Shown here: one piece after another, positions 1 through 64,000 of the stretch
Position numbering within the stretch: the first letter of the stretch is position 1
Layout: the number at the start of each line of letters is the position of its first letter
Source of the DNA: an uncultured Alphaproteobacteria bacterium
Lineage (GTDB): Bacteria; Pseudomonadota; Alphaproteobacteria; Rs-D84
Length of the DNA stretch: 64,000 nt
Direction: 5' to 3'
Assembly (NCBI GenBank): GCA_949082785.1
Contig: CARVLU010000003.1
Coordinates: forward strand, 9,133 to 73,132
The notes under the pieces: generated by a model
What the model was told of the DNA's origin: nothing
What the model saw: the letters and a program-made list of their open reading frames with translations, nothing else
Databases searched by the model: none
Made by a program: the position numbers and the translations under genes

Positions 1-175
1 GAAACATTTCCCGAAACCAAACCAAGCCATCGCTGTACATGGTTTCCAGGTATTCGCGTGCTTCGGCATTGATTTTGCCGGCCGCCGCCGCACGCGCAAT
101 CACATCCAGATTTTTCCGGTCGTGTTCGGCAATAATATCCCGAATGGCGTTATCTGTGGCGGCGGTATGGGTCAT
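1..175 (-). CDS. hypothetical protein, partial (N-terminal ~58 codons; 3' end lies beyond window start)
   Basis: ATG at 175 on minus strand, open frame to position 1 (MTHTAATDNAIRDIIAEHDRKNLDVIARAAAAGKINAEAREYLETMYSDGLVWFREMF); 11 nt downstream of lysS stop, same strand. Confidence 0.35.
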   Translation of the reverse strand, partial: MTHTAATDNAIRDIIAEHDRKNLDVIARAAAAGKINAEAREYLETMYSDGLVWFREMF

Positions 176-186
176 GTTTCATCCTG

Positions 187-1653
187 TTATTTCATAATCG
201 GGAACAAAATCACGTCGCGCAGTGTCGGCGCGTCCGCGATGATGGAAAAGAACCGGTCAATCCCCAGCCCCAATCCCGAAATCGGGGGCATGCCGTGTTC
301 CATCGCACGCAAGAAATCTTCGTCCAGGTCAAAGGCTTCGTCGTCACCGGCGGCCTTGTTCGCCATTTGTTCTTCGAATGCGGCGCGCTGGACAATGGGG
401 TCAACCAATTCCGAATACGCCTTGATCAATTCGGCACCACAGACAATCAATTGGAAAATATCAATACGGCGGCCGTCCGCATCGTTACGCCGCGCCAGCG
501 GAATCATATATGCGGGATAATTGTACACCATGGCCGGGTGAATGATTTGGTCGCGAACCTTGCGCTTGAACACGTAATCGACGATGGCCGGCACGGATTT
601 CAGCGGTTCCAATTCATCCGCCCCAAACATGCCATTTGCAACCAACTGTTGCTTTAACGCGGGGGCGTCGCGGAATTCCAAGATATCCACCCCCAGCAAT
701 TCGTTCATGCGCGCGGTGTAATCGATTTCTTCGTATTTGGAAAAATCCAGTTTTGTCCCCTGGTATTCAATCTGTAATGTGCCGCGCAAATCCATCAAGA
801 TTTTCTGGACCAACGCCCATGAAAACGCCATGTTGTCGCGATAATTCCAATATGCCGCATACCATTCCAGCATCGTAAATTCTTGCAGGTGCATGGCATC
901 CATGCCTTCGTTTCTGAAATTCTTGCCCAATTCATAAACGCGGTCGAATCCGGCGGCAATCGTCTGTTTCAGGAACAATTCCGGCGCAATACGCAGATAG
1001 AAATCCGCATCCAGTGCGTTGTGATGCGTGACGAACGGGCGCGCCGCCGCACCGGACGCAACGGTTTGCATGATGGGTGTTTCCACTTCGACAAAGCCGT
1101 TGTTGTTCAGATAATCACGGATAATGCGCAACATTTGAAAACGCATTTTCATCGTGCGACGTGTGTCTTCGTTTGAAATAATATCCAGATAGCGTTGACG
1201 ATAACGCGTTTCCACATCGGTTAAACCGTGGAATTTTTCGGGCAATGGGCGCAACGCCTTGGCCAGGATTTCATACCCGGTCACCCGAACGGTCAATTCG
1301 CCGGCGGTCGTGTGATACAATTCCCCCGTCAGCCCCACAAAATCCCCCAAATCGACGTTGGATTTAAAGAACTTGTAATTTTCTTCGCCCAGTTCTTCGC
1401 GGGACATCGAAAACTGGATTTCGCCATCAATGTCATAAATGCGCCCGAACATCAATTTACCCAGCCAACGCTGTGCGGTAACGCGACCGGCCAAACGCAC
1501 GGGCGTACCGTCCGCCAATTCACGCGCGGCCACGATGGTGTGGGTGCGGTCAAACTTGTCTTTCCAGACAACGCCGTCACGGGCGCGGATATTTTCCGCC
1601 TTTTGCAGACGGGCGGTCAGTTCGTTGGTGGATATTGATGTATTTTCTGACAT
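187..1653 (-). CDS. lysS: lysine--tRNA ligase (class II)
   Basis: 488-aa ORF with class II aaRS motifs and OB-fold N-domain typical of LysRS (..FRNEG..., GLGIDR...). Confidence 0.95.
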   Translation of the reverse strand: MSENTSISTNELTARLQKAENIRARDGVVWKDKFDRTHTIVAARELADGTPVRLAGRVTAQRWLGKLMFGRIYDIDGEIQFSMSREELGEENYKFFKSNVDLGDFVGLTGELYHTTAGELTVRVTGYEILAKALRPLPEKFHGLTDVETRYRQRYLDIISNEDTRRTMKMRFQMLRIIRDYLNNNGFVEVETPIMQTVASGAAARPFVTHHNALDADFYLRIAPELFLKQTIAAGFDRVYELGKNFRNEGMDAMHLQEFTMLEWYAAYWNYRDNMAFSWALVQKILMDLRGTLQIEYQGTKLDFSKYEEIDYTARMNELLGVDILEFRDAPALKQQLVANGMFGADELEPLKSVPAIVDYVFKRKVRDQIIHPAMVYNYPAYMIPLARRNDADGRRIDIFQLIVCGAELIKAYSELVDPIVQRAAFEEQMANKAAGDDEAFDLDEDFLRAMEHGMPPISGLGLGIDRFFSIIADAPTLRDVILFPIMK

Positions 1654-1680
1654 AACTTTGGTTCCTTGGCATTGCGATTA

Positions 1681-1708
1681 AAAAAACGGACGCAAAAATG
1701 TGCGTCCG
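1681..1708 (-). terminator. rho-independent terminator downstream of tRNA-Gly
   Basis: hairpin CGGACGC-N8-GCGTCCG followed by T-run on minus strand. Confidence 0.5.
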
Positions 1709-1788
1709 TCCTGATTTCTTATGGTCGCACGTATCAATTAAAAAATTTTTTAGAAATGTTTTTCATATTGTCATGCACCTAAAAACTC

Positions 1789-1865
1789 TGGTGCGAGCAA
1801 AGGGGCTCGAACCCTCGACCTCAACCTTGGCAAGGTTGCGCTCTAGCCAACTGAGCTACGCTCGC
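1789..1865 (-). tRNA. tRNA-Gly (anticodon GCC)
   Basis: cloverleaf: acceptor GCGAGCG/TGCTCGC, D-loop AGTTGGCTA, anticodon loop TTGCCAA, T-loop TTCGAGC, encoded CCA. Confidence 0.9.
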
Positions 1866-1940
1866 ACTGCGTGGTGTATTCTGACATATCTTTTTTCAAA
1901 TTGCAAGTGTTATTTTATTGACAATTTTTATGGTTTGGAT

Positions 1941-4331
1941 ATGCTGATTTTAATGAAAAATATCCCAGACAAAAATCTTGGCAGTGCCCGAAAATCCCGC
2001 GAATTATTGATGGCGGGGTCGTATAATACACTGTTCGATAACCTGGTGTTTAATCCCCCGGCGCGATTTTTTGTCTATGCCGCACCCGATTCTGTTCATG
2101 ACATTTTTCACAGGACTTTTGACGCACTGAATAATGCCGCCACATCCATTAACCGCCATGACGCGTGGGCGTTCGACGATGTCGCCCGCATTTTGATGGG
2201 CGCCGCGAACGACATGCAGATGGACACGGCGATTAATTTCCTGGTGTCACGGTGCGCCGTGCCGGAAACGCATTTATATATCCGGCGCGCAAATGCGCCG
2301 GGGCAATTGTTCCCGACCAACCGAATTTATCTGTCGCGATACGCCATGTGCCGGGTGGCGAATTACTGGCTGGCCACAAAAATGCGGGCGGACATCGACA
2401 TGGGCCGACCCGTATTGACCGCGACGCACGCGGCGCATGACAACGGGCGCCACAAAATCCAAACGGAAATGCAATTGGCATTTGCGGCGTATTATTTCGC
2501 GTTCCCCGAAACCGATTGCGATGAAATCGCCCGCATCACATGGGACTGGGTCCGGGCAAAACCGGTTAAGCGTGCCTGGGAATCAGCGCAGAAAAATCTG
2601 ACCAATGAAATGCGGCGCATTTACGGCCGTGAATTTTCGTTTCATTTATTCGAAGAGTTTAAGCAAGAACACATTTTCAACCCGCTGTTTCGTGCACCGG
2701 GCGCCCCGTCCATTCGGGACCAGTATGCGGAAATGCTGACCACGCGGGGATTCAAACCAGACACCGGCGGCGCGCGCGGCGGATGGCGGCGCGGCCGACA
2801 AACCGCCCCCAAATACCCTGGGGGATACTTTGCGCCGCATGCGCTGTTTCTGGCGGCATGGATAACCAATCAATTTTGCGAATTCATATCCAATGAACCG
2901 GCCCCCGACCGCAACCGTACCAAATGGTTTGAATTGCGGGCAAAAAATTTCATGGCAACAATCGGCCAGGGATTGGCGGCCATGCGCCGTGATAACTCCG
3001 CGCTGCGCACGGCGCAACTGTGGGCCGCGCGCCATCACAGCGACGCGTTAAAATCCATTAATGAAATCAAACATGGCCGCGGCCACCGTAAAACCGATGA
3101 CGCAACCGGCCAAGTCATGCACGACAACCCGTCCGCGATGGAATTTTTCCGGACAAAGCATTTATTTTCCGATGACGACATGTGGTGCCTGAAATACCGG
3201 CAAAATGCCCAGCGGCGATTGGTTCAATTGCACGACGCATACCGGGCGGGACCGACATCGGAACTGGCACAAAAAATCGCAGACACAGAAACGCAAATCC
3301 GCGCGGAAAACATCACGCTGTACGATATGGATTTGGGGGGCTTTGTTGATGTGCCACACATTTTAAATGCCGATGGGCAATTTGTACCCCGCCCCGTTGT
3401 GACGCCCGTCATGGGGACACCGCATCAAACGATGACAACAGAACCAGCGGCGACGCCCGTCCACACACCACAACCCGCAATCGCGCCACATCAATACACC
3501 ATTGATTTTGATGCGGCGCCATGGGCCCCGTTTGTTATTAAATCCCCATCTAAAATCCCCGATGGCGCGCCGTTTATTCAATCAACAAATCCAACCACCG
3601 GCGCCCCGTACGTCATGTATGACACGCACGGTCAGTTTGAATCCGTCAACCCATTGCGGCCGGATTTCACGGTGCGCGACCGAATGGGGAACCCAAAAAA
3701 CAACGATGTGAATTTTGAAATGGGCAATTTCCTGTTGGAAAGCGACACCATGCCCCCCGCCGCCCAATTGGCCCAGGCGCACCGTCTGGTGGCACTGGGG
3801 GTGATTAATAAAATCGTGTGGTCTGGCAGCAAATCGTATCACATGCGCTGTACCGTGCGGCCGGCCCCACAAACGCGCGCACAGCGCAAATGGCTGTTCG
3901 CACACATTATCAATACGTATAACATCCAGGGCATCGACCCGGTATGCTGGAACAACGGGCGGTTGATGCGGCGCGCGGGGGCGACACGCCTGGTGGATGG
4001 GCGGGCGGTGACGCAAACACTGATACATCAATCTGATGCCGTTTTGGACATGGATTGGCGCCCATTATATGACGCCCACACGGCAATCCAGAAACACATG
4101 TTCGAAACCACCCACGAATTTTCACCCAAAATAAACGACCGCGTGCGCGCCATGTTGGCCCAGTGGCACGACGGCAATCGCCACAATTTATTAAACATGG
4201 GAATAATCCCCATGATGCACCACGCCGGTTGGACGGATAATCAAATTCGCGCCGCACTGATATCGGACGGCGGAAATCCGGGGCTGAACCGGACAATTGA
4301 AAAATATATCAACAATATTCGTGGGCGGTAA
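1941..4331 (+). CDS. large hypothetical protein (~797 aa) with central Pro/Thr-rich linker
   Basis: 2.4-kb uninterrupted frame with host-like composition; ORF-track frame begins inside tRNA-Gly so start placed at first ATG (1941) after the tRNA; linker PVVTPVMGTPHQTMTTEPAATPVHTPQPAIAPHQ; no recognisable domain. Confidence 0.7.
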   Translation: MLILMKNIPDKNLGSARKSRELLMAGSYNTLFDNLVFNPPARFFVYAAPDSVHDIFHRTFDALNNAATSINRHDAWAFDDVARILMGAANDMQMDTAINFLVSRCAVPETHLYIRRANAPGQLFPTNRIYLSRYAMCRVANYWLATKMRADIDMGRPVLTATHAAHDNGRHKIQTEMQLAFAAYYFAFPETDCDEIARITWDWVRAKPVKRAWESAQKNLTNEMRRIYGREFSFHLFEEFKQEHIFNPLFRAPGAPSIRDQYAEMLTTRGFKPDTGGARGGWRRGRQTAPKYPGGYFAPHALFLAAWITNQFCEFISNEPAPDRNRTKWFELRAKNFMATIGQGLAAMRRDNSALRTAQLWAARHHSDALKSINEIKHGRGHRKTDDATGQVMHDNPSAMEFFRTKHLFSDDDMWCLKYRQNAQRRLVQLHDAYRAGPTSELAQKIADTETQIRAENITLYDMDLGGFVDVPHILNADGQFVPRPVVTPVMGTPHQTMTTEPAATPVHTPQPAIAPHQYTIDFDAAPWAPFVIKSPSKIPDGAPFIQSTNPTTGAPYVMYDTHGQFESVNPLRPDFTVRDRMGNPKNNDVNFEMGNFLLESDTMPPAAQLAQAHRLVALGVINKIVWSGSKSYHMRCTVRPAPQTRAQRKWLFAHIINTYNIQGIDPVCWNNGRLMRRAGATRLVDGRAVTQTLIHQSDAVLDMDWRPLYDAHTAIQKHMFETTHEFSPKINDRVRAMLAQWHDGNRHNLLNMGIIPMMHHAGWTDNQIRAALISDGGNPGLNRTIEKYINNIRGR

Positions 4332-4339
4332 TTTGTTGC

Positions 4340-4368
4340 TTGTTTAAATTGTCAAAATCCGGTATAAT
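4340..4368 (+). promoter_or_regulatory. sigma70-type promoter (TTGTTT-17-TATAAT) of type-2 leader copy 1
   Basis: -35 at 4340-4345, 17-nt spacer, -10 TATAAT at 4363-4368; matches the same arrangement at 27446-27474. Confidence 0.55.
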
Positions 4369-4392
4369 ACATGGCATATAACCGGTTTAACT

Positions 4393-4486
4393 ATGCCTAA
4401 TGCAAAGGGACGATTAAACCCAACTTTTTTGCATTTGAAAGAATCCCCATTTTTCAGCCTTTTGTTCCTAAAAATATGGTCATTTT
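4393..4486 (+). promoter_or_regulatory. type-2 conserved 5' leader with upstream small ORF (uORF) starting ATGCCTAAT (MPNAKGRLNPTFLHLKESPFF...)
   Basis: nucleotide and codon-level conservation with 27500-27584; first 20 codons align gap-free with conservative substitutions. Confidence 0.5.
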
Positions 4487-4999
4487 ATGCCGAATCTAAA
4501 CGTCGGATTGCTTTCGACAATGTGGGGGCAGAATGCGACGGCCGTGAGTGCCGCCGATCAGGCATGCGCCAACTGCTATTGCTGTACCAATGGGACACAG
4601 TTCGCCTGCAAGGGCACATGTTATTACGACGAAAGGTGCTGTATGGGTATGATATGCCCGGAGGGACAGATTTGGGATTCCGAACAAGGAAAATGTGTTG
4701 ACGAACCCGTCGTAAAATTCTGTATGAGTGGCACCTATCCCACAGCAACCAGCTGTAAACCATGCCCGGAAACCACAGATTTTTCATCCACAAACGCCAG
4801 ATGCAGTGCATCATCCCCAGGTGGAACCATAGGTGGCAGTGCTGGCGACACAAGTATTTCACTGGGCATAGAATCGTGTTACATGCCCAAGGAATACCTA
4901 TCCCTAGAAGGCGGCGGCACATGCGAATACACCGATGTTTCTGGAACATTTGAATTTACCCGGAACTGTAACTATTCCGCACGGATTGAACTGGAATAA
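4487..4999 (+). CDS. small cysteine-rich protein, paralogous family member (C-terminal C-P-C ... CY ... GTFEFT ... CNY module)
   Basis: 170-aa ORF, 20 Cys; C-terminal module shared with 13737, 22498, 27585, 48723, 49016 genes; followed by strong terminator. Confidence 0.75.
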   Translation: MPNLNVGLLSTMWGQNATAVSAADQACANCYCCTNGTQFACKGTCYYDERCCMGMICPEGQIWDSEQGKCVDEPVVKFCMSGTYPTATSCKPCPETTDFSSTNARCSASSPGGTIGGSAGDTSISLGIESCYMPKEYLSLEGGGTCEYTDVSGTFEFTRNCNYSARIELE

Positions 5000-5026
5000 A
5001 AAAACGCCCCGACCGGGGCGTTTTAA
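4997..5026. terminator. bidirectional rho-independent terminator (AAAAAACGCCCCGACCGGGGCGTTTT)
   Basis: GC hairpin flanked by A-run and T-run; identical copy at 5378-5404. Confidence 0.85.
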
Positions 5027-5339
5027 CGTGTACGCGGCGGATGATAATAACGCAACGAATCCAGCACATATTGACGCCGTGCCAGTTCCAGCTGTTCTTT
5101 CTTGATTTTCAAATCATCACGATATAAATCGTTGTGTGTTTTTAACTGGCTGTAAATACCGTCCATGCACAACGCAATAAATATTGCGCACCCGGCAATA
5201 ATCCAACGCCGCCCCCCCCCACAGATTTTACCCGAACCGGATCGTCCGAAGTGCCCATTTGGGATTTAATATTGGCATCCACCTTAATCGGTTGATTTTT
5301 TATGTGTATAAATTTATCTTCTATCATCGTATTTCCCAT
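5023..5339 (-). pseudogene. small membrane-anchored coiled-coil protein (FtsB/DivIC-like?) interrupted by frameshift at C9 homopolymer
   Basis: the 5339..5142 frame ends 23 codons after the G9 run; a +1/-2 change in the run joins it to a downstream frame (RRWIIAGCAIFIALCMDGIYSQLKTHNDLYRDDLKIKKEQLELARRQYVLDSLRYYHPPRTR, stop 5023) giving a ~105-aa TM + coiled-coil protein. Confidence 0.5.
5212..5220. repeat. C9/G9 homopolymeric tract inside small ORF (candidate slip site or sequencing-error site)
   Basis: nine consecutive C on + strand. Confidence 0.9.
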
Positions 5340-5377
5340 TTATATCCACAATACATTTCCCATGCCATTTATCAAGT

Positions 5378-5404
5378 AAAAAAACGCCCCGACCGGGGCG
5401 TTTT
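5378..5404. terminator. bidirectional rho-independent terminator (identical to 4997-5026 copy)
   Basis: AAAAACGCCCCGACCGGGGCGTTTT. Confidence 0.85.
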
Positions 5405-5414
5405 AATCATGCGA

Positions 5415-6446
5415 TTACAACCATTTCCACGGCTGCACCAGTTTCAGCAAACCGTACGCGGTACGTTTATCTGCGAACGCATTTCCACAACGCGGACATA
5501 CGATAAACGGTGCCAGCATGGCTTTGACCTTTTTAAACAGTGTGAACCATACAAACAGCCCCACCGCCCATGCAGCCACAACCAATCCCCACGCAACATA
5601 ACCGAAATATTTGTTCACGGTCCCGGTGATAATCTGAATCACGCCGACATTGGATTTTTCCAAATCGTTATAGATTTTTGTTGCCACCGGCCATGACGAC
5701 GGACGCCACGGATAAACATGCTGGATACCGTAATTGGTCAGCAACGTTGTCCCCAACCCGCCGGAATTTTTATCCAGCTGGGTCTTGATGGCTTCGTCAA
5801 TCATTTTGTCGAATTCCATTTGCAGAACGCCCGCCAAATCTTTTTCGATTTTATCCAGCTTTGCGTTCACCTGTTCGGCGATATTGTCCACCTTGGCAAT
5901 GGCCTGGTTCGCCTGATCGACGGCGCCATCGGCGCGGTCAATGGCATGGTCCGCAGACGCCAGCGCATTGTCAATCGCATCGGTTTTTACCCCGAATTTG
6001 CCCGCAATCCCGGTCAGTTTTTTAACACCGCTGGTGGTTTCCTTGGCCTTGGCCGTGGATTCTTTGGCGGCGGCAGTCTTTTCTTTGGCCGCGGCGGTGG
6101 TATCGGTCACCCGGTCCACGGCACCGCCGACCATTTTCACCTGGTCGATGGCGAATGCGACGGGCTTTTCCAGATTAATAGACTTCTTAATCCCATCCAG
6201 CAATTTTTCATACTGCTGCACAATATTGCGTTGCAAGTCAAAGAACATCGATACCACAATCGATTTTTTAATCGGTTGGGAATACGTGTTTTTAACATGC
6301 AGCGGCGCCCAAATCACCAGCGCAATCCACAACACCGACACAATCGCAAATACGCGCTTGGTCCATGTGACATAAGACGTCTTTTTCGCAACGGTTTTTG
6401 CACCGCCGCGGTCGATGACTTCGACTTCTTTTTTCTTTCTTGGCAT
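5415..6446 (-). CDS. hypothetical membrane protein with coiled-coil/Ala-Lys-rich region and C-terminal CPRCG zinc-ribbon-like motif
   Basis: 343-aa ORF, N-terminal TM (VFAIVSVLWIALVIWAPL), second TM near C-terminus, CxxC motif. Confidence 0.65.
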   Translation of the reverse strand: MPRKKKEVEVIDRGGAKTVAKKTSYVTWTKRVFAIVSVLWIALVIWAPLHVKNTYSQPIKKSIVVSMFFDLQRNIVQQYEKLLDGIKKSINLEKPVAFAIDQVKMVGGAVDRVTDTTAAAKEKTAAAKESTAKAKETTSGVKKLTGIAGKFGVKTDAIDNALASADHAIDRADGAVDQANQAIAKVDNIAEQVNAKLDKIEKDLAGVLQMEFDKMIDEAIKTQLDKNSGGLGTTLLTNYGIQHVYPWRPSSWPVATKIYNDLEKSNVGVIQIITGTVNKYFGYVAWGLVVAAWAVGLFVWFTLFKKVKAMLAPFIVCPRCGNAFADKRTAYGLLKLVQPWKWL

Positions 6447-6504
6447 GTGTGTTTCTCCTTTCCTGGGTATAATACGATTTTATGGCCACCGGTTTCAACT
6501 GAAA

Positions 6505-6843
6505 TTATCGCGCCATAAACATGTCATGGAACATTTTAATGCGCGGGCGCAAAATCTGGTCCATTTGGCGCACCACCGGATGATTTTGATAAACATCAAC
6601 AACATCGGACATGGTGTCAAAGTACGCCTGGGCCTGGTCTTCGTCATCGAACGCCGTCACTTCGACCGATGTGTCGGACGTGTATGTACCGCCCCGCCCC
6701 ATCAGATACAAAGAATAGACGTATTTTGTCACATCTTCGTCCCGAATGGACGTTGCCAGATAGATTTTATCCGTCAGGTTCAGCCGCATTTTCGGCCGCG
6801 CCCCAAACGCAATTTCATGATTTTGACTGTTTTTATCTGTCAT
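6505..6843 (-). CDS. hypothetical protein
   Basis: 112-aa ORF immediately downstream of tgt (3-nt gap), same strand. Confidence 0.55.
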   Translation of the reverse strand: MTDKNSQNHEIAFGARPKMRLNLTDKIYLATSIRDEDVTKYVYSLYLMGRGGTYTSDTSVEVTAFDDEDQAQAYFDTMSDVVDVYQNHPVVRQMDQILRPRIKMFHDMFMAR

Positions 6844-6845
6844 GG

Positions 6846-7973
<1,128 letters not shown>

Positions 7974-9248
7974 TTACTTAAAATTATCCCGCCACACGGC
8001 TGCCAAATCGACGTTAAAATCCGCACCCTGGGTAACAATGGACATCGGCCCATCAAAGGAACCACGCACATTTTCAATCACATCGTCCCGACGAACACTT
8101 TCCGACATCCGGGTATCGGCATCCAAATCAAAAAGCCGCCCAGAAAAACGCCAGAAGCTAATTAATTTGTCACAGCGACTGGTCGCAGATTCCATCCAAT
8201 CTGCCCGCGACAGACGATTGCGACAATTTATGCGTCGCAAATCATCGTCTGTAATTGTGTTCTGGGTATAAATTTTGTGTGCATTTTTGGCAATCAACGC
8301 CACCACACGTTCCACATTTTCCGGCGCCGTTTGGGTGTTAAAGCCCGTCAGGCCAAGTTTTTCGTTCCCGACACCGGTGCCTGAAAAACCATACACCAAT
8401 CCATTTTCCCGACGAATAATATCAAACAATTCACGGTTCATATAACGCCAGAATTTTGACACGCATTTGTTCTGGAACAGATTTTCATATGTTGCATCCC
8501 ATACGTCGGGGAACAAAATACTTAACACCACATTTTTCTTGCCCGGTTTGGAATTGTGCGCAATGGTGGGCGTGTATGTGATGCTGGCATTTTCCGGCAC
8601 ATCCAGGTTTGGCAAAAACCCAAAGGCCGTTTCTAAATGTCGCAACACGGCGTCCGCATCCAAAATACGACCCGATATGCCGATGATGCAATTATTGGCC
8701 GACAGGCGCCGCCCCAAAAATTCAATAACCCGATCACGGGTAAAAGACAGAATCAATTCTTCGGTCCCCAAGCCCCGCGTTGAAAACGTTGCATAGTTAA
8801 ACAGTTTACCGGACACAAAATCCCTATATTGTCGCTGGGAATTATCCAGGGCACGGCGCAGCTCATCAATCACAACGCGGTGTTCAATATCAATCTTGTC
8901 CGGTTCAAACAGGGCGTTTTGCAACTGGTCACTGATCACATCAATCAAAACATTAATGTTTTCAGCCAAAATGCGCCCATAAAAATACAGTCGATTATTC
9001 CCCGTGGCGGCATTATGGTTTCCCCCATGATCGTCCAGAAATTCCTGTCGTTCCTTGGACGCTGCAAACCGCGCCGTGCTGCTGCACAACATGTGTTCGC
9101 AAAAATGGGTCAGACCATATTCGGTGGGACCTTCGTCCCGGCTGCCGGTGCGAAACAGAACCTTGACAGACACGGTTTCCAAATCCATCGGGTCCAGGAT
9201 GACCGTCACACCGTTTGATAATTTATGTATGGTCGGATTGTATTGCAC
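7974..9248 (-). CDS. M16 family zinc peptidase (pitrilysin-like, HxxEH)
   Basis: HFCEHM inverted zinc motif; ORF track extends to 9353 (TTG) but GTG at 9248 preceded by GGGGGG SD and 10 nt after upstream gene stop gives the typical M16 N-terminus (VQYNPTIHKLSNGVTV). Confidence 0.8.
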   Translation of the reverse strand: MQYNPTIHKLSNGVTVILDPMDLETVSVKVLFRTGSRDEGPTEYGLTHFCEHMLCSSTARFAASKERQEFLDDHGGNHNAATGNNRLYFYGRILAENINVLIDVISDQLQNALFEPDKIDIEHRVVIDELRRALDNSQRQYRDFVSGKLFNYATFSTRGLGTEELILSFTRDRVIEFLGRRLSANNCIIGISGRILDADAVLRHLETAFGFLPNLDVPENASITYTPTIAHNSKPGKKNVVLSILFPDVWDATYENLFQNKCVSKFWRYMNRELFDIIRRENGLVYGFSGTGVGNEKLGLTGFNTQTAPENVERVVALIAKNAHKIYTQNTITDDDLRRINCRNRLSRADWMESATSRCDKLISFWRFSGRLFDLDADTRMSESVRRDDVIENVRGSFDGPMSIVTQGADFNVDLAAVWRDNFK

Positions 9249-9258
9249 CAAAGCCCCC

Positions 9259-9663
9259 CTATCGCATATGGGCCCGGTCCGCCATCGCCATTTGCGCGGT
9301 GCGCACGCGCTGTAATTCCATTTGCATTTGGGCATATAAACGCTGTAATTCAATCACGCGGCGGCCCATCGTGAACGTCGCGGTTTCCAGTGTTTGGCGG
9401 TCTTGACGCATCGTATCAACTTGTGCCTGCAACTGACTGATTTGTCTTTGGATTTTATCAAATTTTGCTTGTTGCATTGCATAATCTTTTTTACCACCCA
9501 AATACTGATTGTTTGTGTGCATAAACTTTGTAATCGCGTCCTGGGCCGTTTTGGATTTGACGACCATCGTGCCGTATTTCAGTGCCGCCCGGCGGCCCGC
9601 CGGGGTGCGCAAAAACCGCGCCAGTAATTTCGGATTGGCCAACAAACGTAACAATACCTGCAT
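9259..9663 (-). CDS. hypothetical coiled-coil protein (134 aa)
   Basis: ATG at 9663 immediately after queA stop; Q/R-rich coiled-coil C-terminus; the 169-aa ORF-track version overlaps queA and is rejected. Confidence 0.55.
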   Translation of the reverse strand: MQVLLRLLANPKLLARFLRTPAGRRAALKYGTMVVKSKTAQDAITKFMHTNNQYLGGKKDYAMQQAKFDKIQRQISQLQAQVDTMRQDRQTLETATFTMGRRVIELQRLYAQMQMELQRVRTAQMAMADRAHMR

Positions 9664-9664
9664 A

Positions 9665-10687
9665 TTATTTTTCCCCCTGTTTAAACAATAAACAACAATC
9701 CCCATACGAAAAGAACCGATACCGCGCGTCCACCGCATGGCGGTATGCCGCGCGCATTTCATCGACACCCGCGAACGCCGACACCAGCATGAATAACGTC
9801 GATTTTGGCAAATGAAAGTTCGTCAGCAACACGTCCACCGCGCGGAATTTATACCCCGGCGTGATAAAGATATTTGTTGTCTGGCAAAACGGTTTTACGC
9901 GGCGGAATTCCGTACCATCACCGGCACCCATTGCCGCACTTTCCAGTGTGCGCATGGACGTCGTTCCGACCGCAATAACGCGGCGCGCGCGATTGATGAT
10001 GTCCGCCTGGTGGGGCGTAATTTGGCACCATTCGCTGTGCATTTTGTGCTGGGACAAATCTTCGGTTTTAACGGGCATCCATGTCCCCGCCCCAACGTGC
10101 AGTGTGACATGCACAATCTGGGCACCGCGGGCCGTGATTTCATCCATCAATTCCGGCGTAAAATGCAGCCCCGCCGTCGGTGCCGCCATCGACCCCAATG
10201 GCCCGGCATAGACCGTTTGATACCGGTCGCGGTCGGCGGTTTCACAATCGCGCTTCATATACGGGGGCAACGGCATTTTTCCCACCCGGTCCAGCACCGC
10301 AAAAATATCGTCGCATTGGAATTTCAGTTTAATCCCACTGTCGGCATCATGGTCAATGACGGTGGCCACCGTCCCGTCGTCCAGTGTTAAATCGGTGCCG
10401 ACCGGGATTTTATTAAATTTTTTACACAGCCCCCACCATGCGCCGTCATCCGCCGCGGTATGCAGTGTAATTTCGTGGCCAGATGCCATAAATCGCGCCG
10501 GAATCACACGTGAATTGTTAAATACAACCACATCCCCGGGCCGGATAAATTCCAGAAAATCCCGCACACATCTGTCCGCGATTTTTTCCCCATCCACCAC
10601 CAGCATGCGTGACGCATCGCGCCGGTCTAATGGACGCGACGCAATTAAATCAGACGGCAATTCAAAATCAAAATCAGACGTGTGCAT
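9665..10687 (-). CDS. queA: S-adenosylmethionine:tRNA ribosyltransferase-isomerase
   Basis: 340 aa with QueA signature regions (PLPPYMKR..., LHFT, FLFKQGEK C-terminus). Confidence 0.95.
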   Translation of the reverse strand: MHTSDFDFELPSDLIASRPLDRRDASRMLVVDGEKIADRCVRDFLEFIRPGDVVVFNNSRVIPARFMASGHEITLHTAADDGAWWGLCKKFNKIPVGTDLTLDDGTVATVIDHDADSGIKLKFQCDDIFAVLDRVGKMPLPPYMKRDCETADRDRYQTVYAGPLGSMAAPTAGLHFTPELMDEITARGAQIVHVTLHVGAGTWMPVKTEDLSQHKMHSEWCQITPHQADIINRARRVIAVGTTSMRTLESAAMGAGDGTEFRRVKPFCQTTNIFITPGYKFRAVDVLLTNFHLPKSTLFMLVSAFAGVDEMRAAYRHAVDARYRFFSYGDCCLLFKQGEK

Positions 10688-10689
10688 TT

Positions 10690-11145
10690 TTATCTTTGTT
10701 TCGTATTTATTTCCCGTATCAGGCTGTCACGACGTGCATTTTCGCGCAATTCTTTTAATGTACGGCCGTTGACCGTGCGTATCGTCGTAACCGGGACTGG
10801 CGGACGCAGCCCCTGATAATACCAGGACTTATTTACCGGATTGTTCATGAAACGCGCGTTTCCCATGATAGTATCACCAATATTTAAATATGGATAAAAT
10901 CCACCACGCGGGTCAATTGTATCACCGTCAAATGTCATTACATGATTGACACCGGGGTTTGCAATTGAATGATACACAATTTTATTCGCACCGCGGGCCG
11001 TGATTACATAATCATCCGTTTCATTGTCCGTCGTACACTTTACCACCATCAACGCGCCGACCGTCAGCATGACGCCCATCATCGCAAACACGGTCCAGGC
11101 GTCGGCCGGTAATTTCTGATTATTTTTCATTTGATTTGTATTCAT
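10690..11145 (-). CDS. hypothetical membrane-anchored protein
   Basis: ATG 11145 (MNTNQMKNNQKL) followed by TM helix; the ORF-track N-terminal extension is Cys/Arg-rich and rejected. Confidence 0.55.
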   Translation of the reverse strand: MNTNQMKNNQKLPADAWTVFAMMGVMLTVGALMVVKCTTDNETDDYVITARGANKIVYHSIANPGVNHVMTFDGDTIDPRGGFYPYLNIGDTIMGNARFMNNPVNKSWYYQGLRPPVPVTTIRTVNGRTLKELRENARRDSLIREINTKQR

Positions 11146-11164
11146 TGGCACAGCCCTTTGTCCA

Positions 11165-11863
11165 TTACAACGCCAATGCCACAAACGGCAACAACAACAC
11201 ATAAAATGCCGGGGTTTTGAACATGGTTTTGACACCGGACCAGATGGTTGTATCGTCGATATCAATGTTAAACAATGTATATTGCACCTGGGTTTTGATA
11301 TTGGCCAGTTGCCCCTGTAACGCCAAAATGTTGGCATTGACCCGTTGCAGTTCCGTTTCAATTTTCATAATCTGGTCCACGTCGGTGGTTTTGGCCAGCA
11401 ATTCGGTGTACCGTGTCCGGACCGCAATCATCGATTCCAATTTTGCCGCAACATCATTGCCGGTGTCGGTGACATCTGTGACACTGCGGTCAATTTTGCG
11501 CAGTTTGCCGATATCCGTCCCCATTCTGTCCAAGAAACGGTCCGCCCGGTCGGCCGGCACATATGCGATAACATGCGATGCGGTACCACTTTTGACATAT
11601 CCGCCCATATCGGTGACCAATTTTTGGATTTCCCCGGACGCGGTGGCGGCATCTGTAACCTTGATATCAACATCAATTTTGTTCGATTGTTGGCGCGCGG
11701 ACATTTCCAATTTCATATCCGCATCCGACGCATCGCGCCCCGCATCATACGTCGCCCCATCGGATGCCGCCACCACCGGCGCATCAATCGGCGTAATCGG
11801 CAACGTTTTGACACATCCGTTCACCGCCAACACACAAATAACAGACAAAATCACACGTTTCAT
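11165..11863 (-). CDS. lipoprotein with coiled-coil and C-terminal TM (DUF4349-like architecture)
   Basis: lipobox VLAVNGC after MKRVILSVIC; C-terminal hydrophobic segment FYVLLLPFVALAL. Confidence 0.55.
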   Translation of the reverse strand: MKRVILSVICVLAVNGCVKTLPITPIDAPVVAASDGATYDAGRDASDADMKLEMSARQQSNKIDVDIKVTDAATASGEIQKLVTDMGGYVKSGTASHVIAYVPADRADRFLDRMGTDIGKLRKIDRSVTDVTDTGNDVAAKLESMIAVRTRYTELLAKTTDVDQIMKIETELQRVNANILALQGQLANIKTQVQYTLFNIDIDDTTIWSGVKTMFKTPAFYVLLLPFVALAL

Positions 11864-11878
11864 CCCAACCCCCATTTT

Positions 11879-12772
11879 TTATTTTTTAAATTCCAATCCC
11901 TGGTCGATATAGTTTTCGGCCTTGTTCTCCCAGTCGGGTTCGACACGCACAAACAAATGCAGGCGCGCATTCACGCCCCACTGGTTTTGAATATCATGCC
12001 GGGCGGCGGTGCCAATTTGCTTTAACTGTTCGCCACCGCGACCAATGACAATTTTTTTATGCGCGTCACTGGCGACCACAATTTTCTGATAAATATCCAA
12101 AACATTTTCCGCATCCACGTCCACGCGTTCGGTCACAACATTGATGTGATACGGCAATTCTTGGTGAATATATTTATAAATTTTTTCCCGGGTCAATTCC
12201 GCCAGATACAGCGCATCCGGCACATCCGGCTGGTCGGTCGGATCAAACAGATACGGGGATTCGGGCATCACATCGGCCAATGCCCCCAGCATGCCCGTCA
12301 CACCATCGTTTTTCAGTGCCGAAATCATGAATATTTCGCGCCAATTGGCCATCGCAGACAATTCGGCGACAATCGGCAACAGATTGGGTTTGGCGACGGC
12401 ATCCACCTTGTTCAGGGCCACAAACAGGTTCGCCCGGTCGCGAATTTTTTCGACCAGCCCGCGAATGGTTTCGGTTACGCCCTTTTGCGCGTCCATAATT
12501 AACAAAATCGCATCGGCGTCCGACACCGCATCCATTGCGGCGGCAACCATCGCCCGGTCCAGACGGCGTTTTGGATTAAACACGCCGGGCGTATCGACAA
12601 ATATCAATTGCCGGTCACCCACCATTTTCACCGCGCGCAGCCGGGTGCGTGTGGTTTGCACCTTGTGCGATACGATGGACACTTTCTGTCCCATGATTTG
12701 ATTTAACAATGTGCTTTTGCCCGCGTTTGTCGGGCCGATAATGGCCACAAAGCCAGAATAAGTCTTCGTCAT
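11879..12772 (-). CDS. era: GTPase Era
   Basis: G1 GPTNAGKST, G3 DTPG, G4 NKVD, C-terminal KH domain; start at MTKTYSG (12772), the upstream ORF-track extension is not Era-like. Confidence 0.95.
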   Translation of the reverse strand: MTKTYSGFVAIIGPTNAGKSTLLNQIMGQKVSIVSHKVQTTRTRLRAVKMVGDRQLIFVDTPGVFNPKRRLDRAMVAAAMDAVSDADAILLIMDAQKGVTETIRGLVEKIRDRANLFVALNKVDAVAKPNLLPIVAELSAMANWREIFMISALKNDGVTGMLGALADVMPESPYLFDPTDQPDVPDALYLAELTREKIYKYIHQELPYHINVVTERVDVDAENVLDIYQKIVVASDAHKKIVIGRGGEQLKQIGTAARHDIQNQWGVNARLHLFVRVEPDWENKAENYIDQGLEFKK

Positions 12773-12856
12773 ACCCAGCACAATAGCACACCAATTTAAA
12801 AAGTGAATTAAAATCTTGCAAATCGGCATCCCACGTATAAAATAAATCCCGAGAGA

Positions 12857-13429
12857 ATGGCCAAAACAACAAAGACGCAAAGACACATGGATATGAGCAA
12901 TACATTCTCGGACATGTGGTACGGGCAAAGCAAAACCACCATGGAAGACATCTTTCAAATGGTGCCCCAGCCACAGCTGAACAAATTATCCGATTATTTG
13001 ATTCAGCAAAACGGATTAAACTACCAAATTTCAATGTGCATGGAAGAAATTTCCGAATTGGCCACAGAATTGGTTCTGGACCGATCATTTGCAGACACCG
13101 CCAGCGAAATTGCCGACGTATACATCACATTGAACCACGTGACATACGGGTACGATATCCAACGCACCGTCAACAGCATTCGCCGCAAAAAGATTCGCGC
13201 CCCGCAATTTATGTCCGGCAATGACGAACGGTTAATCGCCCTGTTGGGATTACAAAAAGAATTACTGAAACACATGAACCGCCGGCGCGACAACATGCCG
13301 GCCGTTATTAACGCAACGGCGGACGCGTACGTTGCCCTGGGGCGGTTAATCATCGCCCACAATAACATGCCGTTGGTTCTGGACACCGTTTACCAAAAGA
13401 TTCAGCGCACATTCCAGCGTGAAAAATAA
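12857..13429 (+). CDS. MazG-like nucleotide pyrophosphohydrolase family protein (tentative)
   Basis: EEISELATE ... SEIADVYITL motif pair resembling MazG EExxE/ExxD metal-binding helices; divergent from era. Confidence 0.5.
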   Translation: MAKTTKTQRHMDMSNTFSDMWYGQSKTTMEDIFQMVPQPQLNKLSDYLIQQNGLNYQISMCMEEISELATELVLDRSFADTASEIADVYITLNHVTYGYDIQRTVNSIRRKKIRAPQFMSGNDERLIALLGLQKELLKHMNRRRDNMPAVINATADAYVALGRLIIAHNNMPLVLDTVYQKIQRTFQREK

Positions 13430-13432
13430 AAA

Positions 13433-13459
13433 CAAAATCCGACACCCGTCGGATTTTTT
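13433..13459 (+). terminator. rho-independent terminator
   Basis: AAAATCCGACACCCGTCGGATTTTTT. Confidence 0.8.
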
Positions 13460-13463
13460 ATCA

Positions 13464-13491
13464 TTGCAACATTAACAAAATTCAATATAAT
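13464..13491 (+). promoter_or_regulatory. sigma70-type promoter TTGCAA-16-TATAAT for leader A
   Basis: near-consensus hexamers with 16-nt spacer directly upstream of conserved leader. Confidence 0.5.
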
Positions 13492-13497
13492 AACAAT

Positions 13498-13705
13498 CGA
13501 ATTCATTAGATTGGATTCGGGACGTCGAAAATCCCTTATTAGTCCGGCAGAAATGTCGTTAAAACATTATGGCTTTTGCCATTTCCCCGACACCAGGTCG
13601 GGTTGTTGCGGTTATACAACAGGATTTATCCGAAAACCGCAAGGTCATTGACTAATATGATTTTTCGAACTTCCCGACCACCAATATTTTGGTGGTTTTT
13701 GTTTA
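13498..13705 (+). promoter_or_regulatory. type-1a structured leader RNA (copy A) ending in intrinsic terminator GACCACCAATATTTTGGTGGTTTTT
   Basis: ~85% identical blocks with 22271-22484; 5' segment CGGGACGTCGAAAATC can pair with GATTTTTCGAACTTCCCG adjoining the terminator; conserved internal hairpins. Confidence 0.6.
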
Positions 13706-13736
13706 ACAAAAAAACAAAAGAAGGAAATGAAAAATC

Positions 13737-14192
13737 ATGAAAAAGCTGACAACATGTATTGCACTGGCCGCGATTTGCAGCCCCGCGCTGGGTATCGTCA
13801 CCAATCCCGACCTGTTGGCATGTTTATGCGATGATGCACTGACACCATCGGTCCCCCAGGGTTCATATTGTCCGGACGGAACATACTGTCCATATAAATG
13901 TCCGGGCTGCACCAATATCAATTGGACATCATCATCAACCGGGTATGAATCACGCATAAGGGCCACATGCGATATTTATTCAGGCAACTGTAACAAAACC
14001 ACCGAATATCGTTGCGCAGCCGGATATTACGGCAATACGTTAAATGGCAATTCCGGATGTTCGGCATGCCCCAGGGGCGGCACGTCCCCCGCCGGCAGCA
14101 AGTCCATAACATCATGCTATCTGCCCAATGGGACATCTGGGACCGACAGCACCGGCAGTTATGTTTATACATCAGATTGCTATTACAATTAA
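13737..14192 (+). CDS. secreted cysteine-rich protein, family member (signal peptide MKKLTTCIALAAICSPALG)
   Basis: 151 aa, 18 Cys; YRCAAGYYGN...SGCSACP...SCYLP...GSYVYTSDCYY shared module. Confidence 0.8.
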   Translation: MKKLTTCIALAAICSPALGIVTNPDLLACLCDDALTPSVPQGSYCPDGTYCPYKCPGCTNINWTSSSTGYESRIRATCDIYSGNCNKTTEYRCAAGYYGNTLNGNSGCSACPRGGTSPAGSKSITSCYLPNGTSGTDSTGSYVYTSDCYYN

Positions 14193-14447
14193 TCTGATGC
14201 CGGACAAGGCAAGAAAAAACACATCACCAACAGATAAAATCCCCGGCGAACGCCGGGGTGTCCTGGATTACTTCCGGGTCCCGCCATCGGGTTATCCCCG
14301 GTCGAAATTTTGAATATTGGGACCTTTAGAATGCCAACATTTTTTCGACCGGCCCAAAATGCCAGGGCATTCGGGCAATGGCGGGTTGTCGTTTTTGATG
14401 GTATGGTCATCGCGGTTTTCGAGAGAGAAAATCGTCCCCATCAACAA

Positions 14448-14640
14448 CAAAACCACCTGTGGATAAAGGTGGTTGGAGATTAGCAATCTATTAACAGTAA
14501 ATAGTGTCGATATTCAATATATTCTCGACTCTCCAACCCTGGTTGGATTTTTCATCTTGAAGCAAGACGACTGTTAAGGAGTGGCTAAACTCCACGATGT
14601 GAAATCCACATCGCATTTTAATTATATATAAATATTTTCT
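14448..14640 (-). ncRNA. orphan copy E of type-1b leader element (possible sRNA or decayed gene leader)
   Basis: contains hairpin with conserved loop GAATATATTGAATA, CCAACC/GGTTGGAG/CTCCAACC alternative pairing and terminator CCACCTTTATCCACAGGTGGTTTT; no cys-rich CDS downstream. Confidence 0.45.
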
Positions 14641-14707
14641 TATTTTCCAGTAAATTATAAAAAAAGAAAGGGTTAATCCCCCTTCTTTTCTACTGGTTTT
14701 TCTACAA

Positions 14708-14905
14708 AACAAAACCACCAGAAAATTCAGGTGGTTGGAGATTAGCAACTATTAACAGTAATAGTGCGATATTCAATATATTTTCGACTCTCCAACCATG
14801 TTGGACTTTTACATCATGTCAAAAGACATAACGACTGTTAATAGGTTGCTAAACCCACATCGGCAACACGCCGACACGTAATATATTATATATGTTTTTT
14901 TTGCG
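14708..14905 (-). ncRNA. orphan copy F of type-1b leader element with own TATAAT promoter
   Basis: tandem duplicate of copy E (about 85% identity), conserved loop GAAAATATATTGAATA, terminator CCACCTGAATTTTCTGGTGGTTTT. Confidence 0.45.
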
Positions 14906-15057
14906 AATTCCAGGGATTTTTTATGGACGAATAAAGGCGATTGGGGTCTAAGAACTATCGTTCGATGAACATAGCACGATTTATTTGAATCAAAGATTCT
15001 TATTCATCGCACCCCAACCACATTTATTATACACATTTTTTCTGACAATTGTACGAA

Positions 15058-15545
15058 TTTTCTGGATTACCGGGCGCTTACTCTCCTTTGTCATTGCGAA
15101 CGAAGTGAAGCAATCCAGTCAAATAATGAACTATTCCTTGCTATTCCTGGATTGCCGCAGTCGTTTCACTCCCTCGCAATGACAGGGGTGTTTAATTGCT
15201 CAAAACCGGGCGCTTACTCTCCTTTGTCATTGCGAACGAAGTGAAGCAATCCAGTAAATAGTGAACTATTCCTTGCTATTCCTGGATTGCCACGCGGCGA
15301 CGTTCCGTCTTGCTCGCAATGACAGGGGTGTTTAATTGCTCAAAACCGGACACTTACTCTACTTTGTCATTGCGAACGAAGTGAAGCAATCCAGTGAATA
15401 TGAACCTTGCCGCTTTCCTGGATTGCCACGCGGCGACGTTCCGTCTTGCTCGCAATGACAATGGGGATGCAGCGCCTGGCTTTGTGTCTTGCCTGCTTCA
15501 TCACACTTGTTCATTGCGAGAGAAGCGACACAATCCAGTTAATAA
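15058..15545. repeat. three and a half tandem ~140-bp repeats, each containing an inverted pair TTGTCATTGCGAACGAAGTGAAGCAATCCAG / CTGGATTGCC...CGCAATGACA
   Basis: direct inspection; related units at 43738-43839 and 44336-44545. Confidence 0.85.
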
Positions 15546-15574
15546 AAGTGCCCGCCGAACGGCGGGACACAAAA

Positions 15575-15604
15575 CAAAAAATCCCGCCGGTTGGCGGGAT
15601 TTTT
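15575..15604. terminator. bidirectional rho-independent terminator
   Basis: AAAAAATCCCGCCGGTTGGCGGGATTTTT just downstream of rlpA stop. Confidence 0.85.
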
Positions 15605-15608
15605 CACA

Positions 15609-16493
15609 TTAAATGCTGTCGGCATTGACCCAGCGACCGTTCTTTAACAGACCCGGCGCCATGCCTTCGTTACTGCGCAGCGCGTCAATCACATTGCGGG
15701 CCTTGGCCGCGTCCAGGCCGACAATACGTACCTTGTACATATCCCCTTCCTTGACCACGGTGGCGTCGCCATATGTGCGCATTCTGGATGCCAGTGCGTC
15801 CGCACTGTCTTCGGCGTAAAATGCCGCCAACTGAACGCTGTATTCACTGCCCGATGTCGCATTCGCAGACGGGGCCGGTTCAACCGTTACCGGTGTGGTG
15901 GTTGTGACCGTTTCGGTGACAGAATAAGTTGTTGTCGCGCCCAATGTCGCGTTTTTCACCGCGATGGTCTGTTCCGGCAAAACCTGAACCTGAACCTTGG
16001 ACTGGCCGGTCATGCCGATTTTGCGGGCGGCCGCCGGGGACAAATCCATAATGCGGGTGTTAACAAACGGACCACGGTTGTTCACGCGAACAATCACAGA
16101 ACTGCCGTTATCTAAATTGGTGACACGGGCGATTGTCGGCAACGGCAAAGTCTTGCTGGTGGCGACCATCTGGTTGATGTCAAATGTTTCACCATTGCTG
16201 GTTTTCGAACCGTTCAATTCCGACGGGATAATGCCCGCGATGCCGGTTTGGTTGTATGTCAAATCTTCGACCGGGATGTATTGTACATCTTCGACCTTGT
16301 ACGCGCTGCCAATATAATACTTGGGCGCGGCGGCCAATAAATAAGTGTTGTTTAAAGTCTGGTCTTCGCCTGTGACCAAGACTTCTTCGCCAAAACCGTC
16401 CGAACCGTAATCCGAACCGGTATTCTGGCCCGACGGGTTTGTACATGCGGCGACCAATGCGGTCAAAACAGCCAATGAAACAATTTTCTTCAT
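15609..16493 (-). CDS. rlpA: septal ring lytic transglycosylase RlpA (DPBB domain + C-terminal SPOR domain), lipoprotein
   Basis: lipobox LVAAC; DPBB block GETFDINQMVATSK...VIVRVNNRGPF; SPOR-like C-terminus YSVQLAAF...DMYKVRIVGL. Confidence 0.85.
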   Translation of the reverse strand: MKKIVSLAVLTALVAACTNPSGQNTGSDYGSDGFGEEVLVTGEDQTLNNTYLLAAAPKYYIGSAYKVEDVQYIPVEDLTYNQTGIAGIIPSELNGSKTSNGETFDINQMVATSKTLPLPTIARVTNLDNGSSVIVRVNNRGPFVNTRIMDLSPAAARKIGMTGQSKVQVQVLPEQTIAVKNATLGATTTYSVTETVTTTTPVTVEPAPSANATSGSEYSVQLAAFYAEDSADALASRMRTYGDATVVKEGDMYKVRIVGLDAAKARNVIDALRSNEGMAPGLLKNGRWVNADSI

Positions 16494-16561
16494 GTGGGAC
16501 TCCTTACATTCTTAATATTGATTTTATCATAAAAAAATCCCACATTCAACTGTATTTTATG

Positions 16562-18022
16562 TCAGATTTTCCGGTCGATAACCCATGCCGCCGGCAGATA
16601 TATTGCCCCGTATCCCGCAATCGCCGCCCCCAGAATCCAGATACTGGTGACCGGGACAAACCACAGCCCAACCCCCAGCACAGTCGCCAGCGAACCAAAC
16701 GCCACCACCGCACGAATTGTCCGCCGGTCCGCCCGGAACAAATCACGTCGCCGGCACGCACGCCCCAACAGATAATTTTTCAAATATCCGCTGACCACGA
16801 TGCCGACCGGAATCGCCAGATATCCCACCAACGGAAACGCCGCCAGATATATCGCCGCCGCCACCCCCAACGATATCATACTGGTGCGGACCGGGGTCCG
16901 AACATCCTGGGCCGCGTACAGTGTTTTACTGTACACCTGGCTGACCAACATGGCGGGCAGAACGAACACCTGAATCATGATGGCGGTCGCAACCGCGTGG
17001 GTGGATTCGGCGGTCCATGCGCCGTATTCAAACAAATACCGTATTATCGGTTCGGCCAACACGAACAGCCCCGCCACACACGGCAGTATCAACATCAATG
17101 ATTTGCGCAGCGATGAATTCTGTTGAATATGAACACTGCGCATATTATTATCCGCCAATGCGTTGGATATTGACGACATTAATACTGTCCCGACGGCCAG
17201 CCCAATCATCGCAAATGGCAACTGTACAATGCGGTCGGAATAATACAGCCATGATACGGCGCCACTTTGGTAACTGGCGACCAGGGTGCCGACAATAATT
17301 GTGATTTGATAAAACCCACTGCCAACGATACTGATGGTCAAACGCCGAAACAGGCTTTTTATCCCCGGCGTCCATTTCGGCACCACCAAATGCAATCCGA
17401 AATGCCGACGCCGGATGCGCCCCAGTAACACCAGACACTGAATCACACCCGACAGAACAACCGTGCCCGCCATGACATACAAAATAATCCCATCGGCATA
17501 AAATGGCGCCGCCGCCAATGCGGCAATCAGCATGATGTTCAGCAACACCGGCATAAACGCCGCCAGCAAGAATCGCGAATGCGCATTTAAAATCGCCGAC
17601 ATAAACGCCGCCGCGCACACAAAAATCACATAGAAAAACATAATGCGGGAAATTTGCACGGTCAGCTGCATCTTGCCCGGGTCATCGGCAAACCCCGGCG
17701 CCAGCCCCCATATCACCAACGGCATAAATATTTCAAACACCAGCGTGATGCCCAACAGCACGACCATTAGCCATGAAAATACGTTTTTCGCGAACGCGTC
17801 GTCTTTCTTTAAATCCGTGTACATGGGGATAAAGATGGCGGACAATGCCCCTTCGCCCAGTAAGTCGCGGAATAAATTCGGTAACTTGAACGCCGCCAGA
17901 AACACGTCCGACAACCGCCCCGCCCCCAGATATCGCGCAATCAGCATGTCGCGAATAAATCCGAATATACGACTGATGCCGGTCATGGCACCAACCCCGA
18001 AAATATGTTTGCCTAGTTTCAT
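16562..18022 (-). CDS. murJ: murein biosynthesis integral membrane protein MurJ (lipid II flippase)
   Basis: 486 aa polytopic, MviN/MurJ N-terminal signature RIFGFIRDMLIARYLGAG...SDVFLAAFKLPNLFRDL. Confidence 0.9.
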   Translation of the reverse strand: MKLGKHIFGVGAMTGISRIFGFIRDMLIARYLGAGRLSDVFLAAFKLPNLFRDLLGEGALSAIFIPMYTDLKKDDAFAKNVFSWLMVVLLGITLVFEIFMPLVIWGLAPGFADDPGKMQLTVQISRIMFFYVIFVCAAAFMSAILNAHSRFLLAAFMPVLLNIMLIAALAAAPFYADGIILYVMAGTVVLSGVIQCLVLLGRIRRRHFGLHLVVPKWTPGIKSLFRRLTISIVGSGFYQITIIVGTLVASYQSGAVSWLYYSDRIVQLPFAMIGLAVGTVLMSSISNALADNNMRSVHIQQNSSLRKSLMLILPCVAGLFVLAEPIIRYLFEYGAWTAESTHAVATAIMIQVFVLPAMLVSQVYSKTLYAAQDVRTPVRTSMISLGVAAAIYLAAFPLVGYLAIPVGIVVSGYLKNYLLGRACRRRDLFRADRRTIRAVVAFGSLATVLGVGLWFVPVTSIWILGAAIAGYGAIYLPAAWVIDRKI

Positions 18023-18074
18023 GGTTTCGATTATACTCTGGTTTGAAAGATAAAATCAAGGCAGGAATAAACAC

Positions 18075-18821
18075 ATGAAAAAAGTATTTGCAATCTTGGG
18101 GGCGATGGCCGTACTGGCCGCGTGCGCCGGGTCCAAAGATACCGTTGTCCCAGACCAGACTTTGCCGGAATTATATGCAAACGCATATGCGGAATTTAAC
18201 AAAGAACATTATGAAACCGCCGCCACAGATTTCTTGGCGGTCGAAACCCAATATCCGGCCAGTCCCTGGGCCGCGGATGCATTGGTAATGGCCGCGTATT
18301 CCCAATATCTGGACAAAGATTTTGCCGGCGCCATCCTGGCCGCCGACCGGTTTATGCGTTTCCACCCCGGACATGCGGATGTGCCGTATATCTTGTACCT
18401 GCGCGGGATGTGTTATTATCGCCAGGTCAGCGATGTGCGCCGCGAACCGGGCATGTCGGCGTACGCGTTGCAACAATTTGAACAGCTGGTCGAACGATTC
18501 CCACGGTCGGAATACGCGGAAAACGCGAAAAATAAAATCGCCATTTTGAAAAACTATATCGCCGGCAAGGTGATGTATTCCGCCCGCATGGATATGTCCC
18601 GCGAAAACTGGCCCAGCGCGATTTCCCACCTGCAATCGGTCGTCACCGGCGCCCAGGAAACCGTCATGACACCAGAAGCCATGTTTCGCTTAACAGAATG
18701 CTATACCGCAATCGGATTGCCGGCCCAGGCATCCGGATATGCCGAAATGTTGCGCACCAATTTCCCAGATAACGAATGGACGAAAAAATTGGACGCCCCA
18801 ACCAGTATCTGCGACAAATAA
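18075..18821 (+). CDS. bamD: outer membrane protein assembly factor BamD (TPR lipoprotein)
   Basis: lipobox LAACAG, TPR-like repeats, BamD-like length and motifs. Confidence 0.85.
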   Translation: MKKVFAILGAMAVLAACAGSKDTVVPDQTLPELYANAYAEFNKEHYETAATDFLAVETQYPASPWAADALVMAAYSQYLDKDFAGAILAADRFMRFHPGHADVPYILYLRGMCYYRQVSDVRREPGMSAYALQQFEQLVERFPRSEYAENAKNKIAILKNYIAGKVMYSARMDMSRENWPSAISHLQSVVTGAQETVMTPEAMFRLTECYTAIGLPAQASGYAEMLRTNFPDNEWTKKLDAPTSICDK

Positions 18822-18846
18822 AAATCCCCCGCCGGGGGATTTTTTC
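18818..18846 (+). terminator. rho-independent terminator
   Basis: AAAAATCCCCCGCCGGGGGATTTTTT. Confidence 0.85.
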
Positions 18847-18857
18847 TGGACACGGCC

Positions 18858-19256
18858 ATGACACACGCTATGATTGGGCATATGAAGCAACTGACGGACA
18901 CGGATATTCGGCAAATGGGGGATGGTGAATTTATCCCCGACACGCGCAGCGTTAATCGCAGCGTGCGCCGCCATTTGCGTCTGGGGCAATTAATCCCGAC
19001 GCCGCCCGCGGCCGCACCGCGGTTTGCGCGACTGGACCTGCATCATAATACCCAGGAACAAGCCTGGCAGAAAATTAACCAACTGGCCGACAGTGGTGTG
19101 CGCGATGCCCAGATTATAACGGGCGCCAGTGGTATTTTAAAAATCAAGTTTCAACAATGGGTCACGGCCAGCACATTGGCCGAAAAAATCATTTCATGGG
19201 CGCCGGTTAATAACGGCAGCTTTGTGGTGAAATTCAAACGCCGCGCCGCCAATTAA
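18858..19256 (+). CDS. Smr domain-containing protein
   Basis: LDLHHNTQEQAWQKINQLADSGVRDAQIITGASGILKIKFQQWV matches Smr (DLHG..EA...IITGKG..LK..V..WL). Confidence 0.75.
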   Translation: MTHAMIGHMKQLTDTDIRQMGDGEFIPDTRSVNRSVRRHLRLGQLIPTPPAAAPRFARLDLHHNTQEQAWQKINQLADSGVRDAQIITGASGILKIKFQQWVTASTLAEKIISWAPVNNGSFVVKFKRRAAN

Positions 19257-20422
19257 AACGATATCTTTAAATTAACATGCCCGCTGTGGGATGTGTAATC
19301 CCGGCGCATATCCAATTGATATTCCAATCCAACCGAAAACATCGGCGCATACAGACGCAATCCCAATCCGCCCTGGAACGCCGCGCGGGCGGGCACTTCG
19401 ACCGGCACGTCATAGAATTGACCACTCAGCACGCACACCCGCACATCACTGTTACCATGACGCAGCGCATCGTATCCCCCGCCCAGCCGGATATTCGGAC
19501 GCAACCGATAATCAATGCCGGTAAATTCATATTCAACCATTACCCCCGCCATCGCCGTAATCGTGTTAAAGAACCATTTTTCAAACGCCTGGGCGGCGGC
19601 ATCAATATGCTTGTCCGTGCGGATATAGCTGTACCGCGCCCCAATATGCGGCGTCATCACCCAATGCCCGCGCGTCAGATGGATGCCCCCGCTGACCTGG
19701 CCGGCCATGTATTCGGTGTCATAATCGCCACTGTCAACGATGCCGGCAACAGTTTTGTCGTTGGCCCAGCGGGTCTTGCCGCCCGTTGCCGCCACATTTA
19801 AATACATGCCGTTGGCCGCATAATACTGCGCCGCCAACACCAACCCGTTGCTGACCGCGTCGGTATAAATCCGCCCGTGATGGGTGTCGGTCATACTGCG
19901 CGTATATCCAATCGACAGGGCAAATCCTTCGGTCAAAAAGGTGTTTGCACGAATACTGACCCCGGTGGTGTTTGTGCGAAAATCCCCATTTTTACGGGAA
20001 TCAAAATCATTTGTCCCACCAAATACCGTCCCGTCGATGGTGAATACCTGGCGCGTGGGGTCGCACTTTGAATTCGTCCATTGACATCCCGTGCGGCGCC
20101 GCCCCAGCGGCATGCCATACGCGTCCAGGGATGCCGCAATATGGCGGTCTGTTTCAAACAAAGTAATGGCCGTGTCGTTGTGCCCGATAATCGACACCAG
20201 GTCATAAAACGTCGCCAAATCGGAATTATGCGCATCGGTCATACGGGCCGCAATTGCCCCACCCGGCCCCAGATTTCCAAAGATACTGGCCCAGGCATCC
20301 GCCACACCCACCAAATAATCCGGCGCGCCACCGGACTGGGCCATTGCGTTCCCAAACGATGTCCGCGCCGCATGTGCGGTACCACAAAACAATAATACGA
20401 CAACAGGGAAAATATTTTTCAT
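19253..20422 (-). CDS. outer membrane beta-barrel protein, autotransporter beta-domain-like
   Basis: signal peptide MKNIFPVVVLLFCGTAHA, alternating beta-strand pattern, C-terminal ...NLKISF aromatic terminus. Confidence 0.65.
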   Translation of the reverse strand: MKNIFPVVVLLFCGTAHAARTSFGNAMAQSGGAPDYLVGVADAWASIFGNLGPGGAIAARMTDAHNSDLATFYDLVSIIGHNDTAITLFETDRHIAASLDAYGMPLGRRRTGCQWTNSKCDPTRQVFTIDGTVFGGTNDFDSRKNGDFRTNTTGVSIRANTFLTEGFALSIGYTRSMTDTHHGRIYTDAVSNGLVLAAQYYAANGMYLNVAATGGKTRWANDKTVAGIVDSGDYDTEYMAGQVSGGIHLTRGHWVMTPHIGARYSYIRTDKHIDAAAQAFEKWFFNTITAMAGVMVEYEFTGIDYRLRPNIRLGGGYDALRHGNSDVRVCVLSGQFYDVPVEVPARAAFQGGLGLRLYAPMFSVGLEYQLDMRRDYTSHSGHVNLKISF

Positions 20423-20487
20423 GACGCGCCTTATTTTTTGATTATAATAAAAGCCGCCATATAAAATTTTAACAGGAACCATTTGCT

Positions 20488-21423
20488 ATGAAGAAAGTCC
20501 AGACCGTGTACGACCATATCCGGCGCAATAATATCAAGACCATTTTGCTGGTCTTGGGATTTCCGTTAATCTTTGTCGCGTTGATATTTTTATTCGTGTG
20601 GATGGTCGCCCCCGCAAACCAGGCCGCGCACACCACAATCACCGTCGCCATCCCGACATTCATTGCATGCCTGGTCTGGTTGGGGATATCGTGGGCGTTC
20701 GGGGATTCAATGATGCTGTCGGCGGCGCACGCACGTGAAATACACGACGACAATCCCGAATATCGCCAAATCTTTCGCCGTGTGGAAAATGTCGCCTTGG
20801 CCGCGGGATTGCCGACACCACGCGTTTATATCATCGATGACGACGGCATGAACGCATTTGCAACCGGACGCAGCCCCCGCGACGCGTCGGTCGCACTGAC
20901 ACGCGGCATTATCAACAAATTGGATGGCCCGGAACTGGACGGGGTTATCGCACACGAAATGGCCCACATTGGAAACCGCGATATTCGTTTGGACATGTTG
21001 CTGGTCACGGGTGTGGGGGTGACGGTGTTTGCGGCGGATTTTATTCTACGCGCCATGATGGCATCCAACAATAATCGCGACCAGAACGACAAAAACAACG
21101 GCGCCGCAATCTTGATGATGGTGTGGCTGGCGTTTATGGTCTTTAACTGGATAATCACACCTATTTTGCGCATGGCGGTGTCACGCAACCGCGAATATGC
21201 GGCGGACGCAACCGGCGCACAGATTACGCGCAATCCGGGCGCACTGGCGACGGCACTGCAAAAAATTACAAAAAATTCCCATGTGGCCTGTTTGGCGAAA
21301 CAGAAATCAATGCACGCGGCCTGTATCAGTAATCCGGGCGGCATGCGTGAATTTATGGGCGATTTGCTGGCGACGCACCCGCCGGTTGAACGCCGTATTG
21401 AACGCCTGGAATCAATGGCATAA
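20488..21423 (+). CDS. htpX: zinc metalloprotease HtpX (M48)
   Basis: HEMAHIGNRD HExxH motif, N-terminal TM helices, M48 layout. Confidence 0.9.
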   Translation: MKKVQTVYDHIRRNNIKTILLVLGFPLIFVALIFLFVWMVAPANQAAHTTITVAIPTFIACLVWLGISWAFGDSMMLSAAHAREIHDDNPEYRQIFRRVENVALAAGLPTPRVYIIDDDGMNAFATGRSPRDASVALTRGIINKLDGPELDGVIAHEMAHIGNRDIRLDMLLVTGVGVTVFAADFILRAMMASNNNRDQNDKNNGAAILMMVWLAFMVFNWIITPILRMAVSRNREYAADATGAQITRNPGALATALQKITKNSHVACLAKQKSMHAACISNPGGMREFMGDLLATHPPVERRIERLESMA

Positions 21424-21439
21424 AAAAAGGACACAACCA

Positions 21440-22024
21440 ATGGCAAACCTGCACTTTCATTACGGGACAATGGGCTCGTCAAAATCAGCCCAATTGTTGA
21501 TTAACGCGTACAACCAAAACAAACACGGGAACAAAACAGAAATATTAAAGCCCAAAACCGATAACCGTTTCAGTATCGACCACGTGGATTCACGTATCGG
21601 GGGGCTATCGGCCCCCGCGACCGCATTGGAAAATTTAAATCAATACTGGCCCGGGCCTGACACAAAAATGATACTGATTGATGAAATCCAATTCTTTGCC
21701 CCGTCGGACATTGATCAATTGGTCCGGATTGCAGATACGACACCGGTTATTGTCATGTGTTATGGATTAATGGTGGACAGTAACGAACAAATGTTCCCGG
21801 CATCACGCCGATTAATCGAAGTCGGTGCCAAACTGCACCGCATGGAATCGACATGCCAAATGCCGGGCTGCATGCGTCTGGCGACGCATCATTTGCGATT
21901 TGATGCGACGGGCGATGTCATCCGTGCCGGCGAACAAATCTGTGTGGGCGATTCTGCGTTTAAATCGGTCTGTCGCCAACATTTTAATGCGATATATCAC
22001 AATATCAACACGCATACGAAATAA
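21440..22024 (+). CDS. tdk: thymidine kinase
   Basis: MANLHFHYGTMGSSKS P-loop, C-terminal zinc ribbon CxxC...CRQH; start at ATG 21440 (ORF-track 5' extension rejected). Confidence 0.9.
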   Translation: MANLHFHYGTMGSSKSAQLLINAYNQNKHGNKTEILKPKTDNRFSIDHVDSRIGGLSAPATALENLNQYWPGPDTKMILIDEIQFFAPSDIDQLVRIADTTPVIVMCYGLMVDSNEQMFPASRRLIEVGAKLHRMESTCQMPGCMRLATHHLRFDATGDVIRAGEQICVGDSAFKSVCRQHFNAIYHNINTHTK

Positions 22025-22078
22025 ATCAGATATTTTTGCTTGCATTTGAAATAAAATCATATAAAATACTAAAACGTT

Positions 22079-22155
22079 GCGCCCATAGCTTAACTGGATA
22101 AAGCATCTGACTACGGATCAGAAGACTGCGGGTTCGAATCCTTCTGGGCGCGCCA
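22079..22155 (+). tRNA. tRNA-Arg (anticodon ACG)
   Basis: acceptor GCGCCCA/TGGGCGC, anticodon loop CTACGGA, T-loop TTCGAAT, encoded CCA. Confidence 0.9.
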
Positions 22156-22161
22156 GTTTAA

Positions 22162-22194
22162 TAAAAAAATACCACCATGCGTGGTATTTTTTTA
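22162..22194 (+). terminator. rho-independent terminator after tRNA-Arg
   Basis: AAAAAAATACCACCATGCGTGGTATTTTTTT. Confidence 0.85.
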
Positions 22195-22235
22195 TTAACC
22201 CCATGATAACGCGGTTCACCATTTCTATTTTATTA

Positions 22236-22264
22236 TTGCCTGGGTTTTAATAAACGACTATAAT
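22236..22264 (+). promoter_or_regulatory. sigma70-type promoter TTGCCT-17-TATAAT for leader B
   Basis: hexamers and spacing. Confidence 0.5.
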
Positions 22265-22270
22265 ACTTTT

Positions 22271-22484
22271 TGAATCCACGGTTGTGGGTTCGGGACTTCG
22301 AAAATCCCTTATCTGGTCGACATATTGTGTATGTCGTTATTTTGTGCGCGGCGCCTTGCCACGCCCCCCGACATTGGTCGGGTTGTTGCAGTTATACAAC
22401 AGGGGCATCGCCCCAAAGGCTGCAAGGTCATTATCAGATATGATTTTTCGAACTTCCCGACCACCAGATTCTGGTGGTTTTCTT
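22271..22484 (+). promoter_or_regulatory. type-1a structured leader RNA (copy B) ending in terminator GACCACCAGATTCTGGTGGTTTT
   Basis: homologous to 13498-13705 including GGGTTCGGGACTTCGAAAATCCC, GGTCGGGTTGTTGCAGTTATACAACAGG, GCAAGGTCATT, GATTTTTCGAACTTCCCGACCACC. Confidence 0.6.
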
Positions 22485-22497
22485 TGATAACCAAAGG

Positions 22498-23109
22498 ATG
22501 GAAGAAGTGAAGAAAATCAAACAAATAGGTAAAGTCTGGATAATGCTGACGCTGGTCATTATCCCCGGCGTGGCACGGGCGCTGTTGGTGCCACCGGTGG
22601 GCGAATGCGTGGGCGGCACATGCCCCAGCGATGGGCAATATATTGATGGCATCATGTACGGATGCGGGCGTGCAACGGAATGTTACTGCGTCAACAGTGA
22701 CGGCGAAGGAATCAATGTTCCCTGTGGATGCTTTGGCGACGCGGATTGCAAAACCAGCGGTTACGGATGTATTAACGGCCAATGCGCAAAATGCCGCAGT
22801 TGTACAAATTGTACCAGCAGCAACACCTGGGATTCTGTCGCCACCGGGTATCAACGCCGGACCACAAAAACATGTGGGTGTGACGGGACATGCAACACGT
22901 CATATTCTTACCGATGCGCACCCGGATATTTCGGCAACAGTTATAACGGCACATCGGGATGCACGCGTTGCCCGACCGACGGGGGCGTTACCGGGACATC
23001 TGTGGCGGGAACAACCGCACGAACGGGATGCTATGTCGGGGCAAACACGACGGGCCGCGATAATTCCGGGGCGTTTGAATTTACCGGAAATTCTTATTAT
23101 TGTGACTAA
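22498..23109 (+). CDS. secreted cysteine-rich protein, family member (signal peptide MEEVKKIKQIGKVWIMLTLVIIPGVARA)
   Basis: AAGGA SD 5 nt upstream; 28 Cys; CTNCTSSNTWDSVATGYQRR...YRCAPGYFGN...SGCTRCP...GAFEFTGNSYYCD shared module. Confidence 0.8.
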   Translation: MEEVKKIKQIGKVWIMLTLVIIPGVARALLVPPVGECVGGTCPSDGQYIDGIMYGCGRATECYCVNSDGEGINVPCGCFGDADCKTSGYGCINGQCAKCRSCTNCTSSNTWDSVATGYQRRTTKTCGCDGTCNTSYSYRCAPGYFGNSYNGTSGCTRCPTDGGVTGTSVAGTTARTGCYVGANTTGRDNSGAFEFTGNSYYCD

Positions 23110-23179
23110 GGCCATTTTATCCCGCCCCGGCGGGATTTTGGTTTGACTTTTTGGGGGCGGCTGGCATAATGCCATTACC

Positions 23180-23818
23180 ATGTTCACACGCAAAGATATT
23201 CACCCGGATATTGACCCCGTTTTGGCCGCCATCGCACGGGAATTAAAAATGTATGACAATCTGGCGCCGGATGAAATCAACGAATTGACCGGCATCAGCA
23301 CACATCCCACATTTATCGAATTAAATCGACGACATCATGTGTTACAGGCGCGCGCGATGGGTCACCAATATCCGGCCATGACGTATTATCAAATGCTGCG
23401 CCCAACCGTCGTGGCCCAGATTGTTGACATGGAACGCCATTTGGCGCGGTCACGCAACCCACGCATTCGGACCATCATTGGCGCCTGGATTCGGGGCACA
23501 CATTTCAAGCTGGAATTCAATGATGGCTTACATCATCAGGGATTGATAAAACTGGTTCTGGCATATCCACACATGTCGGCCGCGCAACTGGCCCGTCATT
23601 GCATTACGAATAAAATTAATGTATTGGGCGATGCGGCACTGAACACAGATGCCGCGTGCATTTCTGAAATCATCGGCCACATACGGTCATATGTCAATGC
23701 GGACAAACACTGGGCCCCGCATCCCATCACGGACTGTGAACGTCTGTACGCGTCGCGGTGGCTGGAAATTTTCGAACAATCACCCCAGGGGAAAAATACA
23801 AATGGCAAGCAGCGCTGA
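23180..23818 (+). CDS. hypothetical protein
   Basis: 212-aa ORF with host-like composition, no recognisable motif. Confidence 0.55.
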   Translation: MFTRKDIHPDIDPVLAAIARELKMYDNLAPDEINELTGISTHPTFIELNRRHHVLQARAMGHQYPAMTYYQMLRPTVVAQIVDMERHLARSRNPRIRTIIGAWIRGTHFKLEFNDGLHHQGLIKLVLAYPHMSAAQLARHCITNKINVLGDAALNTDAACISEIIGHIRSYVNADKHWAPHPITDCERLYASRWLEIFEQSPQGKNTNGKQR

Positions 23819-24140
23819 ATTCATTGAATTTGTATATGACCAGGTTGCCGCCGCCGGCGCGGTCCGTTATCGCAAAATGTTTGGCGATTACATGGTTTAT
23901 TGCAACGACAAACCGGTTTTGTTGGTATGTGACGACACGGTCTATGTCAAACAAATACCGGAAACACTGGATATGTTTGTGGCCCACGGCGTAACGCCCG
24001 ACGTCGGCATTCCATACACCGGCGCGCGGCCGCATTATATCTTGGACATTGAAAACCCGGATTTGGCGGTGGATATGACACGCATGCTGGCGCGTGTATT
24101 GCCGTTACCAAAGTCCAAGAAGCCGCGCCAGAAAAAATGA
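23802..24140 (+). CDS. TfoX N-terminal domain-like protein
   Basis: MASSAEFIEFVYDQ...RKMFGDYMVYCNDKPVLLVCDDTVYVK resembles TfoX_N fold signature (MFGgyglY..gkmFali.dd.lylK). Confidence 0.55.
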   Translation: MASSAEFIEFVYDQVAAAGAVRYRKMFGDYMVYCNDKPVLLVCDDTVYVKQIPETLDMFVAHGVTPDVGIPYTGARPHYILDIENPDLAVDMTRMLARVLPLPKSKKPRQKK

Positions 24141-24445
24141 ATATGCCCGACATAGATATTGACAATCTGCCCGGGACGCCATTCCAACGCGATGTATGGC
24201 GCGCATTAACACAAATACCGCGCGGTGAAACGCGCACATACGCCGAATTGGCCGCCATGGCGGGCCATCCGACGGCAATCCGTGCGGTGGCCAATGCGGT
24301 TGGCAAAAATCCCATGCCGCCCATCATTCCATGTCACCGCATTATCCGCAGTGACGGCAAAATCGGTGGATATTCCGCCCCGGGCGGCATCGCGACCAAG
24401 CGGCACCTGTTGCAAACCGAAGGCGTCAAATTCCCCGATTTTTAA
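24137..24445 (+). CDS. methylated-DNA--protein-cysteine methyltransferase family protein (DNA-binding/active-site domain only)
   Basis: IPCHRI active-site motif (PCHR), TYAELA HTH; start overlaps upstream stop (ATGA). Confidence 0.8.
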   Translation: MNMPDIDIDNLPGTPFQRDVWRALTQIPRGETRTYAELAAMAGHPTAIRAVANAVGKNPMPPIIPCHRIIRSDGKIGGYSAPGGIATKRHLLQTEGVKFPDF

Positions 24446-24720
24446 GTCAACGGGCATATATCTTCAAAGCGCCAGACACCCGTATCATCACTGTATTCAG
24501 TATCGGCCGGTGCGAACATCATGCACACCCCGGCGGGCGTTGGCAATAAACAGCTGACCGCGTCACCCGCACTGCTGTATCCGGTGGGGCACGCGCCATC
24601 GACGACAATCATAGCTGATTCATTAATCGCGACATAGCCGGACGGGCAACTGGTTCCGGGCGCCGCCGCCATCACAGACGTTGAAACGATTATACCCACC
24701 AATAAACACACCAAACGCAT
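24442..24720 (-). CDS. small secreted cysteine-containing protein (distinct from main family)
   Basis: 92 aa, signal peptide MRLVCLLVGIIVSTSVMAAA, 6 Cys. Confidence 0.55.
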   Translation of the reverse strand: MRLVCLLVGIIVSTSVMAAAPGTSCPSGYVAINESAMIVVDGACPTGYSSAGDAVSCLLPTPAGVCMMFAPADTEYSDDTGVWRFEDICPLT

Positions 24721-24722
24721 CC

Positions 24723-25148
24723 TTAATCACCCAAATTGGAAAATAAAATTGCTTGGAAATCGGTGGATGCCGCTGCAAAAGTTGCACAGTTCCGCGCACA
24801 AGATTGAGCACAATTATACGCCGATTCCCTATCTTCCAAATACACCCAAGACGATACAGCGGGTGTAACAATTTTACACCAACAATACCGATTATTCTCA
24901 CTGGTGGTACTGATCTTAACTGTATCCGATATGGCACCTATTCTGTTGCTCTTTTGGCTTCCACAAAACATAACGCCATTTATCTGAATCTTATTACAAC
25001 TAAATGTCCAGTTAGATTGGCCCAATGCCACTGCCTGATTATACGAACAATTCGCACTGGGCGTTAATTTAACACATTTTGTTGCGGCATGTACGGATGA
25101 CGTTGCCGCCATTAATCCCGCAGTAAAACACAACAAATAAATTTTCAT
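24723..25148 (-). CDS. small secreted cysteine-containing protein
   Basis: signal peptide MKIYLLCFTAGLMAATSSVHA, 10 Cys; GGGGGGA SD upstream; 3-nt gap to downstream gene. Confidence 0.55.
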   Translation of the reverse strand: MKIYLLCFTAGLMAATSSVHAATKCVKLTPSANCSYNQAVALGQSNWTFSCNKIQINGVMFCGSQKSNRIGAISDTVKISTTSENNRYCWCKIVTPAVSSWVYLEDRESAYNCAQSCARNCATFAAASTDFQAILFSNLGD

Positions 25149-25214
25149 TTTGTTCGCAATCCCCCCATTTTTTGCCGCAATTAACCGGTGGTTTAGATTA
25201 GGCAATTTTTCCGT

Positions 25215-25243
25215 TTGACACACGCCCAGAAATTGTATATTTT
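25215..25243 (+). promoter_or_regulatory. orphan consensus promoter TTGACA-17-TATATT on + strand (no CDS downstream before terminator at 25372)
   Basis: perfect -35 with 17-nt spacer; would give a ~150-nt transcript ending at the 25372-25397 terminator. Confidence 0.3.
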
Positions 25244-25371
25244 TACATCAATTCATCAGGAATAAATACCGCCAAATTAATCGACCGATTATTTTAGCGG
25301 TGCTTTTTTATGCCACGCGCCCTGGATTTTCGGGGGACACAACCCTGTGCATGCGGCACAGATAAAACAAC

Positions 25372-25397
25372 AAAAATCCCCCGATTGGGGGATTTTT
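25372..25397. terminator. bidirectional rho-independent terminator
   Basis: AAAAATCCCCCGATTGGGGGATTTTT. Confidence 0.85.
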
Positions 25398-26658
25398 ACA
25401 ACTGGATAAACATATCCGGGTGATCGGCCAATTGCCCAATGGCGTCATCGACAACCGCACGGAATTTCAAGAACCGTTCTTTTTCCGCCGCGCCCAGATT
25501 GCTGATGGCGGGCAATTTTACCGTCATGGGATTGACGTGTTTGCCGTTCTTGATAATTTCATAGTGCAAATGCGGGCCCGTTGACATCCCGGTCGAACCG
25601 ACGTATCCGATGGTCTGGCCCTGGCGGACATTGGTGCCGACGACGACGCCCTTGGCAAATTTGGACATGTGGGCGTACAGTGTTTCATACGACCCGTTGT
25701 GCCGAATTTTCACATAGTTACCGTGCCCGCGATTGTAACTGCGTGCGACAACGCGCCCCGCACCGGCTGCCGGAATCGGCGTGCCGGTCGATGCGCGGAA
25801 ATCAACCCCCTTGTGCGCGCGGGTATATCCCAAAACGGGATGTTTGCGGCGCAAATTAAAACTGCTGGTGACACGGGCATTGTTAATCGGCGTACGCTTT
25901 AACGATTTAATCGCACCGTTGCCATCTTCGTCATAATATCCGGTGGTGCCGTCCGATTTGCGGAAACGGTACATTTTGACATTACCGCGCAACGCTTCGA
26001 ACGACACGGCCAAAACGCGGCCATTATCTACCTTGGCCCCGTCAAAATAATTTTCTTCGTACATGACGCCGAATTTCTGGCCGGCGCGGATATCACGTTC
26101 AAAATCCATTTCGAACGCCAGCAAGTCGTACACATCGGCCAAAATCCCGGCCGGGATGCCCGCACGTTGGCCGGCGACAAAGAAACTGTCGCCATCCTTA
26201 ATTTCGCCACTGCGATAAACGACGCGCGTGTCGCGTTCGATATCAACGGTCTTGCATTCCCACATGCCGTCGCCGACACATGTCAGTTCCACCTGGCGCC
26301 AGGGGCTGGGGATTAACACAACCTGATGCACGGGGGCATCTGCGCGGGGGCGGCGAAATTCGATTTTATCGGAATCTGCCCGCAGGGTTGAAATCCCGGC
26401 GTCTTTCTTTAACGTGGCGGCGATGGTTTCAATGTCGCGGGCGGTCAATCCCTGGGCCGATAATAATTGGCCCAGTGTATCCCCACTGGCGACGGCAACG
26501 GTGGACGTACAATTGGACGCGGCACCGGACACGACGCGGTCCGCAATGCGCGGACGCGTTAATACCAATACCACCGCGACCGCCGTCAATAACAACGCCA
26601 GGCCCAAGACCACTTTGGTTAAACGATTTGGGTTCAGAATATTTTTTGCTTTTTCCAT
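25396..26658 (-). CDS. M23 family metallopeptidase (membrane-anchored)
   Basis: HKGVDF ... GSTGMSTGPHLHYEI signature of M23 LytM domain; N-terminal TM; start at MEKAKNIL. Confidence 0.85.
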   Translation of the reverse strand: MEKAKNILNPNRLTKVVLGLALLLTAVAVVLVLTRPRIADRVVSGAASNCTSTVAVASGDTLGQLLSAQGLTARDIETIAATLKKDAGISTLRADSDKIEFRRPRADAPVHQVVLIPSPWRQVELTCVGDGMWECKTVDIERDTRVVYRSGEIKDGDSFFVAGQRAGIPAGILADVYDLLAFEMDFERDIRAGQKFGVMYEENYFDGAKVDNGRVLAVSFEALRGNVKMYRFRKSDGTTGYYDEDGNGAIKSLKRTPINNARVTSSFNLRRKHPVLGYTRAHKGVDFRASTGTPIPAAGAGRVVARSYNRGHGNYVKIRHNGSYETLYAHMSKFAKGVVVGTNVRQGQTIGYVGSTGMSTGPHLHYEIIKNGKHVNPMTVKLPAISNLGAAEKERFLKFRAVVDDAIGQLADHPDMFIQL

Positions 26659-26679
26659 GACGGGGATTATAATTGCTTT

Positions 26680-27453
26680 ATGAAAATAAATCAAGCGTTC
26701 ACAATCTTGCAATCGGCCGGCGGTATTCGCGCGGCGCGCATCATTACAAACAAATTTAAAAATCCGTCTACAATCCGTGTGTTATGGATGGCGCGTCAAT
26801 TGCGCCGCGGTGTGCCGGTGGCAAAAATCATCCATGAAAAATGGTTTTATGGCCTGGCGTTTTACACGAACAGATTCACATTGGACCCGCGGCCCGATAC
26901 AGAAACACTGGTGTCGGCGGTTATCACCGATTGCGCGGATGCAACGGCGCGCCGCATTTTAGATTTGGGCACCGGGACCGGTTGCGTTCTGGGGGCATTG
27001 GTCAAAAATATTGCGGGCACATCCGGCGTCGGCATTGACCGGTCACTGGGCGCCGTGCGCGTTGCACGCCGCAATATGCGGACACTGGGGCTGGATAAGA
27101 ATACAACAATTTTATGGCGCAGTTTTAACACACCGCAAATGCCCGGTGCGCCGTTTGACATAATTGTATCAAATCCGCCATACATCGCACATGGTGACAC
27201 CCGCGTCAACGACGCCGCACGACACGACCCGGCGGCGGCGCTGTATGCCGCAAACAACGGATTTGGGGCGTACGAAAAAATTTCACAAAACGCACGCACA
27301 TGGTTGCGCCCGGGCGGACGGATTTATCTGGAAATCGGGGCGGACATGGGGACAATGGTGCGTGAAATCTTTGCCCGCACGGGATGGACGTTTGTGCGGG
27401 CCGAATCCGATTTGGGCGGTATCCAACGCGTGCTGGTTTTTACACTTGCATAA
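26680..27453 (+). CDS. prmC: release factor glutamine N5-methyltransferase PrmC (HemK)
   Basis: LDLGTGTGC SAM motif, NPPY catalytic motif. Confidence 0.85.
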   Translation: MKINQAFTILQSAGGIRAARIITNKFKNPSTIRVLWMARQLRRGVPVAKIIHEKWFYGLAFYTNRFTLDPRPDTETLVSAVITDCADATARRILDLGTGTGCVLGALVKNIAGTSGVGIDRSLGAVRVARRNMRTLGLDKNTTILWRSFNTPQMPGAPFDIIVSNPPYIAHGDTRVNDAARHDPAAALYAANNGFGAYEKISQNARTWLRPGGRIYLEIGADMGTMVREIFARTGWTFVRAESDLGGIQRVLVFTLA

Positions 27454-27474
27454 AATCCGGTAATGCGATATAAT
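27446..27474 (+). promoter_or_regulatory. sigma70 promoter TTGCAT-17-TATAAT of type-2 leader copy 2
   Basis: consensus hexamers, overlaps prmC stop. Confidence 0.55.
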
Positions 27475-27499
27475 TTGGGGCATCGGATGGGGTGAATAT

Positions 27500-27580
27500 A
27501 TGCCTAGTCCAAGGGAACGATTACAATCCCCATACGTGTTTTTGAAAAAATCCCCATTTTCTGCCCCCTGTTGTTTATGA
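27500..27580 (+). CDS. conserved upstream small ORF / leader peptide candidate (MPSPRERLQSPYVFLKKSPFSAPCCL)
   Basis: 26 codons; first 20 codons align gap-free with 4393-4452 uORF; TGA stop 4 nt before main ATG. Confidence 0.4.
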   Translation: MPSPRERLQSPYVFLKKSPFSAPCCL

Positions 27581-27584
27581 TTTT

Positions 27585-28061
27585 ATGCCGAATCCAATCG
27601 TTGGTTTTTGTGTCATGCAAATACCCCAAACAACGCGGTCGGCATGGGCCGCCAATAACTCATGCAGCACAACCATATGTACAAATTCCACCCAGTCCGG
27701 TGTGCCATATGGCCATAATTGCAGAACCAGCCAAACTGTCTGTGACGGGAACATAGGATATCGTTCATGCGTAACATGTGACCGTGCCGTATCCACCCCG
27801 GACCAGATGATAGGCGCCGAATTGTCCGGTTGCAGTGGGGTGTTCATGACATATTCAACATGCAAATGCTTAAAAGGCTATTATTCCAGTGCCGAAAAGT
27901 GTGTTCGATGCCCGGCGGATGCCGATGGCAATTATGGCACCACCGCGGCGGCAGGCGACACAACCCGACCAACAGACTGTTACCTGACGCGCGCCACAGA
28001 ATACCAGGATGACAGCGGGTCATATTCTTACACCCAAAACTGTTATTACAGCAACGGTTAG
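27585..28061 (+). CDS. cysteine-rich protein, family member (no classical signal peptide)
   Basis: 158 aa, 16 Cys; CKCLKGYYSSAEKCVRCP...DCYL...GSYSYTQNCYYSNG shared C-terminal module. Confidence 0.75.
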   Translation: MPNPIVGFCVMQIPQTTRSAWAANNSCSTTICTNSTQSGVPYGHNCRTSQTVCDGNIGYRSCVTCDRAVSTPDQMIGAELSGCSGVFMTYSTCKCLKGYYSSAEKCVRCPADADGNYGTTAAAGDTTRPTDCYLTRATEYQDDSGSYSYTQNCYYSNG

Positions 28062-28062
28062 G

Positions 28063-28698
28063 CTATGATTTAAAATATGGATTACATGTGCGCAAGTGAC
28101 CGATGGTCGAATCCGGGCCGTGGCCATGAATAACCCGCGTATCATCGGGCAAATTCATTTTGGCGACATTTGATATCGACCCGCGCAAGGCGTCCAAATC
28201 GCCCCCCGGCAAATCCCATCGACCGATACCGTCGGCAAAAATCGTATCCCCCGACACCAGGATTTTTTCCCCCGCAAAATGATACATAACCCCGCCACGC
28301 GAATGGCCGGGCGCCGGAATTATTGCGGCAACCAGTCCCGGTAACACAGTTATATTCCCCGCCCCCAATACCATCGGCGGCGTATCGGAATCGGTGACAC
28401 GCGGCAACCCGAAATAATCCAGCAAAGAATTTCCCCACGGGATAATTTCATGGTCACGTTCATTTAAAAACCAGGGAACATTGTAATGCGCGGCCAGAAA
28501 TGGTGCAGCCGAAAAATGGTCGGGATGACCGTGGGTCGTGTACACGGCGCGCAGGCGCAATTTACGATTGTTCAATAAACGCACCCAATCGTCCCCGCGG
28601 CCCCACGCGTCAATAATAACGCAATCGCCGCCCATCGACACCAACACGGAATTGGTGTTTTCGGGCGGCATATGAATGACTTCGATTTTATGCGTCAT
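28063..28698 (-). CDS. MBL-fold metallo-hydrolase (glyoxalase II-like)
   Basis: HTHGHPDH metal-binding motif, downstream His/Asp ligands. Confidence 0.85.
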   Translation of the reverse strand: MTHKIEVIHMPPENTNSVLVSMGGDCVIIDAWGRGDDWVRLLNNRKLRLRAVYTTHGHPDHFSAAPFLAAHYNVPWFLNERDHEIIPWGNSLLDYFGLPRVTDSDTPPMVLGAGNITVLPGLVAAIIPAPGHSRGGVMYHFAGEKILVSGDTIFADGIGRWDLPGGDLDALRGSISNVAKMNLPDDTRVIHGHGPDSTIGHLRTCNPYFKS

Positions 28699-30577
28699 CG
28701 GCAGATTTTTTTTGTCTGCGCACGTTTTTCTTGGGCGCGGTTGTTTTTTTACGCCCCAGAACGATTTCGCGGATTTCTTCGCCGGTCAAGGTTTCGCGTT
28801 TCAGCAATTCATTGGCCAATTTTTCAACCGTCGCACGGTTTTTCCGCAGATAATTTGCAGCATCGCGATGCGCCGTATCCAGCCAGTCGCGAATTTCCCC
28901 ATCGACCAATTCGGCGGTTTTTTCGGACGCATTTTCCAGTGCACTGCGGGCGTTGAACGTGCCAACCTGGTTAATCGCGGCCAATCCAACGCGCGGCGAC
29001 AGCCCCGCGACCGTAATTGAATAACGCGCCAAACGGGTGGCCGATGCGATATCGCTTTCGGCGCCGGTGGTGATTTTGTCCGCGCCAAAGAAAATTTCTT
29101 CGGCGGCGCGCCCCGCCAGGGCAACTGCCAGATTGGCACGAACCTCGGCCAGGGTCATGGACACCTTGTCATCGATGGGCAAATGCTGCACCATCCCCAA
29201 CGCACGGCCACGTGGGATAATCGTCGCCTTGTGTATGGGGTCGGTGACATCGGCATACATCATGCTGACGAATGCGTGACCGGCTTCGTGATAGGCGGTC
29301 AACTTGATATCTTCGGGTCGCATTTTGCGAACCTTGCGCGGGCCCATCAGGATTTTATCACGCGCTTCTTCGACGTCGATGGGTTCGACCGCCGCGCGGC
29401 CGCCACGAACCGCATGCAGGGCCGCTTCGTTCAACAGGTTTTCCAAATCCGCACCCGAAAACCCGGTGGTTCCGCGGGCCAAGTCTTGTAAATTTACGCT
29501 GTCTGCGATTTTCACCCGTTTGGAATACAAATCCAAGATTTCACGCCGTCCCGCCATGTCGGGTAATTCAATGTACACCTGGCGGTCAAAGCGGCCGGGC
29601 CGCAACAGCGCCGCGTCCAGCATATCCGGACGGTTTGTCGCCCCAATAACGATAATGCCGGTGTCGTTTGAAAACCCGTCCATTTCAATCAGCAATTGGT
29701 TCAGCGTTTGTTCGCGGTCCTGGTCATTATAAGAATGGGTACTGCGACGCTGGCCGATGGCATCAATTTCATCAATGAACAAGATGCACGGCGCGTTACG
29801 CTTTGCCATTTCAAAGATTTCTTTTATCTTGGCCACGCCCAGCCCAACGATAATCCCGGAAAAATCACTGCCCGATGCGGCAAAGAACGGCACATTTGCT
29901 TCGCCGGCAATGGCCCGGGCCAGCAATGTTTTCCCCGTCCCCGGTTCCCCCGACAACAGCACCCCACGCGGCACGCGGGCACCGACGGATTTAAACTTGT
30001 CCTTGTTCTTTAAGAAATCGACGATTTCCATCAATTCTTGTTTTTCAGAATCAATGCCGGCAACGTCTTTGAATGTGGTCTTGGTTTTACCGGTGGTGAT
30101 TTTGGTCGGATTCTGGCTGACCAGACTGCGCGACAGGCCGCCCGGCCCACCCCGCATCCCGCGCAGTAACCACCAGATAAACAATCCCCCCATCAAAATC
30201 GGCACCCAAATCCCCAAATAATCCACCCAGGATTTGTCGTCATTAATCGACACAGTCGCCCCGGCCGCGGACAGTTTGGATAATAATTCGGGATCATACG
30301 CAATTGTTGCGCGATATTTTGTCCCGTCACGCAGCACCCCCGTCGCGCGCGCCCCGCGGATGTCCATTGTTTTAATATCTTTTTCCCGGCGCAAGACATC
30401 CGAAAAAGACAGTTCCACCGGCGCCGGCTGTGCCCCGGGCACCGCACCAAATTTGCCCGTCATCTGGCCACCGCCCATCGGACGCAGCATCAGTGCCAAA
30501 AACAATAACCCGGCAAAGATTAAGAAAATTGATGCGCCGTCGCGCTTTGTATTTTTATTGTCGTTTTGTTTTTTCAT
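28688..30577 (-). CDS. ftsH: ATP-dependent zinc metalloprotease FtsH
   Basis: Walker [18 protein letters not shown] zinc motif; start at MKKQNDNK with AGGAAGAG SD. Confidence 0.95.
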
Positions 30578-31532
30578 TTCTCTTCCTAAAACTTGTACTG
30601 CTTCCTTCGGCGACAATCAGGATATGGTTGCGAAACTTTCGCACCGTACAGCGCCCCAGGGTGAATTGACAGTCACTTCCCAGTTTATGTAGCGCCCGTT
30701 CCAGCGAATTCAAGCGTGGCTGATAATTGTCCCCCCCAACCCGTTGCAGTAAGTTGCCCAGCAACTTTAATCTAATATCATCCGGTTCGTCAAATAGAAA
30801 AGATTCTGGCATATATGCCGCGCGCCCGTCCATGACGGTGCGAATGCGGTCATTGACATATGATTCCATTGCCGCGCGACTGCGGCCCAAATTCTGGGTC
30901 GCCAACAAAATGCGTTCGTCTGAAATCCCCAGCATATCGCGCAACACATGGCGTCCCATGCGCATGCGCACCCGGGCAAAGCGCGTATCATCATTCATTT
31001 CATCATGAACACATTCAATCCCGCGGTCATTACAATATTTTTCCAGTTGCGCGCGCGGCACGTCCAGCAACGGGCGCACAATCATAACGCCATCGCGCAT
31101 GGACACCGGTTGCATCCCGGCCAGGCCGTACAGCCCACTGCCCCGTGCCAAATTCATCAAAAAAGTTTCGATTTGGTCGTCGGCCTGGTGCGCCACCATC
31201 AGCGTTCCAATCCCCCGCGCCCGGCAAAAATCCGTCATCAGTTTGTATCGCGCGGTGCGGGCGGCGGCTTCTACCCCGCGGGTTGGTTTATCCCCCGTCC
31301 AGTGCAATACATGGCACCCCACCCCCAGACGCCGGCACGCCCCGCGCACAACATTGGCGTCATTGTCCGCCGCCGCCCCGCGCAGCCCGTGGTTCACATG
31401 CACCGCGACAACGTCCAACCCCAATTCCACTGCCATGTGCAGCAATGCCATTGAATCCACGCCACCACTGACCGCGACGGCCAGTTTTTGACCGAAAAAC
31501 GGGCGCATAAAATACGCAAACTTTTGGTTCAT
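30555..31532 (-). CDS. tilS: tRNA(Ile)-lysidine synthetase TilS
   Basis: PP-loop SGGVDS; tilS upstream of ftsH is a conserved arrangement; alternative start at 31508. Confidence 0.9.
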   Translation of the reverse strand: MNQKFAYFMRPFFGQKLAVAVSGGVDSMALLHMAVELGLDVVAVHVNHGLRGAAADNDANVVRGACRRLGVGCHVLHWTGDKPTRGVEAAARTARYKLMTDFCRARGIGTLMVAHQADDQIETFLMNLARGSGLYGLAGMQPVSMRDGVMIVRPLLDVPRAQLEKYCNDRGIECVHDEMNDDTRFARVRMRMGRHVLRDMLGISDERILLATQNLGRSRAAMESYVNDRIRTVMDGRAAYMPESFLFDEPDDIRLKLLGNLLQRVGGDNYQPRLNSLERALHKLGSDCQFTLGRCTVRKFRNHILIVAEGSSTSFRKRNEKTKRQ

Positions 31533-31581
31533 AACGGGTTTATTTTATGCTATAATTCGCAAAAATAAAGGAAAATGTAGC

Positions 31582-32148
31582 ATGACAAAACCGATTAAAT
31601 CCATTGCCGTGTACTGTGGCCATGAATTTGGTAATAACCCACAATTTGCCCGCGATGCGGCCCGGGTCGGCGAATTATTGGCCCGGAATAAATTTCGTAT
31701 GGTCTTTGGGGGGGGCAACGTTGGTCTGATGGGCGAATGCGCGACCGCCGCCATCCGCAACGGGGGCGATGTTATCGGGGTATCCACCCATCATGTGGTC
31801 GCCCTGCAAGAACCCGCCCACGAAGACGTCGCCGTGGAAATCGTTGACGGCGTCAATGAACGCAAGCAAAAGATGTTCGACGCATCGGATGCCTTTATCA
31901 TTTTGCCGGGCGGGATTGGAACACTGAACGAATTGACCGACGTTATGACCATGCAACAGATTGGGGAAACGAAAAAGCCGCTGTTCTTTTTAAACACGGC
32001 GCGTTTCTGGGGCATTTTCGGCCGCGTGTTGGTGCACATGCAACACAACGGATTTATCGAAAGCATGAAAGATTACGACATCACCGTCGCCAACACGCCC
32101 GATGAATTGATTGACAAAATCTTAAAAAGAAATCAGTTTGTCGCGTGA
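31582..32148 (+). CDS. LOG family protein (cytokinin riboside 5'-monophosphate phosphoribohydrolase-like)
   Basis: GGGNVGLMG and PGGIGTLNE motifs. Confidence 0.85.
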   Translation: MTKPIKSIAVYCGHEFGNNPQFARDAARVGELLARNKFRMVFGGGNVGLMGECATAAIRNGGDVIGVSTHHVVALQEPAHEDVAVEIVDGVNERKQKMFDASDAFIILPGGIGTLNELTDVMTMQQIGETKKPLFFLNTARFWGIFGRVLVHMQHNGFIESMKDYDITVANTPDELIDKILKRNQFVA

Positions 32149-32343
32149 TGCGGCGCCGCGAATGATTTGAATTTGTGATTTTGGCACGTCATAATGGCGT
32201 GCCAATAATTTTATGACGGCCGCATTGGCATCGCCGTCGGCGGGCGCCGCGGTTGTGTGAACACGCACCGTGCCGTCATCGGCCACATCCACACGGTCGA
32301 ATTTGGCGCGCGGGATAACGCGGACATTTATTCGCACAGACAT
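32122..32343 (-). CDS. DUF167 (YggU) family protein
   Basis: 73 aa; VRVHTTAAPADGDANAAVIKLLA...SQIQIIRGAASRDKLI matches YggU pattern. Confidence 0.7.
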   Translation of the reverse strand: MSVRINVRVIPRAKFDRVDVADDGTVRVHTTAAPADGDANAAVIKLLARHYDVPKSQIQIIRGAASRDKLISF

Positions 32344-32708
32344 TTCACCATTTCCCGTAATTCATCGTGCCGGTCCCCCGCCATCAGGTGCAGATGGAAA
32401 TGAAACACCGACTGTTTAAACAACGGGGCATCCACGCCGGCATTGGCCAAAATGTTAAAATCGGCCGTCACCCCCAAAATTTCCGCCGTTTTGGCAAAGC
32501 ATTCCCAAAATCCCGCCTGGACCGCGGCCGGGGCGCGCTGCACAAAATCCAGGACGTTTTCATATTCCCCCTTTGGGATAATCAGGGCGTGCGTCGCGCA
32601 CATCGGTTCGATATCATGGAACGACATGGCGTAATCGTTTTCATAAATCTTGTTACATGGGATTTCCCCGCGAATAATCTTGGCAAAGACATTGTCTGAA
32701 TTATACAT
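32328..32708 (-). CDS. HIT family hydrolase
   Basis: histidine triad HFHLHLM. Confidence 0.85.
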   Translation of the reverse strand: MYNSDNVFAKIIRGEIPCNKIYENDYAMSFHDIEPMCATHALIIPKGEYENVLDFVQRAPAAVQAGFWECFAKTAEILGVTADFNILANAGVDAPLFKQSVFHFHLHLMAGDRHDELREMVKCLCE

Positions 32709-32776
32709 TTGAAACCCCCGGCTGAATTAATGTGATATTTTCTTTACAATAAACAAAGCCCCGTATAAAATCAAGG

Positions 32777-32808
32777 CTTGAAATAACAACAACAGTTAAT
32801 TATATCCC
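32777..32808 (+). promoter_or_regulatory. possible RpoH (sigma32)-type heat-shock promoter upstream of groES (CTTGAAA-N16-TTATATCC)
   Basis: CTTGAAA -35-like element and CC-containing -10-like element; no CIRCE inverted repeat present. Confidence 0.3.
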
Positions 32809-32827
32809 GCTGTGGAGGAGGAAACAC

Positions 32828-33115
32828 ATGTTCAAACCATTATATAATTATGTTCTGCTGGAACGGGTCGAAGAAGAAAACAAAACCGCCGGCGGAATCA
32901 TCATCCCCGACAATGCACGTGAAAAACCGTCCCGCGGTCGCGTAATTGCAACCGGCGATGGGGCGATGGACGGCGCCGCGCGCATTCCGATGGCGGTCGC
33001 GGTTGGAAATATCGTATTGTTTGCCAAATGGGCGTCATCCGCCAACGAAGTCAAAATTGACGGCAAAGATTATGTATTAATCAAAGAAACCGACATTCTG
33101 GGAATTTTGGAATAA
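32828..33115 (+). CDS. groES: co-chaperonin GroES
   Basis: 95 aa, classic GroES sequence, GGAGG SD. Confidence 0.95.
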   Translation: MFKPLYNYVLLERVEEENKTAGGIIIPDNAREKPSRGRVIATGDGAMDGAARIPMAVAVGNIVLFAKWASSANEVKIDGKDYVLIKETDILGILE

Positions 33116-33129
33116 CAAAGGATTAAACG

Positions 33130-34746
33130 ATGGCAAAAGAAATCGTATTTGATACAGACAAACTGGCCGCGGGCGTTGATAAATTGGCCAACGCGGTAAA
33201 AATCACCATGGGCCCCAAGGGACGCACGGTCGTGATTGAAAAATCTTATGGTGCTCCTGTCGCGACCAAGGACGGCGTGACGGTCGCCAAAGAAGTTTCT
33301 TTGAAAGACCCGATTGAAAACGTTGGTGCCCGCATGGTCCAAGAAGTCGCAAAAAAGGCCGGTGACAAAGCCGGCGACGGCACCACAACCGCGACCGTTT
33401 TGGCCCAAAAATTAATCCGCGAAGGCCGCCGTGTCATCGCCGCCGGCATGAACCCGATGGACGTCAAACGTGGTATTGATATCGCGGTCTGCGCCGTTAT
33501 GGCCGATATTGACGCCCACGCCCGCCCGGTTAAAAACAGCGCCGAAATCGCCCAGGTCGCGACCATTTCCGCCAATTCCGACCGCGATATTGGTGAAAAA
33601 ATTGCGGGCGCCATGGAACGCGTCGGCAAAGAAGGCGTTATCACCGTCGAAGAAGCCAAGGGGCTGGACACGGAAATCGACGTCGTCGAAGGCATGCAGT
33701 TCGACCAGGGCTTTATGTCCCCGTATTTTGTCACCAACAGTGAAAAAATGCTGGCGGAATTGGACGGCGCACAAATCTTGGTTTCTGAAAAGAAAATCAC
33801 CGGGTTGCAGGCGCTGTTGCCGATTTTGGAACCGATTGCGCAATCGGGCCGCCCGCTGTTGATTATCGCCGAAGATGTCGAATCCGAAGCGTTGGCGACA
33901 CTGGTACTGAACCGTCTGCGCGGGGGACTGAAAGTCTGCGCGGTCAAAGCGCCCGGATTTGGCGACCGCCGCAAAGAAATGTTAAAAGATATCGCCATCG
34001 TCACCGGCGCAACCATCATTTCTGATGATATGGGCATGACGCTGGAAAACATCACACCGGCCGTCCTGGGCAGTGCGAAAAAGGTCGTCGTCAGCAAAGA
34101 CGCCACACTGTTGGTGGATGGCGCGGGCGACAAATCGGCCATCGCCGCACGTGCGGACGAAATCCGCCGTCTGTTGGCCGACGCCACCAGCGAATATGAC
34201 CGCGAAAAATTGTCGGAACGTTTGGCCAAACTGGTCGGCGGCGTTGCCGTGATTAAGGTTGGCGGAATGACCGAATTGGAAGTAAAAGAAAAGAAAGACC
34301 GCGTCGATGACGCATTGGCCGCAACACGCGCCGCGGTCGCGGACGGCATTGTTGCCGGTGGTGGAATTGCCCTGGTGCGGGCGGTACGCGCATTGGAAAA
34401 ATTGACCGGCGCCAACACCGACCAAAACGTCGGGATTGACATTGTCCGCCGCGCCATTGTCGCCCCGTGCGCCCAGATTGCCGAAAACGCGGGCGTGTCC
34501 GGCGAAATCGTTGTGGGCAAAGTTATGGAAGCCAAAGATTACAATTTTGGTTACAACGCCCAGACCGGCGAATATGTTGACATGATGCAGGCGGGCATTA
34601 TCGACCCGGCCAAGGTGGTAAAAACCGCCATCCAGGCCGCGGCCAGCACCGCCGGTGTATTATTGACAACCGGGGCAGTTATGTCGGAAATCCCCGAAGA
34701 AAAACCGGCCGCCCCGCAAATGGGCGCCATGCCGGGCATGATGTAA
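33130..34746 (+). CDS. groEL: chaperonin GroEL
   Basis: 538 aa, canonical GroEL incl. C-terminal GM-rich tail. Confidence 0.97.
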
Positions 34747-34764
34747 TCGAAAATATTCGTCATG

Positions 34765-34793
34765 AAAAAACCGCCCCATTCGGGGCGGTTTTT
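34765..34793. terminator. bidirectional rho-independent terminator
   Basis: AAAAAACCGCCCCATTCGGGGCGGTTTTT. Confidence 0.9.
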
Positions 34794-34804
34794 AATCATC
34801 CAAT

Positions 34805-35542
34805 TTAACGGCCGCGTTCCAAAAATGACGTGAACGTGACAATGCGATTTAATTCGCGTTCAATACGCTGGGCGGTGAACGGACTGACGCCGCGGTCCAC
34901 GTGAATTCGGCGTTCACCGTTATGCGCCAATCCATATCCGCGAATTTGTCCCGCATCATCCACATACACAACCCCAGGCTGATGATGACGATTAATAATC
35001 GATGAATCAAATTCCATTTCGTACCCACGTGAGATTTGACCGCACACGCGCGAAACCGCCCCCATGGTTCGAAACACAGGCAACACCTGGCAACGCCCCG
35101 CCCCGTGGATATTTTTGATATATTTGTTGGTTTTATACGGCGACGTGTAACCATGCCGGCGATAGAAATTTTCGGCCCGCGGCAACGCCACCAAATCGAC
35201 CCATTTTGCACCGATTGTGGCGGCCGTTTCCGCCTGGTGCAATAACCGGCCACCGATGCGCGCGGATTGATAATCCGGCAATACGTACAGGCAATTTATT
35301 GTCGCCTGTTGCTTTTGAATGGTGCCCTGGACGAATCCGACCATATCGCCCCCATCCCACGCGCCAAATGCAAAGCTGTACGGTAATTCCACCGCCAGCG
35401 TTTTGTAAAATTCACGCGCCACATCATCGGACCACGCATTGGGCCCCAAATCACGAACCGCGGCACCGCGAATACGTGAAAAATCGTCCCAGATGCCGGG
35501 CGTACGTTGATTAAAAATGGGATAAACATTAACGTCTGTCAT
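34805..35542 (-). CDS. GNAT family N-acetyltransferase with C-terminal extension
   Basis: acetyl-CoA binding-like block LYVLPDYQSARIGGRLLHQAE; start at MTDVNVYP. Confidence 0.65.
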   Translation of the reverse strand: MTDVNVYPIFNQRTPGIWDDFSRIRGAAVRDLGPNAWSDDVAREFYKTLAVELPYSFAFGAWDGGDMVGFVQGTIQKQQATINCLYVLPDYQSARIGGRLLHQAETAATIGAKWVDLVALPRAENFYRRHGYTSPYKTNKYIKNIHGAGRCQVLPVFRTMGAVSRVCGQISRGYEMEFDSSIINRHHQPGVVYVDDAGQIRGYGLAHNGERRIHVDRGVSPFTAQRIERELNRIVTFTSFLERGR

Positions 35543-35668
35543 ACTTTTATATATAATACAAATTTTCACTTTGTCAATACAGTATCATGAAATAAATCCG
35601 CCACCGCCCGCCCCGCGATGGATAAAATCTGTTTTTATTGCATCCGCATTTGTGATATAATACGGGAC

Positions 35669-36646
35669 ATGAAATTAAAATCGATTTTTATTTTTTCCGT
35701 GTTATCCGCGCTGGCAACCGGTGGCGCACATGCCAATTGGCAATATGACGGCGAATTTGTCCGCGACGGCTGGTACGTTGACGATGGGTCGCGCTTTACC
35801 ATATCGGTCCGCGGCGGCGCATCCATGGGCTTTGGTTCGATTAAAAACGAAGTTGGATCCATGACCAGCGAATATTACTATAACCCGAATGACGGGATGG
35901 TGATATCCGCGGCGTACTATGACGCGTGCCAGGAAAATGGCGCATGCGAAAATTTTGTATATGCCGGGATTGGCGAATTATCCGAATTGCCCGCGTCCCA
36001 GGATTATGAATCTTTTTCATTCGCGGCCGGGGCCAGCATTGGCTGGACCATTCCGAACGCCCCGCAATGGCGTCTGGAATTGGGATGGGACCACATCGCG
36101 GAAAGCGAATATAACGCATCCCCATTGTACGAAGGGGACATGCCCCTGACCGGTGGCAACATCGACGGCATCACCGTGCATGTGCAAAGTGGCGGCGTCC
36201 ATTCCAATGTTTCCGCCGATATCATCAGTGCGATGGCATTCTATGATTTCTTTGACGGGGTCCAGAAACCGACCCGCCATGTGATTCCCTATGTCGGATT
36301 TGGGATTGGGTACGCTGATACAAAAACGGTTCTGAACCTGTCCGATTTGTATGGCGATTTGTCGTTGTCGGTGGATTTACAGAACTTTGGTGAATTGGAC
36401 AAATACAACGTGTTGCAATTTTATAAATCTGAAAAAAGTAATTCGTCCATCGCGGGTCTGGTCGCGGTCGGATTGTCTTATGGAATTACGGAAACACTGT
36501 TTTTGGATTTTGGCGCACGCATCACCTATGTGCCCAAGGTAAAGTGGTCCCTGACCAACCAAGACGGCAGTCGTGACCGCGATTGGTTCAGCGCCGAAAA
36601 CGTCATCTGGGCCAATGTTATGTTGGGACTGCGTTTCGAATTTTAA
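35669..36646 (+). CDS. outer membrane beta-barrel protein (porin-like)
   Basis: signal peptide MKLKSIFIFSVLSALATGGAHA, C-terminal LGLRFEF. Confidence 0.7.
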   Translation: MKLKSIFIFSVLSALATGGAHANWQYDGEFVRDGWYVDDGSRFTISVRGGASMGFGSIKNEVGSMTSEYYYNPNDGMVISAAYYDACQENGACENFVYAGIGELSELPASQDYESFSFAAGASIGWTIPNAPQWRLELGWDHIAESEYNASPLYEGDMPLTGGNIDGITVHVQSGGVHSNVSADIISAMAFYDFFDGVQKPTRHVIPYVGFGIGYADTKTVLNLSDLYGDLSLSVDLQNFGELDKYNVLQFYKSEKSNSSIAGLVAVGLSYGITETLFLDFGARITYVPKVKWSLTNQDGSRDRDWFSAENVIWANVMLGLRFEF

Positions 36647-36677
36647 AAAATTTTTCCCGGTTTTCCGGGATTTTTTA
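36645..36677 (+). terminator. rho-independent terminator
   Basis: CCCGGTTTTCCGGGATTTTTT. Confidence 0.8.
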
Positions 36678-36734
36678 TTGTCTGTGAAATGGTTCTTATG
36701 GTATGGGACGGGGCCGGCGCGGCATAATTGAATT

Positions 36735-37826
36735 ATGTTACGCAAAAACCTTTTTTCCTTGTTACTGGTGGGTGGTGTCGCAATGGCACATCCCCACATC
36801 GCCAATGCCTGTACCGGCATTACATTAACCCCAAAAGATAAATCTGTCGTCGTTGCCCGCACCATCGAATGGTCCGGCAGTGAAATGAAATCAGATTACG
36901 TCATCGTCCCCCAGGGATACACACAAAAATCCTTTGTCCCGGGCGGGGAAAAAGACGGTCTGGAATTTTCCGCACGATACGGATATGTCGGCCTGGCGGT
37001 GGTCGAACCCGAATACATTGTCGAAGGCTTGAACGAAGCCGGCCTGTCTGCGGGTCTGTTTTATTTCCCGGGATACGGTCAATACGAAGCCTATGACCCG
37101 GCCGACAATGCGACCACCATTTCCGATTTCCAATTGGTGTCGTGGATGCTGTCCCGGTTTTCCACCATCGACCAAATCCAAGATGCCATCCGCGATGTCC
37201 GCGTTGTCGGAATTGACCCGCGGGCATCAACCGTGCATTGGCGCATCGCCGACATGACCGGCCGCCAGGTGGTTCTGGAAATCGTCGATGGCGTTCCGCA
37301 TTTCTATGAAAACACGCTGGGCGTGTTAACCAACGCCCCCGGGTTCGAATGGCAGATGACCAATTTAAATAACTATGTCAATCTGACACCTGGCACCGCG
37401 GGGCCGACCGATATACGCAATCTGCGGATGAAATCATTTGGCGGCGGCAGTGGCATGTTGGGACTGCCGGGGGACGTAACCCCGCCGTCGCGCTTTGTCC
37501 GCGCCGCGTTCTATGCTGCAACCGCCATCCCCCAGGACACCGCATACGGCGCCGTGATGCAGGCATTTCACATCCTGAACAACTTTGACGTGCCGTTGGG
37601 CACCCAATACCCCATTGACCAGGTGCCCACCCCAATGCCCAGCGCGACGCAATTTACATCCGCAACCGATATGACAAACCAGATTTTGTATTATCGCACA
37701 ATGTACAACAGCGTTATTCGCGCCATCGATTTGTCTAAAATCAATTTCAGCGATGTTAAATACCAGGTGCACCCCATGGACGCCATCCGGGAACAAACGG
37801 TCATTAATATCCAACCGGACGCATAA
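36735..37826 (+). CDS. choloylglycine hydrolase / penicillin V acylase family Ntn-hydrolase (paralogue 1)
   Basis: signal peptide then nucleophile Cys (ANA-CTGITL); ~65% identical to 39416..40498. Confidence 0.8.
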   Translation: MLRKNLFSLLLVGGVAMAHPHIANACTGITLTPKDKSVVVARTIEWSGSEMKSDYVIVPQGYTQKSFVPGGEKDGLEFSARYGYVGLAVVEPEYIVEGLNEAGLSAGLFYFPGYGQYEAYDPADNATTISDFQLVSWMLSRFSTIDQIQDAIRDVRVVGIDPRASTVHWRIADMTGRQVVLEIVDGVPHFYENTLGVLTNAPGFEWQMTNLNNYVNLTPGTAGPTDIRNLRMKSFGGGSGMLGLPGDVTPPSRFVRAAFYAATAIPQDTAYGAVMQAFHILNNFDVPLGTQYPIDQVPTPMPSATQFTSATDMTNQILYYRTMYNSVIRAIDLSKINFSDVKYQVHPMDAIREQTVINIQPDA

Positions 37827-37855
37827 CAAACGCCCCCACTCGGGGCGTTTTTTTA
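37826..37855 (+). terminator. rho-independent terminator
   Basis: AAACGCCCCCACTCGGGGCGTTTTTTT. Confidence 0.85.
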
Positions 37856-37892
37856 AACTTGCAATTTGATACCCGTGCGCTAAGGTGCCGGT

Positions 37893-38681
37893 ATGACCAC
37901 AGAAAAGATTCTTATTTATGACGACCTGGGGGCGGGCGACACAAAAATCCTGGTGCGGGAAATGGCGGATTATTTCACGCCACGCGGGGTAAAAATCGAT
38001 ATGACCAACGCCCATGACATCACCCGGCGCCACGCATTGAATCGCCGTATTTTGGCGCTGGTGATGCCGGGCGGCCGTGCCATGGGGTACCAGCAACGGT
38101 TAAACCCGCGTGGGAACCAAATTATCACCGACTGGGTCCGCGGGGGCGGCACATACTTTGGCATTTGCGCGGGCGCGTATTATTCGGCACGGCACGTTAT
38201 TTTCGAACCGGACATCCCCGAATTAACTGTGCGGCAAGACGGCACACTGAAACTGGTGTCGGCAAACGCGATTGGCACATTGCACCGCGAATTGGATATC
38301 GCGCCATACCGCGCGGATACCCAATCAATGGCCGCGCCACAAATTGAATGGACGGCCGACGCACGGCTGCACATATCGTATTATCATGGGGGCCCATATT
38401 TCGAACCGACGGGCCACGATAAAAATTTAACAACATTGGCCGTGTACGCACTGGACACCGGCGACAAACCGGCCATTGTCCGCCAAACGGTCGGTAACGG
38501 CCGCGTTATTGCATCCGGGGTACATGTGGAAGTGTCCGGCCCCGCCCTGGCCGGGACATTTGCCCAACCGACCGACATTGACGCAAACGCGCGCCACGTG
38601 GCCCACACATTGCATCAATATGAATCATACCGCAAATCATTGTTTGACAAAGTCATGGCGGAAATCGCCCCAGAAAAATAA
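37893..38681 (+). CDS. class I glutamine amidotransferase-like / BPL_N-like domain protein
   Basis: ALVMPGGRAMGY ... GGGTYFGICAGAYY motif typical of BPL_N GATase-like fold. Confidence 0.6.
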   Translation: MTTEKILIYDDLGAGDTKILVREMADYFTPRGVKIDMTNAHDITRRHALNRRILALVMPGGRAMGYQQRLNPRGNQIITDWVRGGGTYFGICAGAYYSARHVIFEPDIPELTVRQDGTLKLVSANAIGTLHRELDIAPYRADTQSMAAPQIEWTADARLHISYYHGGPYFEPTGHDKNLTTLAVYALDTGDKPAIVRQTVGNGRVIASGVHVEVSGPALAGTFAQPTDIDANARHVAHTLHQYESYRKSLFDKVMAEIAPEK

Positions 38682-38785
38682 GATAAAATAAAAAAAGAAA
38701 GGCAGATAAAAATCTGCCTTTTTGGTTGGGTGATTTCATTTTATCACGCCCCCACCCGCCCCGCAATAGGAACGAATTTCCATAT

Positions 38786-39211
38786 CTATTCAATAACAAC
38801 AGTCTTGGGGGCATTATCAAAATTGATATTATTACCCATGGCGGACAACATATCCGTGTAATCATAGACACCTGTGGGCTTTTTATCGCCGGCGGGCACC
38901 GGGCGCGCATAATTGATATACGTTTTTTTGTGCCCGGACATATTTTTGTCTGCGCCAAAGGTTATGATGGTAAATTCATCACTAGAAACCCATTCTTTAC
39001 TGCCGTAAACCAGGTTACTTTTTCTGTAATACCACGATTCTGTACCGTTTTTGTTTATAATTTTATTATACGGTTCCCCGAATGCATCCAAGACGCGATT
39101 CTGGCTGATTTGTTCATGCCGATATGAATCCACAATTTTGCGTTTATCGGACGCACACCCACAAAACATCAAACACACGGACAGTAAAAACATATTCTTT
39201 ATGATATTCAT
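38786..39211 (-). CDS. hypothetical lipoprotein (AT-rich gene)
   Basis: MNIIKNMFLLSVCLMFCGCAS lipobox; markedly lower GC than neighbours. Confidence 0.55.
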   Translation of the reverse strand: MNIIKNMFLLSVCLMFCGCASDKRKIVDSYRHEQISQNRVLDAFGEPYNKIINKNGTESWYYRKSNLVYGSKEWVSSDEFTIITFGADKNMSGHKKTYINYARPVPAGDKKPTGVYDYTDMLSAMGNNINFDNAPKTVVIE

Positions 39212-39242
39212 TTTGTATCCCCAATATTTGAACAATCCATCG

Positions 39243-39278
39243 CCCAAAAACCAAAATTTAAACGCCCATACAGGGCGT
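39243..39278 (-). terminator. terminator downstream of tRNA-Gln
   Basis: ACGCCC-ATACA-GGGCGT hairpin followed by T-rich tract on minus strand. Confidence 0.6.
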
Positions 39279-39287
39279 TTGAATTCT

Positions 39288-39361
39288 TGGTTGGGGCAGC
39301 TGGATTCGAACCAACACTGACGGAGTCAGAGTCCGGAGTTCTACCGTTAAACTATGCCCCA
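39288..39361 (-). tRNA. tRNA-Gln (anticodon CUG)
   Basis: acceptor TGGGGCA/TGCCCCA, anticodon loop CTCTGAC, T-loop TTCGAAT, encoded CCA. Confidence 0.8.
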
Positions 39362-39415
39362 AGCGCGCCCATTATATTCCCAACCCATCACAAATGCAAG
39401 CATAAAATAATTATT

Positions 39416-40498
39416 TTAATCGATTGTGACGTCGATTACGGTTTCCTGTTTTTGCATATCCAATGGATGCGACTGAAACGCAACGGTTTCAAAATCAATA
39501 CGCGACAGATCAATCGCCCGCACGGCGCGACTGTACATCGTATGATAATAGATAACCCGATTGGTAATATCCGTGGCCACCGTCCACTGGGTCGCCGACG
39601 GCATGTCATCCGGCACGCCGCCAACCGGGAATTGCACACCGACCGGCACATCGAAATTGTTCAGGATATGGAACGCCTGTAATACGGTTTGATACCCGCC
39701 GTCCTGGGGCACGGCGCAATTTTGCAAAAAAGCCGCCCGAACAAACCGCGACGGCGGCGTCATATCCCCCGGCAATCCGTGCAGGCCGCTGCCACTGCCG
39801 AACGCGGTCATCCGCAGGTTGCGAATAGTTGTCGGCCCGGCGGTGCCTGGATGCAGATTGACATAGTTATTCAGATTTGTTGTCATCCACGGGAATCCCG
39901 GCGCGTTGGTCAAAACACCGATTTCATTTTCATAAAATTGCGGCACACCATCGATGATTTCCAGGACCGCCTGGCGGCCGCCGGGTTCGATAATACGCCA
40001 ATGGACCGTTGTTGTTCGCGGGTCGGCGTTGATAATGCGGATGTTTTTGATGGCATCTTTGACCTGGTCAATGGTGGAAAACTGGGACAGTATCCATGAC
40101 ACCAACTGAAAATCGGCCAGTGTTTCATCACGGTATTGCGCATCATAATCCACATACTTGCCATATGCCGGGAAATAGAACAGCGCCGCGGCCAGGCCCG
40201 CTTCGTTAACGCCATCGATTACGAATTCAGGCTGTTCCACCCCCAGCCCCGCAAACCCGTATCGCGACGTGAATTCCAATCCGCCCGCCGTCCCATCGGG
40301 CAAGATTGAACGCACGGTCCGTCCCCGCGGAACGATGACGTACATGTTATCCAGTTCTTCGCGGGACCAATCCATTGTCCGCGCCACGACCAGTGAATTA
40401 TTTTTGGACCGTAACGTTATCCCGGTACAGGCATCCGCCCGCCCCATCACGCCGCACACGGCCGCAACCGTCATAAATACAACAGATAAATATTTCAT
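39416..40498 (-). CDS. choloylglycine hydrolase / penicillin V acylase family Ntn-hydrolase (paralogue 2)
   Basis: MKYLSVVFMTVAAVCGVMGRADA-CTGITL; inverted relative to paralogue 1. Confidence 0.8.
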   Translation of the reverse strand: MKYLSVVFMTVAAVCGVMGRADACTGITLRSKNNSLVVARTMDWSREELDNMYVIVPRGRTVRSILPDGTAGGLEFTSRYGFAGLGVEQPEFVIDGVNEAGLAAALFYFPAYGKYVDYDAQYRDETLADFQLVSWILSQFSTIDQVKDAIKNIRIINADPRTTTVHWRIIEPGGRQAVLEIIDGVPQFYENEIGVLTNAPGFPWMTTNLNNYVNLHPGTAGPTTIRNLRMTAFGSGSGLHGLPGDMTPPSRFVRAAFLQNCAVPQDGGYQTVLQAFHILNNFDVPVGVQFPVGGVPDDMPSATQWTVATDITNRVIYYHTMYSRAVRAIDLSRIDFETVAFQSHPLDMQKQETVIDVTID

Positions 40499-40570
40499 GA
40501 TAATTCCCCCCGAAGCGCAGTATATCGGGGGGACGCATTACCCATCCACAGGATTGGTTTCCAATCCCCA

Positions 40571-42343
40571 TCAATCCACGATTTTGCGGAAAATTTCGGC
40601 CGGAATGGTGCCGCCGGTAATCTTGCTGTTCATTGGGGTGAAATCATCATTACCCATCCAAACCCCGATAATCAGTTCCCCCGTCGCCCCCACGAACCAG
40701 GCGTCACGGTTCCCGTTACTGGTCCCGGTTTTCCCCCCCAGCACGCCATCGCCCGCCGCGCGGCGCCCCGTGCCACCCGGCCCGATAACATCGGCCAACA
40801 ATTGGGACATATAATCCACCGTCGTGGGCGCCAATATTTGAATCGCATCCGACGGATTACGTTCGTACAGCACGCGTCCCGACGGGTCCACCACGCGCGT
40901 GATGGAATATGGGCGCACCGATTGCCCGTCGTTCCAAATCACCGCATAAATGGTGGTTAAATCCAACAAATTCATTTCCGACGCCCCCAAGACGGTTGAA
41001 TATTCCCGGCGCAACTGCGTCCCCACCCCCAAACGCCCCGCCATATTCAAAACGGTATCGATGCCGTATTGCTGGGTCAGTTTCAGGGGAACCGAATTCA
41101 CACTTTTTGCAAAGGCCGTCGCCAACGTGATATCGCCATAATACCGTTCGTTGTAATTTTTCGGGTTGTAATCCCCAATGGCAAAGGGTGAATCATTAAC
41201 ATACGCATCCGGCGTCATTCCGTTTTCCAACGCGACCAAATACACCACGGGTTTAAAACTGCTGCCGGGTTGGCGCATGGCCATCGCGCGGTTAAATTGA
41301 CTGGCCTGGTAATCGGCGCCGCCAACCATTGCACGCATGGCACCACCGCGCGTCATGGCGATAACGGCCCCCTGGTATGGGGCGACTTTTTCCGTTACGG
41401 TTGCAGCAACATGTTCCTGTAACCCGCGGTCCAGCGTGGTATAAACAAACAAATCGGAATCCCAGACACCAATTCGCGAACGCACTTCGTCAATGACAAA
41501 ATCTGTCCAGTAACGATAGATGTTTGTGTCCGGCGCGGGCGTTGCGGGCCGCAATTGTTTGGCCGCGGCGCGGGCATCGTTGATGGTGATGTACCCCTGG
41601 CGCACCATTTCGGTCAACACCACACGCGCACGCGCGATATTTTTTTCCGGATTTTTCAGCGGGCTGTATGTCGTCGGCGCCTTTAACATGGCGGCGATTT
41701 GTGCACTTTGTGCGATGGTCATCTGTGCCGCGGGCGTCTGGAACAGTGTGCGTGACGCCGCGTCAATCCCACGCATCCCGCCCACCAGCGACACGCGGTT
41801 CATGTACAGGTCCAGTACCTGGTCCTTGGTAAAACGGTTTTCCAACCAATAGGACAGAATCAGTTCCTGAACCTTGCGCGAAATGGTTTTTTCCCGCGAT
41901 AAAAATACGTTCTTGGCCGTTTGCTGGGTAATCGACGACCCGCCGGCGGCAATGCGCCCGCGCACCAGATTGGACATCATTGCGCGCATGATGCCGCGCA
42001 TATCGATGGGGCCATGGCGGTAAAAACGTTTATCTTCGATGGCGACGATGGCCTGCCACACGTGGGGTGGCAGATTTTCCGTGGACACCGGCGCGCCCAT
42101 AATACGATTTGCACTGCGGATTTCATTGCCATCGCGGTCCAAAATAGTCACCGCCGCGGGCCGGGTTTCATGCAAAATCGCATCCAGCGACGGCATCTGT
42201 AAAAACACGACCAAGACCCACACCGCGACGGCGGCCACCGCCACCATCACCAGGTTCAGTGTCCAAACAAGCATCCGCGTCCGCAGTGACGGCCGCGTTT
42301 TTTCCGCGGGAACGGTATTTTCAACCGGATTGCGACGTGCCAC
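40571..42343 (-). CDS. class A penicillin-binding protein (transglycosylase + transpeptidase)
   Basis: GT51 motifs (RFYRHGPID..., GGSSITQQ), transpeptidase SSFKP, SxN, KTG. Confidence 0.9.
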   Translation of the reverse strand: MARRNPVENTVPAEKTRPSLRTRMLVWTLNLVMVAVAAVAVWVLVVFLQMPSLDAILHETRPAAVTILDRDGNEIRSANRIMGAPVSTENLPPHVWQAIVAIEDKRFYRHGPIDMRGIMRAMMSNLVRGRIAAGGSSITQQTAKNVFLSREKTISRKVQELILSYWLENRFTKDQVLDLYMNRVSLVGGMRGIDAASRTLFQTPAAQMTIAQSAQIAAMLKAPTTYSPLKNPEKNIARARVVLTEMVRQGYITINDARAAAKQLRPATPAPDTNIYRYWTDFVIDEVRSRIGVWDSDLFVYTTLDRGLQEHVAATVTEKVAPYQGAVIAMTRGGAMRAMVGGADYQASQFNRAMAMRQPGSSFKPVVYLVALENGMTPDAYVNDSPFAIGDYNPKNYNERYYGDITLATAFAKSVNSVPLKLTQQYGIDTVLNMAGRLGVGTQLRREYSTVLGASEMNLLDLTTIYAVIWNDGQSVRPYSITRVVDPSGRVLYERNPSDAIQILAPTTVDYMSQLLADVIGPGGTGRRAAGDGVLGGKTGTSNGNRDAWFVGATGELIIGVWMGNDDFTPMNSKITGGTIPAEIFRKIVD

Positions 42344-42445
42344 GATATATCACCCCATTGTTTATCACAAGAATTATATCACAAAAAAACAGCGCGGCGC
42401 CATATGAATAAGTATCAAAAAAATCCCCGAAACCGGGGATTGGAT

Positions 42446-42700
42446 TTATTTCTTTTTCACCGATTTTTTCGGCGCCGGTTTTTTGCCGGAAACCTGGGCG
42501 GTGCGGGCCGCAGGCGTTTTTGCATATTCTTTGTACAGCAATTCAATGCAGATATACGCAATCAACGCAGACGCCGCCGTAATCAGCCCGGCCAACAGAC
42601 CGTCTGAAAAGATGGCAAACAGCACAATCGCCACAGCCAATATCACGGTATAGAAAATATTCTGGGCCATGACACCAACGATTTTTTCAAAAGTTTTCAT
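42446..42700 (-). CDS. small membrane protein with Lys-rich C-terminus
   Basis: MKTFEKIVGVMAQNIFYTVILAVAIVLFAIF...; two predicted TM helices. Confidence 0.45.
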   Translation of the reverse strand: MKTFEKIVGVMAQNIFYTVILAVAIVLFAIFSDGLLAGLITAASALIAYICIELLYKEYAKTPAARTAQVSGKKPAPKKSVKKK

Positions 42701-42813
42701 TTTATACTCCATTTGGAACAGACACATTATATCAGAAAAAATACCCATTGTGTATGAAATAAAGCGAAACCGCCCAAACGGGCGGTTAAGCAACAGGGGA
42801 ACTGATATTAAAC

Positions 42814-43545
42814 TTACAGAATAACCTGCCCGCCCAGACGCGCGGTCGATGGAATCGGCCCGAACGAAGAACGGCGGCTGACGTAAATATTGCCGGTGAC
42901 GACAAAGTCCCCACAGAATTGCAGCATATTTACATCGCGCAGGAACAGGTGACCGTCAATATACGCATTGCACGGTAAAACATATTTGCGCATGTTTTGC
43001 AAATACACGTTACCCTGGACCCGGATACCATTGGTCAGCATATGGCCATCGCCGCGACCGTTGACGACAACGTCGCCGGTGACCGTGTAACGCATTGCGG
43101 AATTATTTGTCGGACGGGCCACCACACCATCACGACGCAACGGCAAAGTGGTACGTACCGGGCGCGCGGTCACATGACGCGGGGCGGCGGAATTGGTAAC
43201 GGCAACCTGGGGGATGTCGCTGATGACAACGGGCACCGCATCGGCATCGACCACAACAACGGTCTTTTTCCCACCGCGATAAATATCGATAATCAGCATG
43301 GAAAACAAAATGATAATGGACACCAACAGTGTCAGATTCACCATACCAATCAAATCCACAGAACGCAGCCACGCCCAAACGCGCCCGCCCATGCGGCCCA
43401 TCCATTTAAACGGGCGGCAAATCAAATCCCATACGCGGGCCCAAAAACCGGCCGCCGGACGGGAATTTGTACGACGATTGGCGTTGCGTTTTTTGTTTTT
43501 TTCAACGCGACGTGCGGCAATTTTCATCTTTAACTGTTTGAACAT
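42814..43545 (-). CDS. hypothetical membrane-anchored protein (possible beta-helix/bactofilin-like C-terminal region)
   Basis: 243-aa ORF, basic N-terminus, one TM, repetitive V/G/N-rich C-terminal half. Confidence 0.55.
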   Translation of the reverse strand: MFKQLKMKIAARRVEKNKKRNANRRTNSRPAAGFWARVWDLICRPFKWMGRMGGRVWAWLRSVDLIGMVNLTLLVSIIILFSMLIIDIYRGGKKTVVVVDADAVPVVISDIPQVAVTNSAAPRHVTARPVRTTLPLRRDGVVARPTNNSAMRYTVTGDVVVNGRGDGHMLTNGIRVQGNVYLQNMRKYVLPCNAYIDGHLFLRDVNMLQFCGDFVVTGNIYVSRRSSFGPIPSTARLGGQVIL

Positions 43546-43737
43546 AGATTCACCTTTGGGTAAGACTTATGTCCTAAAAATAATATTTGTCAACACGTTT
43601 GTCAAGGATTATTTGCCACAAAAATATATTTTTGTCAAATACGCATCCCGCCCCATCGATGTGTTATGACGCCCCAGGGCATGGCGCGGGGGATTTTTAT
43701 GGACCGGACAGCCCGCGCATCCGCGCAACATTATTGA

Positions 43738-43839
43738 CTGGATTGCTTCGCCGATGGCTCGCAATGACAAAGGAGATGCAGTGCCAGGCAATTCAACATC
43801 CTTGTCATTGCGAGCCACGACAGTGGCGCGGCAATCCAG
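43738..43839. repeat. palindromic repeat unit pair (CTGGATTGCTTCGCC...GCTCGCAATGACAA / TTGTCATTGCGAGC...GCAATCCAG)
   Basis: same family as 15058-15545 and 44336-44545. Confidence 0.8.
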
Positions 43840-43877
43840 TCAATAAACCAACACACCTGGCGTGATATAATTCTTGA

Positions 43878-44063
43878 ACATTCGCGCGGGATGCGATATA
43901 CTGGATTCGCATTGGGAAACCGGTGTAGGCTTAGAAACCTTTTCACATCGTCGGAATCGACGTAAAACTCCAACTGTTGGTTGGGGGGCTGCGAATATAT
44001 TGAATAAGCAGCGCTATCCATGTGAATAGTTTCTAACCTCCAACCGCCCACAATGTTGTCGGG
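43878..44063 (+). promoter_or_regulatory. type-1b leader copy G upstream of XRE-like regulator: TG-extended -10 promoter, hairpin with loop GAATATATTGAATA, terminator CCGCCCACAATGTTGTCGGGCGGTGTTTTTT
   Basis: shares conserved loop and CTCCAAC/GGTTGG/CCTCCAACC alternative-pairing logic with copies C-F. Confidence 0.5.
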
Positions 44064-44097
44064 CGGTGTTTTTTATAACGTAAAAGGAGTTTAAACT

Positions 44098-44325
44098 ATG
44101 TCAAAAATATTAATCGATGCCCAGTATTACGGCAATATCATGCGCTGTGCGCGACAACATTTGAAAATCAGTGCCGGTGACGCGGCGGCATTATTGAAAA
44201 TGACCAAGAAAGATTATCTGAAATGTGAACGTGGCCGCGATTTGTTCGCAGAAGGTACCCTGCGCCGCGTTTTCCATGGTGCGTTTGCGATGTTGATTAT
44301 CAAGCGTGGCCGCGTCGCGTGTTGA
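44098..44325 (+). CDS. small XRE/Cro-like HTH DNA-binding protein (tentative)
   Basis: AAAGGAG SD 7 nt upstream; ISAGDAAALLKMTKKDYLKCERGR resembles HTH_XRE. Confidence 0.55.
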   Translation: MSKILIDAQYYGNIMRCARQHLKISAGDAAALLKMTKKDYLKCERGRDLFAEGTLRRVFHGAFAMLIIKRGRVAC

Positions 44326-44335
44326 CGTGGCGCGT

Positions 44336-44545
44336 TGTCATTGCGAGCAAGTCGCGACGCAGCGTAGCGAAGACGGACGCCGCGTGGCAATCCAGGAAAG
44401 TGACAGCGCGCATTATTCACTGGATTGCTTCGCCGGTGGCTCGCAATGACAAAGAAGATAATGGGCCTGGCTGTTAAACACCCTTGTCATTGCGAGCAAG
44501 TCGCAACGTAGCGTAGCGAAGACGGACGCCGCGTGGCAATCCAGG
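44336..44545. repeat. three palindromic repeat units (TTGTCATTGCGAGCAAGTCGC...GCGTGGCAATCCAGG family)
   Basis: direct inspection. Confidence 0.8.
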
Positions 44546-44565
44546 AAATGACAATGGTGACGAAA

Positions 44566-44591
44566 CAAAAAATCCCGCCGTGGCGGGATTG
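44566..44591 (-). terminator. rho-independent terminator of secG
   Basis: AATCCCGCCACGGCGGGATTTTTT on minus strand. Confidence 0.8.
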
Positions 44592-44596
44592 GTATC

Positions 44597-44914
44597 TTAA
44601 TTTTCCGGAACGGCGGGGGTTGGTGCCGCATTTTCCTGCATAATGATTTCCTGGCGCAAATCGCTTTGGCGGGTGGCCATGTCGGATTTCGACGCAACCA
44701 ATGCCAACGCCGCGCACAGAACAAAGAAAATTGTCGCCAGCCATGCCGTCGCCTTGGTCAGGAAATTCCCGGCCGCCGCCCCCGTCAGCGCACCGCCAAA
44801 CATCGACGCCGCCGATGAACCGGACATGCCGCTGCCTTCGGATTTCTGTAATAAAATCAGGCCCGTCATAAACACGGATACAACAATCAAGCAAACCAAT
44901 AAAATCGAAAACAT
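44597..44914 (-). CDS. secG: preprotein translocase subunit SecG
   Basis: 105 aa, two TM, Gly-rich loop LLQKSEGSGMSGSSAASMFGG. Confidence 0.9.
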   Translation of the reverse strand: MFSILLVCLIVVSVFMTGLILLQKSEGSGMSGSSAASMFGGALTGAAAGNFLTKATAWLATIFFVLCAALALVASKSDMATRQSDLRQEIIMQENAAPTPAVPEN

Positions 44915-44960
44915 TCTTTATCCTTAAATTTCTTATGTGCGAATTCTAGCCATCCTGCCC

Positions 44961-45593
44961 CTAAATTGCAAGGATTTTCAACATCGCGTCCGCGGCGGCA
45001 ATGCTGGCGGCCTTTTTCGATGCGCCGGTGCCCGTCGCAGTGTGGCCCATGGCAGTGACCGATACGCGGAACACCGGGCTGTGCGATGCGCCCGACGGTT
45101 CCAAGTATTCATACGTCGGCAATGCGCCGCCGGAATGCTTTTGCACGTATTCTTGCAGGCGGGTCTTGGGGTCTTTTGGGGCGACGGTGTCGGCGGCGGC
45201 CAAATCGCGCCACAAATCCGTGATAACGGCGGCGGCCGCATCAAAACCGCCGTCCAGATAAATGGCGCCAAAAACCGCTTCCATTGCGTCGGCCAAGATA
45301 TGCTGAATCCGGCCGCCGGTCATATGGCCGTGACGCACGCATGTGTCCAGCCCCAACTGGCCCGCGACATGCGCCAACGTGTCGGTCGATACCAGCACCG
45401 CGTGACGCCGGGCCAGTTCCCCTTCTGTTTCAGATGGGAACATCCGGTACAGCATTGTTGCCACCGTCAAGCCCAACACCCGGTCCCCAATGAATTCCAG
45501 GCGTTCGTTATTCTGGGCGGCGTTTGCGCCACTTTGCGTCAATGCCAAATCCAGCAACGACGCGTCCGTAAATGTGTAATTCAGTTTTAACAC
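44961..45593 (-). CDS. rnc: ribonuclease III
   Basis: ERLEFIGDRVLGL signature, dsRBD C-terminus. Confidence 0.95.
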   Translation of the reverse strand: MLKLNYTFTDASLLDLALTQSGANAAQNNERLEFIGDRVLGLTVATMLYRMFPSETEGELARRHAVLVSTDTLAHVAGQLGLDTCVRHGHMTGGRIQHILADAMEAVFGAIYLDGGFDAAAAVITDLWRDLAAADTVAPKDPKTRLQEYVQKHSGGALPTYEYLEPSGASHSPVFRVSVTAMGHTATGTGASKKAASIAAADAMLKILAI

Positions 45594-46481
45594 TTAATTA
45601 ATCCCCATGCCAAACCGGTCCCAGCGCATCTTGTTCCCCCAATTCCAGATGGCCAGCATCGGCGAATGATAGTTATGTGAATACCAGACAAACCATACCT
45701 TGCCCAGCAGATTGTCGCGCGGCACAAAACCAACCGGGCCGCGGCTGTCGCCACTGTTGTCGCGGTTGTCCCCCATAAAGAAGTAATGGCCGTCGGGAAC
45801 CGTGAACGCGGGCGTGTTGTCGTACATCGCGTTGTCGGAATATTCGATAATGCTGTGCGATACGCCATTGGGTAACGTTTCGGTATATTCTGTCACCTGG
45901 AACACGCCGCATTCGGTCGGGTACATGTTGCAGAAACGGTTGTCTTTGTATTCAATGGTATAATTAAAATCTACTGGGGCGTTGTCCATCCAAATCTTGT
46001 TCCCCTTTATCGAAATATTGTCGCGGTAATACCCCACACTGCGCAGTGATTTCGGCAATGTCGCAACAATATACGGCCGCGGGTCGGAACGCGCAACCTG
46101 TTGCCCGTTAATGTGCAGCCGACCGTTAATCATCTGGATGGTGTCACCGGGGCGACCAATCAAACGCTTGACATAATCCAGACGTTCATCGACCGGATTG
46201 CGGAACACCACAACATCCCCCACATCCGGTTCAGACGCCAAAAACCGCCCGTTCCACAAATGCCACGACCCAAACGGAAAAGAATAACGTGAATACCCAT
46301 ACGCCCATTTTTCGACAAAGATATGGTCCCCGATATGCAGTGTCGGAATCATGGACCCGGACGGGATATTGAACGGTTCGATTAAAATACTGCGGAACGC
46401 GATGGCAATCAGCGCCCCATAAAACAAAGTATTAAACCATTCGCGTGCTGTATTTCTGTTTTTTGCCGGCATAAAATTCAT
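45594..46481 (-). CDS. lepB: signal peptidase I
   Basis: SGSMIPTL catalytic Ser box, K box, GDNRDNSGDSR; start at MNFMPAKN (ORF-track 5' extension rejected); lepB-rnc adjacency. Confidence 0.9.
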   Translation of the reverse strand: MNFMPAKNRNTAREWFNTLFYGALIAIAFRSILIEPFNIPSGSMIPTLHIGDHIFVEKWAYGYSRYSFPFGSWHLWNGRFLASEPDVGDVVVFRNPVDERLDYVKRLIGRPGDTIQMINGRLHINGQQVARSDPRPYIVATLPKSLRSVGYYRDNISIKGNKIWMDNAPVDFNYTIEYKDNRFCNMYPTECGVFQVTEYTETLPNGVSHSIIEYSDNAMYDNTPAFTVPDGHYFFMGDNRDNSGDSRGPVGFVPRDNLLGKVWFVWYSHNYHSPMLAIWNWGNKMRWDRFGMGIN

Positions 46482-46542
46482 CCTTTCTTTGACGGATATA
46501 TTAAAACTTGAAATGAATTTGCGCAAGCTATAATATACGCAT

Positions 46543-48069
46543 ATGATTTCTTTGAATTCCATCATATTTAACGGCATGGACAGCACGCATATTGATGTCC
46601 AGGTGCAATTGTCCAGTGGCCTGTCGAAGCCTGAATTTAACATCATCGGTTTGGCCGACCGCGCGGTAAAAGAATCCGCCGAACGCATTCGCAATGTGTT
46701 GGCGGCGCTGAACCTGTCACTGCCGCCGAAACGGTTGACGGTAAATTTATCGCCGGCCGATGTTGAAAAATCCGGGTCACATTTTGATTTGCCGATATTG
46801 TGCGGGATTTTATGCGCACTGGGGGTATTGCCCGAAGAAGAAATCGGGAAATACATCATCCTGGGCGAAGTTGGTCTGAACGGCGCAATTGTAAAGGCCG
46901 GCGGCGTCTTGCCCGCCAGTGTTTGGGCCGGCGCGAACGGATACGGCATTATCTGCCCCGCGTCCCAGGGGTGCGAAGCACGCTGGGCCGGTCACACCAA
47001 CATTGTGGCCGCGGCGCATGTCTTGGACCTGATTAATCATTTCAAGGGGACGCAGATTCTGCCCATCCCGCCGATGGCCGGTCCCGCGCCCGCGGCGTCC
47101 AATTCGAACATCGACCTGGCAGAGGTACGCGGTCAACACGCCGCGAAACGCGCACTGGAAATCGCGGCCGCGGGTGGTCACGCCATGCTGATGGTGGGGC
47201 CGCCCGGGTCGGGTAAAACCATGCTGGCGTCGCGGTTGCCGACAATTATGCCGGAAATGACGGCGGACGAAATTTTGGAATCATCCATCATTTATTCCAT
47301 CGCCGGGCAATTGGACAGCCAATCTTTAATCGCCGCGCGCCCGTTTCGCAGTGTTCATCACACGTCCAGTGCGGTGGCCCTGGCGGGTGGCGGGTCGGAT
47401 GCCAGACCCGGTGAAATATCGTTGGCGCACAATGGCGTGTTGTTCCTGGACGAATTACCGGAATTCAGCCGCACGACGTTGGAAATCCTGCGCCAGCCAA
47501 TGGAATCGGGTAAAATCATGATTTCGCGGGCGCGGCGTAACGCCACGTATCCAGCACGATTTCAATTAATTGCGGCCATGAACCCATGTCCGTGCGGGCA
47601 TTTGGGCAATCCCAACATGTCTTGTTCGCGTGCGCCGCGTTGCGCGGAAGCGTACCAGAATAAAATATCGGGACCATTGTTGGACCGCATTGATTTGCAC
47701 GTTGACGTGGATGCGGTCAACCCATGGGAAATGGACCGGGTGGACGACACGCCCGCCGAATCCAGCGCAACCGTCCGCGCCCGCGTTGTGGCCGCGCGTC
47801 AAATCCAAATCACGCGCCAGGGATGCGTGAACGCGCAACTGGATGGTGCGGCATTGGATGCGGCGGTAAAATTATCGCCCGAATTGACCCAGTTTTTGAA
47901 CACCGCCGCGGAAAAGATGGGCATGTCGGCCCGCGGTTACAACCGGATAAAGCGTATTGCGCGCACGATTGCGGACCTGCGCGGGGCGGCGGATATTGAA
48001 ATGGCCGACCTGGCCGAAGCGTTGTCGTACCGGCCCATCAATCGCGGCAAATACGGCGTACGTTTATAA
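46543..48069 (+). CDS. YifB/ComM family Mg-chelatase-like AAA+ ATPase
   Basis: 508 aa; N-terminal Lon-like domain, Walker A GPPGSGKT, C-terminal Mg-chelatase domain. Confidence 0.9.
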   Translation: MISLNSIIFNGMDSTHIDVQVQLSSGLSKPEFNIIGLADRAVKESAERIRNVLAALNLSLPPKRLTVNLSPADVEKSGSHFDLPILCGILCALGVLPEEEIGKYIILGEVGLNGAIVKAGGVLPASVWAGANGYGIICPASQGCEARWAGHTNIVAAAHVLDLINHFKGTQILPIPPMAGPAPAASNSNIDLAEVRGQHAAKRALEIAAAGGHAMLMVGPPGSGKTMLASRLPTIMPEMTADEILESSIIYSIAGQLDSQSLIAARPFRSVHHTSSAVALAGGGSDARPGEISLAHNGVLFLDELPEFSRTTLEILRQPMESGKIMISRARRNATYPARFQLIAAMNPCPCGHLGNPNMSCSRAPRCAEAYQNKISGPLLDRIDLHVDVDAVNPWEMDRVDDTPAESSATVRARVVAARQIQITRQGCVNAQLDGAALDAAVKLSPELTQFLNTAAEKMGMSARGYNRIKRIARTIADLRGAADIEMADLAEALSYRPINRGKYGVRL

Positions 48070-48094
48070 AAATCCCCGCAATGGGGATTTTTTA
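48066..48094 (+). terminator. rho-independent terminator
   Basis: AAAAATCCCCGCAATGGGGATTTTTT. Confidence 0.85.
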
Positions 48095-48101
48095 ATACTT
48101 C

Positions 48102-48130
48102 TTTACTTTATGCGGTTTATCCCATATAAT
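48102..48130 (+). promoter_or_regulatory. sigma70-type promoter TTTACT-17-TATAAT for leader C
   Basis: hexamers and spacing. Confidence 0.45.
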
Positions 48131-48136
48131 ATTGAT

Positions 48137-48348
48137 GCCCGAACGTGTTGTTTGGGCGGGGCCTCATAACCTCTGATTTAGGCGTCGGAATTCATTCAAA
48201 TGGCGGGCCACGCGCACCCATTTTATGATGCAGACGAAAATAAAACTCCTGATTTTCCGGTCAGGAGGGTTGTGGAATATCAAATACGCAACGCAATTCC
48301 TAAAAATTGTTATGAGCCTCCTGACCACCAATTTGTTGGTGGTTTTTG
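48137..48348 (+). promoter_or_regulatory. type-1b structured leader RNA (copy C) with antiterminator/terminator alternative pairing and terminator CCTGACCACCAATTTGTTGGTGGTTTTT
   Basis: CTCCTGA/TCAGGAGG hairpin; GGTCAGGAGG can alternatively pair CCTCCTGACC overlapping terminator 5' arm; hairpin GTTGTGG-AATATCAAATAC-GCAAC. Confidence 0.6.
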
Positions 48349-48372
48349 CTTTGTACCACAGGAGGTTTTCAT

Positions 48373-48708
48373 ATGAAGCAACATTTAACAGTCGCCCTGG
48401 TGGCCATACCCATTTGGGCGGCGACATTACCCCACGGCATGGCCGCATGCCAAAGCATGATTCAATGCCGGCAATCCGCGGGCAACAATTGCAACTGTTG
48501 TCCGACCGGGACATCCGAAACACAATACACGTGCCCCGACGGATGGGATGCCCGCGGCAGCCAATGTTACCGGGACGCAACCCGTTCATCGGACAGCATC
48601 GGATACACCGAAACCACATACGGCACATGCGCCGGAACGGCGGGCGGCTTTGTCCAATGCTACAAAGCCCAATGCGGAAACCCGATTCCAAACTGCAAGC
48701 TTTTATAA
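48373..48708 (+). CDS. secreted cysteine-rich protein (N-module-type), family member
   Basis: GGAGG SD; signal peptide MKQHLTVALVAIPIWAATLPHGMAA; 14 Cys; ends 14 nt before next gene. Confidence 0.7.
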   Translation: MKQHLTVALVAIPIWAATLPHGMAACQSMIQCRQSAGNNCNCCPTGTSETQYTCPDGWDARGSQCYRDATRSSDSIGYTETTYGTCAGTAGGFVQCYKAQCGNPIPNCKLL

Positions 48709-48722
48709 CGGGGGTACTGGAA

Positions 48723-48998
48723 ATGAAGAAATTTGTATTCTGTGCCATCATGGCATGTATCAGCGGTGCGGCGTACGGGGCATGCACAACGGCCGGCACC
48801 ACATATTACGCGTGCAAGCCGGGGTATTATCTGTCGTCCGGAAATTGTGTCCGGTGCCCGTCATCCAGCGATGGATACGGCACAACAACGGACACCAACA
48901 CCGGCGGGCGCACATCATGCTATGTCCCGTCGGGCACCACCGGCAGCGATGGGTCGGGTTCATATACATACATGGCCAATTGCCATTATGTGGAATAA
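48723..48998 (+). CDS. secreted cysteine-rich protein (C-module-type), family member
   Basis: signal peptide MKKFVFCAIMACISGAAYG; YYACKPGYYLSSGNCVRCP...SCYVP...GSYTYMANCHY shared module. Confidence 0.7.
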   Translation: MKKFVFCAIMACISGAAYGACTTAGTTYYACKPGYYLSSGNCVRCPSSSDGYGTTTDTNTGGRTSCYVPSGTTGSDGSGSYTYMANCHYVE

Positions 48999-49015
48999 CA
49001 CGGCGATCCATAAAA

Positions 49016-49600
49016 CTATTGAATATAATAGCAATCCTGGGTGAACGTGAAACTGCCCGCGGAATCTGCCCCATTGTTCCCGGCCGCCAGATAACATGAT
49101 GTAATCGCGGTGGCCCCGGGGGCGGACGTGGCATTCATATTATGGGCGGGCGAACACTGCGTACATCCCGACGTGCCGTTGGTGGTCGTGCCCCAATAAC
49201 CGGCCGCGCATCTGTATTCCCACGATGTTTTGCATGTATTGCAATCACACCGCCGCATGGCCCGCCGTTCATATCCCGCACCCCCCGCCGACCAAGTGGC
49301 GTCACTGACACAATTGCTGCACCCGGTACAGGATTTTTCACAAACGCTGTATTCATAACTGCATCCGGTTTTGCTGTCATACCCCGTTTTTTCAACCAAA
49401 GTAAAACCGGTGCGACATGTGCGACATGTGGTCACCCGTTCCCCGTTCATGCACCCCAATGTCGTTCCATCGGAACATCCAAATATAATGGGCATCTGGC
49501 CGTCATCCGTGCAATGTTCCCATGAACACACCAGTGCATGCGCGCCGCGCACCAACATCAGATTCATCCCCGCAGCAATAACCGCAGCATATAATTTCAT
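49016..49600 (-). CDS. secreted cysteine-rich protein, family member
   Basis: AAAGGAG SD; signal peptide MKLYAAVIAAGMNLMLVRGAHA; CSNCVSDATWSAGGAGYERR...YRCAAGYWGT...SGCTQCS...GSFTFTQDCYYIQ closely parallels 22498 gene. Confidence 0.8.
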   Translation of the reverse strand: MKLYAAVIAAGMNLMLVRGAHALVCSWEHCTDDGQMPIIFGCSDGTTLGCMNGERVTTCRTCRTGFTLVEKTGYDSKTGCSYEYSVCEKSCTGCSNCVSDATWSAGGAGYERRAMRRCDCNTCKTSWEYRCAAGYWGTTTNGTSGCTQCSPAHNMNATSAPGATAITSCYLAAGNNGADSAGSFTFTQDCYYIQ

Positions 49601-49604
49601 TCAA

Positions 49605-49800
49605 ACACTCCTTTTTTCTTCAACGAATGAAAAAGCCACCAAAATTCAGGTGGCAGGAGGTTCGAAACTATCTGTAAAAAATAGCAGTGTGCTTTCAATA
49701 TATAACACACTCCCCCTGCCCGCATAAAGACAGGGTCGCTTTACGTCCGCCGACGTTTACAGAAGGGTTTCGACGCCCCGACATCGGAATTCCCGATGCT
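49605..49800 (-). promoter_or_regulatory. type-1b leader RNA copy D (minus strand) with terminator GCCACCTGAATTTTGGTGGCTTTTT
   Basis: 5' CGGGAATTCCGATGTCGGGGCGTCGAAACCC resembles copies A/B; hairpin GTGTG-TTATATATTGAAAG-CACAC; AGTTTCGAACCTCCTGCCACC before terminator. Confidence 0.55.
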
Positions 49801-49840
49801 GCTGTAATTATGTCACAATTATAAAAAATTTACCACATTT

Positions 49841-51874
<2,034 letters not shown>

Positions 51875-51937
51875 TCACGCAATGGAAATATCGATATTTG
51901 ACAATCTATCCTATGAAAATCCCGCGCAATGCGGGAT

Positions 51938-52195
51938 TTATGTATCATCGGTGGTATCATCAGTCTGTACTTGGGCCATCAGGACGGAAAATTCTTCCAT
52001 GGTGGTACCGGTGGCATCTAAAACTTTTTGAATTGTGCCCATGGACAAATATCGTGGTTTGCCGTAACGTGTGGTTCGTTTGCTTTTGTTAAACGTAGTG
52101 GCATTTAACCCGCTGATTACGGCCAATCGTGAACAAGACATATTCAATTGTCGGGCCAACGCATCAATCGCATTCCATAATGCTTTGTTACTCAT
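51938..52195 (-). CDS. small Cro/CI-type HTH DNA-binding protein (tentative)
   Basis: LARQLNMSCSRLAVISGLNATTFNKSKR resembles YdaS/Cro-like HTH. Confidence 0.5.
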   Translation of the reverse strand: MSNKALWNAIDALARQLNMSCSRLAVISGLNATTFNKSKRTTRYGKPRYLSMGTIQKVLDATGTTMEEFSVLMAQVQTDDTTDDT

Positions 52196-52340
52196 TCTTC
52201 TCTCCTGTTTTTATTCTACATTCAAACACAGACAGCACATCGCATTATGATTGTATTCCCAGAAAAAATTCAAGCCATTTTAGTAAGCAAATTTTCCTAA
52301 CTGCGCCTTGGGGCGATTTTACATTCCGGGCTTTATCCAA

Positions 52341-52366
52341 AACAAAATCCCGGACATGCCGGGATT
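52341..52366 (-). terminator. rho-independent terminator of fabI
   Basis: AAAATCCCGGCATGTCCGGGATTTTG on minus strand. Confidence 0.8.
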
Positions 52367-52389
52367 TTGCGCGTTTATGGGTAAAAAGC

Positions 52390-53202
52390 TTATTTTTCTT
52401 CCAACCCTTTCAGAACGATGTCTTTTAAATCGTTGGGCATCATGCCGGTGGTCGAATAGCCACAATCGACGTGATGAACTTCGCCCGTGACCGCCGACGA
52501 CAAATTGCTGAACAAATACAGCGCCGCGCCCGACACGTCGTCCAACGTCATGTTACGACGCAACGGTGTCTGGTCCGCGTTCAGGCGCAACATCGCCTTG
52601 AACCCACCAACGCCCGACGACGCCAATGTCATAATCGGCCCCGCGCTGATGGCGTTAACGCGAATACCGTCACGGCCCAGGTCAGATGCCAGATAACGCA
52701 CACTGCTATCCAGGGCGGATTTCGCAACACCCATCACGTTGTAATTCGGTACGGATTTTTCCCCGCCGAAATATGTCAGTGTAACAATGCTGCCGCCGTC
52801 TTTCATCAATTTGGATGCGCGGCGTGTCAAATCGACCAACGAATACACAGAAATGTCCATGGTATTCTTGAAATTATCGCGCGAAGTGTCGGCATAACGG
52901 CCGGACAATTCATTTTTATCCGAAAACGCAATCGCGTGCAGCATGCCGTCCAGATGGCCCCATTCTTTTTCAATGGCGGCAAACAAAGCATCCATCTGTT
53001 CGTCGTTCTGCACATTGCATTCCTGAACGAATTTTGCACCGATGGATTCCGCCAGCGGGCGCACACGCTTTTCCAGGGCGGGCATCGCGTACGGCATTGC
53101 GATTTCGGCGCCTTCTTCGTGGGCGCGCTTTGCAATGGCCCAGGCCATAGACCAATCGTTGGCCACGCCTGTAATTAAAATCTTTTTTCCTTTTAATAAC
53201 AT
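52390..53202 (-). CDS. fabI: enoyl-[acyl-carrier-protein] reductase (NADH) FabI
   Basis: GVANDWSMAW N-terminal Rossmann motif, catalytic Y/K spacing of SDR FabI. Confidence 0.95.
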   Translation of the reverse strand: MLLKGKKILITGVANDWSMAWAIAKRAHEEGAEIAMPYAMPALEKRVRPLAESIGAKFVQECNVQNDEQMDALFAAIEKEWGHLDGMLHAIAFSDKNELSGRYADTSRDNFKNTMDISVYSLVDLTRRASKLMKDGGSIVTLTYFGGEKSVPNYNVMGVAKSALDSSVRYLASDLGRDGIRVNAISAGPIMTLASSGVGGFKAMLRLNADQTPLRRNMTLDDVSGAALYLFSNLSSAVTGEVHHVDCGYSTTGMMPNDLKDIVLKGLEEK

Positions 53203-53281
53203 ATTTTATCCTTTTAAGTGATATTGGACGTTAAAAAATATAGCACTAAAATAAAAACATCGCAATAATTAAAAAAAAGAC

Positions 53282-53308
53282 TTGAAATGGGGAAAAATCC
53301 AGTATAAT
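53282..53308 (+). promoter_or_regulatory. sigma70-type promoter TTGAAA-15/16-TATAAT for tRNA-Asn
   Basis: hexamers upstream of tRNA. Confidence 0.4.
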
Positions 53309-53321
53309 ATATGCGAGCAAT

Positions 53322-53397
53322 TCGGGCATAGTTCAGTCGGTAGAACAACGGACTGTTAATCCGTATGTCGCTGGTTCGAGTCCAGCTGCCCGAGCCA
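53322..53397 (+). tRNA. tRNA-Asn (anticodon GTT)
   Basis: acceptor TCGGGCA/TGCCCGA, anticodon loop CTGTTAA, T-loop TTCGAGT, encoded CCA. Confidence 0.9.
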
Positions 53398-53430
53398 AGA
53401 TTTACAAACCGCCCCACGGCGGTTTTTGTT
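53391..53430. repeat. direct repeat DR-L (tRNA-Asn 3' end + terminator) matching 55041-55086
   Basis: CGAGCCAAGATTTACAAACCG identical in both copies, then CCCCACGGCGGTTTTT. Confidence 0.8.
53405..53428 (+). terminator. rho-independent terminator after tRNA-Asn
   Basis: AACCGCCCCACGGCGGTTTTT. Confidence 0.85.
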
Positions 53431-53581
53431 ATGGTGCGGCTGGCCCACACCCGGTTCGATAATTTCTGAATTAAAATCGCGATTTTTTGGCCATTATCGA
53501 ACAATCCAAATAAAAAAAGGTTGGATTACAAACCCTTTCCACGCGTTTGAGTTCAACTCAAATTTTTCCATTACTTATTGT

Positions 53582-53989
53582 CTATGGAAGCTTTTTTAAT
53601 ATATCCACCAACATAATAAGCCATCGTTGTAATCTTTGTTTACACGATTTTTTATCTTGTGTTAAATACGGATTGATTTGGCTTGATGAAAAGTTCCACG
53701 AGTCTTGAAATGATGGCTGATGGTTAAAAACATATGGATAAAAAGATGTTTCGTAAAATGAATTTTCTGTTATAAGAAATTCATTTAAATATGTCGTTCG
53801 ATAGGCAGTATCAACAATTTCTAATGCAGAATTAGCATATTTCTTCCAAGACTCCAAAAGTTCTGTATCAAGAAAATCACTGGACATCAAATTAATGCCT
53901 TCACATAAAACATCAAACAATCCACTTTTAGCAGCCTGTTTCATGTCCCCAAAATCAAACATAGGTTTTATCGCCATTAATCTCTCCAT
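53582..53989 (-). CDS. islet hypothetical protein (soluble, 135 aa)
   Basis: AT-rich ORF, last gene of 3-gene minus-strand operon; start overlaps upstream stop. Confidence 0.5.
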   Translation of the reverse strand: MERLMAIKPMFDFGDMKQAAKSGLFDVLCEGINLMSSDFLDTELLESWKKYANSALEIVDTAYRTTYLNEFLITENSFYETSFYPYVFNHQPSFQDSWNFSSSQINPYLTQDKKSCKQRLQRWLIMLVDILKKLP

Positions 53990-54414
53990 TATACCTTTTG
54001 GCTCATTTGTGCCCGTTTTTCTTTAAGAATTTTTTCGTAATTTTGCTTTGAGTCAGATAGTTTATCGTTCGCAAACTCTATCCCTCCAAGTTTACAATTG
54101 ACTGTTTTTACAAATGGCTTGAAAATCATAATTAACCAAACAATAAAAATTAATGAATGACCATTAAATGGTATAAAAGTCATTGCCTCGGACCAATGCA
54201 TATAAAGATATATACTCCCTGTCACGAACCAAAATGTATGCCAAATACTGCGTCTGCTATTAACATATGGTAATATGAATATACAAACTGTAAAAAACAA
54301 TCTGCACAACCATCGCAAAAAACATAATGCGCCAATCTTGATTTTTTGAGAAAAATTTTTTATTCCATCTAGCATATCTGATTCATTGTAGAACAAAATT
54401 AATATAAAATGCAA
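53989..54414 (-). CDS. islet hypothetical polytopic membrane protein (141 aa)
   Basis: 3-4 hydrophobic helices, AT-rich. Confidence 0.5.
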   Translation of the reverse strand: MHFILILFYNESDMLDGIKNFSQKIKIGALCFLRWLCRLFFTVCIFILPYVNSRRSIWHTFWFVTGSIYLYMHWSEAMTFIPFNGHSLIFIVWLIMIFKPFVKTVNCKLGGIEFANDKLSDSKQNYEKILKEKRAQMSQKV

Positions 54415-54473
54415 GTTGGCAATTTTCTCGACAAACTTTACAGTTATTGAATATAATTGTCGTATTTATGTCC

Positions 54474-54905
54474 TTATATTAAGGCATTTTCCTCATTATG
54501 AACTGTTTTTTGTTCTTGCAATTTTCTAAATTCAAGTTCGCTTTTTGGAAATTTTATGGAATGTCTTTTTTGTTCGTATTCATTAATCGCCTCTGCAATA
54601 GCATCTATATATTCTTCTGCATTCTTCTTATAGTGTTTTATTAACTGGCAATTTTTAAACACCTGTCTTAATTCATTATCCTTATATATCGTCGTATCAA
54701 TATCACTTTCAATACGTCTTACTATGCTCCACCAACTTTTAAACATACTTACAGGATGTGGATGAAGTGCTGCATCAATCAATACAGAAAACAAGTTATC
54801 TCGTTCCTTTCTCTCTCGTTCAGCCTTGTCATTTCCGATACTATAACCTATCAAGCCACCAATAATTAAAGCAACAAAGATACTACCAGTAAGAATTCCT
54901 TCCAT
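54474..54905 (-). CDS. islet hypothetical protein with N-terminal TM and charged coiled region (143 aa)
   Basis: GSIFVALIIGGLIGYSIG TM then ERERKERD; AT-rich. Confidence 0.5.
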   Translation of the reverse strand: MEGILTGSIFVALIIGGLIGYSIGNDKAERERKERDNLFSVLIDAALHPHPVSMFKSWWSIVRRIESDIDTTIYKDNELRQVFKNCQLIKHYKKNAEEYIDAIAEAINEYEQKRHSIKFPKSELEFRKLQEQKTVHNEENALI

Positions 54906-55040
54906 TTTTCATCCTTTTCTGACATTGTAATTCGCTCCTATATGGAATTCAAGCACACAATTGCTTCTTTAACAAACTGATTTGTCTTGCACATTCAAGA
55001 AATTCATTTGGATTTTTTGCTCGATAACTGCAAGCTGAGC

Positions 55041-55086
55041 CGAGCCAAGATTTACAAACCGTCCCCCCACGGCGGTTTTTTTGTTG
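55041..55086. repeat. direct repeat DR-R (copy of tRNA-Asn 3' end + terminator hairpin)
   Basis: GAGCCGAGCCAAGATTTACAAACCGTCCCCCCACGGCGGTTTTTTT. Confidence 0.8.
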
Positions 55087-55219
55087 TGCCCATTCGGCGT
55101 GCCGACTGCACAGTTTGGCAACATCCGCGAATATTTCCCGGGCGCGGCGACGACTGACCGCTTCAATAATTATACGTCATATGCTATAATCCGTTACAGT
55201 TAACCAAAGGAGAATCAGG

Positions 55220-55567
55220 ATGTACAAATTATTCGTGGCCTTGGCAATGTTGGCGACGCTGTCCGCATGCAAGCAGCAGGAAACCAAAACACTGCATCTG
55301 GTGTGCAAAACAACCCCATCAGAAACAGCCCCCAGCGTTCGCCCCCAATACGACGTAACAGTTAATCTGTTGGCCGATGGTGCCACATTAACCATCGATG
55401 GCCAAACATACGATTTAATCCAAGAATATGATGCGCCGGTTTCATTTTACCGACACGACCCATGGTATAATTTCCAAATCGGCAATCGAAAGTATGGGAA
55501 ATACGCCCTGGGGATTCCCACGAACGAAAACTTTGCGCGATATATCACATGCGAAGAAGTCAAATAA
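55220..55567 (+). CDS. hypothetical lipoprotein
   Basis: AGGAGAA SD; lipobox LSAC. Confidence 0.6.
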   Translation: MYKLFVALAMLATLSACKQQETKTLHLVCKTTPSETAPSVRPQYDVTVNLLADGATLTIDGQTYDLIQEYDAPVSFYRHDPWYNFQIGNRKYGKYALGIPTNENFARYITCEEVK

Positions 55568-55570
55568 TTT

Positions 55571-55604
55571 AAAACCGGCCGCGCCTAATGGCGGCCGGTT
55601 TTTG
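55571..55604. terminator. bidirectional rho-independent terminator
   Basis: AAAACCGGCCGCGCCTAATGGCGGCCGGTTTTT. Confidence 0.85.
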
Positions 55605-55616
55605 TATTGCGGTTTA

Positions 55617-56255
55617 TTACAAACCAAATCTGTACGCCAGCCCCAGGTATAATTGCGTGGCATCAACCTTGGACACGCCGCGGGCATGTTCCACACGACC
55701 AAAATTGATGTATTTAAACCCAACATCCAAATCAATACGCGAATTCAGGTGAAACAACACACCGACCATCACCTGGTACGACAAATCAAAGGCATTATCC
55801 AAATCCCCGTCAATTTCGCCCCAAATCCCGGTTAAACCCAATCCGGCCGCCGCATACGGCGCCACCGCATTGTCAAAATCCCATAACAGATAGGCATTCA
55901 GCATATTCGCCCAAATATCATATTCAAAATTGGTATCGTATTTGGTGTACTGGGCCCCCATGTACATTGTTTCGTATTCCACCCGCAGAAAATTGGTTAA
56001 ATTATTGCCAACCGTGGTACCGAAACCGAAATTATCTTTCTTGTACTTTTCCTTGTGCCCATTGGACAGGTTATATGAATACGCGGCATGTTCGTTTTTA
56101 TAGACACGCACGCCGGTGTAATTGTCGCGCGTGGGCGACCCGCAATCACAGACCGGGCATTCTGGATACACAGTCACATCATAATCGATATATTCATTCG
56201 CCATGGCCCCCGTGGCGGTCATGCACATTAAAAACAAAGCCAGAAATTTTTTCAT
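55617..56255 (-). CDS. outer membrane beta-barrel protein (OmpA-like/OMP_b-brl family)
   Basis: signal peptide MKKFLALFLMCMTATGAMA, alternating amphipathic strands, C-terminal LGLAYRFGL. Confidence 0.65.
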   Translation of the reverse strand: MKKFLALFLMCMTATGAMANEYIDYDVTVYPECPVCDCGSPTRDNYTGVRVYKNEHAAYSYNLSNGHKEKYKKDNFGFGTTVGNNLTNFLRVEYETMYMGAQYTKYDTNFEYDIWANMLNAYLLWDFDNAVAPYAAAGLGLTGIWGEIDGDLDNAFDLSYQVMVGVLFHLNSRIDLDVGFKYINFGRVEHARGVSKVDATQLYLGLAYRFGL

Positions 56256-56336
56256 CTGTTCCCTCAATCATTATCATTTAACGATAATATATGAATGAAT
56301 TCAAGTTAAAAAGTATTTGCAAATTTCAGGGGGATT

Positions 56337-57596
56337 TTATTTACAATGTATTTCGATGATGTCGTTGATGTCGGTTGTGTAATTCGGGGACAACATGTTG
56401 TGCATCGGGCGCCATGTCTGGTTGCCAATTTCCGCGGTTAAACGGACTGTGTTTTTGCCAAAACGGGTATTGATTGCATCTATCGCCGCCATCAGATTAT
56501 CCGACGCGGCCGTGTCATGGGCGCCGAACAAATCCATCGGGCGATTGCGGGCGGGCGTGATGTCGTTGACGATGACCCCGGCCTTTTTATACTGAAAGCC
56601 GGTTCGATATATCTGCCCCAGTGCATCCAGTGCCACCGACACAATTACGCGCGTATCGTTTGTGACAAACGGCATCGGCAAAACGCGTGTCAAAACGCAT
56701 TGCGGCAAATCGGGCCGAAAACGATTTGTGGTCAAAAATGTCATCACTGACCCCGCGACCAATTGTCCCGCGCGCAATTTGGCCCCACACCGCGCGGCAA
56801 ACGTTGCGACCGCCGATTCCAAATCCGCCAGTTCCGTCTGCATCACGGCAAAGCTGCGTGATGTGCAAATCTGCTGCTTGTCCGCGGGGTGCATTTCCAA
56901 TTGGATACAGGCCGTGCCATTTAATTCGCACCATGTGCGCAGACCGGTTACCGTCATTAATTTTTGGACCCGGGCCCGGGGCAAGCGTGCAAAATCCGCC
57001 GCGGTGAACACCCCCATTGTGTTTAAGCGCGCCCCGTGGCGCCGCCCAATTCCCCACACATCGTCCACCGGGGTCAGTTCCAGCGCACGCCGACGCTTTT
57101 CATCGTTGTCAATGACACAGACGCGTTTATATCCGGGATATTTTTTGGCGGCGTGGTTGGCCACCTTGGCCAATGTTTTTGTGGGACCAATTCCGACCGA
57201 CACCGGCACGCCGGTCGATTGCGTGACATACCGCGCGATGTTTGCCCCCAATTCGGCGTAATTCGCATTATCGGGGATTTTAAAAAAGGCTTCGTCAATC
57301 GAATAGATTTCAACATCCGGCACAATTTCCGCCAGCAATCGCATCACCCGCGCCGACATATCCCCATACAGCGTGTAATTCGATGACCGTGCCACAACCG
57401 TGCCTGCATCGATTAATTTCCGCAATTGGAACGCGGGCGTGCCCATTTTTATCCCCATGGCACGCGCGGCGGGCGACCGGGCGATAACGCACCCGTCATT
57501 ATTGGACAACACGACCACCGCCCGCCCCCACAGCGCCGGGTCAAAGACGCATTCGCAACTGGCATAAAAATTATTACAATCCAACAATCCGAACAT
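56337..57596 (-). CDS. umuC: translesion error-prone DNA polymerase V subunit UmuC (Y-family)
   Basis: MFGLLDCNNFYASCE N-terminus, Y-family catalytic D/E residues. Confidence 0.9.
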   Translation of the reverse strand: MFGLLDCNNFYASCECVFDPALWGRAVVVLSNNDGCVIARSPAARAMGIKMGTPAFQLRKLIDAGTVVARSSNYTLYGDMSARVMRLLAEIVPDVEIYSIDEAFFKIPDNANYAELGANIARYVTQSTGVPVSVGIGPTKTLAKVANHAAKKYPGYKRVCVIDNDEKRRRALELTPVDDVWGIGRRHGARLNTMGVFTAADFARLPRARVQKLMTVTGLRTWCELNGTACIQLEMHPADKQQICTSRSFAVMQTELADLESAVATFAARCGAKLRAGQLVAGSVMTFLTTNRFRPDLPQCVLTRVLPMPFVTNDTRVIVSVALDALGQIYRTGFQYKKAGVIVNDITPARNRPMDLFGAHDTAASDNLMAAIDAINTRFGKNTVRLTAEIGNQTWRPMHNMLSPNYTTDINDIIEIHCK

Positions 57597-57601
57597 CACG
57601 T

Positions 57602-58063
57602 TTATCCCTGGGTATGACGGCGGATGGAATATGTCACCACGCCCCAAATGACAAAATCATTATCGGGGGTAACGCGGATTGGGGTGAATTCTTTGTTTGC
57701 CGGAATCAACAGGATGGTTTTTTTCTGAATCTTGATATATTTAACCGTAAATTCCCCATTGACAAAGCACACGGCAATCTGGCCCGTTTTCGGGTTCAGC
57801 GATTTGTCCACCACGACCAAGTCCCCATCATAAATCCCCGCATCAATCATGCTGTCGCCACGGATGCGCCCCAAAAAAGTTGACGCGGGATGCGCGATTA
57901 ATTCACGGTTTAAATCGATTGGCGCCGCGATATAGTCATCGGCGGGGCTGGGGAAACCGGCCTGGATTGATGTATCCGGGAATGGAATTTCGATACTGGT
58001 TTTTAAACTGACCGGATATATGGTGACGTCACCGGTTGTTTTTTTCTGTGCGCGTTTTACCAT
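57602..58063 (-). CDS. umuD: DNA polymerase V autoproteolytic subunit UmuD (S24 peptidase)
   Basis: AGFPSPADDY ... GDSM ... GDLVVVD ... K; LexA-like self-cleaving domain. Confidence 0.85.
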   Translation of the reverse strand: MVKRAQKKTTGDVTIYPVSLKTSIEIPFPDTSIQAGFPSPADDYIAAPIDLNRELIAHPASTFLGRIRGDSMIDAGIYDGDLVVVDKSLNPKTGQIAVCFVNGEFTVKYIKIQKKTILLIPANKEFTPIRVTPDNDFVIWGVVTYSIRRHTQG

Positions 58064-58161
58064 TGATGCCCCCCTGTTGCCAAACCAGTCTAGGCCATCT
58101 GGGCATCCGCATGATACAGGTATGTAACCCTGGGGAAAGATTCGCGGGCGGACGCCCCCTT

Positions 58162-59187
58162 TTATTCTTTCACGCGTTGCAGGGCGCCAATAATCTGCCC
58201 CAACAGACGTGCCTTTTTCGTGCCGACGGGGGCGCGACCCTGAACCTGTTTCGCGGCCAGGTTAAATGATACACGCTTGTTATTTTTTAACTTTGTAATG
58301 CGGGGTTCGCTGTACCCGGTTTTGCGCGATGTGGCGGCAACGCGCCCCCGGGACCCGTTCAATGCGGTTTGGACCGCGTCAATTTCCCCCTGGGACATTT
58401 CGGGTTTACGAACGGGGCGCACGGGGACAATATGAAATTTTCGATTCCAGATATACAGTTGATCGCACGTCAGTTCATATTTGGGCGCAATTGTCATAAA
58501 TGCAACGCGTGCGGTGCGGCTGTGCGCTGGCAATTCGTCATAGACCCCACGCGCGTCACGCAAAATTTCCCGTTGCTGGGCCGGGGTGAACGCGGTGTAT
58601 TGGGGCGCCGTGCGACCTTCATAAATTTGATACTGTTTATTCCATCGGCCAATGGTGTATTGTGGCACATTGAAATGCCGGGATGCGTCCGCCACGCCGT
58701 GGTCACGGGCATGCATCAAAATGGCGACAATGTCATCGTGACCGTATTCGCGCAACGGGGAATAAACATGATACTTTTTATTCCAACGGATAATCGTACT
58801 GGGGTTCACACCAAACTGGTTGGCGGCCGCCATCGGCCCAAAATCGCGCGCATATTCCAGTATTGCCATCTTTTGCGCGGATGTGAACGACGGCACCTTT
58901 GGGGCATAGACATGCGCATCTTGGTTCCACAGTTTAATGATGGCCGCCGACACACCAAATTTTTTCGTTGTTGCCCGAACGCCATTATCCCGGACAAAGG
59001 CCAAAATTTTCGCGCGTTGCCCCGGGGTGTATTCCGCCGTCTGGGGCGTGTATATTTTCAGGCGCCGGTTCCACAATCCCAACGCGTTGCGTGACACGCC
59101 AAAGTGACGCGATGCCGCCACCACCCCATGGTCGCGGGCATAGGTCAGAATTTCAATTTTTTTATCTTCTTTGAACGGGGCCGTCAT
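58162..59187 (-). CDS. protein composed of five tandem transposase-N-terminal-type HTH repeats (HTH_Tnp_1/HTH_28-like)
   Basis: repeats KKIEILTYARDHGVVAASRHFGVSRNALGLWNRRLKIY / RAKILAFVRDNGVRATTKKFGVSAAIIKLWNQDAHVY / KMAILEYARDFGPMAAANQFGVNPSTIIRWNKKYHVY / IVAILMHARDHGVADASRHFNVPQYTIGRWNKQYQIY / ... Confidence 0.6.
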   Translation of the reverse strand: MTAPFKEDKKIEILTYARDHGVVAASRHFGVSRNALGLWNRRLKIYTPQTAEYTPGQRAKILAFVRDNGVRATTKKFGVSAAIIKLWNQDAHVYAPKVPSFTSAQKMAILEYARDFGPMAAANQFGVNPSTIIRWNKKYHVYSPLREYGHDDIVAILMHARDHGVADASRHFNVPQYTIGRWNKQYQIYEGRTAPQYTAFTPAQQREILRDARGVYDELPAHSRTARVAFMTIAPKYELTCDQLYIWNRKFHIVPVRPVRKPEMSQGEIDAVQTALNGSRGRVAATSRKTGYSEPRITKLKNNKRVSFNLAAKQVQGRAPVGTKKARLLGQIIGALQRVKE

Positions 59188-59199
59188 ATGCCAATCCTT

Positions 59200-60516
59200 T
59201 TAATCTTTGCGCAATAATTCTGTGGATTTTATGTATTCGGGTGCAGATTTATCCAAACGTTTGCGTGCACGCGTTGCATATTGATGCGTCTTTTTCTGGT
59301 CGCCGGTCATATTGTAATATTCCGCCATGGCCCAGTCGGCCCGCCCGTCCCCGTCGCCCCACGCGCGGGCCAAAACCCAGTATGTCAACGCCGCCGGTTC
59401 GGCAAGTAACGCCCGCCGGCACAATTCAATTGCACGGTCGCGGTCACCGGGTTTGTCCCGTTCAGACAGCACCAGCGCCAGCGCCGTCTGAATCTGGGGG
59501 GCGCCCCCCGCCAACGTCAACGATTTGTCGTATGCGGCCACACTGTCATCATAATGGCCGTATTGGTATTCAATATCCCCCAGTAATTCATAGAAATACG
59601 GATTCTGCCCATGGCGCGATATCAGGGTTTGCGTCCCGGTTTTTGCCCCCGCCAAATTCCCCGCGCGCATATTTGCGATTGCCCGCGCGTACAGCGCCGC
59701 ATCGGATTTGTCCGTTGCGGGATACAGCGTCCGCACCCGGTCACCCGGATACAAATACCCGACCAGTTTGGCCCGGACCAATTCGTATTGCGCACGGCGA
59801 TTGGCATCCCGGCGGGCATCTGATTTGTAATCAGACGGTCGGGCCGCGATATAATCACGAACGTTTTTCAACCGTTCGGTTGTCAAAGGGTGGTTGACGC
59901 GATTGGGGTTAATTTTTTCTTCGGCGGCGCCCGTGATATCGCGCATTTGTTCAAAGACATCAACAAACCCGTTCGGATTTTGGCCGGCGCGCATCATTAA
60001 ATCCAGCCCCAGATTGTCCGCCATGCGTTCTTCGTCCCGGGAAAATGCCAGCATTGATTGCGTTGTCATTCCCGCGGTTCCCGCCAACACCCCCATCCCC
60101 AGCGACGGGTTCCCGCCCGCCACCATCAGCCCCACCCCCAATGCCTGGACAATGGCGGTGCGTTTTAGTTCTGCGTTCATACGCGCCGACATTTGCGCCA
60201 TATGCCCGCCCAGCGTATGCCCCAATTCGTGGGCAACAACGGCCTGTAACGCGTCGGGCGTTTTAATTTGGGTCAGCAAACCGGTATAAATATAAACTTC
60301 TTCGCCACCACTGACGAATGCGTTGAAATCATCGCTGTGCACCACATTGATTTTCAAGCGCCCCGCCGCAATCCCCGCCGCATCCGCCAATGGTTCTACC
60401 AATTCGGTCAAATGGCGTTCAATTTCCGTATCATTGATAATCGCGGCGCCATATACCCCGGTGCAAAACCACGCCCCCACAATAACGGCCAAGATGCGTC
60501 GCACCACGTTCATCAT
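59200..60516 (-). CDS. M48 family metallopeptidase with TPR repeats (BepA/YfgC-like)
   Basis: signal peptide; HELGHTLGGH zinc motif; C-terminal TPR-like helices; start overlaps recG stop. Confidence 0.8.
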   Translation of the reverse strand: MMNVVRRILAVIVGAWFCTGVYGAAIINDTEIERHLTELVEPLADAAGIAAGRLKINVVHSDDFNAFVSGGEEVYIYTGLLTQIKTPDALQAVVAHELGHTLGGHMAQMSARMNAELKRTAIVQALGVGLMVAGGNPSLGMGVLAGTAGMTTQSMLAFSRDEERMADNLGLDLMMRAGQNPNGFVDVFEQMRDITGAAEEKINPNRVNHPLTTERLKNVRDYIAARPSDYKSDARRDANRRAQYELVRAKLVGYLYPGDRVRTLYPATDKSDAALYARAIANMRAGNLAGAKTGTQTLISRHGQNPYFYELLGDIEYQYGHYDDSVAAYDKSLTLAGGAPQIQTALALVLSERDKPGDRDRAIELCRRALLAEPAALTYWVLARAWGDGDGRADWAMAEYYNMTGDQKKTHQYATRARKRLDKSAPEYIKSTELLRKD

Positions 60517-62582
60517 GCCCCCACCGCCAATCGCCGGTCAAAGATAAACATCAAATCCAAAATAAACTGGGTCGGCCCGTTCATTTCCATCGCCGCACGC
60601 GACGCCAATTTGAACAAATCACGATGTTCCCGGTAATCCACAAAATGATATTGGACCCAACCGCTTTGCCGTGTGCCCAGCAATTCGCCGGTGCCGCGCA
60701 TCATCAAATCTTGTTCGGCGATGACAAACCCATCGTCCGTTTCACACAGCACGTCCAGACGCCGCATTCCATCTTCGCCCAGGTAATTTCCATGCAACAA
60801 AACACAATACGATTGCAACGCCCCACGACCGACGCGGCCGCGCAACTGATGCAACGCCGCCAGCCCAAATCGTTCCGCATTTTCAATAACAATAATCGTC
60901 GCACGGGGGACGTCGATGCCGACTTCTATCACGGTCGTTGCAACCAACAGCGGCATGTCGGAATTATCGTCGGCAAATTCGGCCATGACGGCGTCGCGCT
61001 GCTTCTTGTCCATTTGACCATGGACCAGACCGATGTTCGGCCAAAATTTCTTTAAATCATCAAATCGCGCCTGGGCCGCGGTCATGTCAGATTCCGCCGT
61101 TTCCGCAACCAGTGGGGTGACCCAGAATACCTTGGCACCGGCATCAATCTGGGCCGCCACACGCCCGACCAATGCGTCAATGCGCGACAACGGCAGCTTG
61201 GTCGTTTTAATGGGCAATCGGCCCGCGGGTTTTTCATTAATCACGGAAACATCCATGTCGCCGTAAATCGTCATGGACAGTGTGCGCGGAATCGGTGTCG
61301 CCGACAGCGCCAATAAATCCGGGTTTGTCCCCTTGGCCCGCATGGCTTCGCGTTGGGAAACGCCAAATCGATGCTGTTCATCAACAATGACCAATCCCAA
61401 ATCTTTGTACGCAACATCGTCGGAAAACAGCGCATGTGTCCCAATGGCCAACCGCGTCCGCCCCGACCGCAGGGATACCAGTTTTTCGCGCCGCGCGCCC
61501 CCCTTGTCCCGGCCGGTCAGAATGTCACAGACCAATCCCATCTGGGCGCACATCGGGGCCAGTTTTGCATAATGCTGTTGCGCCAACGTATCGGTCGGCG
61601 CCATTAAAACCGTCTGGGCACCGGTTTCGGCCATGGCGACGGCGGCGGCCATGGCGACCATGGTTTTCCCACTGCCCACATCCCCCTGGACCAGGCGCAT
61701 CATCGGCACGTCGCGCGCCATGTCCGCGCGGATATCATCAATAGTGCGTTGTTGCGCGCCGGTCAATTCAAATGGCAAAATCTGATAAAACCGGTCCATC
61801 AAATCGTATTTGTGGGCGCGATGCGGCCGACGGTGACGTGCATCACGACGTTCACGCCGGGTGATAGCAATCGCCGATTGATGCGCCAACAATTCGTAAT
61901 ACGCCAATTTAACCATGTATTGGGCATGGGGCGCCAAATCGGCGGGGTCGGTCGGGAAATGCACATGACGCAGCGCATCAAAAAATTCCCGCGTTTGGTC
62001 ATCGGCATCATTCAGCCCCACCCGTTCGTCCAGGGCACGGAATACCTGGTCACGGACGGCGGCAAACGTTTTTTGGGTCAACCCTTCGCCGGCGGGGTAA
62101 ATCGCCTGGACCGCGGGGATTTTGTCCGCCCCATCCACCGTTTCGATAAATTCAGGATGATTGATAATCCAATTGCCGCGCGGGCTGCGTTCCAATTTGC
62201 CACTGACGACGCGGTATTCGCCAATGGGCAATTTCTTTAACCAATAATCCAGAAAATTCACGTTAAAGAACTGTATCACCACGCGGTTGCCGCCCATATC
62301 GGTACAGACAACCTGGCTGGGGGCGCGGCGACCGCGGAATTTTCCGCCCACCTTGTGCGATTGGACGTTCAGACGCACCGTCACAATATCACCCGGGGTA
62401 ACATCGGCAACATTATCCGTTATATCGCGCCGGCGCACACCACTGGGGCGATGCAATAAAAAATCCAGAACGCGGCGACCACCCAACACGTCTTCGAACC
62501 GGGCGGCGACGACGGGGCCAACCCCCTTGACGAATTGCAAATCGGTTTTCAGAAAATCAAACAGTTCCTGTTTCATATGCAA
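60513..62582 (-). CDS. recG: ATP-dependent DNA helicase RecG
   Basis: wedge domain, helicase motifs GDVGSGKT, DEQHRFG, QLRGRVGRG. Confidence 0.95.
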   Translation of the reverse strand: MHMKQELFDFLKTDLQFVKGVGPVVAARFEDVLGGRRVLDFLLHRPSGVRRRDITDNVADVTPGDIVTVRLNVQSHKVGGKFRGRRAPSQVVCTDMGGNRVVIQFFNVNFLDYWLKKLPIGEYRVVSGKLERSPRGNWIINHPEFIETVDGADKIPAVQAIYPAGEGLTQKTFAAVRDQVFRALDERVGLNDADDQTREFFDALRHVHFPTDPADLAPHAQYMVKLAYYELLAHQSAIAITRRERRDARHRRPHRAHKYDLMDRFYQILPFELTGAQQRTIDDIRADMARDVPMMRLVQGDVGSGKTMVAMAAAVAMAETGAQTVLMAPTDTLAQQHYAKLAPMCAQMGLVCDILTGRDKGGARREKLVSLRSGRTRLAIGTHALFSDDVAYKDLGLVIVDEQHRFGVSQREAMRAKGTNPDLLALSATPIPRTLSMTIYGDMDVSVINEKPAGRLPIKTTKLPLSRIDALVGRVAAQIDAGAKVFWVTPLVAETAESDMTAAQARFDDLKKFWPNIGLVHGQMDKKQRDAVMAEFADDNSDMPLLVATTVIEVGIDVPRATIIVIENAERFGLAALHQLRGRVGRGALQSYCVLLHGNYLGEDGMRRLDVLCETDDGFVIAEQDLMMRGTGELLGTRQSGWVQYHFVDYREHRDLFKLASRAAMEMNGPTQFILDLMFIFDRRLAVGA

Positions 62583-62767
62583 TAACGGTACCCAAAAACA
62601 CCGGCTGATTCAATAAAAAAACGGGGCGTGGTGGACGTCCCGTCTTTCTCTCTCCGACGGGCAGAATACCAAAATGTCCCATCGCGCACAAGCGGCATAG
62701 ATTCACACGCATAATGAAAAACAGCCCCCGCATGCGGGGGCCATTGGACTGTTTTATAATCGATATA

Positions 62768-62983
62768 TTATCGTGCGTTACGCGCGGCCGGACGGTCGAT
62801 GAACGCCCAAATCAACCAAATCAACGCAGCGATACCGATGATGCAGTACACGATGCGGCTGGCAACGGTGGCCGGGCCAAACAAAAACGCGACCAAGTCA
62901 AAACCGAACAAACCAATCAGACCCCAGTTCAAGGCGCCGATAAAAGTCAACGGTTTCAGGATATAGCGGGTTAATTCTCTCAT
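62768..62983 (-). CDS. DUF378 family membrane protein
   Basis: 71 aa, GALNWGLIGLFGFDLVAFLFG matches DUF378. Confidence 0.7.
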   Translation of the reverse strand: MRELTRYILKPLTFIGALNWGLIGLFGFDLVAFLFGPATVASRIVYCIIGIAALIWLIWAFIDRPAARNAR

Positions 62984-63112
62984 CTTTTTGTCTCCTATTT
63001 AAGATTTAATGTGTCAGTTACGACAGGTTCATTATATCTGTTTTTTTACCGCGTTTCAATTTGAATACAGCGTTTAGGAAAACGTTCTTAGCCGCGGATT
63101 TCCTGGGAATTT

Positions 63113-63892
63113 TTACACATTACCGGAACATGCTGCCGCAACATTATTCTGTTTCATCCGTTCAATAAACGGGTCCATAATTTTATCAAAGACATCATTG
63201 CAATCCGATTGAGCAAAACGCTGGTTCAATATTTTTATCCATTCGGGATTGGCCCCACGACCGCTGTCACTGCGGGCACAACGCGCCTGGTATTCTTCCT
63301 GGGACTTGGTAATATAATGATTACATCGGATATGATTCCACGTGGGCGGATTATTCGTTTGGTCAATATGACCCAAACGGCGCCCATTTTCATCAATGGT
63401 AAAACCGGCAACGGCGTTGACATGCGCGCTGTGCTGGCGCAGGGTCAATCGCGGATTAACAATCGATTTCACCCCCCACGATTTTGCACTGTGATACTTA
63501 TAATTTTCAATAACCAGTCCGTCTGGTCGTGTCACGTGTCCCCCAGAACCGTAAATTACCCACGTCATAATTAATTGTGCAAACCCGGACGGCAAACTGT
63601 ACAAAAATTCGGGAATGGTTTTATGATATACCGGCACAATAAATTCATCCAAATCGACCAGGGCCATCCAACGCACATCTTGGTCATGGCGATTAATCGC
63701 ATCGACATAGGCCGCATTTTGCATCTGTTTTCCGGGCCACCACGTATATTCAACGATGCCGCGCGCGATATATGGTGCCAAGATTTCCCGACTGTTGTCA
63801 TCCGAACCGTTATCATACAGATAAAATTTATCCACCCCGACCAAGATATGAAAATCCAGCCATTCTTTTAAATACAGCCCTTCGTTTTTCAT
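63113..63892 (-). CDS. glycosyltransferase (GT92/DUF23-like fold); N-terminus may extend beyond window end
   Basis: DxD-type motif LVDLDEFIVP; frame is open from 63892 up to 64000 with no stop, so true start may be outside window. Confidence 0.65.
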   Translation of the reverse strand: MKNEGLYLKEWLDFHILVGVDKFYLYDNGSDDNSREILAPYIARGIVEYTWWPGKQMQNAAYVDAINRHDQDVRWMALVDLDEFIVPVYHKTIPEFLYSLPSGFAQLIMTWVIYGSGGHVTRPDGLVIENYKYHSAKSWGVKSIVNPRLTLRQHSAHVNAVAGFTIDENGRRLGHIDQTNNPPTWNHIRCNHYITKSQEEYQARCARSDSGRGANPEWIKILNQRFAQSDCNDVFDKIMDPFIERMKQNNVAAACSGNV

Positions 63893-64000
63893 AATGGCGG
63901 CAATGGCCAGTGTGCTGTCAAACTGACGATTGTTATCGCAACGCAGAACATCACGGTATTGACGTACCCCCAGCTGAATAACGCCACGCCATGCGCGGCG

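What the first reader, a model, noticed from the sequence alone, without database searches (positions are those of the whole stretch)
13498..13705. Type-1a leader RNAs (copies A and B) upstream of two cysteine-rich genes: long-range P1 pairing abutting an intrinsic terminator, with a possible embedded small ORF
Leaders A (13498-13705) and B (22271-22484) share conserved blocks: GGGTTCGGGAC[GT]TCGAAAATCCC, CCGACA...GGTCGGGTTGTTGC[GA]GTTATACAACAGG, GCAAGGTCATT and GATTTTTCGAACTTCCCGACCACC-N6-TGGTGGTTTT.

The 5' block is complementary to the 3' block right next to the terminator. Two internal hairpins are conserved (CCGAC/GTCGG and TGTTG/CAACA). A third hairpin shows compensatory change (GGA-TTTAT-CC versus GGGGC-ATC-GCCCC).

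Both copies also keep a reading frame through the conserved core. It reads GRVVAVIQQ...KVI, with a 3-nt indel and different ATG starts. So a leader peptide is an alternative or additional explanation.

Copy D at 49605-49800 shares the 5' CGGGAATTCC...GTCGAAACCC block, which links the type-1a and type-1b families.
Basis: seen in the sequence. Interest (0 to 1): 0.7.

Follow-up and report, generated by a model that had tools for sequence, protein, structure and literature searches.

The report
Two-state terminator leader RNA, Xcc1-related
Leaders A and B are real members of a large, strongly covarying family of about 200-nt RNA leaders in uncultured gut Alphaproteobacteria that can fold in two exclusive ways, one forming a transcription terminator, and that are diverged relatives of the poorly understood "sRNA-Xcc1" of phages and integrons.

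Summary
A (13498-13705) and B (22271-22484) each have their own promoter, about 200 nt of structured leader, an intrinsic terminator, and then a signal-peptide, cysteine-rich gene 30-40 nt downstream. The window holds seven copies. About 80 more were recovered from gut and rumen Alphaproteobacteria MAGs.

The long-range 5'/3' pairing is the predicted minimum-energy fold. Covariation supports it strongly: 96% of cells pair, against 71% in shuffles. It includes a hypervariable helix that is complementary only within each locus.

A second, exclusive fold also covaries. It is a three-way junction that Rfam scores as sub-threshold sRNA-Xcc1 (41, 30 and 31 bits; gathering score 53). Its closing stem takes 4 nt of the terminator stem, so it would act as an antiterminator.

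Genuine sRNA-Xcc1 loci in E. coli, Aeromonas, Neisseria and a Desulfovibrio-type plasmid carry the same 5' module, which the Rfam model omits. In those phage-type loci a third copy of the 5' sequence lies on the ribosome-binding site of an antirepressor-type gene. That copy is absent here.

No leader peptide is conserved.

Best reading: a cis-acting attenuator that is OFF by default. The signal that switches it is unknown.

The parts
13464..13491 (+). Promoter of leader A (-35 TTGCAA, 16-nt spacer, -10 TATAAT). The implied transcription start is near 13498.
   Evidence: Promoter scan, 10 of 12 matches. Every family member has a TATAAT-like box at the same distance.
13499..13518 (+). A: 5'-terminal hairpin P0
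   Evidence: RNAfold minimum-energy structure. An equivalent hairpin appears in the family alignments.
13519..13535 (+). A: hairpin a (GGGA/UCCC). Its loop carries b5 (UCGAAAAUC, 13525-13533). The a5 strand (13519-13522) can instead pair with UCCC at 13672-13675.
   Evidence: Both the a5:a3 and the a5:S4 pairings covary across the family.
13537..13544 (+). A: c5 (UAUUAGUC), the 5' strand of the hypervariable long-range helix c
   Evidence: It pairs with 13650-13657. B has UAUCUGGU paired with AUCAGAUA. Permutation test; per-pair counts.
13545..13582 (+). A: two variable internal hairpins (Px 13545-13558, Py 13569-13582)
   Evidence: Px covaries: pairs 31/47 and 34/44, helix 6.
13586..13602 (+). 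A: S2:S3 hairpin (CCCGAC / GUCGGG). S2 is a near-copy of the P1 3' strand (S4).
   Evidence: S2/S3/S4 classes covary together; helix 7.
13596..13687 (+). A: sRNA-Xcc1-like three-way junction. P1 is 13596-13602 with 13673-13679. P2 is 13603-13642, with the internal loop AUACAACA. P3 is 13643-13662.
   Evidence: Rfam RF02221 at 41.2 bits (gathering score 53), E 4.9e-6 on the 401-nt stretch and 7.8e-4 on the whole window. P1 and P3 covariation.
13650..13668 (+). A: c3 (GACUAAUA, in the P3 loop) and b3 (GAUUUUUCGA, the P3 3' strand plus J3/1). These are the partners of c5 and b5.
13671..13679 (+). A: S4 (UUCCCGACC). It is shared between three pairings: with a5 (long-range fold), with S3 (P1), and with the terminator stem (GACC).
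13676..13704 (+). A: intrinsic terminator (GACCACCAA-UAUU-UUGGUGGUU) plus U tract
   Evidence: Terminator scan, 9 pairs. RNAfold. Compensatory changes in the stem across the family (helix 9).
13737..14192 (+). Gene downstream of A: a 151-aa protein with a signal peptide and 15 cysteines
   Evidence: No Pfam family matched.
22259..22484 (+). Leader B:
- -10 box 22259-22264
- P0 22272-22291
- hairpin a 22292-22308
- c5 22310-22317
- S2:S3 22367-22382
- Xcc1-like core 22376-22470
- c3 22433-22440
- b3 22442-22451
- S4 22454-22462
- terminator 22459-22479 plus U tract
   Evidence: (RF02221, 30.2 bits)
22507..23109 (+). Gene downstream of B: a cysteine-rich secreted paralogue, 41% identical to the A gene
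49630..49780 (-). Copy D (subtype II), upstream of the cysteine-rich gene 49016-49600 (-)
   Evidence: R1 score 145.9 bits. RF02221 at 30.8 bits. Fold energies.
48178..48348 (+). Copy C, upstream of the cysteine-rich genes 48373-48708 and 48723-48998
   Evidence: R1 score 54.7 bits
14447..14857 (-). Copies E (14709-14857) and F (14447-14594), in tandem, with no convincing downstream ORF. Their helix b is UUAGCAAC/GUUGCUAA instead of UCGAAAC/GUUUCGA.
   Evidence: R1 scores 64.1 and 53.0 bits; sequence
43924..44072 (+). Copy G, newly found. Helix b is UUAGAAAC/GUUUCUAA and the terminator is CCGCCC..GGGCGG. It lies upstream of a 75-aa ORF at 44098-44325.
   Evidence: R1 score 71.3 bits

Best explanation
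A and B are cis-acting transcription-attenuator leaders that can adopt two mutually exclusive folds.

Fold 1 is thermodynamically preferred. The 5' segment (a5, b5, c5) pairs with the P3 loop, J3/1 and the first half of S4. S2 pairs with S3. The last four nucleotides of S4 are then free to complete a 9-bp terminator, so transcription stops before the gene (OFF).

Fold 2 is the sRNA-Xcc1-type three-way junction. S3 pairs with the whole of S4 to form P1, P3 closes on itself, and a5 pairs locally with a3. P1 removes GACC from the terminator stem and so acts as an antiterminator. RNA polymerase then reads into the secreted-protein gene (ON).

Shown here:
- the elements themselves
- covariation of both sets of helices
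- the energetic preference for Fold 1
- the promoter-leader-terminator-gene layout
- homology to sRNA-Xcc1 leaders

Inferred, not shown:
- that termination and read-through actually occur
- that the two folds interconvert in response to a signal

The trigger is unknown. It could be a small ligand or a protein that recognises the conserved P2 loop (AUACAACA...GAA). It could also be processing that removes the 5' segment, or a trans-acting RNA.
For: Layout:
- A has its own promoter, and no + strand promoter-like site lies between terminator and gene.
- The first ORF starts within 40 nt of the terminator in 63 of 72 loci.

Fold 1:
- It is the minimum-energy structure of A, B and D.
- It is the RNAalifold consensus of six type-1a leaders.
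- On 76 distinct sequences, 96.0% of cells pair against 71.2% in shuffles.
- 39 of 44 pairs change on both sides.
- The covariation score is 0.576 against 0.151 (0 of 500 shuffles reach it). Slid controls reach at most 0.068.
- Helix c is complementary only within each locus. The longest run averages 8.4 nt, against 5.6 +/- 0.13 when partners are swapped among 72 loci.

Fold 2:
- The helices specific to it (a5:a3, P1, P3) were counted on an alignment not fitted to them. They pair in 83.5% of cells against 75.1%.
- Their covariation score is 0.289 against 0.175 (0 of 500). Slid controls reach at most 0.096.
- S2, S3 and S4 change together across at least 6 sequence classes.
- Rfam matches the sRNA-Xcc1 junction at the equivalent place in A, B and D.
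- P1 and the terminator overlap by 4 nt.

Family and homology:
- Seven copies lie in this window, and 77 matches with E < 6e-5 were found in 90 sources.
- Genuine RF02221 loci carry the same 5' module and the same long-range minimum-energy helix.
Against: - No transcript data are available. Termination, read-through and switching are all untested.
- Fold 2 costs 8.7-13.4 kcal/mol more than Fold 1 on full-length RNA, and 3.6-8.8 kcal/mol more on RNA truncated before the terminator's 3' strand. Something must stabilise or kinetically favour it, and no ligand or factor is identified.
- The Fold 2 covariation is weaker than that of Fold 1. It could partly reflect inheritance from phage-type ancestors, where the junction has another role.
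- The alignment used for Fold 1 was fitted to Fold 1.
- Most relatives were collected with a pattern that required TTTCGAAC and the CCACC..GGTGGYTTT terminator. Conservation of those blocks in that set is therefore by construction. Copies C, E, F and G, and the phage-type loci, are independent of that pattern.
- Copies E and F have no obvious gene to regulate.
Confidence: 0.6

Rival explanations
1. The elements are mainly genes for stable small RNAs, like the 88-nt sRNA-Xcc1. The terminated, and perhaps processed, transcript would act in trans as an antisense regulator. Expression of the downstream gene by read-through would be secondary.
For: - The closest known family is recorded as an sRNA detected by Northern blot and RACE in Xanthomonas (PMC2996969).
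- Copies E and F are in tandem and lack a convincing ORF. This recalls the five tandem Xcc1 copies in Xylella (PMC12189769).
- Each copy has its own promoter and terminator.
- In phage-type relatives the P3 loop and J3/1 are antisense to a ribosome-binding site.
Against: - In this family the P3-loop region shows no locus-specific complementarity to the 110 nt downstream (6.89 against 7.05 +/- 0.12 when permuted), and only 1 of 76 loci has a second TTCGAA there.
- In the full-length RNA the putative antisense loop is already paired in cis, in the minimum-energy fold.
- 63 of 72 loci have a same-strand ORF within 40 nt of the terminator, with no room for another promoter.
Confidence: 0.15
2. The leader is a fixed structural element with only the long-range fold. 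The terminator would be overcome by an external antitermination factor acting on RNA polymerase or on the terminator itself. The junction-type pairings would be relics of ancestry.
For: - Fold 1 is much more stable than Fold 2 and has the stronger covariation.
- The downstream genes are diverse: secreted proteins, a Stealth/GT2 enzyme, a cytidylyltransferase, HTH proteins and a UvrD-like helicase. This fits a global factor.
Against: - S4 keeps full-length complementarity to S3 through at least 6 coordinated sequence classes, although Fold 1 does not need it.
- P3 and a5:a3 show compensated changes.
- Every strand that is paired in Fold 1 has a second partner, which is hard to explain without switching.
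Confidence: 0.15
3. Leader-peptide (ribosome-mediated) attenuation. Translation of a small ORF through the S2/S3 region would decide which hairpins form.
For: A and B both keep an open frame reading GRVVAVIQQ through the core.
Against: - The frame has stop codons just upstream and no start codon in L073.
- ATG-started ORFs lie in different frames in A, L093 and L040.
- Window copies B, C and D have no ATG ORF inside the leader at all.
- The median longest ATG ORF in 77 leaders is 16 codons, at no fixed position.
- Substitutions are compensatory in stems rather than synonymous.
Confidence: 0.02

Closest known systems
sRNA-Xcc1 (Rfam RF02221), first found as an 88-nt RNA in a Xanthomonas campestris integron cassette
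   Same: - A three-way junction with a 7-10-bp P1 (GGYCGGG.../...CCCGRCC).
- P2 with the internal loop AAUACAAYA...GAA. A and B have UAUACAACA; the E. coli prophage copy has AAUACAACA.
- P3, and a junction of UUUCGAAC that is identical in the Aeromonas and E. coli copies.
- 'ACC' after P1.
- Genuine members (68.8-75.7 bits) also carry the 5' hairpin whose loop pairs with J3/1. After it comes a segment that pairs with the P3 loop. The long-range helix is their minimum-energy fold too.
- They also lie just upstream of a same-strand gene: ORF6N, AntA/AntB, and symE (bioRxiv 10.1101/2025.06.18.660453).
   Different: - A, B and D score below the Rfam gathering score (41.2, 30.2 and 30.8 bits against 53).
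- My model of the window's family does not detect three genuine loci.
- Phage-type members have no U tract after the hairpin (4 of 43). Instead they carry a third copy of the b/c sequence on the ribosome-binding site (42 of 43 have UUCGAA or UCGAAA within 45 nt; complementary run 8.67 against 7.09 +/- 0.17 when permuted).
- The window's family has an intrinsic terminator and no such copy. It is chromosomal, with many copies, in gut Alphaproteobacteria, and was absent from the viral collection.
- The Rfam model and the literature I could read treat Xcc1 as an 87-88-nt sRNA without the 5' module.
C4 antisense RNA of the immI operon of phages P1 and P7 (Rfam RF01695)
   Same: - The logic is similar. 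A structured RNA is embedded in the leader of an antirepressor operon.
- Its recognition segments have complementary copies both upstream (decoy) and at the downstream ribosome-binding site.
- That Ant expression is controlled by C4 RNA is stated in PMC8201110.
- The a1b1/a2b2 layout and RNase P processing are from my memory of Citron & Schuster 1990 and Hartmann et al. 1995. I did not check them here.
   Different: - No Rfam match to C4 in the window.
- The window's leaders lack the downstream target copy and end in a terminator.
- The resemblance applies to phage-type Xcc1 leaders and only by descent to A and B.
Terminator/antiterminator attenuators and ON-type riboswitches such as the pbuE adenine riboswitch (from general knowledge)
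   Same: - The 3' strand of the closing stem of a junction domain overlaps the 5' strand of an intrinsic terminator. Forming the domain therefore prevents termination.
- There is a 1:2 / 2:3 / 3:4 arrangement of competing segments (S2, S3, S4, terminator).
   Different: - No ligand is known.
- A second layer of competition exists: the 5' segment against P3/J3/1, and a5 against a3/S4.
- The downstream genes are functionally heterogeneous rather than one pathway.
- No Rfam riboswitch family matches.

Membership tests
sRNA-Xcc1 (RF02221) | Covariance-model score at or above the curated gathering score (53 bits) | tested here: not met
   A scores 41.2, B 30.2 and D 30.8 bits. There is no hit at the gathering threshold. 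Genuine loci score 67.7-75.7 bits.
sRNA-Xcc1 (RF02221) | Three-way junction (P1, P2 with internal loop, P3) supported by compensatory changes | tested here: met
   P1 and P3 are counted, and P2. The cmscan alignments place A, B and D on all 87 model positions.
sRNA-Xcc1 (RF02221) | Conserved unpaired nucleotides: P2 loop AAUACAAUA / GAA and junction UUugAg | tested here: met
   A and B have UAUACAACA with GAAAA or CAAAG, and the junction UUUUCGAAC. The E. coli and Aeromonas members have AAUACAACA or AAUAAAAUA, and UUUCGAAC. Subtype II (copy D) keeps only a fused loop, AUAUAUUGAAAG.
sRNA-Xcc1 (RF02221) | Accumulates as a stable RNA of about 88 nt | not testable with these tools
   Shown only for Xanthomonas (PMC2996969).
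Xcc1-type leader (5' module plus core, as seen here in genuine loci) | A 5' hairpin whose loop is complementary to J3/1, followed by a segment complementary to the P3 loop | tested here: met
   A and B. Whole family. Genuine loci.
Xcc1-type leader, phage form / C4-immI-like regulator | A further copy of the 5' segment overlapping the ribosome-binding site of the downstream gene | tested here: not met
   Window family: run of 6.89 against 7.05 when permuted, and 1 of 76 with TTCGAA downstream. Phage form: 8.67 against 7.09, and 42 of 43.
Intrinsic-terminator attenuator | A G+C-rich hairpin followed by a U tract, just upstream of the regulated gene, with no intervening promoter | tested here: met
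   Copies C, E, F and G were found without requiring the terminator pattern, and they have one too.
Intrinsic-terminator attenuator | A mutually exclusive antiterminator pairing that shares nucleotides with the terminator stem | tested here: met
   P1 (13596-13602 with 13673-13679) shares 13676-13679 with the terminator. Covariation. Whether it functions is untested.
Riboswitch | Direct binding of a small ligand that shifts the fold | not testable with these tools
   No known riboswitch family matches. No candidate ligand can be derived from the heterogeneous downstream genes.
Leader-peptide attenuator | A conserved, translatable small ORF at a fixed position in the leader | tested here: not met

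The most novel reading that the evidence does not exclude
Xcc1-type RNAs may be a single ancient riboregulator design: a decoy, an antisense core and a target. The Rfam model captures only the core.

In phages the target would be the ribosome-binding site of antirepressor-type genes. In genome-reduced gut Alphaproteobacteria the design would have been rewired so that the leader's own 5' segment is the only target and the output is transcription termination.

The addressing helix c differs at every locus. A processed core RNA could therefore bind the 5' segment of nascent transcripts from its own locus only, block the OFF fold, and set up a self-reinforcing ON state. This would give each of the dozens of secreted or surface-protein genes its own heritable RNA switch, a form of variable surface-protein expression without DNA rearrangement.
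Probability: 0.1. Interest if true: 0.9.

Novelty: new variant of a known kind. Interest (0 to 1): 0.7.

Why it matters
The finding matters for four reasons.

- **Scale of regulation.** It identifies a high-copy leader, with seven copies in 64 kb. This leader probably gates much of the secreted and surface-protein repertoire of uncultured gut Alphaproteobacteria. Some of these lineages, such as Ca. Enterousia, have genomes under 1 Mb and are thought to live by interacting with other cells (PMC12306168).
- **Reinterpretation of a database family.** sRNA-Xcc1 has been treated as an 87-88-nt trans-acting sRNA of unclear function. The data here indicate it is the 3' domain of a longer, two-state leader found across Proteobacteria, phages and plasmids. 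In its phage form the P3 loop and junction are antisense to the ribosome-binding site of antirepressor-type genes.
- **A directly testable candidate.** The layout of the switch predicts specific mutations in S2, S3, S4 and c5/c3 that can be tested.
- **A better search model.** The 5' module offers a more complete covariance model for finding these elements.

Tried and rejected
- **Rfam at gathering thresholds.** Only four tRNAs were found, so the element is not a curated riboswitch or leader.
- **Leader peptide.** Rejected by comparison with relatives.
- **C4-like target at the downstream ribosome-binding site of the window's family.** Rejected by a permutation test, although it holds for phage-type Xcc1 loci.
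- **Reciprocal detection.** Model R1 was built from six D-like seeds with the long-range fold. It did not detect three genuine Xcc1 loci. R1 is narrow (effective sequence number 1.03), so this does not argue strongly against homology.
- **Terminator-type pattern in the viral collection.** No matches.
- **Plain MAFFT alignments of subtype II**. These were not in structural register in helix c, so I used a covariance-model alignment and anchor-based permutation tests instead.
- **A compact pseudoknot in which helix c and the P3 stem coexist.** Rejected on geometry. Only 0-1 nt is left between c3 and the P3 3' strand to cross a 6-8-bp helix. This is an inference.
- **tRNA-like or RNase P processing** (P1 followed by ACC). 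This remains only a speculation. ACC is also part of the terminator stem, and the Nitratidesulfovibrio copy lacks it.
- **Pfam on the cysteine-rich proteins.** Nothing found.
- **Chen et al. 2011 on sRNA-Xcc1.** The paper was not available.
Full report
**What is at the coordinates**

Leader A runs from a sigma-70-type promoter to a terminator. The promoter is TTGCAA, 16 nt, TATAAT at 13464-13491. The terminator is a 9-bp hairpin with a U tract at 13676-13704. Leader B has the same layout at 22259-22484.

The two align at 79% mean column identity, but identity is mosaic:
- 94% in the 5' hairpin block
- 92% in the block next to the terminator
- 50% in two 8-nt segments that change in a compensating way
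- 36-54% in the flanks

The downstream genes encode cysteine-rich proteins with signal peptides that are only 41% identical. The conserved blocks are far beyond chance.

**Family size**

The window contains seven copies. A covariance model (R1) was built from six copy-D-like sequences. It finds the following:

| Copy | Coordinates | Strand | Bits |
|---|---|---|---|
| D | 49630-49780 | - | 145.9 |
| G (new) | 43924-44072 | + | 71.3 |
| E | 14709-14857 | - | 64.1 |
| C | 48178-48348 | + | 54.7 |
| F | 14447-14594 | - | 53.0 |
| A | 13518-13701 | + | 37.3 |
| B | 22291-22484 | + | 29.6 |

About 80 are true relatives. All of these are in gut or rumen Alphaproteobacteria MAGs, including Ca. Enterousia, 'Azospirillum sp. 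51_20'-type bins and 'Rickettsiales' bins. B is almost identical to a locus in MAG JAIDWS01.

There are two subtypes: I, like A and B, and II, like D.

In 63 of 72 loci the first same-strand ORF begins within 40 nt of the terminator. By a crude test, 47 of 72 products have a signal-peptide or membrane-type N-terminus. The other downstream genes include a Stealth/GT2 enzyme, a cytidylyltransferase, HTH proteins and a UvrD-like helicase.

**The long-range fold (Fold 1)**

RNAfold gives the same architecture for A (-74.4 kcal/mol, z -6.5), B (-91.4 kcal/mol, z -6.9) and D:
- a 5' hairpin, P0
- a long helix closing the whole leader
- small internal hairpins
- a hairpin S2:S3
- the P2 stem
- directly abutting, the terminator

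The long helix has three parts: a5 with the first half of S4, b5 with J3/1, and c5 with the P3 loop.

RNAalifold on A, B and four relatives predicts this fold independently, with 19 of 59 pairs compensated.

On the R1 alignment of 76 distinct sequences:
- 96.0% of cells form standard pairs, against 71.2% in shuffles
- 39 of 44 pairs show changes on both sides
- the covariation score is 0.576, against 0.151 (0 of 500 shuffles reach it)
- sliding the partners by 1-3 columns drops the score to 0.068 or less

That alignment is fitted to the fold, so I also ran a test that re-optimises pairing for every permutation. The segment after UCGAAA and the P3-loop region share a complementary run of 8.4 nt on average within a locus. 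When partners are swapped among 72 loci the average is 5.6 +/- 0.13 nt (0 of 300 permutations reach the observed value).

Helix b also covaries as a block:
- UCGAAAC/GUUUCGA in most copies
- UUAGCAAC/GUUGCUAA in E and F
- UUAGAAAC/GUUUCUAA in G

**The alternative fold (Fold 2)**

Rfam gives no hit at gathering thresholds. At relaxed thresholds the only recurrent match is sRNA-Xcc1 (RF02221). It falls at the equivalent position of A (41.2 bits), B (30.2) and D (30.8), against a gathering score of 53.

In this three-way junction:
- S3 pairs with all of S4 to form P1
- P3 closes on itself
- the b3 segment is the junction strand

S2 is a near-copy of S4. S2, S3 and S4 change together through at least six sequence classes.

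The helices found only in this fold (a5:a3, P1, P3) were counted on the alignment fitted to the other fold. They pair in 83.5% of cells against 75.1% in shuffles. Their covariation score is 0.289 against 0.175 (0 of 500), and 0.096 or less when slid.

P1 in A (13596-13602 with 13673-13679) shares 13676-13679 with the terminator stem.

Enforcing P1 costs 13.4 (A), 11.3 (B) and 8.7 (D) kcal/mol on full-length RNA. On RNA cut before the terminator's 3' strand it costs 8.8, 3.6 and 5.3 kcal/mol.

Helix c uses the whole P3 loop, with 0-1 nt left before the P3 3' strand. I therefore infer that helix c and P3 cannot coexist, which makes the two folds true alternatives.

**Leader peptide**

The frame shared by A and B is not conserved:
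- It is preceded by stop codons and has no start codon in L073.
- ATG ORFs fall in different frames in A, L093 and L040.
- B, C and D have no ATG ORF inside the leader.

**Relation to genuine sRNA-Xcc1**

I fetched loci that pass Rfam's threshold:
- Aeromonas caviae (71.6 bits)
- Neisseria gonorrhoeae (68.8 bits)
- a Nitratidesulfovibrio plasmid (69.7 bits)
- an E. coli prophage (72.1 bits)
- 15 further viral contigs, for 16 of 20 loci in that scan

All four that I read by eye have a promoter roughly 100-120 nt upstream of the Rfam match. After the promoter comes a hairpin whose loop is complementary to the junction strand, then a segment complementary to the P3 loop.

Helix b covaries between them:
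- UCGAAAC/GUUUCGA
- UAAGAAC/GUUCUUA
- CUUGAACA/UGUUCAAG

The long-range helix is their minimum-energy fold too. The E. coli copy even has GAGG-CGUCGAAA-CCUC, the same hairpin as subtype II here, and an S2:S3 hairpin. The Rfam model therefore covers only the 3' domain of a longer conserved leader.

Among 43 distinct phage-type leaders, 42 have a second UUCGAA or UCGAAA within 45 nt after P1. This is followed by a locus-specific copy of c5 that runs into the Shine-Dalgarno sequence. Complementarity between the P3 region and the downstream 110 nt is 8.67 nt, against 7.09 +/- 0.17 when permuted (maximum 7.53). Only 4 of 43 have a T run there.

The genes behind them are an ORF6N protein and an AntA/AntB antirepressor. 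Published work reports symE and ORF6N genes in that position. Two contigs also carry the P22-type sar RNA.

This decoy-antisense-RBS layout resembles what I recall of the P1/P7 C4-immI system. Only the statement that C4 RNA controls Ant was checked in a paper (PMC8201110).

**How the window's family differs**

- It lacks the downstream copy. The complementary run is 6.89 nt against 7.05 +/- 0.12 when permuted, and 1 of 76 loci has a second TTCGAA.
- It has an intrinsic terminator instead.
- It was not found in the viral collection.
- It is chromosomal and multi-copy.

**Proposed mechanism**

The design is a 1:2 / 2:3 / 3:4 attenuator (S2, S3, S4, terminator). A second lock, the 5' segment against P3 and J3/1, holds the RNA in the terminating fold.

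Read-through requires the junction fold, whose P1 removes the base of the terminator. What tips the balance is unknown.

The only primary-sequence feature shared by all forms is the P2 loop (AUACAAYA...GAA). It is the most likely recognition site for a ligand or protein. Processing that removes the 5' segment, or a trans-acting RNA, are alternatives.

I put 0.6 on the cis-acting two-state attenuator. The steps from 'two covarying folds' to 'regulated termination' are inference.

**Caveats**

- No expression data are available.
- R1's E-values are rough, and its alignment favours Fold 1.
- The genome scan pattern fixed TTTCGAAC and the terminator sequence in that sample.
- Many MAG sequences are related, so shuffle controls overstate independence.
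- The taxonomic placement of the window rests on the titles of the matching MAGs.

Noticed in passing
It has a compensated helix b (UUAGAAAC/GUUUCUAA) and a different terminator (CCGCCC..GGGCGG). It lies upstream of a 75-aa non-secreted ORF with no Pfam match.
   Followed up: partly
window 14447-14857 (-), and 14200-14446 (-): Copies E and F are in tandem (262-nt spacing) with no convincing ORF. F is followed by about 190 nt of unassigned sequence, ending in a separate terminator at 14258-14241. This recalls the tandem Xcc1 arrays reported in Xylella.
   Followed up: partly
L123 2380-2630 (E. coli STEC383 prophage); L120 1379-1620; L122 1355-1620; viral loci L124-L231: Genuine sRNA-Xcc1 loci have an unmodelled 5' module and a third copy of the b/c sequence on the ribosome-binding site of antirepressor-type genes. 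This implies that Xcc1 is the core of a decoy-antisense-target leader. About 2% of complete E. coli genomes (114 of 5426) carry a similar core.
   Followed up: yes
window 15037-15490 and 43729-44550: Clusters of imperfect palindromic repeats built around GTCATTGCGAGC ... GGATTGC(C/T), in both orientations. One cluster flanks leader copy G and its small ORF.
   Followed up: no
window 13737-14192, 22507-23109, 48373-48708, 48723-48998 (+); 49016-49600 (-): A paralogous family of small secreted cysteine-rich proteins with a shared C-terminal module (YRCAxGYxG..NG.SGC..CP....SCY..G..G.D..GS..T..CYY). No Pfam family matches. The 151-aa member occurs identically in hundreds of public assembly blocks.
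   Followed up: partly
window 22079-22155 (+): A tRNA-Arg(ACG) gene with its own terminator lies directly upstream of leader B's promoter.
   Followed up: no
window 37123-37510 and 39729-40116: A 388-nt inverted repeat, 74% complementary. It lies inside two oppositely oriented ORFs of about 360 aa that flank tRNA-Gln, so these are probably diverged paralogues.
   Followed up: no
window 49724-49799 (-): The 5' part of copy D (P0 plus hairpin a) gives a weak match to the isrK family (14.5 bits, E 0.65). isrK, C4 and Xcc1 are reported next to each other in a Xylella prophage region. The match is probably chance.
   Followed up: no
L120 1415-1450, L122 1408-1445, L123 2425-2455: A conserved block, CCCGUCAG(M)CGU(R)GUUUUUUUAUGCC, sits in the spacer between the 5' module and the Xcc1 core in Aeromonas, Nitratidesulfovibrio and (similar) E. 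coli leaders. Its role is unknown.
   Followed up: no

What the first reader, a model, noticed from the sequence alone, without database searches (positions are those of the whole stretch)
14193..15608. A 1.4-kb non-coding stretch with two tandem orphan leader copies and tandem palindromic repeats
Between the cysteine-rich gene ending at 14192 and rlpA there is no credible CDS.

The region instead holds two tandem leader copies at 14448-14640 and 14708-14905. Each has its own TATAAT promoter and terminator, with no gene behind them. Three and a half 140-bp tandem repeats lie at 15058-15545.

The orphan leaders could be stand-alone sRNA genes derived from the leader family, or relics left after deletion of cysteine-rich genes. 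The ORF-track entries here (MLISNHL... at 14292-14486 and 14491-14748, and the 73-aa ORF at 14189-14410) are artefacts of the repeat sequence or convergent overlap.
Basis: partly seen in the sequence, partly recalled or inferred. Interest (0 to 1): 0.55.

Follow-up and report, generated by a model that had tools for sequence, protein, structure and literature searches.

The report
Tandem gene-less copies of a switchable leader RNA
The gap next to rlpA holds two complete copies and one truncated copy of a ~180-nt structured RNA that normally sits in front of accessory genes in this gut bacterium and its phages; here the copies have no protein gene behind them and most likely act as small regulatory RNA genes.

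Summary
Window 14193-15608 has no credible CDS. It carries two full RNA units on the minus strand (A 14439-14617, B 14701-14880), each with its own TATAAT promoter and intrinsic terminator, and a 136-bp palindromic tandem array (15069-15460).

The window comes from a gut alphaproteobacterium, 'Candidatus Enterousia'. A covariance model built only from 16 gene-linked leaders finds B (105.7 bits) and A (83.1 bits) at full length, so both are genuine family members.

The family has two mutually exclusive folds, and both covary:
- a four-way junction that leaves the terminator free;
- an sRNA-Xcc1-like domain whose closing stem uses up the terminator's 5' strand.

Gene-less copies in tandem recur in the sister species, in another Enterousia species and in a metagenome contig. 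Nine such copies are only 46-71% identical, yet 91% of model pairs are kept. No remnant of a cysteine-rich or HTH gene is detectable. Stand-alone sRNA genes are therefore favoured over deletion relics.

- a third, 5'-truncated copy (14922-15035);
- a 140-nt structured block with its own terminator behind copy A;
- phage relatives that sit upstream of Rha/Bro antirepressor genes.

Transcription and any trans action remain untested.

The parts
14701..14880 (-). Copy B. A complete leader-type RNA unit with no ORF behind it. Elements: P0 hairpin 14859-14875; P1a 5' strand 14845-14852; P1b 5' strand 14834-14843; seg1 14800-14806; seg2 14788-14797; P4 loop 14769-14784; P1b and P1a 3' strands 14742-14759; seg3 14733-14741; terminator 14705-14736.
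   Evidence: R2, built without the orphan copies, scores it 105.7 bits, E 2e-31, full length. 31 of 34 model pairs are kept. Coordinates.
14877..14907 (-). Promoter of copy B. The -10 TATAAT lies at 14885-14890, with a TTCGCA -35-like hexamer upstream.
   Evidence: The -10 is in the same register as in 31 of 32 family members.
14660..14691 (-). Second hairpin plus T-run between copy B and the promoter of copy A.
   Evidence: 13-pair stem followed by TTTTTT.
14439..14617 (-). Copy A. A complete leader-type RNA unit with no protein gene behind it. Elements: P0 14596-14612; P1a 5' strand 14581-14588; P1b 5' strand 14570-14578; seg1 14541-14548; seg2 14529-14538; P4 loop 14510-14526; P1b and P1a 3' strands 14480-14498; seg3 14471-14479; terminator 14442-14474.
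   Evidence: R2 scores it 83.1 bits, E 2e-24, full length. 29 of 34 pairs are kept. Coordinates.
14621..14649 (-). Promoter of copy A: TGGAAA, 17-nt spacer, TATAAT.
   Evidence: 10 of 12 consensus positions.
14922..15035 (-). Copy C, 5'-truncated. It keeps seg2 (15011-15019), an extended P4, the CUAU/AUAG hairpin (14955-14974) and seg3 (14939-14948), which together form the Xcc1-like domain. A TGTGTATAAT motif (15026-15035) lies just upstream. The 5' domain is replaced by the palindromic array and the terminator is lost.
   Evidence: R1 scores it 21.6 bits, E 0.002; R2 does not find it. Alignment to copy B and to L004a. Coordinates.
14261..14402 (-). 140-nt structured block downstream of the copy A terminator. 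It is predicted to fold as a four-way junction. It could be the cargo reached by read-through from copy A.
   Evidence: It differs at 3 positions from L004:14180-14320 (98% identity), whereas four-fold sites in murJ are 87% identical. MFE -54.3 kcal/mol, z -4.1. No homologue elsewhere. No match in Rfam.
14241..14258 (-). Intrinsic terminator that closes the minus-strand unit (CCCCGGCGTTCGCCGGGG followed by ATTTTAT).
   Evidence: L004 has a different hairpin plus T-run at the same place and in the same orientation.
15058..15545 (.). Tandem array of palindromic units of 136-140 bp. The arms are TGTCATTGCGA...GCAATCCAG and its inverse.
   Evidence: TRF: 15069-15460, period 136, 2.9 copies. Repeat families D1 and D10. 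Hairpin folds with z -5.7 and -6.9. The same unit occurs in the window only at 43759-44495.
15551..15607 (-). Two terminator hairpins after rlpA. They separate rlpA from the array.

Best explanation
Copies A and B are complete, separately promoted and separately terminated genes for a ~180-nt bistable RNA. In 'Ca. Enterousia' and its phages this RNA normally sits as a promoter-proximal leader 10-30 nt upstream of the ribosome-binding site of accessory genes.

The RNA has two exclusive folds.
- Fold I is a four-way junction (P0, GGG:CUC, P1a/P1b, P2, P3 = seg1:seg2, P4). It leaves seg3 free, so the intrinsic terminator forms. This is the predicted default and yields a short RNA.
- Fold II pairs seg2 with seg3. 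This closes an sRNA-Xcc1-like domain (P4 plus the CUAU/AUAG hairpin) and removes the 5' strand of the terminator, allowing read-through into the cargo.

Gene-less units in tandem make only the short isoform. By analogy with IsrK, P4 CI and P1 c4, they most likely act in trans on cognate read-through transcripts. Candidate targets are copy A's own extension into the 140-nt block, or the leader at 43906 that shares the same seg class.

Shown here: family membership, promoters, terminators, covariation for both folds, recurrence and structural conservation of gene-less arrays, and absence of coding remnants.
Inferred: transcription, the default state, what triggers the switch, and trans action.
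For: Membership without circularity. R2 was built from 16 gene-linked leaders only and still matches B (105.7 bits) and A (83.1 bits) end to end.

Fold I. 94.5% of cells are paired, 26 of 34 pairs change on both sides, and the covariation score is 0.59 against at most 0.10 for slid controls.

Fold II. It was counted on an alignment that had not been fitted to it. 95.2% of cells are paired, 6 of 13 pairs change on both sides, and the score is 0.232 against at most 0.081 for slid controls. seg2:seg3 averages -18.6 kcal/mol for cognate pairs and -14.0 for non-cognate pairs. CUAU/AUAG switches to CAAU/AUUG in 6 of 21 sequences.

Strand specificity. G-U pairs are frequent (for example GU in 18 of 21 sequences at columns 40-240), so the structure is RNA on this strand.

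Default state. 26 of 32 copies have an MFE in Fold I for the nascent RNA and 28 of 32 form the terminator stem in the full-length MFE.

Promoters. A -10 hexamer at a fixed distance occurs in 31 of 32 copies.

Leader position. An SD and start codon lie 10-30 nt after the terminator in front of Cys-rich secreted proteins, lipoproteins, HTH proteins, a DksA/TraR zinc-finger protein, a GT6 glycosyltransferase, and Rha and Bro-N proteins.

Recurrent gene-less tandem copies.
- The sister species L004 keeps both copies in synteny.
- L059 has three copies in tandem, the last followed by an HTH gene.
- Metagenome contig L092 has four in tandem, each preceded by its own promoter-like -10 and ending in its own terminator, the last followed by an 84-aa ORF.
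- Nine gene-less copies are 46-71% identical, yet 91.2% of pairs are kept and 19 of 34 pairs change on both sides.

Divergence. B versus L004b and A versus L004a are 60-73% identical, below the 87% seen at four-fold sites of murJ, yet all four copies remain intact.

Precedents. Xylella carries five tandem sRNA-Xcc1 copies (PMC12189769). Short IsrK acts in trans on its own read-through transcript, and P4 CI has complementary sequences on both sides (PMC4825925).
Against: - There are no expression data.
- Alignments A4 and A8 were fitted to Fold I, which inflates its pair counts.
- P3 (seg1:seg2) is weak in A, B and L004b (-7.1 to -7.4 kcal/mol) and -10.3 in L004a, against -10.9 to -17.5 in gene-linked copies. 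This could signal relaxed constraint.
- Copy C shows that units do decay at this locus.
- The low identity between positional orthologues may reflect replacement or gene conversion rather than selection.
- No cognate complementarity was found between leaders and their own translation-initiation regions, so no c4-type downstream target was identified.
- The high identity of the 140-nt block may come from a recent recombination tract, because the neighbouring orf190 is also 98.6% identical.
Confidence: 0.55

Rival explanations
1. Decaying relics. The copies are leftovers of leader-gene cassettes whose genes were lost by the frequent insertions and deletions at this hot spot, and they have no present function.
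For: - The rlpA-era gap is only 50-600 bp in most relatives and is a recurrent insertion site.
- The cassette of the 13496 leader plus Cys gene is present in the window but absent in L004.
- Copy C is truncated.
- P3 is weak in A and B.
Against: - Promoter, all helices and terminator are intact in A, B, L004a and L004b, even though their divergence exceeds that of four-fold sites.
- Spacers between units contain only the next promoter, which fits duplication of a promoter-RNA-terminator unit rather than loss of a gene.
- There is no tblastn trace of Cys-rich or HTH genes (best E 0.046 over many comparisons).
- The same layout occurs in the independent arrays L059 and L092.
Confidence: 0.2
2. 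Cis-only compound leader. The array is a chain of attenuators and promoters that together tune expression of whatever follows the last unit: the 140-nt block here, an HTH gene in L059, an 84-aa ORF in L092. The short RNAs themselves have no trans role.
For: - In L059 and L092 the last unit carries a gene.
- Here copy A is followed, with no intervening promoter-like site, by a structured block that ends in its own terminator.
- All units point the same way.
Against: - Each unit has its own promoter and usually a strong terminator; copy B has two. Upstream units would therefore contribute little read-through.
- The block has no detectable homologues or coding capacity, so it is not established as cargo.
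Confidence: 0.17
3. DNA-level element. The conserved units and the neighbouring palindromes act as recombination or insertion sites for cassette shuffling, as attC sites do, and the RNA folds are incidental.
For: - Canonical sRNA-Xcc1 lies in integron cassettes (bioRxiv 10.1101/2025.06.18.660453).
- In the window, the palindromic units occur only beside family copies.
- Cassette-like insertions and deletions occur at the locus.
Against: - The pairing is strand-specific, with many G-U pairs.
- Promoter and terminator are position-conserved and oriented with the fold.
- No integrase or attC-type core sites were noticed on reading the region, though no dedicated search was run.
- The fold logic (terminator against antiterminator) only makes sense in RNA.
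Confidence: 0.05

Closest known systems
sRNA-Xcc1 (Rfam RF02221)
   Same: - Fold II has the same architecture: a 9-bp closing stem enclosing two hairpins, followed by ACC.
- There is local sequence likeness (UUCUUAAC-CUCCNNCC-ACC).
- Sub-threshold hits fall on three family members in the window: 13596-13687 (41.2 bits) and 49644-49720 (30.8 bits).
- A true Xcc1 (72.6 bits) sits 37 nt upstream of a BRO-family gene on a Pseudomonas plasmid, which is a leader position like ours.
- Xylella carries five tandem copies.
   Different: - No window copy reaches the gathering score of 53 bits. Copies A and B get no Xcc1 hit even at E <= 10.
- Our model R2 does not detect the true Xcc1.
- The Enterousia RNA is twice as long. 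It has a 5' domain that unzips the Xcc1-like domain and an overlapping intrinsic terminator.
Prophage leader RNAs of the c4 / P4 CI / IsrK type
   Same: - The RNA is embedded in a leader with its own promoter and terminator.
- A core segment has complementary partners both upstream and downstream (seg1 and seg3 against seg2).
- There are alternative structures, and both short and read-through isoforms are expected.
- Relatives on viral contigs precede Rha and Bro-N antirepressor-type genes.
- The IsrK and CI mechanisms are taken from PMC4825925. The c4-ant link is taken from PMC7313666.
   Different: - There is no significant match to RF01695, RF01394 or RF03163.
- Regulation here appears to work through an intrinsic terminator, not through translation or Rho.
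- Cargo genes are mostly non-phage accessory genes.
- No downstream antisense target was found.
Classical transcription attenuators and riboswitch expression platforms (terminator / antiterminator / anti-antiterminator)
   Same: It has a four-segment logic: seg1:seg2 plus the terminator, against seg2:seg3. A large conserved sensor-like domain lies upstream.
   Different: - No leader peptide, ligand or binding protein has been identified.
- The controlled genes are functionally unrelated.
- Gene-less copies exist.
REP/MITE-like palindromic repeats (applies to the 136-bp units)
   Same: They are imperfect palindromes of about 105-110 nt that fold as long hairpins. They are intergenic, dispersed and sometimes tandem.
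   Different: - No named family was found; a full-text search for the core motif returned only unrelated primers.
- Target-site duplications and a transposase partner were not examined.

Membership tests
Enterousia leader RNA family (defined here by model R2) | Full-length match to a model built only from gene-linked leaders | tested here: met
   B 105.7 bits and A 83.1 bits, model positions 1-182.
Enterousia leader RNA family (defined here by model R2) | Sigma-70 -10 hexamer at a fixed distance upstream of P0 | tested here: met
   TATAAT is in register for A and B; 31 of 32 members have a TAnnnT there.
Enterousia leader RNA family (defined here by model R2) | SD and start codon of a protein gene 10-30 nt after the terminator | tested here: not met
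   B is followed by a second terminator and the promoter of A. A is followed by a block with no SD, no conserved start and no protein homologue.
sRNA-Xcc1 (RF02221) | Score at or above Rfam's gathering threshold (53 bits) | tested here: not met
   A and B get no hit at E <= 10. Related leaders score 41.2 and 30.8 bits.
sRNA-Xcc1 (RF02221) | Closing stem enclosing two hairpins, followed by an ACC tail | tested here: met
   The Fold II helices covary.
c4 / CI / IsrK-type leader RNAs (Rfam clan CL00128 and relatives) | Sequence and structure match to the Rfam models | tested here: not met
   The only hit is an insignificant 11.3-bit match to c4-a1b1 (E 5.9).
c4 / CI / IsrK-type leader RNAs (Rfam clan CL00128 and relatives) | Core segment with complementary partners both upstream and downstream | tested here: met
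   seg1 and seg3 both pair with seg2, and both pairings covary.
c4 / CI / IsrK-type leader RNAs (Rfam clan CL00128 and relatives) | Short RNA acts in trans on the read-through transcript | not testable with these tools
   This needs expression and genetic experiments.
Intrinsic-terminator attenuator | Terminator hairpin plus U-run between promoter and cargo | tested here: met
   The terminator helix covaries at 6 of 7 pairs.
Intrinsic-terminator attenuator | Mutually exclusive antiterminator that overlaps the terminator's 5' strand | tested here: met
   seg3 ends inside the terminator stem (AACC of AACCACC). seg2:seg3 is -16 to -17 kcal/mol in A and B.
Intrinsic-terminator attenuator | Read-through is regulated by a signal | not testable with these tools
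   No ligand, protein or leader peptide was identified.
REP/MITE-like repeats (136-bp units) | Imperfect palindrome present in several intergenic places | tested here: met
REP/MITE-like repeats (136-bp units) | Terminal inverted repeats with target-site duplication | not tested
   The boundaries were not analysed.

The most novel reading that the evidence does not exclude
The family is a new, self-contained expression front-end for shuffled accessory and phage genes in reduced-genome gut Alphaproteobacteria. It would be a bistable RNA whose variable pairing segments (seg1/seg2/seg3 and P1b) define specificity groups. Gene-less tandem arrays would be dedicated trans regulators, comparable to phage immunity RNAs, that set the on/off state of every cassette in their group, including the many secreted cysteine-rich proteins. 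A leader that controls a non-coding cargo (the 140-nt block) would be part of this system.
Probability: 0.2. Interest if true: 0.75.

Novelty: new variant of a known kind. Interest (0 to 1): 0.6.

Why it matters
'Ca. Enterousia' is an uncultured, reduced-genome gut lineage found in humans and livestock, and nothing is known about how it regulates its genes.

This window shows one RNA design placed in front of at least five accessory genes within 64 kb. The design also occurs on phage-predicted contigs upstream of antirepressor-type genes.

If the two covarying folds do switch termination, this is a candidate for a new attenuator or riboregulator class. It would link sRNA-Xcc1, whose function is poorly understood, to the c4/CI/IsrK logic of prophage control.

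The gene-less arrays offer a direct test of whether short leader RNAs act in trans.

Tried and rejected
- Rfam at gathering scores found only tRNAs. At relaxed E-values it gave only sub-threshold Xcc1 hits on other leaders and none on A or B.
- Pfam on the cysteine-rich proteins and on every ORF in the region found nothing.
- A search of 5.8 billion protein clusters with the 73-aa ORF found no candidate.
- tblastn of five HTH and six Cys-rich proteins against 14189-15610 gave only noise.
- Homologues of the 140-nt block were sought with blastn against relatives (only L004), against phages and plasmids (no match), and with covariance model R3 over 1.6 Mb (only the window and L004).
- Its 98% identity cannot be read as selection, because the adjacent orf190 is also 98.6% identical.
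- A test for c4-like targets compared each leader with its own translation-initiation region. Cognate pairs averaged -21.6 kcal/mol and non-cognate pairs -20.4, which is no signal.
- A BLAST with the Xcc1 consensus found one true Xcc1, but model R2 does not recognise it.
- The metagenome scan for two P4 loops about 250 nt apart returned 21 contigs, of which only L092 carries the family.
- A literature search for the palindrome core returned only primer coincidences.
- An apparent P1a-like complement upstream of the Pseudomonas Xcc1 was considered and dropped as possibly coincidental.
Full report
**Source and setting.** The exact RlpA protein of the window occurs in MAG GCA_949093815.1 and in many gut metagenome assemblies. 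Eighty related loci fetched through MurJ are alphaproteobacterial gut MAGs, many of them named 'Candidatus Enterousia'.

On the window's minus strand the order is as follows:
- rlpA (15609-16493);
- two terminator hairpins (15551-15607);
- a palindromic tandem array (15058-15545);
- RNA copies C, B and A;
- a 140-nt structured block;
- a terminator (14241-14258).

The plus-strand cysteine-rich gene (13737-14192) converges on this unit.

**Observation.**
- Copies A and B are about 80% alike over the best-aligned stretches (D6) and share a 31-mer that occurs nowhere else in the window.
- Each has a TATAAT -10 and an intrinsic terminator.
- TRF finds the repeat array at 15069-15460 with period 136.
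- No ORF in the region has a Pfam match.
- The 73-aa ORF has no homologue in the large protein collection.
- The 'MLISNHL' ORFs are translations of the repeated seg3/terminator sequence.

**Are the copies members of the leader family?** Plain alignment with the two leaders that precede cysteine-rich genes (13486-13736 and 22259-22506) showed little beyond a shared terminator. Comparison with relatives resolved the question.

BLAST found A/B-like sequences in L004, L007, L012, L065 and L069. Model R1, built from nine sequences, then found five further copies in the window:
- 43906-44080;
- 48134-48356;
- 49622-49803;
- 13496-13709 (weaker);
- 22269-22491 (weaker).

It also found 23 copies in the relatives.

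To avoid circularity I built R2 from 16 leaders that are each followed by a gene, leaving out all gene-less copies.
- R2 matches B at 105.7 bits and A at 83.1 bits over the whole model.
- It matches the two cysteine-gene leaders at 43 and 40 bits.
- A and B are therefore full-length members.
- Their nearest relatives are the 'AACC' class, which usually precedes small HTH genes (window 43906, L007, L012, L010b).

**What the family looks like.** In 31 of 32 copies a -10 hexamer lies at a fixed distance upstream of the first hairpin. In gene-linked copies an SD and start codon follow the terminator by 10-30 nt.

The cargo is diverse: Cys-rich secreted proteins, lipoproteins, weak HTH proteins, a DksA/TraR zinc-finger protein and a family-6 glycosyltransferase.

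Members also occur on IMG/VR viral contigs.
- L086 (39.9 bits) directly precedes a Phage_pRha protein (Pfam 2e-30).
- L090 (21.4 bits) precedes a Bro-N protein.

**Two folds.** Fold I consists of a 5' hairpin P0, a GGG:CUC helix, long-range helices P1a and P1b, a variable hairpin P2, P3 (seg1:seg2), and P4 with the conserved loop GAAUAUAUUGAAUAA. The terminator forms alongside it.
- On 21 sequences, 94.5% of cells pair and 26 of 34 pairs change on both sides.
- The covariation score is 0.59, against at most 0.10 when partners are slid.
- That alignment was fitted to this fold, which favours it.

Fold II pairs seg2 with seg3 instead.
- seg3 covaries with seg2 exactly as seg1 does. The classes are CUCCAACC, CUCCUGAC, CCUGCC, AUCCAG and CCCGACC.
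- Cognate duplexes average -18.6 kcal/mol and non-cognate duplexes -14.0.
- Inside this stem lie P4 and a CUAU/AUAG hairpin, which becomes CAAU/AUUG in 6 of 21 sequences.
- Counted on the same alignment, which was not fitted to Fold II, 95.2% of cells pair and 6 of 13 pairs change on both sides.
- The score is 0.232, against at most 0.081 for slid controls.

seg3 runs into the terminator's 5' strand, so Fold II acts as an antiterminator and the 5' domain as an anti-antiterminator. MFE prediction puts 26 of 32 nascent RNAs in Fold I, and 28 of 32 form the terminator stem in the full-length MFE. Frequent G-U pairs show that the structure belongs to the transcribed strand.

**Relation to known RNAs.** Fold II has the architecture of Rfam sRNA-Xcc1. 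That model gives sub-threshold hits to other window leaders (41.2 and 30.8 bits against a gathering score of 53), but none to A or B even at E <= 10.

A genuine Xcc1 (72.6 bits) on a Pseudomonas plasmid lies 37 nt upstream of a BRO-family gene. R2 does not detect it. The relationship is therefore architectural and at best distantly homologous, not membership.

The literature gives three relevant precedents.
- Xylella carries five tandem Xcc1 copies spaced 381 bp apart (PMC12189769).
- Xcc1 lies upstream of symE in integron cassettes.
- In APSE phages, c4 and IsrK RNAs are present and the c4 a'/b' regions match the region upstream of the adjacent BRO-family gene; some APSE also carry an Xcc1 upstream of an ORF6N-domain protein (PMC7313666).

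The IsrK study shows a short terminated RNA acting in trans on its own read-through transcript through alternative structures. It also notes that P4 CI has complementary sequences on both sides (PMC4825925). This closely parallels the seg1/seg2/seg3 layout.

**Orphans: genes or relics?** In most relatives rlpA is followed almost directly by era, so this locus is an insertion hot spot. Family copies lie within about 1.5 kb of rlpA in L004, L026, L059, L062 and L065.

The sister species L004 (MurJ 97% identical) keeps both gene-less copies in the same positions and lacks the cysteine-rich cassette.
- Positional orthologues are only 60-73% identical, while four-fold degenerate sites of murJ are 87% identical.
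- All four copies nevertheless keep 29-32 of 34 model pairs.
- P1a, P1b and seg2:seg3 differ by compensating changes.

Independent arrays exist elsewhere.
- L059 has three units, the last with an 89-aa HTH gene.
- Metagenome contig L092 has four units at 154-1008, each preceded by its own promoter-like -10 and ending in its own terminator. The last is followed by an 84-aa ORF.

Across nine gene-less copies from the four arrays, identity is 46-71%, 91.2% of pairs are kept and 19 of 34 pairs change on both sides. Spacers hold only the next promoter, and no coding remnant is detectable. These data favour maintained RNA genes that arose by duplication of a promoter-RNA-terminator unit.

Decay does occur, however. 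Copy C (14922-15035) has lost its 5' domain to the palindromic array and has lost its terminator, although its Xcc1-like domain is intact. It most resembles L004a. P3 is also weak in A and B.

**Behind copy A.** A stretch of 140 nt (14261-14402) differs from L004 at only three positions, all predicted to be unpaired or at helix ends.
- It folds as a four-way junction (z -4.1).
- It is followed in both species by a terminator of different sequence in the same orientation.
- No promoter-like site separates it from copy A, so it may be reached by read-through.
- It has no homologue in 1.6 Mb of relatives, in phages, in plasmids or in Rfam.
- There is no evidence that it codes for protein.
- Because the adjacent orf190 is 98.6% identical, its high identity may reflect recent recombination. 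Its status stays open.

**Palindromic array.** The units fold as long hairpins. In the window the core motif occurs only here and on both sides of the leader-HTH cassette at 43906. It is also present in L004, L005 and L016. It behaves like a REP/MITE-type repeat, and I found no named family.

**Verdict.** The most likely reading (about 0.55) is that A and B are sRNA genes of a new, bistable leader-RNA family that is Xcc1-like in one fold. They would produce the short isoform, with a probable trans role modelled on IsrK, CI and c4. The rival readings are decaying relics (0.2), a cis-only compound leader (0.17) and a DNA-level element (0.05). Transcription, the trigger of the switch and the targets remain untested.

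Noticed in passing
window 14261-14402 (minus strand), terminator 14241-14258: A 140-nt block predicted to fold as a four-way junction (z -4.1). It is 98% identical to L004 and has no homologue elsewhere, no Rfam match and no coding support. It may be a new small RNA, or cargo reached by read-through from copy A.
   Followed up: partly
window 4392-4453 and 27499-27560 (partial match at 19949-19992): A second, unrelated conserved 5' leader that ends in GAAAAATCCCCATTTT, with a TATAAT upstream. It precedes two other cysteine-rich genes whose products begin MPN (4487-4999 and 27585-28061).
   Followed up: no
window ~13458-14240 versus L004:14320-14367: The promoter, the 13496 leader and the cysteine-rich gene form a clean cassette that is present in the window and absent in the sister species. 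It lies between the orf190 terminator and the terminator of the 140-nt block.
   Followed up: partly
window 43729-44560: The leader at 43906-44080 and a 75-aa HTH-like gene (44098-44325) are bracketed on both sides by the same palindromic units as in the 15058-15545 array.
   Followed up: partly
window 22079-22152 and 22259-23109: A tRNA gene lies about 100 nt upstream of another cassette of leader plus cysteine-rich gene. This placement is typical of inserted DNA.
   Followed up: no
L086:4575-5629 and L090:5463-6884 (IMG/VR contigs): Distant family members lie directly upstream of a Phage_pRha gene and a Bro-N gene on phage-predicted contigs. L087 and L089 carry a strong member (140.7 bits) next to genes whose products looked P2-like by eye (not tested against any profile).
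   Followed up: partly
L112:2498-3127 (P. aeruginosa plasmid NZ_CP093017.1): A bona fide sRNA-Xcc1 (72.6 bits) lies 37 nt upstream of a BRO-family protein gene, beside a mer/Tn3 module. Canonical Xcc1 can therefore also occupy a leader position.
   Followed up: yes
L007:18020-18290 and L012:18400-18650: A different palindromic repeat (TTGTCATTCCTGCGCAGGCAGGAATAGGGAC) follows the leader-HTH cassette in two relatives.
   Followed up: no
window 48373-48997: One leader (48134-48356) is followed by two consecutive small cysteine-rich ORFs, apparently forming an operon.
   Followed up: no
window 12800-13430 versus L004:14363-14993: orf190 (no Pfam match) and the start of era are 98.6% identical between the two species, while the surrounding regions are 88-95% identical. 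This suggests a recent recombination tract.
   Followed up: partly

What the first reader, a model, noticed from the sequence alone, without database searches (positions are those of the whole stretch)
43878..44325. XRE-like regulator preceded by a leader of the same family that controls the cysteine-rich genes, flanked on both sides by palindromic repeats
The 75-aa HTH protein at 44098-44325 has a strong AAAGGAG SD.

Its 5' region carries a TG-extended -10 promoter and the hairpin with the conserved GAATATATTGAATA loop. It also has the GGTTGG/CCTCCAACC alternative pairing and a terminator (CCGCCC...GGGCGG-T8).

This ties a putative transcription factor to the leader family. The regulator may act on the conserved loop/operator, or may be co-regulated with the secreted family.
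Basis: inference. Interest (0 to 1): 0.55.

Follow-up and report, generated by a model that had tools for sequence, protein, structure and literature searches.

The report
Attenuator leader gating a small XRE gene
A 75-residue helix-turn-helix gene sits behind a roughly 165-nt leader RNA that can fold as a terminator or an antiterminator; the same uncatalogued leader family also precedes cysteine-rich secreted-protein genes in uncultured gut Alphaproteobacteria, so it marks a lineage-specific regulon whose trigger is unknown.

Summary
Window 43874-44325 is one cassette: a sigma-70-like promoter, a structured leader of about 165 nt ending in an intrinsic terminator, a Shine-Dalgarno site and a 75-aa XRE-like ORF.

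All 34 distinct close copies examined (up to about 7 per contig, at least 16 in one MAG) have the leader directly upstream. So do 4 more divergent homologues, three of them in two other lineages. The 31 distinct ORFs are intact, with dN/dS about 0.12.

Covariation supports two mutually exclusive leader folds. The terminator fold has long-range helices and an anti-antiterminator hairpin. The antiterminator fold pairs GGUUGGGGG with CCUCCAACC and takes 3 nt of the terminator stem. The terminator fold is the energy minimum.

Divergent copies of the leader precede four cysteine-rich secreted-protein genes in this window, and three copies are stand-alone. There is no conserved leader peptide. No Rfam family reaches threshold; sRNA-Xcc1 resembles it at about 31 bits. 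No plasmid, phage or viral match was found.

The flanking 116-nt palindromes are real, and 84% of their core motifs in the fetched loci lie next to HTH units.

The signal that flips the leader, the protein's target and the role of the palindromes are unknown. That the protein binds the leader loop is untested.

The parts
43729..43846 (.). Upstream REP-like palindromic element, a 116-nt hairpin (core GTCATTGCGAG ... GGCAATCCAG)
   Evidence: Inverted repeats I2 and I5. DNA fold -42 kcal/mol, z = -9.1. A homologous element lies just upstream of the promoter in 23 of 30 paralogous units.
43863..43871 (+).
   Evidence: Read directly. This or a related -10-like variant occurs in only about 5 of 30 paralogues.
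43874..43902 (+). Conserved sigma-70-like promoter TTGAAC-N17-TATACT, with a conserved spacer ATTCGCG-N4-ATGCGA
   Evidence: Promoter scan. Nearly invariant in 19 and 34 aligned paralogues. The spacer motif is unique in the window.
43909..43926 (+). H1: 5'-terminal hairpin GCAUUGG-GAAA-CCGGUGU
   Evidence: 99.6% of cells paired in 34 sequences. Unique in the window. The equivalent hairpin in other subfamilies has a different sequence.
43927..43948 (+). 5' strands of long-range helices P1 (AGG, UAGAAAC) and P1b (UUCACAU)
   Evidence: They pair with 44020-44039. Compensatory changes occur at 5 of 7 and 6 of 7 pairs.
43949..43962 (+). H3 hairpin CGUC-GGAAUC-GACG
   Evidence: 96% paired with 12 double changes at the closing pair. 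Its length varies between subfamilies, and it is absent in the distant lineages.
43968..43974 (+). Strand U (CUCCAAC): pairs with strand M to form the anti-antiterminator hairpin
   Evidence: 98.7% paired. It changes in step with M and D between subfamilies.
43979..43987 (+). Strand M (GGUUGGGGG): the switch strand, which pairs with either U or D
   Evidence: Both duplexes are possible in 25 of 25 family members. 4 of 9 M:D pairs show compensatory changes across subfamilies.
43988..44012 (+). Ha hairpin with loop GAAUAUAUUGAAUAA
   Evidence: 5 of 5 stem pairs compensatory, 100% paired. The loop motif is kept in the distant lineages.
44014..44029 (+). Hb hairpin CUAU...AUAG (antiterminator fold only); its loop AUGUGAA is the 3' strand of P1b in the terminator fold
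   Evidence: The stem changes to CAAUU/AAUUG and CGAUA/UAUCG in other subfamilies. The loop covaries with 43942-43948.
44029..44039 (+). 3' strand of P1 (GUUUCUA, CCU)
44037..44045 (+). Strand D (CCUCCAACC): 3' strand of the antiterminator; overlaps P1 by CCU and the terminator by ACC
44043..44074 (+). Intrinsic terminator ACCGCCC...GGGCGGU followed by GUUUUUU
   Evidence: G-C to A-U swap in 18 versus 16 of 34 sequences. It is part of the minimum-free-energy fold.
44083..44089 (+). Shine-Dalgarno site AAAGGAG
   Evidence: Conserved in the aligned paralogues.
44098..44325 (+). 75-aa XRE-like helix-turn-helix ORF
   Evidence: 31 distinct intact paralogous ORFs, median dN/dS 0.12. HTH_31 E = 0.005, below the Pfam cut-off. 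PHROG 955 E = 3.6e-5. The model's best matches are XRE-family proteins, TM 0.55-0.63.
44335..44549 (.). Downstream REP-like palindromic elements, about 1.5 to 2 copies
   Evidence: Direct repeats D1-D3 and inverted repeats I4, I9, I11. About half of the paralogous units have a REP element after the gene.

Best explanation
What it is: window 43874-44325 is one copy of a multi-copy chromosomal cassette. A small XRE-like DNA-binding protein gene is placed under a transcription-attenuating leader RNA.

Shown:
- A conserved promoter starts an RNA whose first 165 nt can fold in two mutually exclusive ways.
- Fold T (terminator): a 5' hairpin H1; long-range helices P1 and P1b that close a multi-helix junction holding H3, the hairpin formed by strands U and M, and Ha; then a 7-bp terminator followed by a U tract.
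- Fold A (antiterminator): strand M (GGUUGGGGG) leaves U and pairs with strand D (CCUCCAACC). This encloses Ha and a new hairpin Hb, removes the 3' strand of P1 and takes 3 nt of the terminator stem.
- Both folds are supported by compensatory changes.
- Fold T is the energy minimum, so the default outcome is a terminated RNA of about 165 nt.
- The ORF starts 24 nt after the U tract, with no room for its own promoter.

Inferred:
- The protein is made only when the antiterminator wins.
- The same switch gates the cysteine-rich secreted-protein genes, so the two gene classes answer to one signal.
- The signal is unknown. My best guess is a trans-acting factor (a protein or a small ligand) that acts on the junction, Ha or Hb during transcription.
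- The HTH protein is most likely an output of the switch that binds DNA. Its own conserved promoter spacer is a candidate operator. Its variable residues lie on the expected DNA-contact surface, so paralogues may have different targets.
For: Linkage:
- 34 of 34 distinct close copies and 4 of 4 more divergent homologues with upstream sequence carry the leader.

Real gene:
- 31 distinct intact ORFs, dN/dS 0.12, dS 1.25.

Fold T:
- 95% of cells paired against about 40% for slid controls.
- 184 doubly changed cells against 56 in shuffles.
- P1 has 5 of 7 and P1b 6 of 7 compensatory pairs. RNAalifold found these helices unprompted.
- The unconstrained minimum-energy fold gives the same architecture in 20 of 21 divergent non-HTH copies.

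Fold A:
- M pairs with both U and D in 25 of 25 members.
- The three strands change together between subfamilies: GGUCAGGAGG with CCUCCUGACC, GGCAGGGGG with CCUCCUGCC, GGUUGGAGU with ACUCCAACC, GGUUGGGGG with CCCCCAACC.
- The Hb stem also covaries.

Energies and terminator:
- Fold T -65.0 kcal/mol, which is the MFE; fold A -52.6 kcal/mol.
- The terminator stem shows a G-C to A-U swap.

Shared leader:
- It precedes the Cys-rich genes at 13737, 22474, about 48373 and 49600(-).

Protein:
- XRE-like fold.
- Variable positions cluster at 26-27, 36-38, 41-42 and 47-54.
Against: - No transcript data exist, so termination and read-through are predictions.
- The antiterminator overlaps the terminator stem by only 3 nt (ACC). 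It leaves GCCC/GGGC able to pair, so relief of termination might be partial.
- Within the HTH-type copies the M:D helix never varies. Its support comes from other subfamilies, and it rests partly on per-sequence duplex calculations, because the alignment is shifted by a compensating indel.
- Stand-alone copies with their own promoter and terminator and no downstream gene (B and C) show that the RNA can exist without a cis target.
- The effector is a guess.
- The protein model has only moderate confidence (pLDDT 65.6), and the Pfam score is below the curated cut-off.
Confidence: 0.65

Rival explanations
1. One reading: the 75-aa protein is itself the trans-acting factor of the leader family. 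It binds the conserved Ha loop or the Hb element in the RNA. It thereby sets read-through of its own gene (autoregulation) and of all the cysteine-rich genes.
For: - The leader-HTH linkage is kept in distant lineages, where the proteins are clearly more divergent (profile E-values 1e-12 to 2e-9).
- The Ha loop motif GAAUAU..AAUAA is kept there as well.
- The protein has many invariant basic residues: R16, R19, K34, R45, R56, R57 and R70.
- With many copies of both partners, a titration circuit is conceivable.
Against: - Every structural match is to a dsDNA-binding XRE protein.
- The variable residues sit on the recognition surface while the Ha loop is constant. That is the opposite of what co-evolving partners would show.
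- No test of binding is possible with these tools.
- A shared leader is equally well explained by co-regulation.
Confidence: 0.15
2. The leader is a classical metabolite or ion riboswitch. The junction closed by P1 and P1b is an aptamer. Bound ligand stabilises P1 and hence the terminator (an OFF switch); without ligand, M pairs with D.
For: - The layout matches: a closing helix whose 3' strand is shared with the expression platform, a multi-helix junction, and conserved unpaired stretches (UAAAA after H3, CRCUAU, AUAG) in fold T.
- Many copies occur per genome, some in tandem.
Against: - Few nucleotides are invariant across subfamilies outside the switch strands and the Ha loop.
- H3 can be absent or carry insertions of several tens of nucleotides.
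- The regulated genes (secreted Cys-rich proteins and a small regulator) point to no metabolite.
- The family has been seen only in a few related uncultured Alphaproteobacteria.
- No Rfam riboswitch matches.
Confidence: 0.2
3. The 165-nt RNA is mainly a trans-acting small RNA that ends at its terminator, as claimed for sRNA-Xcc1. The ORF behind it is expressed only by leakage, and the alternative pairing serves RNA stability or target choice rather than gene control in cis.
For: - Stand-alone copies have their own TATAAT promoter and terminator and no ORF (window B and C; L017, L053).
- Termination is the energetic default.
- A 5'-terminal hairpin, an A/U-rich loop and a U tail are typical features of a stable sRNA.
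Against: - In 38 of 38 HTH units and in all Cys-rich units, an ORF with a good SD follows within 18-60 nt, with no promoter of its own.
- Three-strand covariation that keeps both pairings is what a cis switch needs and is not needed for a plain sRNA.
Confidence: 0.15
4. The cassette is a selfish or mobilised unit. The promoter, leader and HTH gene are carried between REP-like palindromes and spread through the genome by a REP-associated transposase or by recombination. The protein may bind the palindromes.
For: - 134 of 160 REP core motifs lie within -700 to +450 of an HTH gene, a zone covering 14% of the sequence.
- 23 of 30 units have a REP element just upstream of the promoter, and many have one after the gene.
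- The same core lies upstream of distant homologues.
- Copies sit between unrelated housekeeping genes. The ligA-comM gap holds an HTH unit in one genome and Cys-rich units in this window.
Against: - The paralogues are old (dS about 1.25) and under purifying selection, so this is not a recent burst.
- 7 of 30 units have no upstream REP, and the REP-to-unit distance varies.
- No transposase was seen next to the units.
- No plasmid, phage or viral relatives were found.
- Long hairpins upstream of a promoter may simply act as insulators or terminators for the neighbouring gene.
Confidence: 0.1

Closest known systems
Terminator/antiterminator attenuators and riboswitch expression platforms (three-strand logic as in the trp leader regions 1:2, 2:3, 3:4; PyrR-, T-box- and riboswitch-controlled leaders)
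   Same: - An intrinsic terminator whose 5' arm is shared with an antiterminator.
- The antiterminator's 5' strand can instead be held in an upstream anti-antiterminator hairpin.
- The leader is located between the promoter and the SD of the controlled gene.
- Both pairings are kept by covariation.
   Different: - No conserved leader peptide.
- No T-box, PyrR-site or known riboswitch signature, and no Rfam match.
- The effector is unknown.
- The anti-antiterminator works together with an 18-bp long-range helix pair.
- The same leader serves three uses: regulator genes, secreted-protein genes and stand-alone RNAs. It occurs at 8 copies in 64 kb.
sRNA-Xcc1 (Rfam RF02221)
   Same: - An outer G-rich/C-rich stem enclosing two hairpins, followed by C-rich sequence and U residues.
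- The first hairpin carries an AAUA...AAUAA motif.
- Window copies F and D each score about 31 bits against the family model in exactly the antiterminator fold.
- True members also lie just upstream of small genes in the same orientation: symE in Xanthomonas integron cassettes (bioRxiv 10.1101/2025.06.18.660453) and a KilA-N gene on a Kingella plasmid.
   Different: - The scores are far below the gathering score of 53 bits.
- Other family members did not reappear in a larger search.
- A model of this leader family gives a true sRNA-Xcc1 member only 8 bits.
- sRNA-Xcc1 is carried on integrons, plasmids and transposons; this family is chromosomal, with no plasmid or phage match.
- No 5' domain or long-range helix is described for sRNA-Xcc1.
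Small single-domain XRE-family regulators (restriction-modification controller C proteins such as C.AhdI and C.BclI; antitoxins HipB and HigA2; ClgR; P22 c2 N-terminal domain)
   Same: - Size of about 75 aa.
- A predicted helical HTH fold.
- These proteins are the best structural matches, with TM 0.55-0.63.
- A conserved sequence in the protein's own promoter spacer suggests autoregulation, as in C proteins.
   Different: - No partner gene is adjacent: no restriction-modification system and no toxin. The neighbours are housekeeping genes.
- There are at least 16 paralogues per genome.
- Each is preceded by an attenuator leader.
- Sequence similarity to Pfam HTH_31 is below the cut-off.
REP, BIME and REPIN elements, Correia elements and Rickettsia palindromic elements (from general knowledge)
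   Same: - Extragenic palindromes of about 116 nt.
- Multi-copy, often in tandem arrays.
- They fold into long hairpins.
   Different: - They are strongly concentrated around one gene family.
- No associated transposase was identified here.

Membership tests
sRNA-Xcc1 (RF02221) | Covariance-model score at or above the gathering score (53 bits) | tested here: not met
   31.5 bits for copy F and 30.8 bits for copy D. Nothing was found at gathering threshold in the whole window. The hits were not recovered in L045, L046, L048 or L017.
sRNA-Xcc1 (RF02221) | Reciprocal recognition: a true member is recognised by a model of this leader family | tested here: not met
   The Kingella plasmid member scores 56.4 bits with Rfam but only 8.1 bits, E = 0.44, with model R1.
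sRNA-Xcc1 (RF02221) | Outer stem enclosing two hairpins, with an AAUA...AAUAA motif in the first hairpin | tested here: met
   Seen in the alignments to the family consensus. This is a resemblance, not proof of common descent.
Intrinsic-terminator attenuator (terminator / antiterminator / anti-antiterminator) | G+C-rich hairpin followed by a U tract, between the promoter and the gene | tested here: met
   44043-44074. A compensatory G-C to A-U change occurs in the stem.
Intrinsic-terminator attenuator (terminator / antiterminator / anti-antiterminator) | An alternative helix that shares nucleotides with the terminator and is conserved by covariation | tested here: met
   M:D shares ACC with the terminator. 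4 of 9 pairs are compensatory across subfamilies, and 25 of 25 members can form the helix. The overlap is only 3 nt.
Intrinsic-terminator attenuator (terminator / antiterminator / anti-antiterminator) | An upstream strand that competes for the antiterminator's 5' strand | tested here: met
   The U:M hairpin is 98.7% paired, and U changes in step with M and D.
Intrinsic-terminator attenuator (terminator / antiterminator / anti-antiterminator) | Condition-dependent termination and read-through in the cell | not testable with these tools
   No transcript data are available for these uncultured bacteria.
Ribosome-mediated attenuation (leader-peptide type) | A conserved short ORF with a start signal that runs into the first switch strand | tested here: not met
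   The window copy has no such ORF. Short ATG ORFs are present in some copies, absent in about one third, and vary in length and frame.
Riboswitch | A conserved ligand pocket (many invariant unpaired nucleotides) and a defined ligand | tested here: inconclusive
   Some conserved unpaired stretches exist within the HTH type, but few are invariant across subfamilies. The ligand cannot be tested.
XRE / Cro-C1-type HTH proteins (Pfam HTH_3, HTH_31) | Pfam model score above the curated cut-off | tested here: not met
   HTH_31 scores 17.5 bits against a cut-off of 27, E = 0.005. NCBIfam gives no match.
XRE / Cro-C1-type HTH proteins (Pfam HTH_3, HTH_31) | Helical HTH fold superimposable on solved XRE domains | tested here: inconclusive
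   Model pLDDT is 65.6. All top PDB matches are XRE proteins with TM 0.55-0.63, but E is at least 0.018 and rmsd is 2-7 Å. Supporting sequence hits: PHROG 955 and an MBF1-like chain.
XRE / Cro-C1-type HTH proteins (Pfam HTH_3, HTH_31) | Sequence-specific DNA binding | not testable with these tools
   This needs EMSA or footprinting.
Type II antitoxin (HipB / HigA-like) or restriction-modification controller protein | An adjacent toxin gene or restriction-modification genes in the same operon | tested here: not met
   The neighbours are secG, rnc, lepB, comM, ligA, leuS, tig and others in the loci examined. PADLOC gives no match.
REP / REPIN-type extragenic palindromes | Multi-copy extragenic imperfect palindromes forming long hairpins | tested here: met
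REP / REPIN-type extragenic palindromes | An associated RAYT-type transposase in the genome | not tested
   Whole genomes could not be scanned.

The most novel reading that the evidence does not exclude
The leader, the 75-aa proteins and the palindromes form one lineage-specific circuit. Dozens of near-identical attenuators default to termination. The diversified HTH paralogues bind leader RNA, the palindrome arrays or paralogue-specific promoters. They decide which few of the many cysteine-rich surface-protein genes are read through, giving variable or mutually exclusive surface expression in a gut symbiont.
Probability: 0.1. Interest if true: 0.8.

Novelty: new member of a known kind. Interest (0 to 1): 0.58.

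Why it matters
- It defines a well-supported structured leader RNA family that is absent from Rfam. The family has two covariation-backed alternative folds and occurs at high copy number: 8 copies in this 64-kb window.
- It occurs in uncultured gut Alphaproteobacteria for which no regulatory biology is known.
- It links two uncharacterised gene families, a large set of cysteine-rich secreted proteins and a multi-copy small XRE-like protein, into one putative regulon. This gives a concrete handle (one switch, one signal) for asking how these symbionts control their surface or secreted repertoire.
- The resemblance to sRNA-Xcc1 suggests that RNA may also act as a cis leader of the small gene behind it. 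sRNA-Xcc1 has been reported as a trans-acting sRNA, and its mechanism is, as far as I know, unresolved.

Tried and rejected
1. Leader peptide / ribosome-mediated attenuation. No conserved ORF was found.
2. Membership of a known RNA family. Nothing reached gathering threshold. Only sRNA-Xcc1 appeared at about 31 bits, and the reciprocal test failed.
3. Phage, plasmid or viral origin. None was found, and PADLOC gave no match.
4. The TG-extended -10 as the family's promoter. It is not conserved.
5. The HTH-specific promoter spacer or H1 as an operator shared with the cysteine-rich genes. Both motifs are unique to the HTH unit in the window.
6. My interim idea that the HTH family is much narrower than the leader family, and is therefore dispensable for it. 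A profile search found about 40 more distant small homologues, and those I could inspect also carry the leader.
7. Correlation by eye between the paralogue's recognition-helix variant and its own leader's Ha loop or P1 sequence. I saw none.
8. The fourth GAATATATTGAATA-like hit at 56182. It lies in coding sequence and is chance.
9. Literature search for the cysteine-rich family or this leader. Nothing relevant was found. Pfam does not recognise the cysteine-rich proteins.
Full report
**1. What is at the coordinates**

Reading 43500-44700 and locating each element gives this order:
- a 116-nt palindromic element at 43729-43846;
- TGATATAAT at 43863-43871;
- TTGAAC-N17-TATACT at 43874-43902;
- a leader from about 43909 to 44074;
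- AAAGGAG at 44083-44089;
- an ATG-to-TGA ORF of 75 codons at 44098-44325;
- more palindromic elements at 44335-44549.

GAATATATTGAATA with at most 2 mismatches occurs 4 times against 0.69 expected. GGTTGG-N40-70-CCAACC occurs 4 times against 0.37 expected, reached by 0 of 100 shuffles. The leader folds better than shuffles, z = -3.8.

The TG-extended -10 lies just before the stated start and is not conserved. The conserved promoter is TTGAAC-N17-TATACT.

**2. The ORF is a real gene and belongs to a multi-copy family**

- A search of 5.8 billion proteins found only 26 relatives, all at least 68% identical and nearly all 75 aa. They come from uncultured gut Alphaproteobacteria.
- One MAG (JAIDWS01) holds at least 16 copies. 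Single metagenome contigs hold about 7 each.
- 31 distinct copies are all intact. Median dN/dS is 0.12 at dS 1.25, so these are old paralogues under purifying selection.
- The copies sit between unrelated housekeeping genes.
- The window copy is syntenic with one in JAIDWS01 (secG, the HTH gene, a 243-aa ORF, then a penicillin-binding protein).
- The protein scores weakly against HTH_31 (E = 0.005, below cut-off), against a phage HTH family and against an MBF1-like chain.
- A model of moderate confidence has four helices. Its best solved-structure matches are all XRE-family proteins: HipB, ClgR, controller proteins, HigA2 and P22 c2, with TM 0.55-0.63.
- Variable residues cluster at the start of helix 2, the N-terminal half of helix 3 and the following loop. 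The core and the last helix are constant.
- No toxin or restriction-modification partner gene is adjacent, and PADLOC gives no match.

**3. The leader is always there**

- An HMM of the leader found it 18-30 nt upstream of every one of 34 distinct close copies.
- An exhaustive profile search found about 40 further small homologues of 72-86 aa.
- Four of them were looked up. One locus (L052) is cut off just upstream of the gene. The other four loci (L049, L053, L054, L055) all have the leader directly upstream.
  - One homologue is a divergent paralogue in JAIDWS01.
  - Two are from two other assemblies.
  - Model R1 scores these leaders 80-121 bits, and one locus has two leaders in tandem.

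**4. The leader has two conserved, mutually exclusive folds**

RNAalifold on 19 copies found, unprompted, long-range helices joining 43927-43948 to 44020-44039.

Terminator fold, counted on 34 copies:

| Measure | Observed | Control |
|---|---|---|
| Cells paired | 95% | about 40% when partners are slid |
| Doubly changed cells | 184 | 56 in shuffles |
| Compensatory pairs, P1 | 5 of 7 | |
| Compensatory pairs, P1b | 6 of 7 | |
| Compensatory pairs, Ha | 5 of 5 | |

The terminator stem also shows a G-C to A-U swap.

Antiterminator fold (GGUUGGGGG with CCUCCAACC):
- The helix is invariant within the HTH type.
- In the other subfamilies the middle strand, its upstream partner and its downstream partner change together. 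Examples are GGUCAGGAGG with CCUCCUGACC, GGCAGGGGG with CCUCCUGCC, GGUUGGAGU with ACUCCAACC, and GGUUGGGGG with CCCCCAACC.
- All 25 members tested can form both duplexes.
- 4 of 9 pairs are compensatory, even in an alignment shifted by a compensating indel.
- The Hb stem also covaries (CUAU/AUAG, CAAUU/AAUUG, CGAUA/UAUCG).

The antiterminator's 3' strand overlaps P1 by CCU and the terminator by ACC.

For the window copy the terminator fold is the energy minimum, -65.0 kcal/mol against -52.6 for the antiterminator fold. 20 of 21 divergent copies fold to the same architecture without constraints. No conserved leader peptide exists.

**5. The same leader serves other genes**

A covariance model of the 3' two-thirds (R1), run without filters on the window, found eight copies:

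| Copy | Position | Bits | What follows |
|---|---|---|---|
| F | this finding | 110 | 75-aa HTH ORF |
| B | 14702-14818 (-) | 94 | nothing: own promoter and terminator, no ORF |
| C | 14440-14559 (-) | 84 | nothing: own promoter and terminator, no ORF |
| D | 49623-49750 (-) | 80 | Cys-rich ORF 49600-49016 (-) |
| E | 48230-48355 (+) | 78 | Cys-rich ORF, about 48373-48708 |
| A (degenerate) | 14919-15049 (-) | 31 | nothing |
| G | 13568-13708 (+) | 27 | Cys-rich ORF 13737-14192 |
| H | 22350-22490 (+) | 23 | Cys-rich ORF 22474-23109 |

- D, E, G and H each precede a signal-peptide, cysteine-rich ORF.
- The cysteine-rich family has about 65 database relatives and no Pfam domain.
- In three other MAG loci its members also carry the leader.

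**6. Comparison with known RNAs**

- No Rfam family reaches its threshold.
- Copies F and D each score about 31 bits against sRNA-Xcc1 (gathering score 53) in exactly the antiterminator fold.
- The shared features are the G-rich outer stem, two inner hairpins and an AAUA...AAUAA motif in the first hairpin.
- The hit did not recur in a larger search of other copies.
- A true sRNA-Xcc1 on a Kingella plasmid scores 56.4 bits with Rfam but only 8 bits with R1.
- I therefore do not file the leader under sRNA-Xcc1.
- It is still notable that true members also lie directly upstream of small genes in the same orientation: symE in Xanthomonas cassettes (10.1101/2025.06.18.660453) and a KilA-N gene here.
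- There is no similarity to plasmids, phages or viral contigs.

**7. The palindromes**

- The core GTCATTGCGAG occurs 12 times in the window, all in two clusters: 43758-44496 and 15090-15520. Both clusters are next to leader copies.
- Across 367 kb of related loci, 134 of 160 core motifs lie within -700 to +450 of an HTH gene, a zone making up 14% of the sequence. The hits are not independent, because arrays are tandem.
- 23 of 30 units have an element ending just before a conserved ACACACC that marks the unit's 5' edge. About half have one after the gene.
- The same core lies upstream of distant homologues in another lineage.
- I cannot say whether these are operator arrays, insulators or traces of mobilisation.

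**8. Mechanism, with what is shown and what is inferred**

Shown:
- the promoter, leader, terminator, SD and ORF layout;
- the two covarying folds;
- the terminator fold as the energetic default;
- the shared leader in front of two gene classes;
- the linkage kept in relatives.

Inferred:
- The protein is produced only on read-through.
- One signal co-regulates the HTH genes and the secreted proteins.
- The signal acts during transcription on the junction, Ha or Hb.
- The protein binds DNA, perhaps its own promoter spacer, which is conserved well beyond what a promoter needs and is unique in the window.

Unknown:
- the effector;
- the protein's targets;
- the role of the stand-alone copies and of the palindromes.

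**9. Verdict**

The finding is real. It is a new family of a known kind of device, a terminator/antiterminator leader, with unusual copy number and gene associations. The proposal that the regulator binds the leader loop remains speculation.

Noticed in passing
window 14440-15049 (-): Three leader-family copies lie in tandem with no ORF behind them. B (14702-14818) and C (14440-14559) each have their own TATAAT promoter and terminator. A (14919-15049) is degenerate. They look like stand-alone small RNA genes, and a REP array lies just upstream at 15090-15520.
   Followed up: partly
window 13568-14192 (+), 22350-23109 (+), 48230-48708 (+), 49799-49016 (-): Four divergent leader copies each precede a signal-peptide, cysteine-rich protein gene. 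The proteins share a C-terminal motif of the form YRCAAGYYG..NGTSGC..CP...SCY...G...D..G.Y.......YY. Pfam gives no significant match for this family (one sub-cut-off DUF6132 hit, E = 0.034), and it has about 65 database relatives.
   Followed up: partly
window 48720-48998 (+): A further cysteine-rich ORF (MKKFVFCAIMACISGAAYG...) directly follows the leader-E gene with no leader of its own. It may be the second gene of that unit.
   Followed up: no
window 48070-49840, compared with L001 9746-10293: The gap between ligA and comM holds two convergent leader plus Cys-rich units in this genome, but a leader plus HTH unit in MAG JAIDWS01. This gap looks like a hot spot where leader-carrying units are exchanged.
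   Followed up: partly
window 43729-43846, 44335-44549, 15090-15520; L007-L055: The REP-like 116-nt palindromes are concentrated around the HTH units (84% of core motifs in 14% of the sequence). They form tandem arrays of up to about 7 copies with a period near 125 nt upstream of some units, for example L017.
   Followed up: partly
L053 2101-2479: In a distant lineage two leader copies lie in tandem upstream of one HTH homologue. These leaders lack hairpin H3.
   Followed up: no
L056 1456-1576 (Kingella potus plasmid NZ_CP091517.1): A bona fide sRNA-Xcc1 (56.4 bits) lies 38 nt upstream of a KilA-N domain gene in the same orientation. Together with the reported position upstream of symE, this suggests sRNA-Xcc1 may itself be a cis leader.
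   Followed up: partly
protein P0015: One 75-aa homologue is named 'CRISPR-associated endonuclease Cas1' in NCBI. This is almost certainly a mis-annotation, possibly caused by the neighbouring tandem palindromes being read as a CRISPR array.
   Followed up: no
L049 3264-3692 (-), L050, L051: The divergent 78-aa paralogue P0092 is followed, convergently, by a 138-142-aa protein with a Pfam HTH_3 domain. This is the only case seen of a second HTH gene next to a unit.
   Followed up: no
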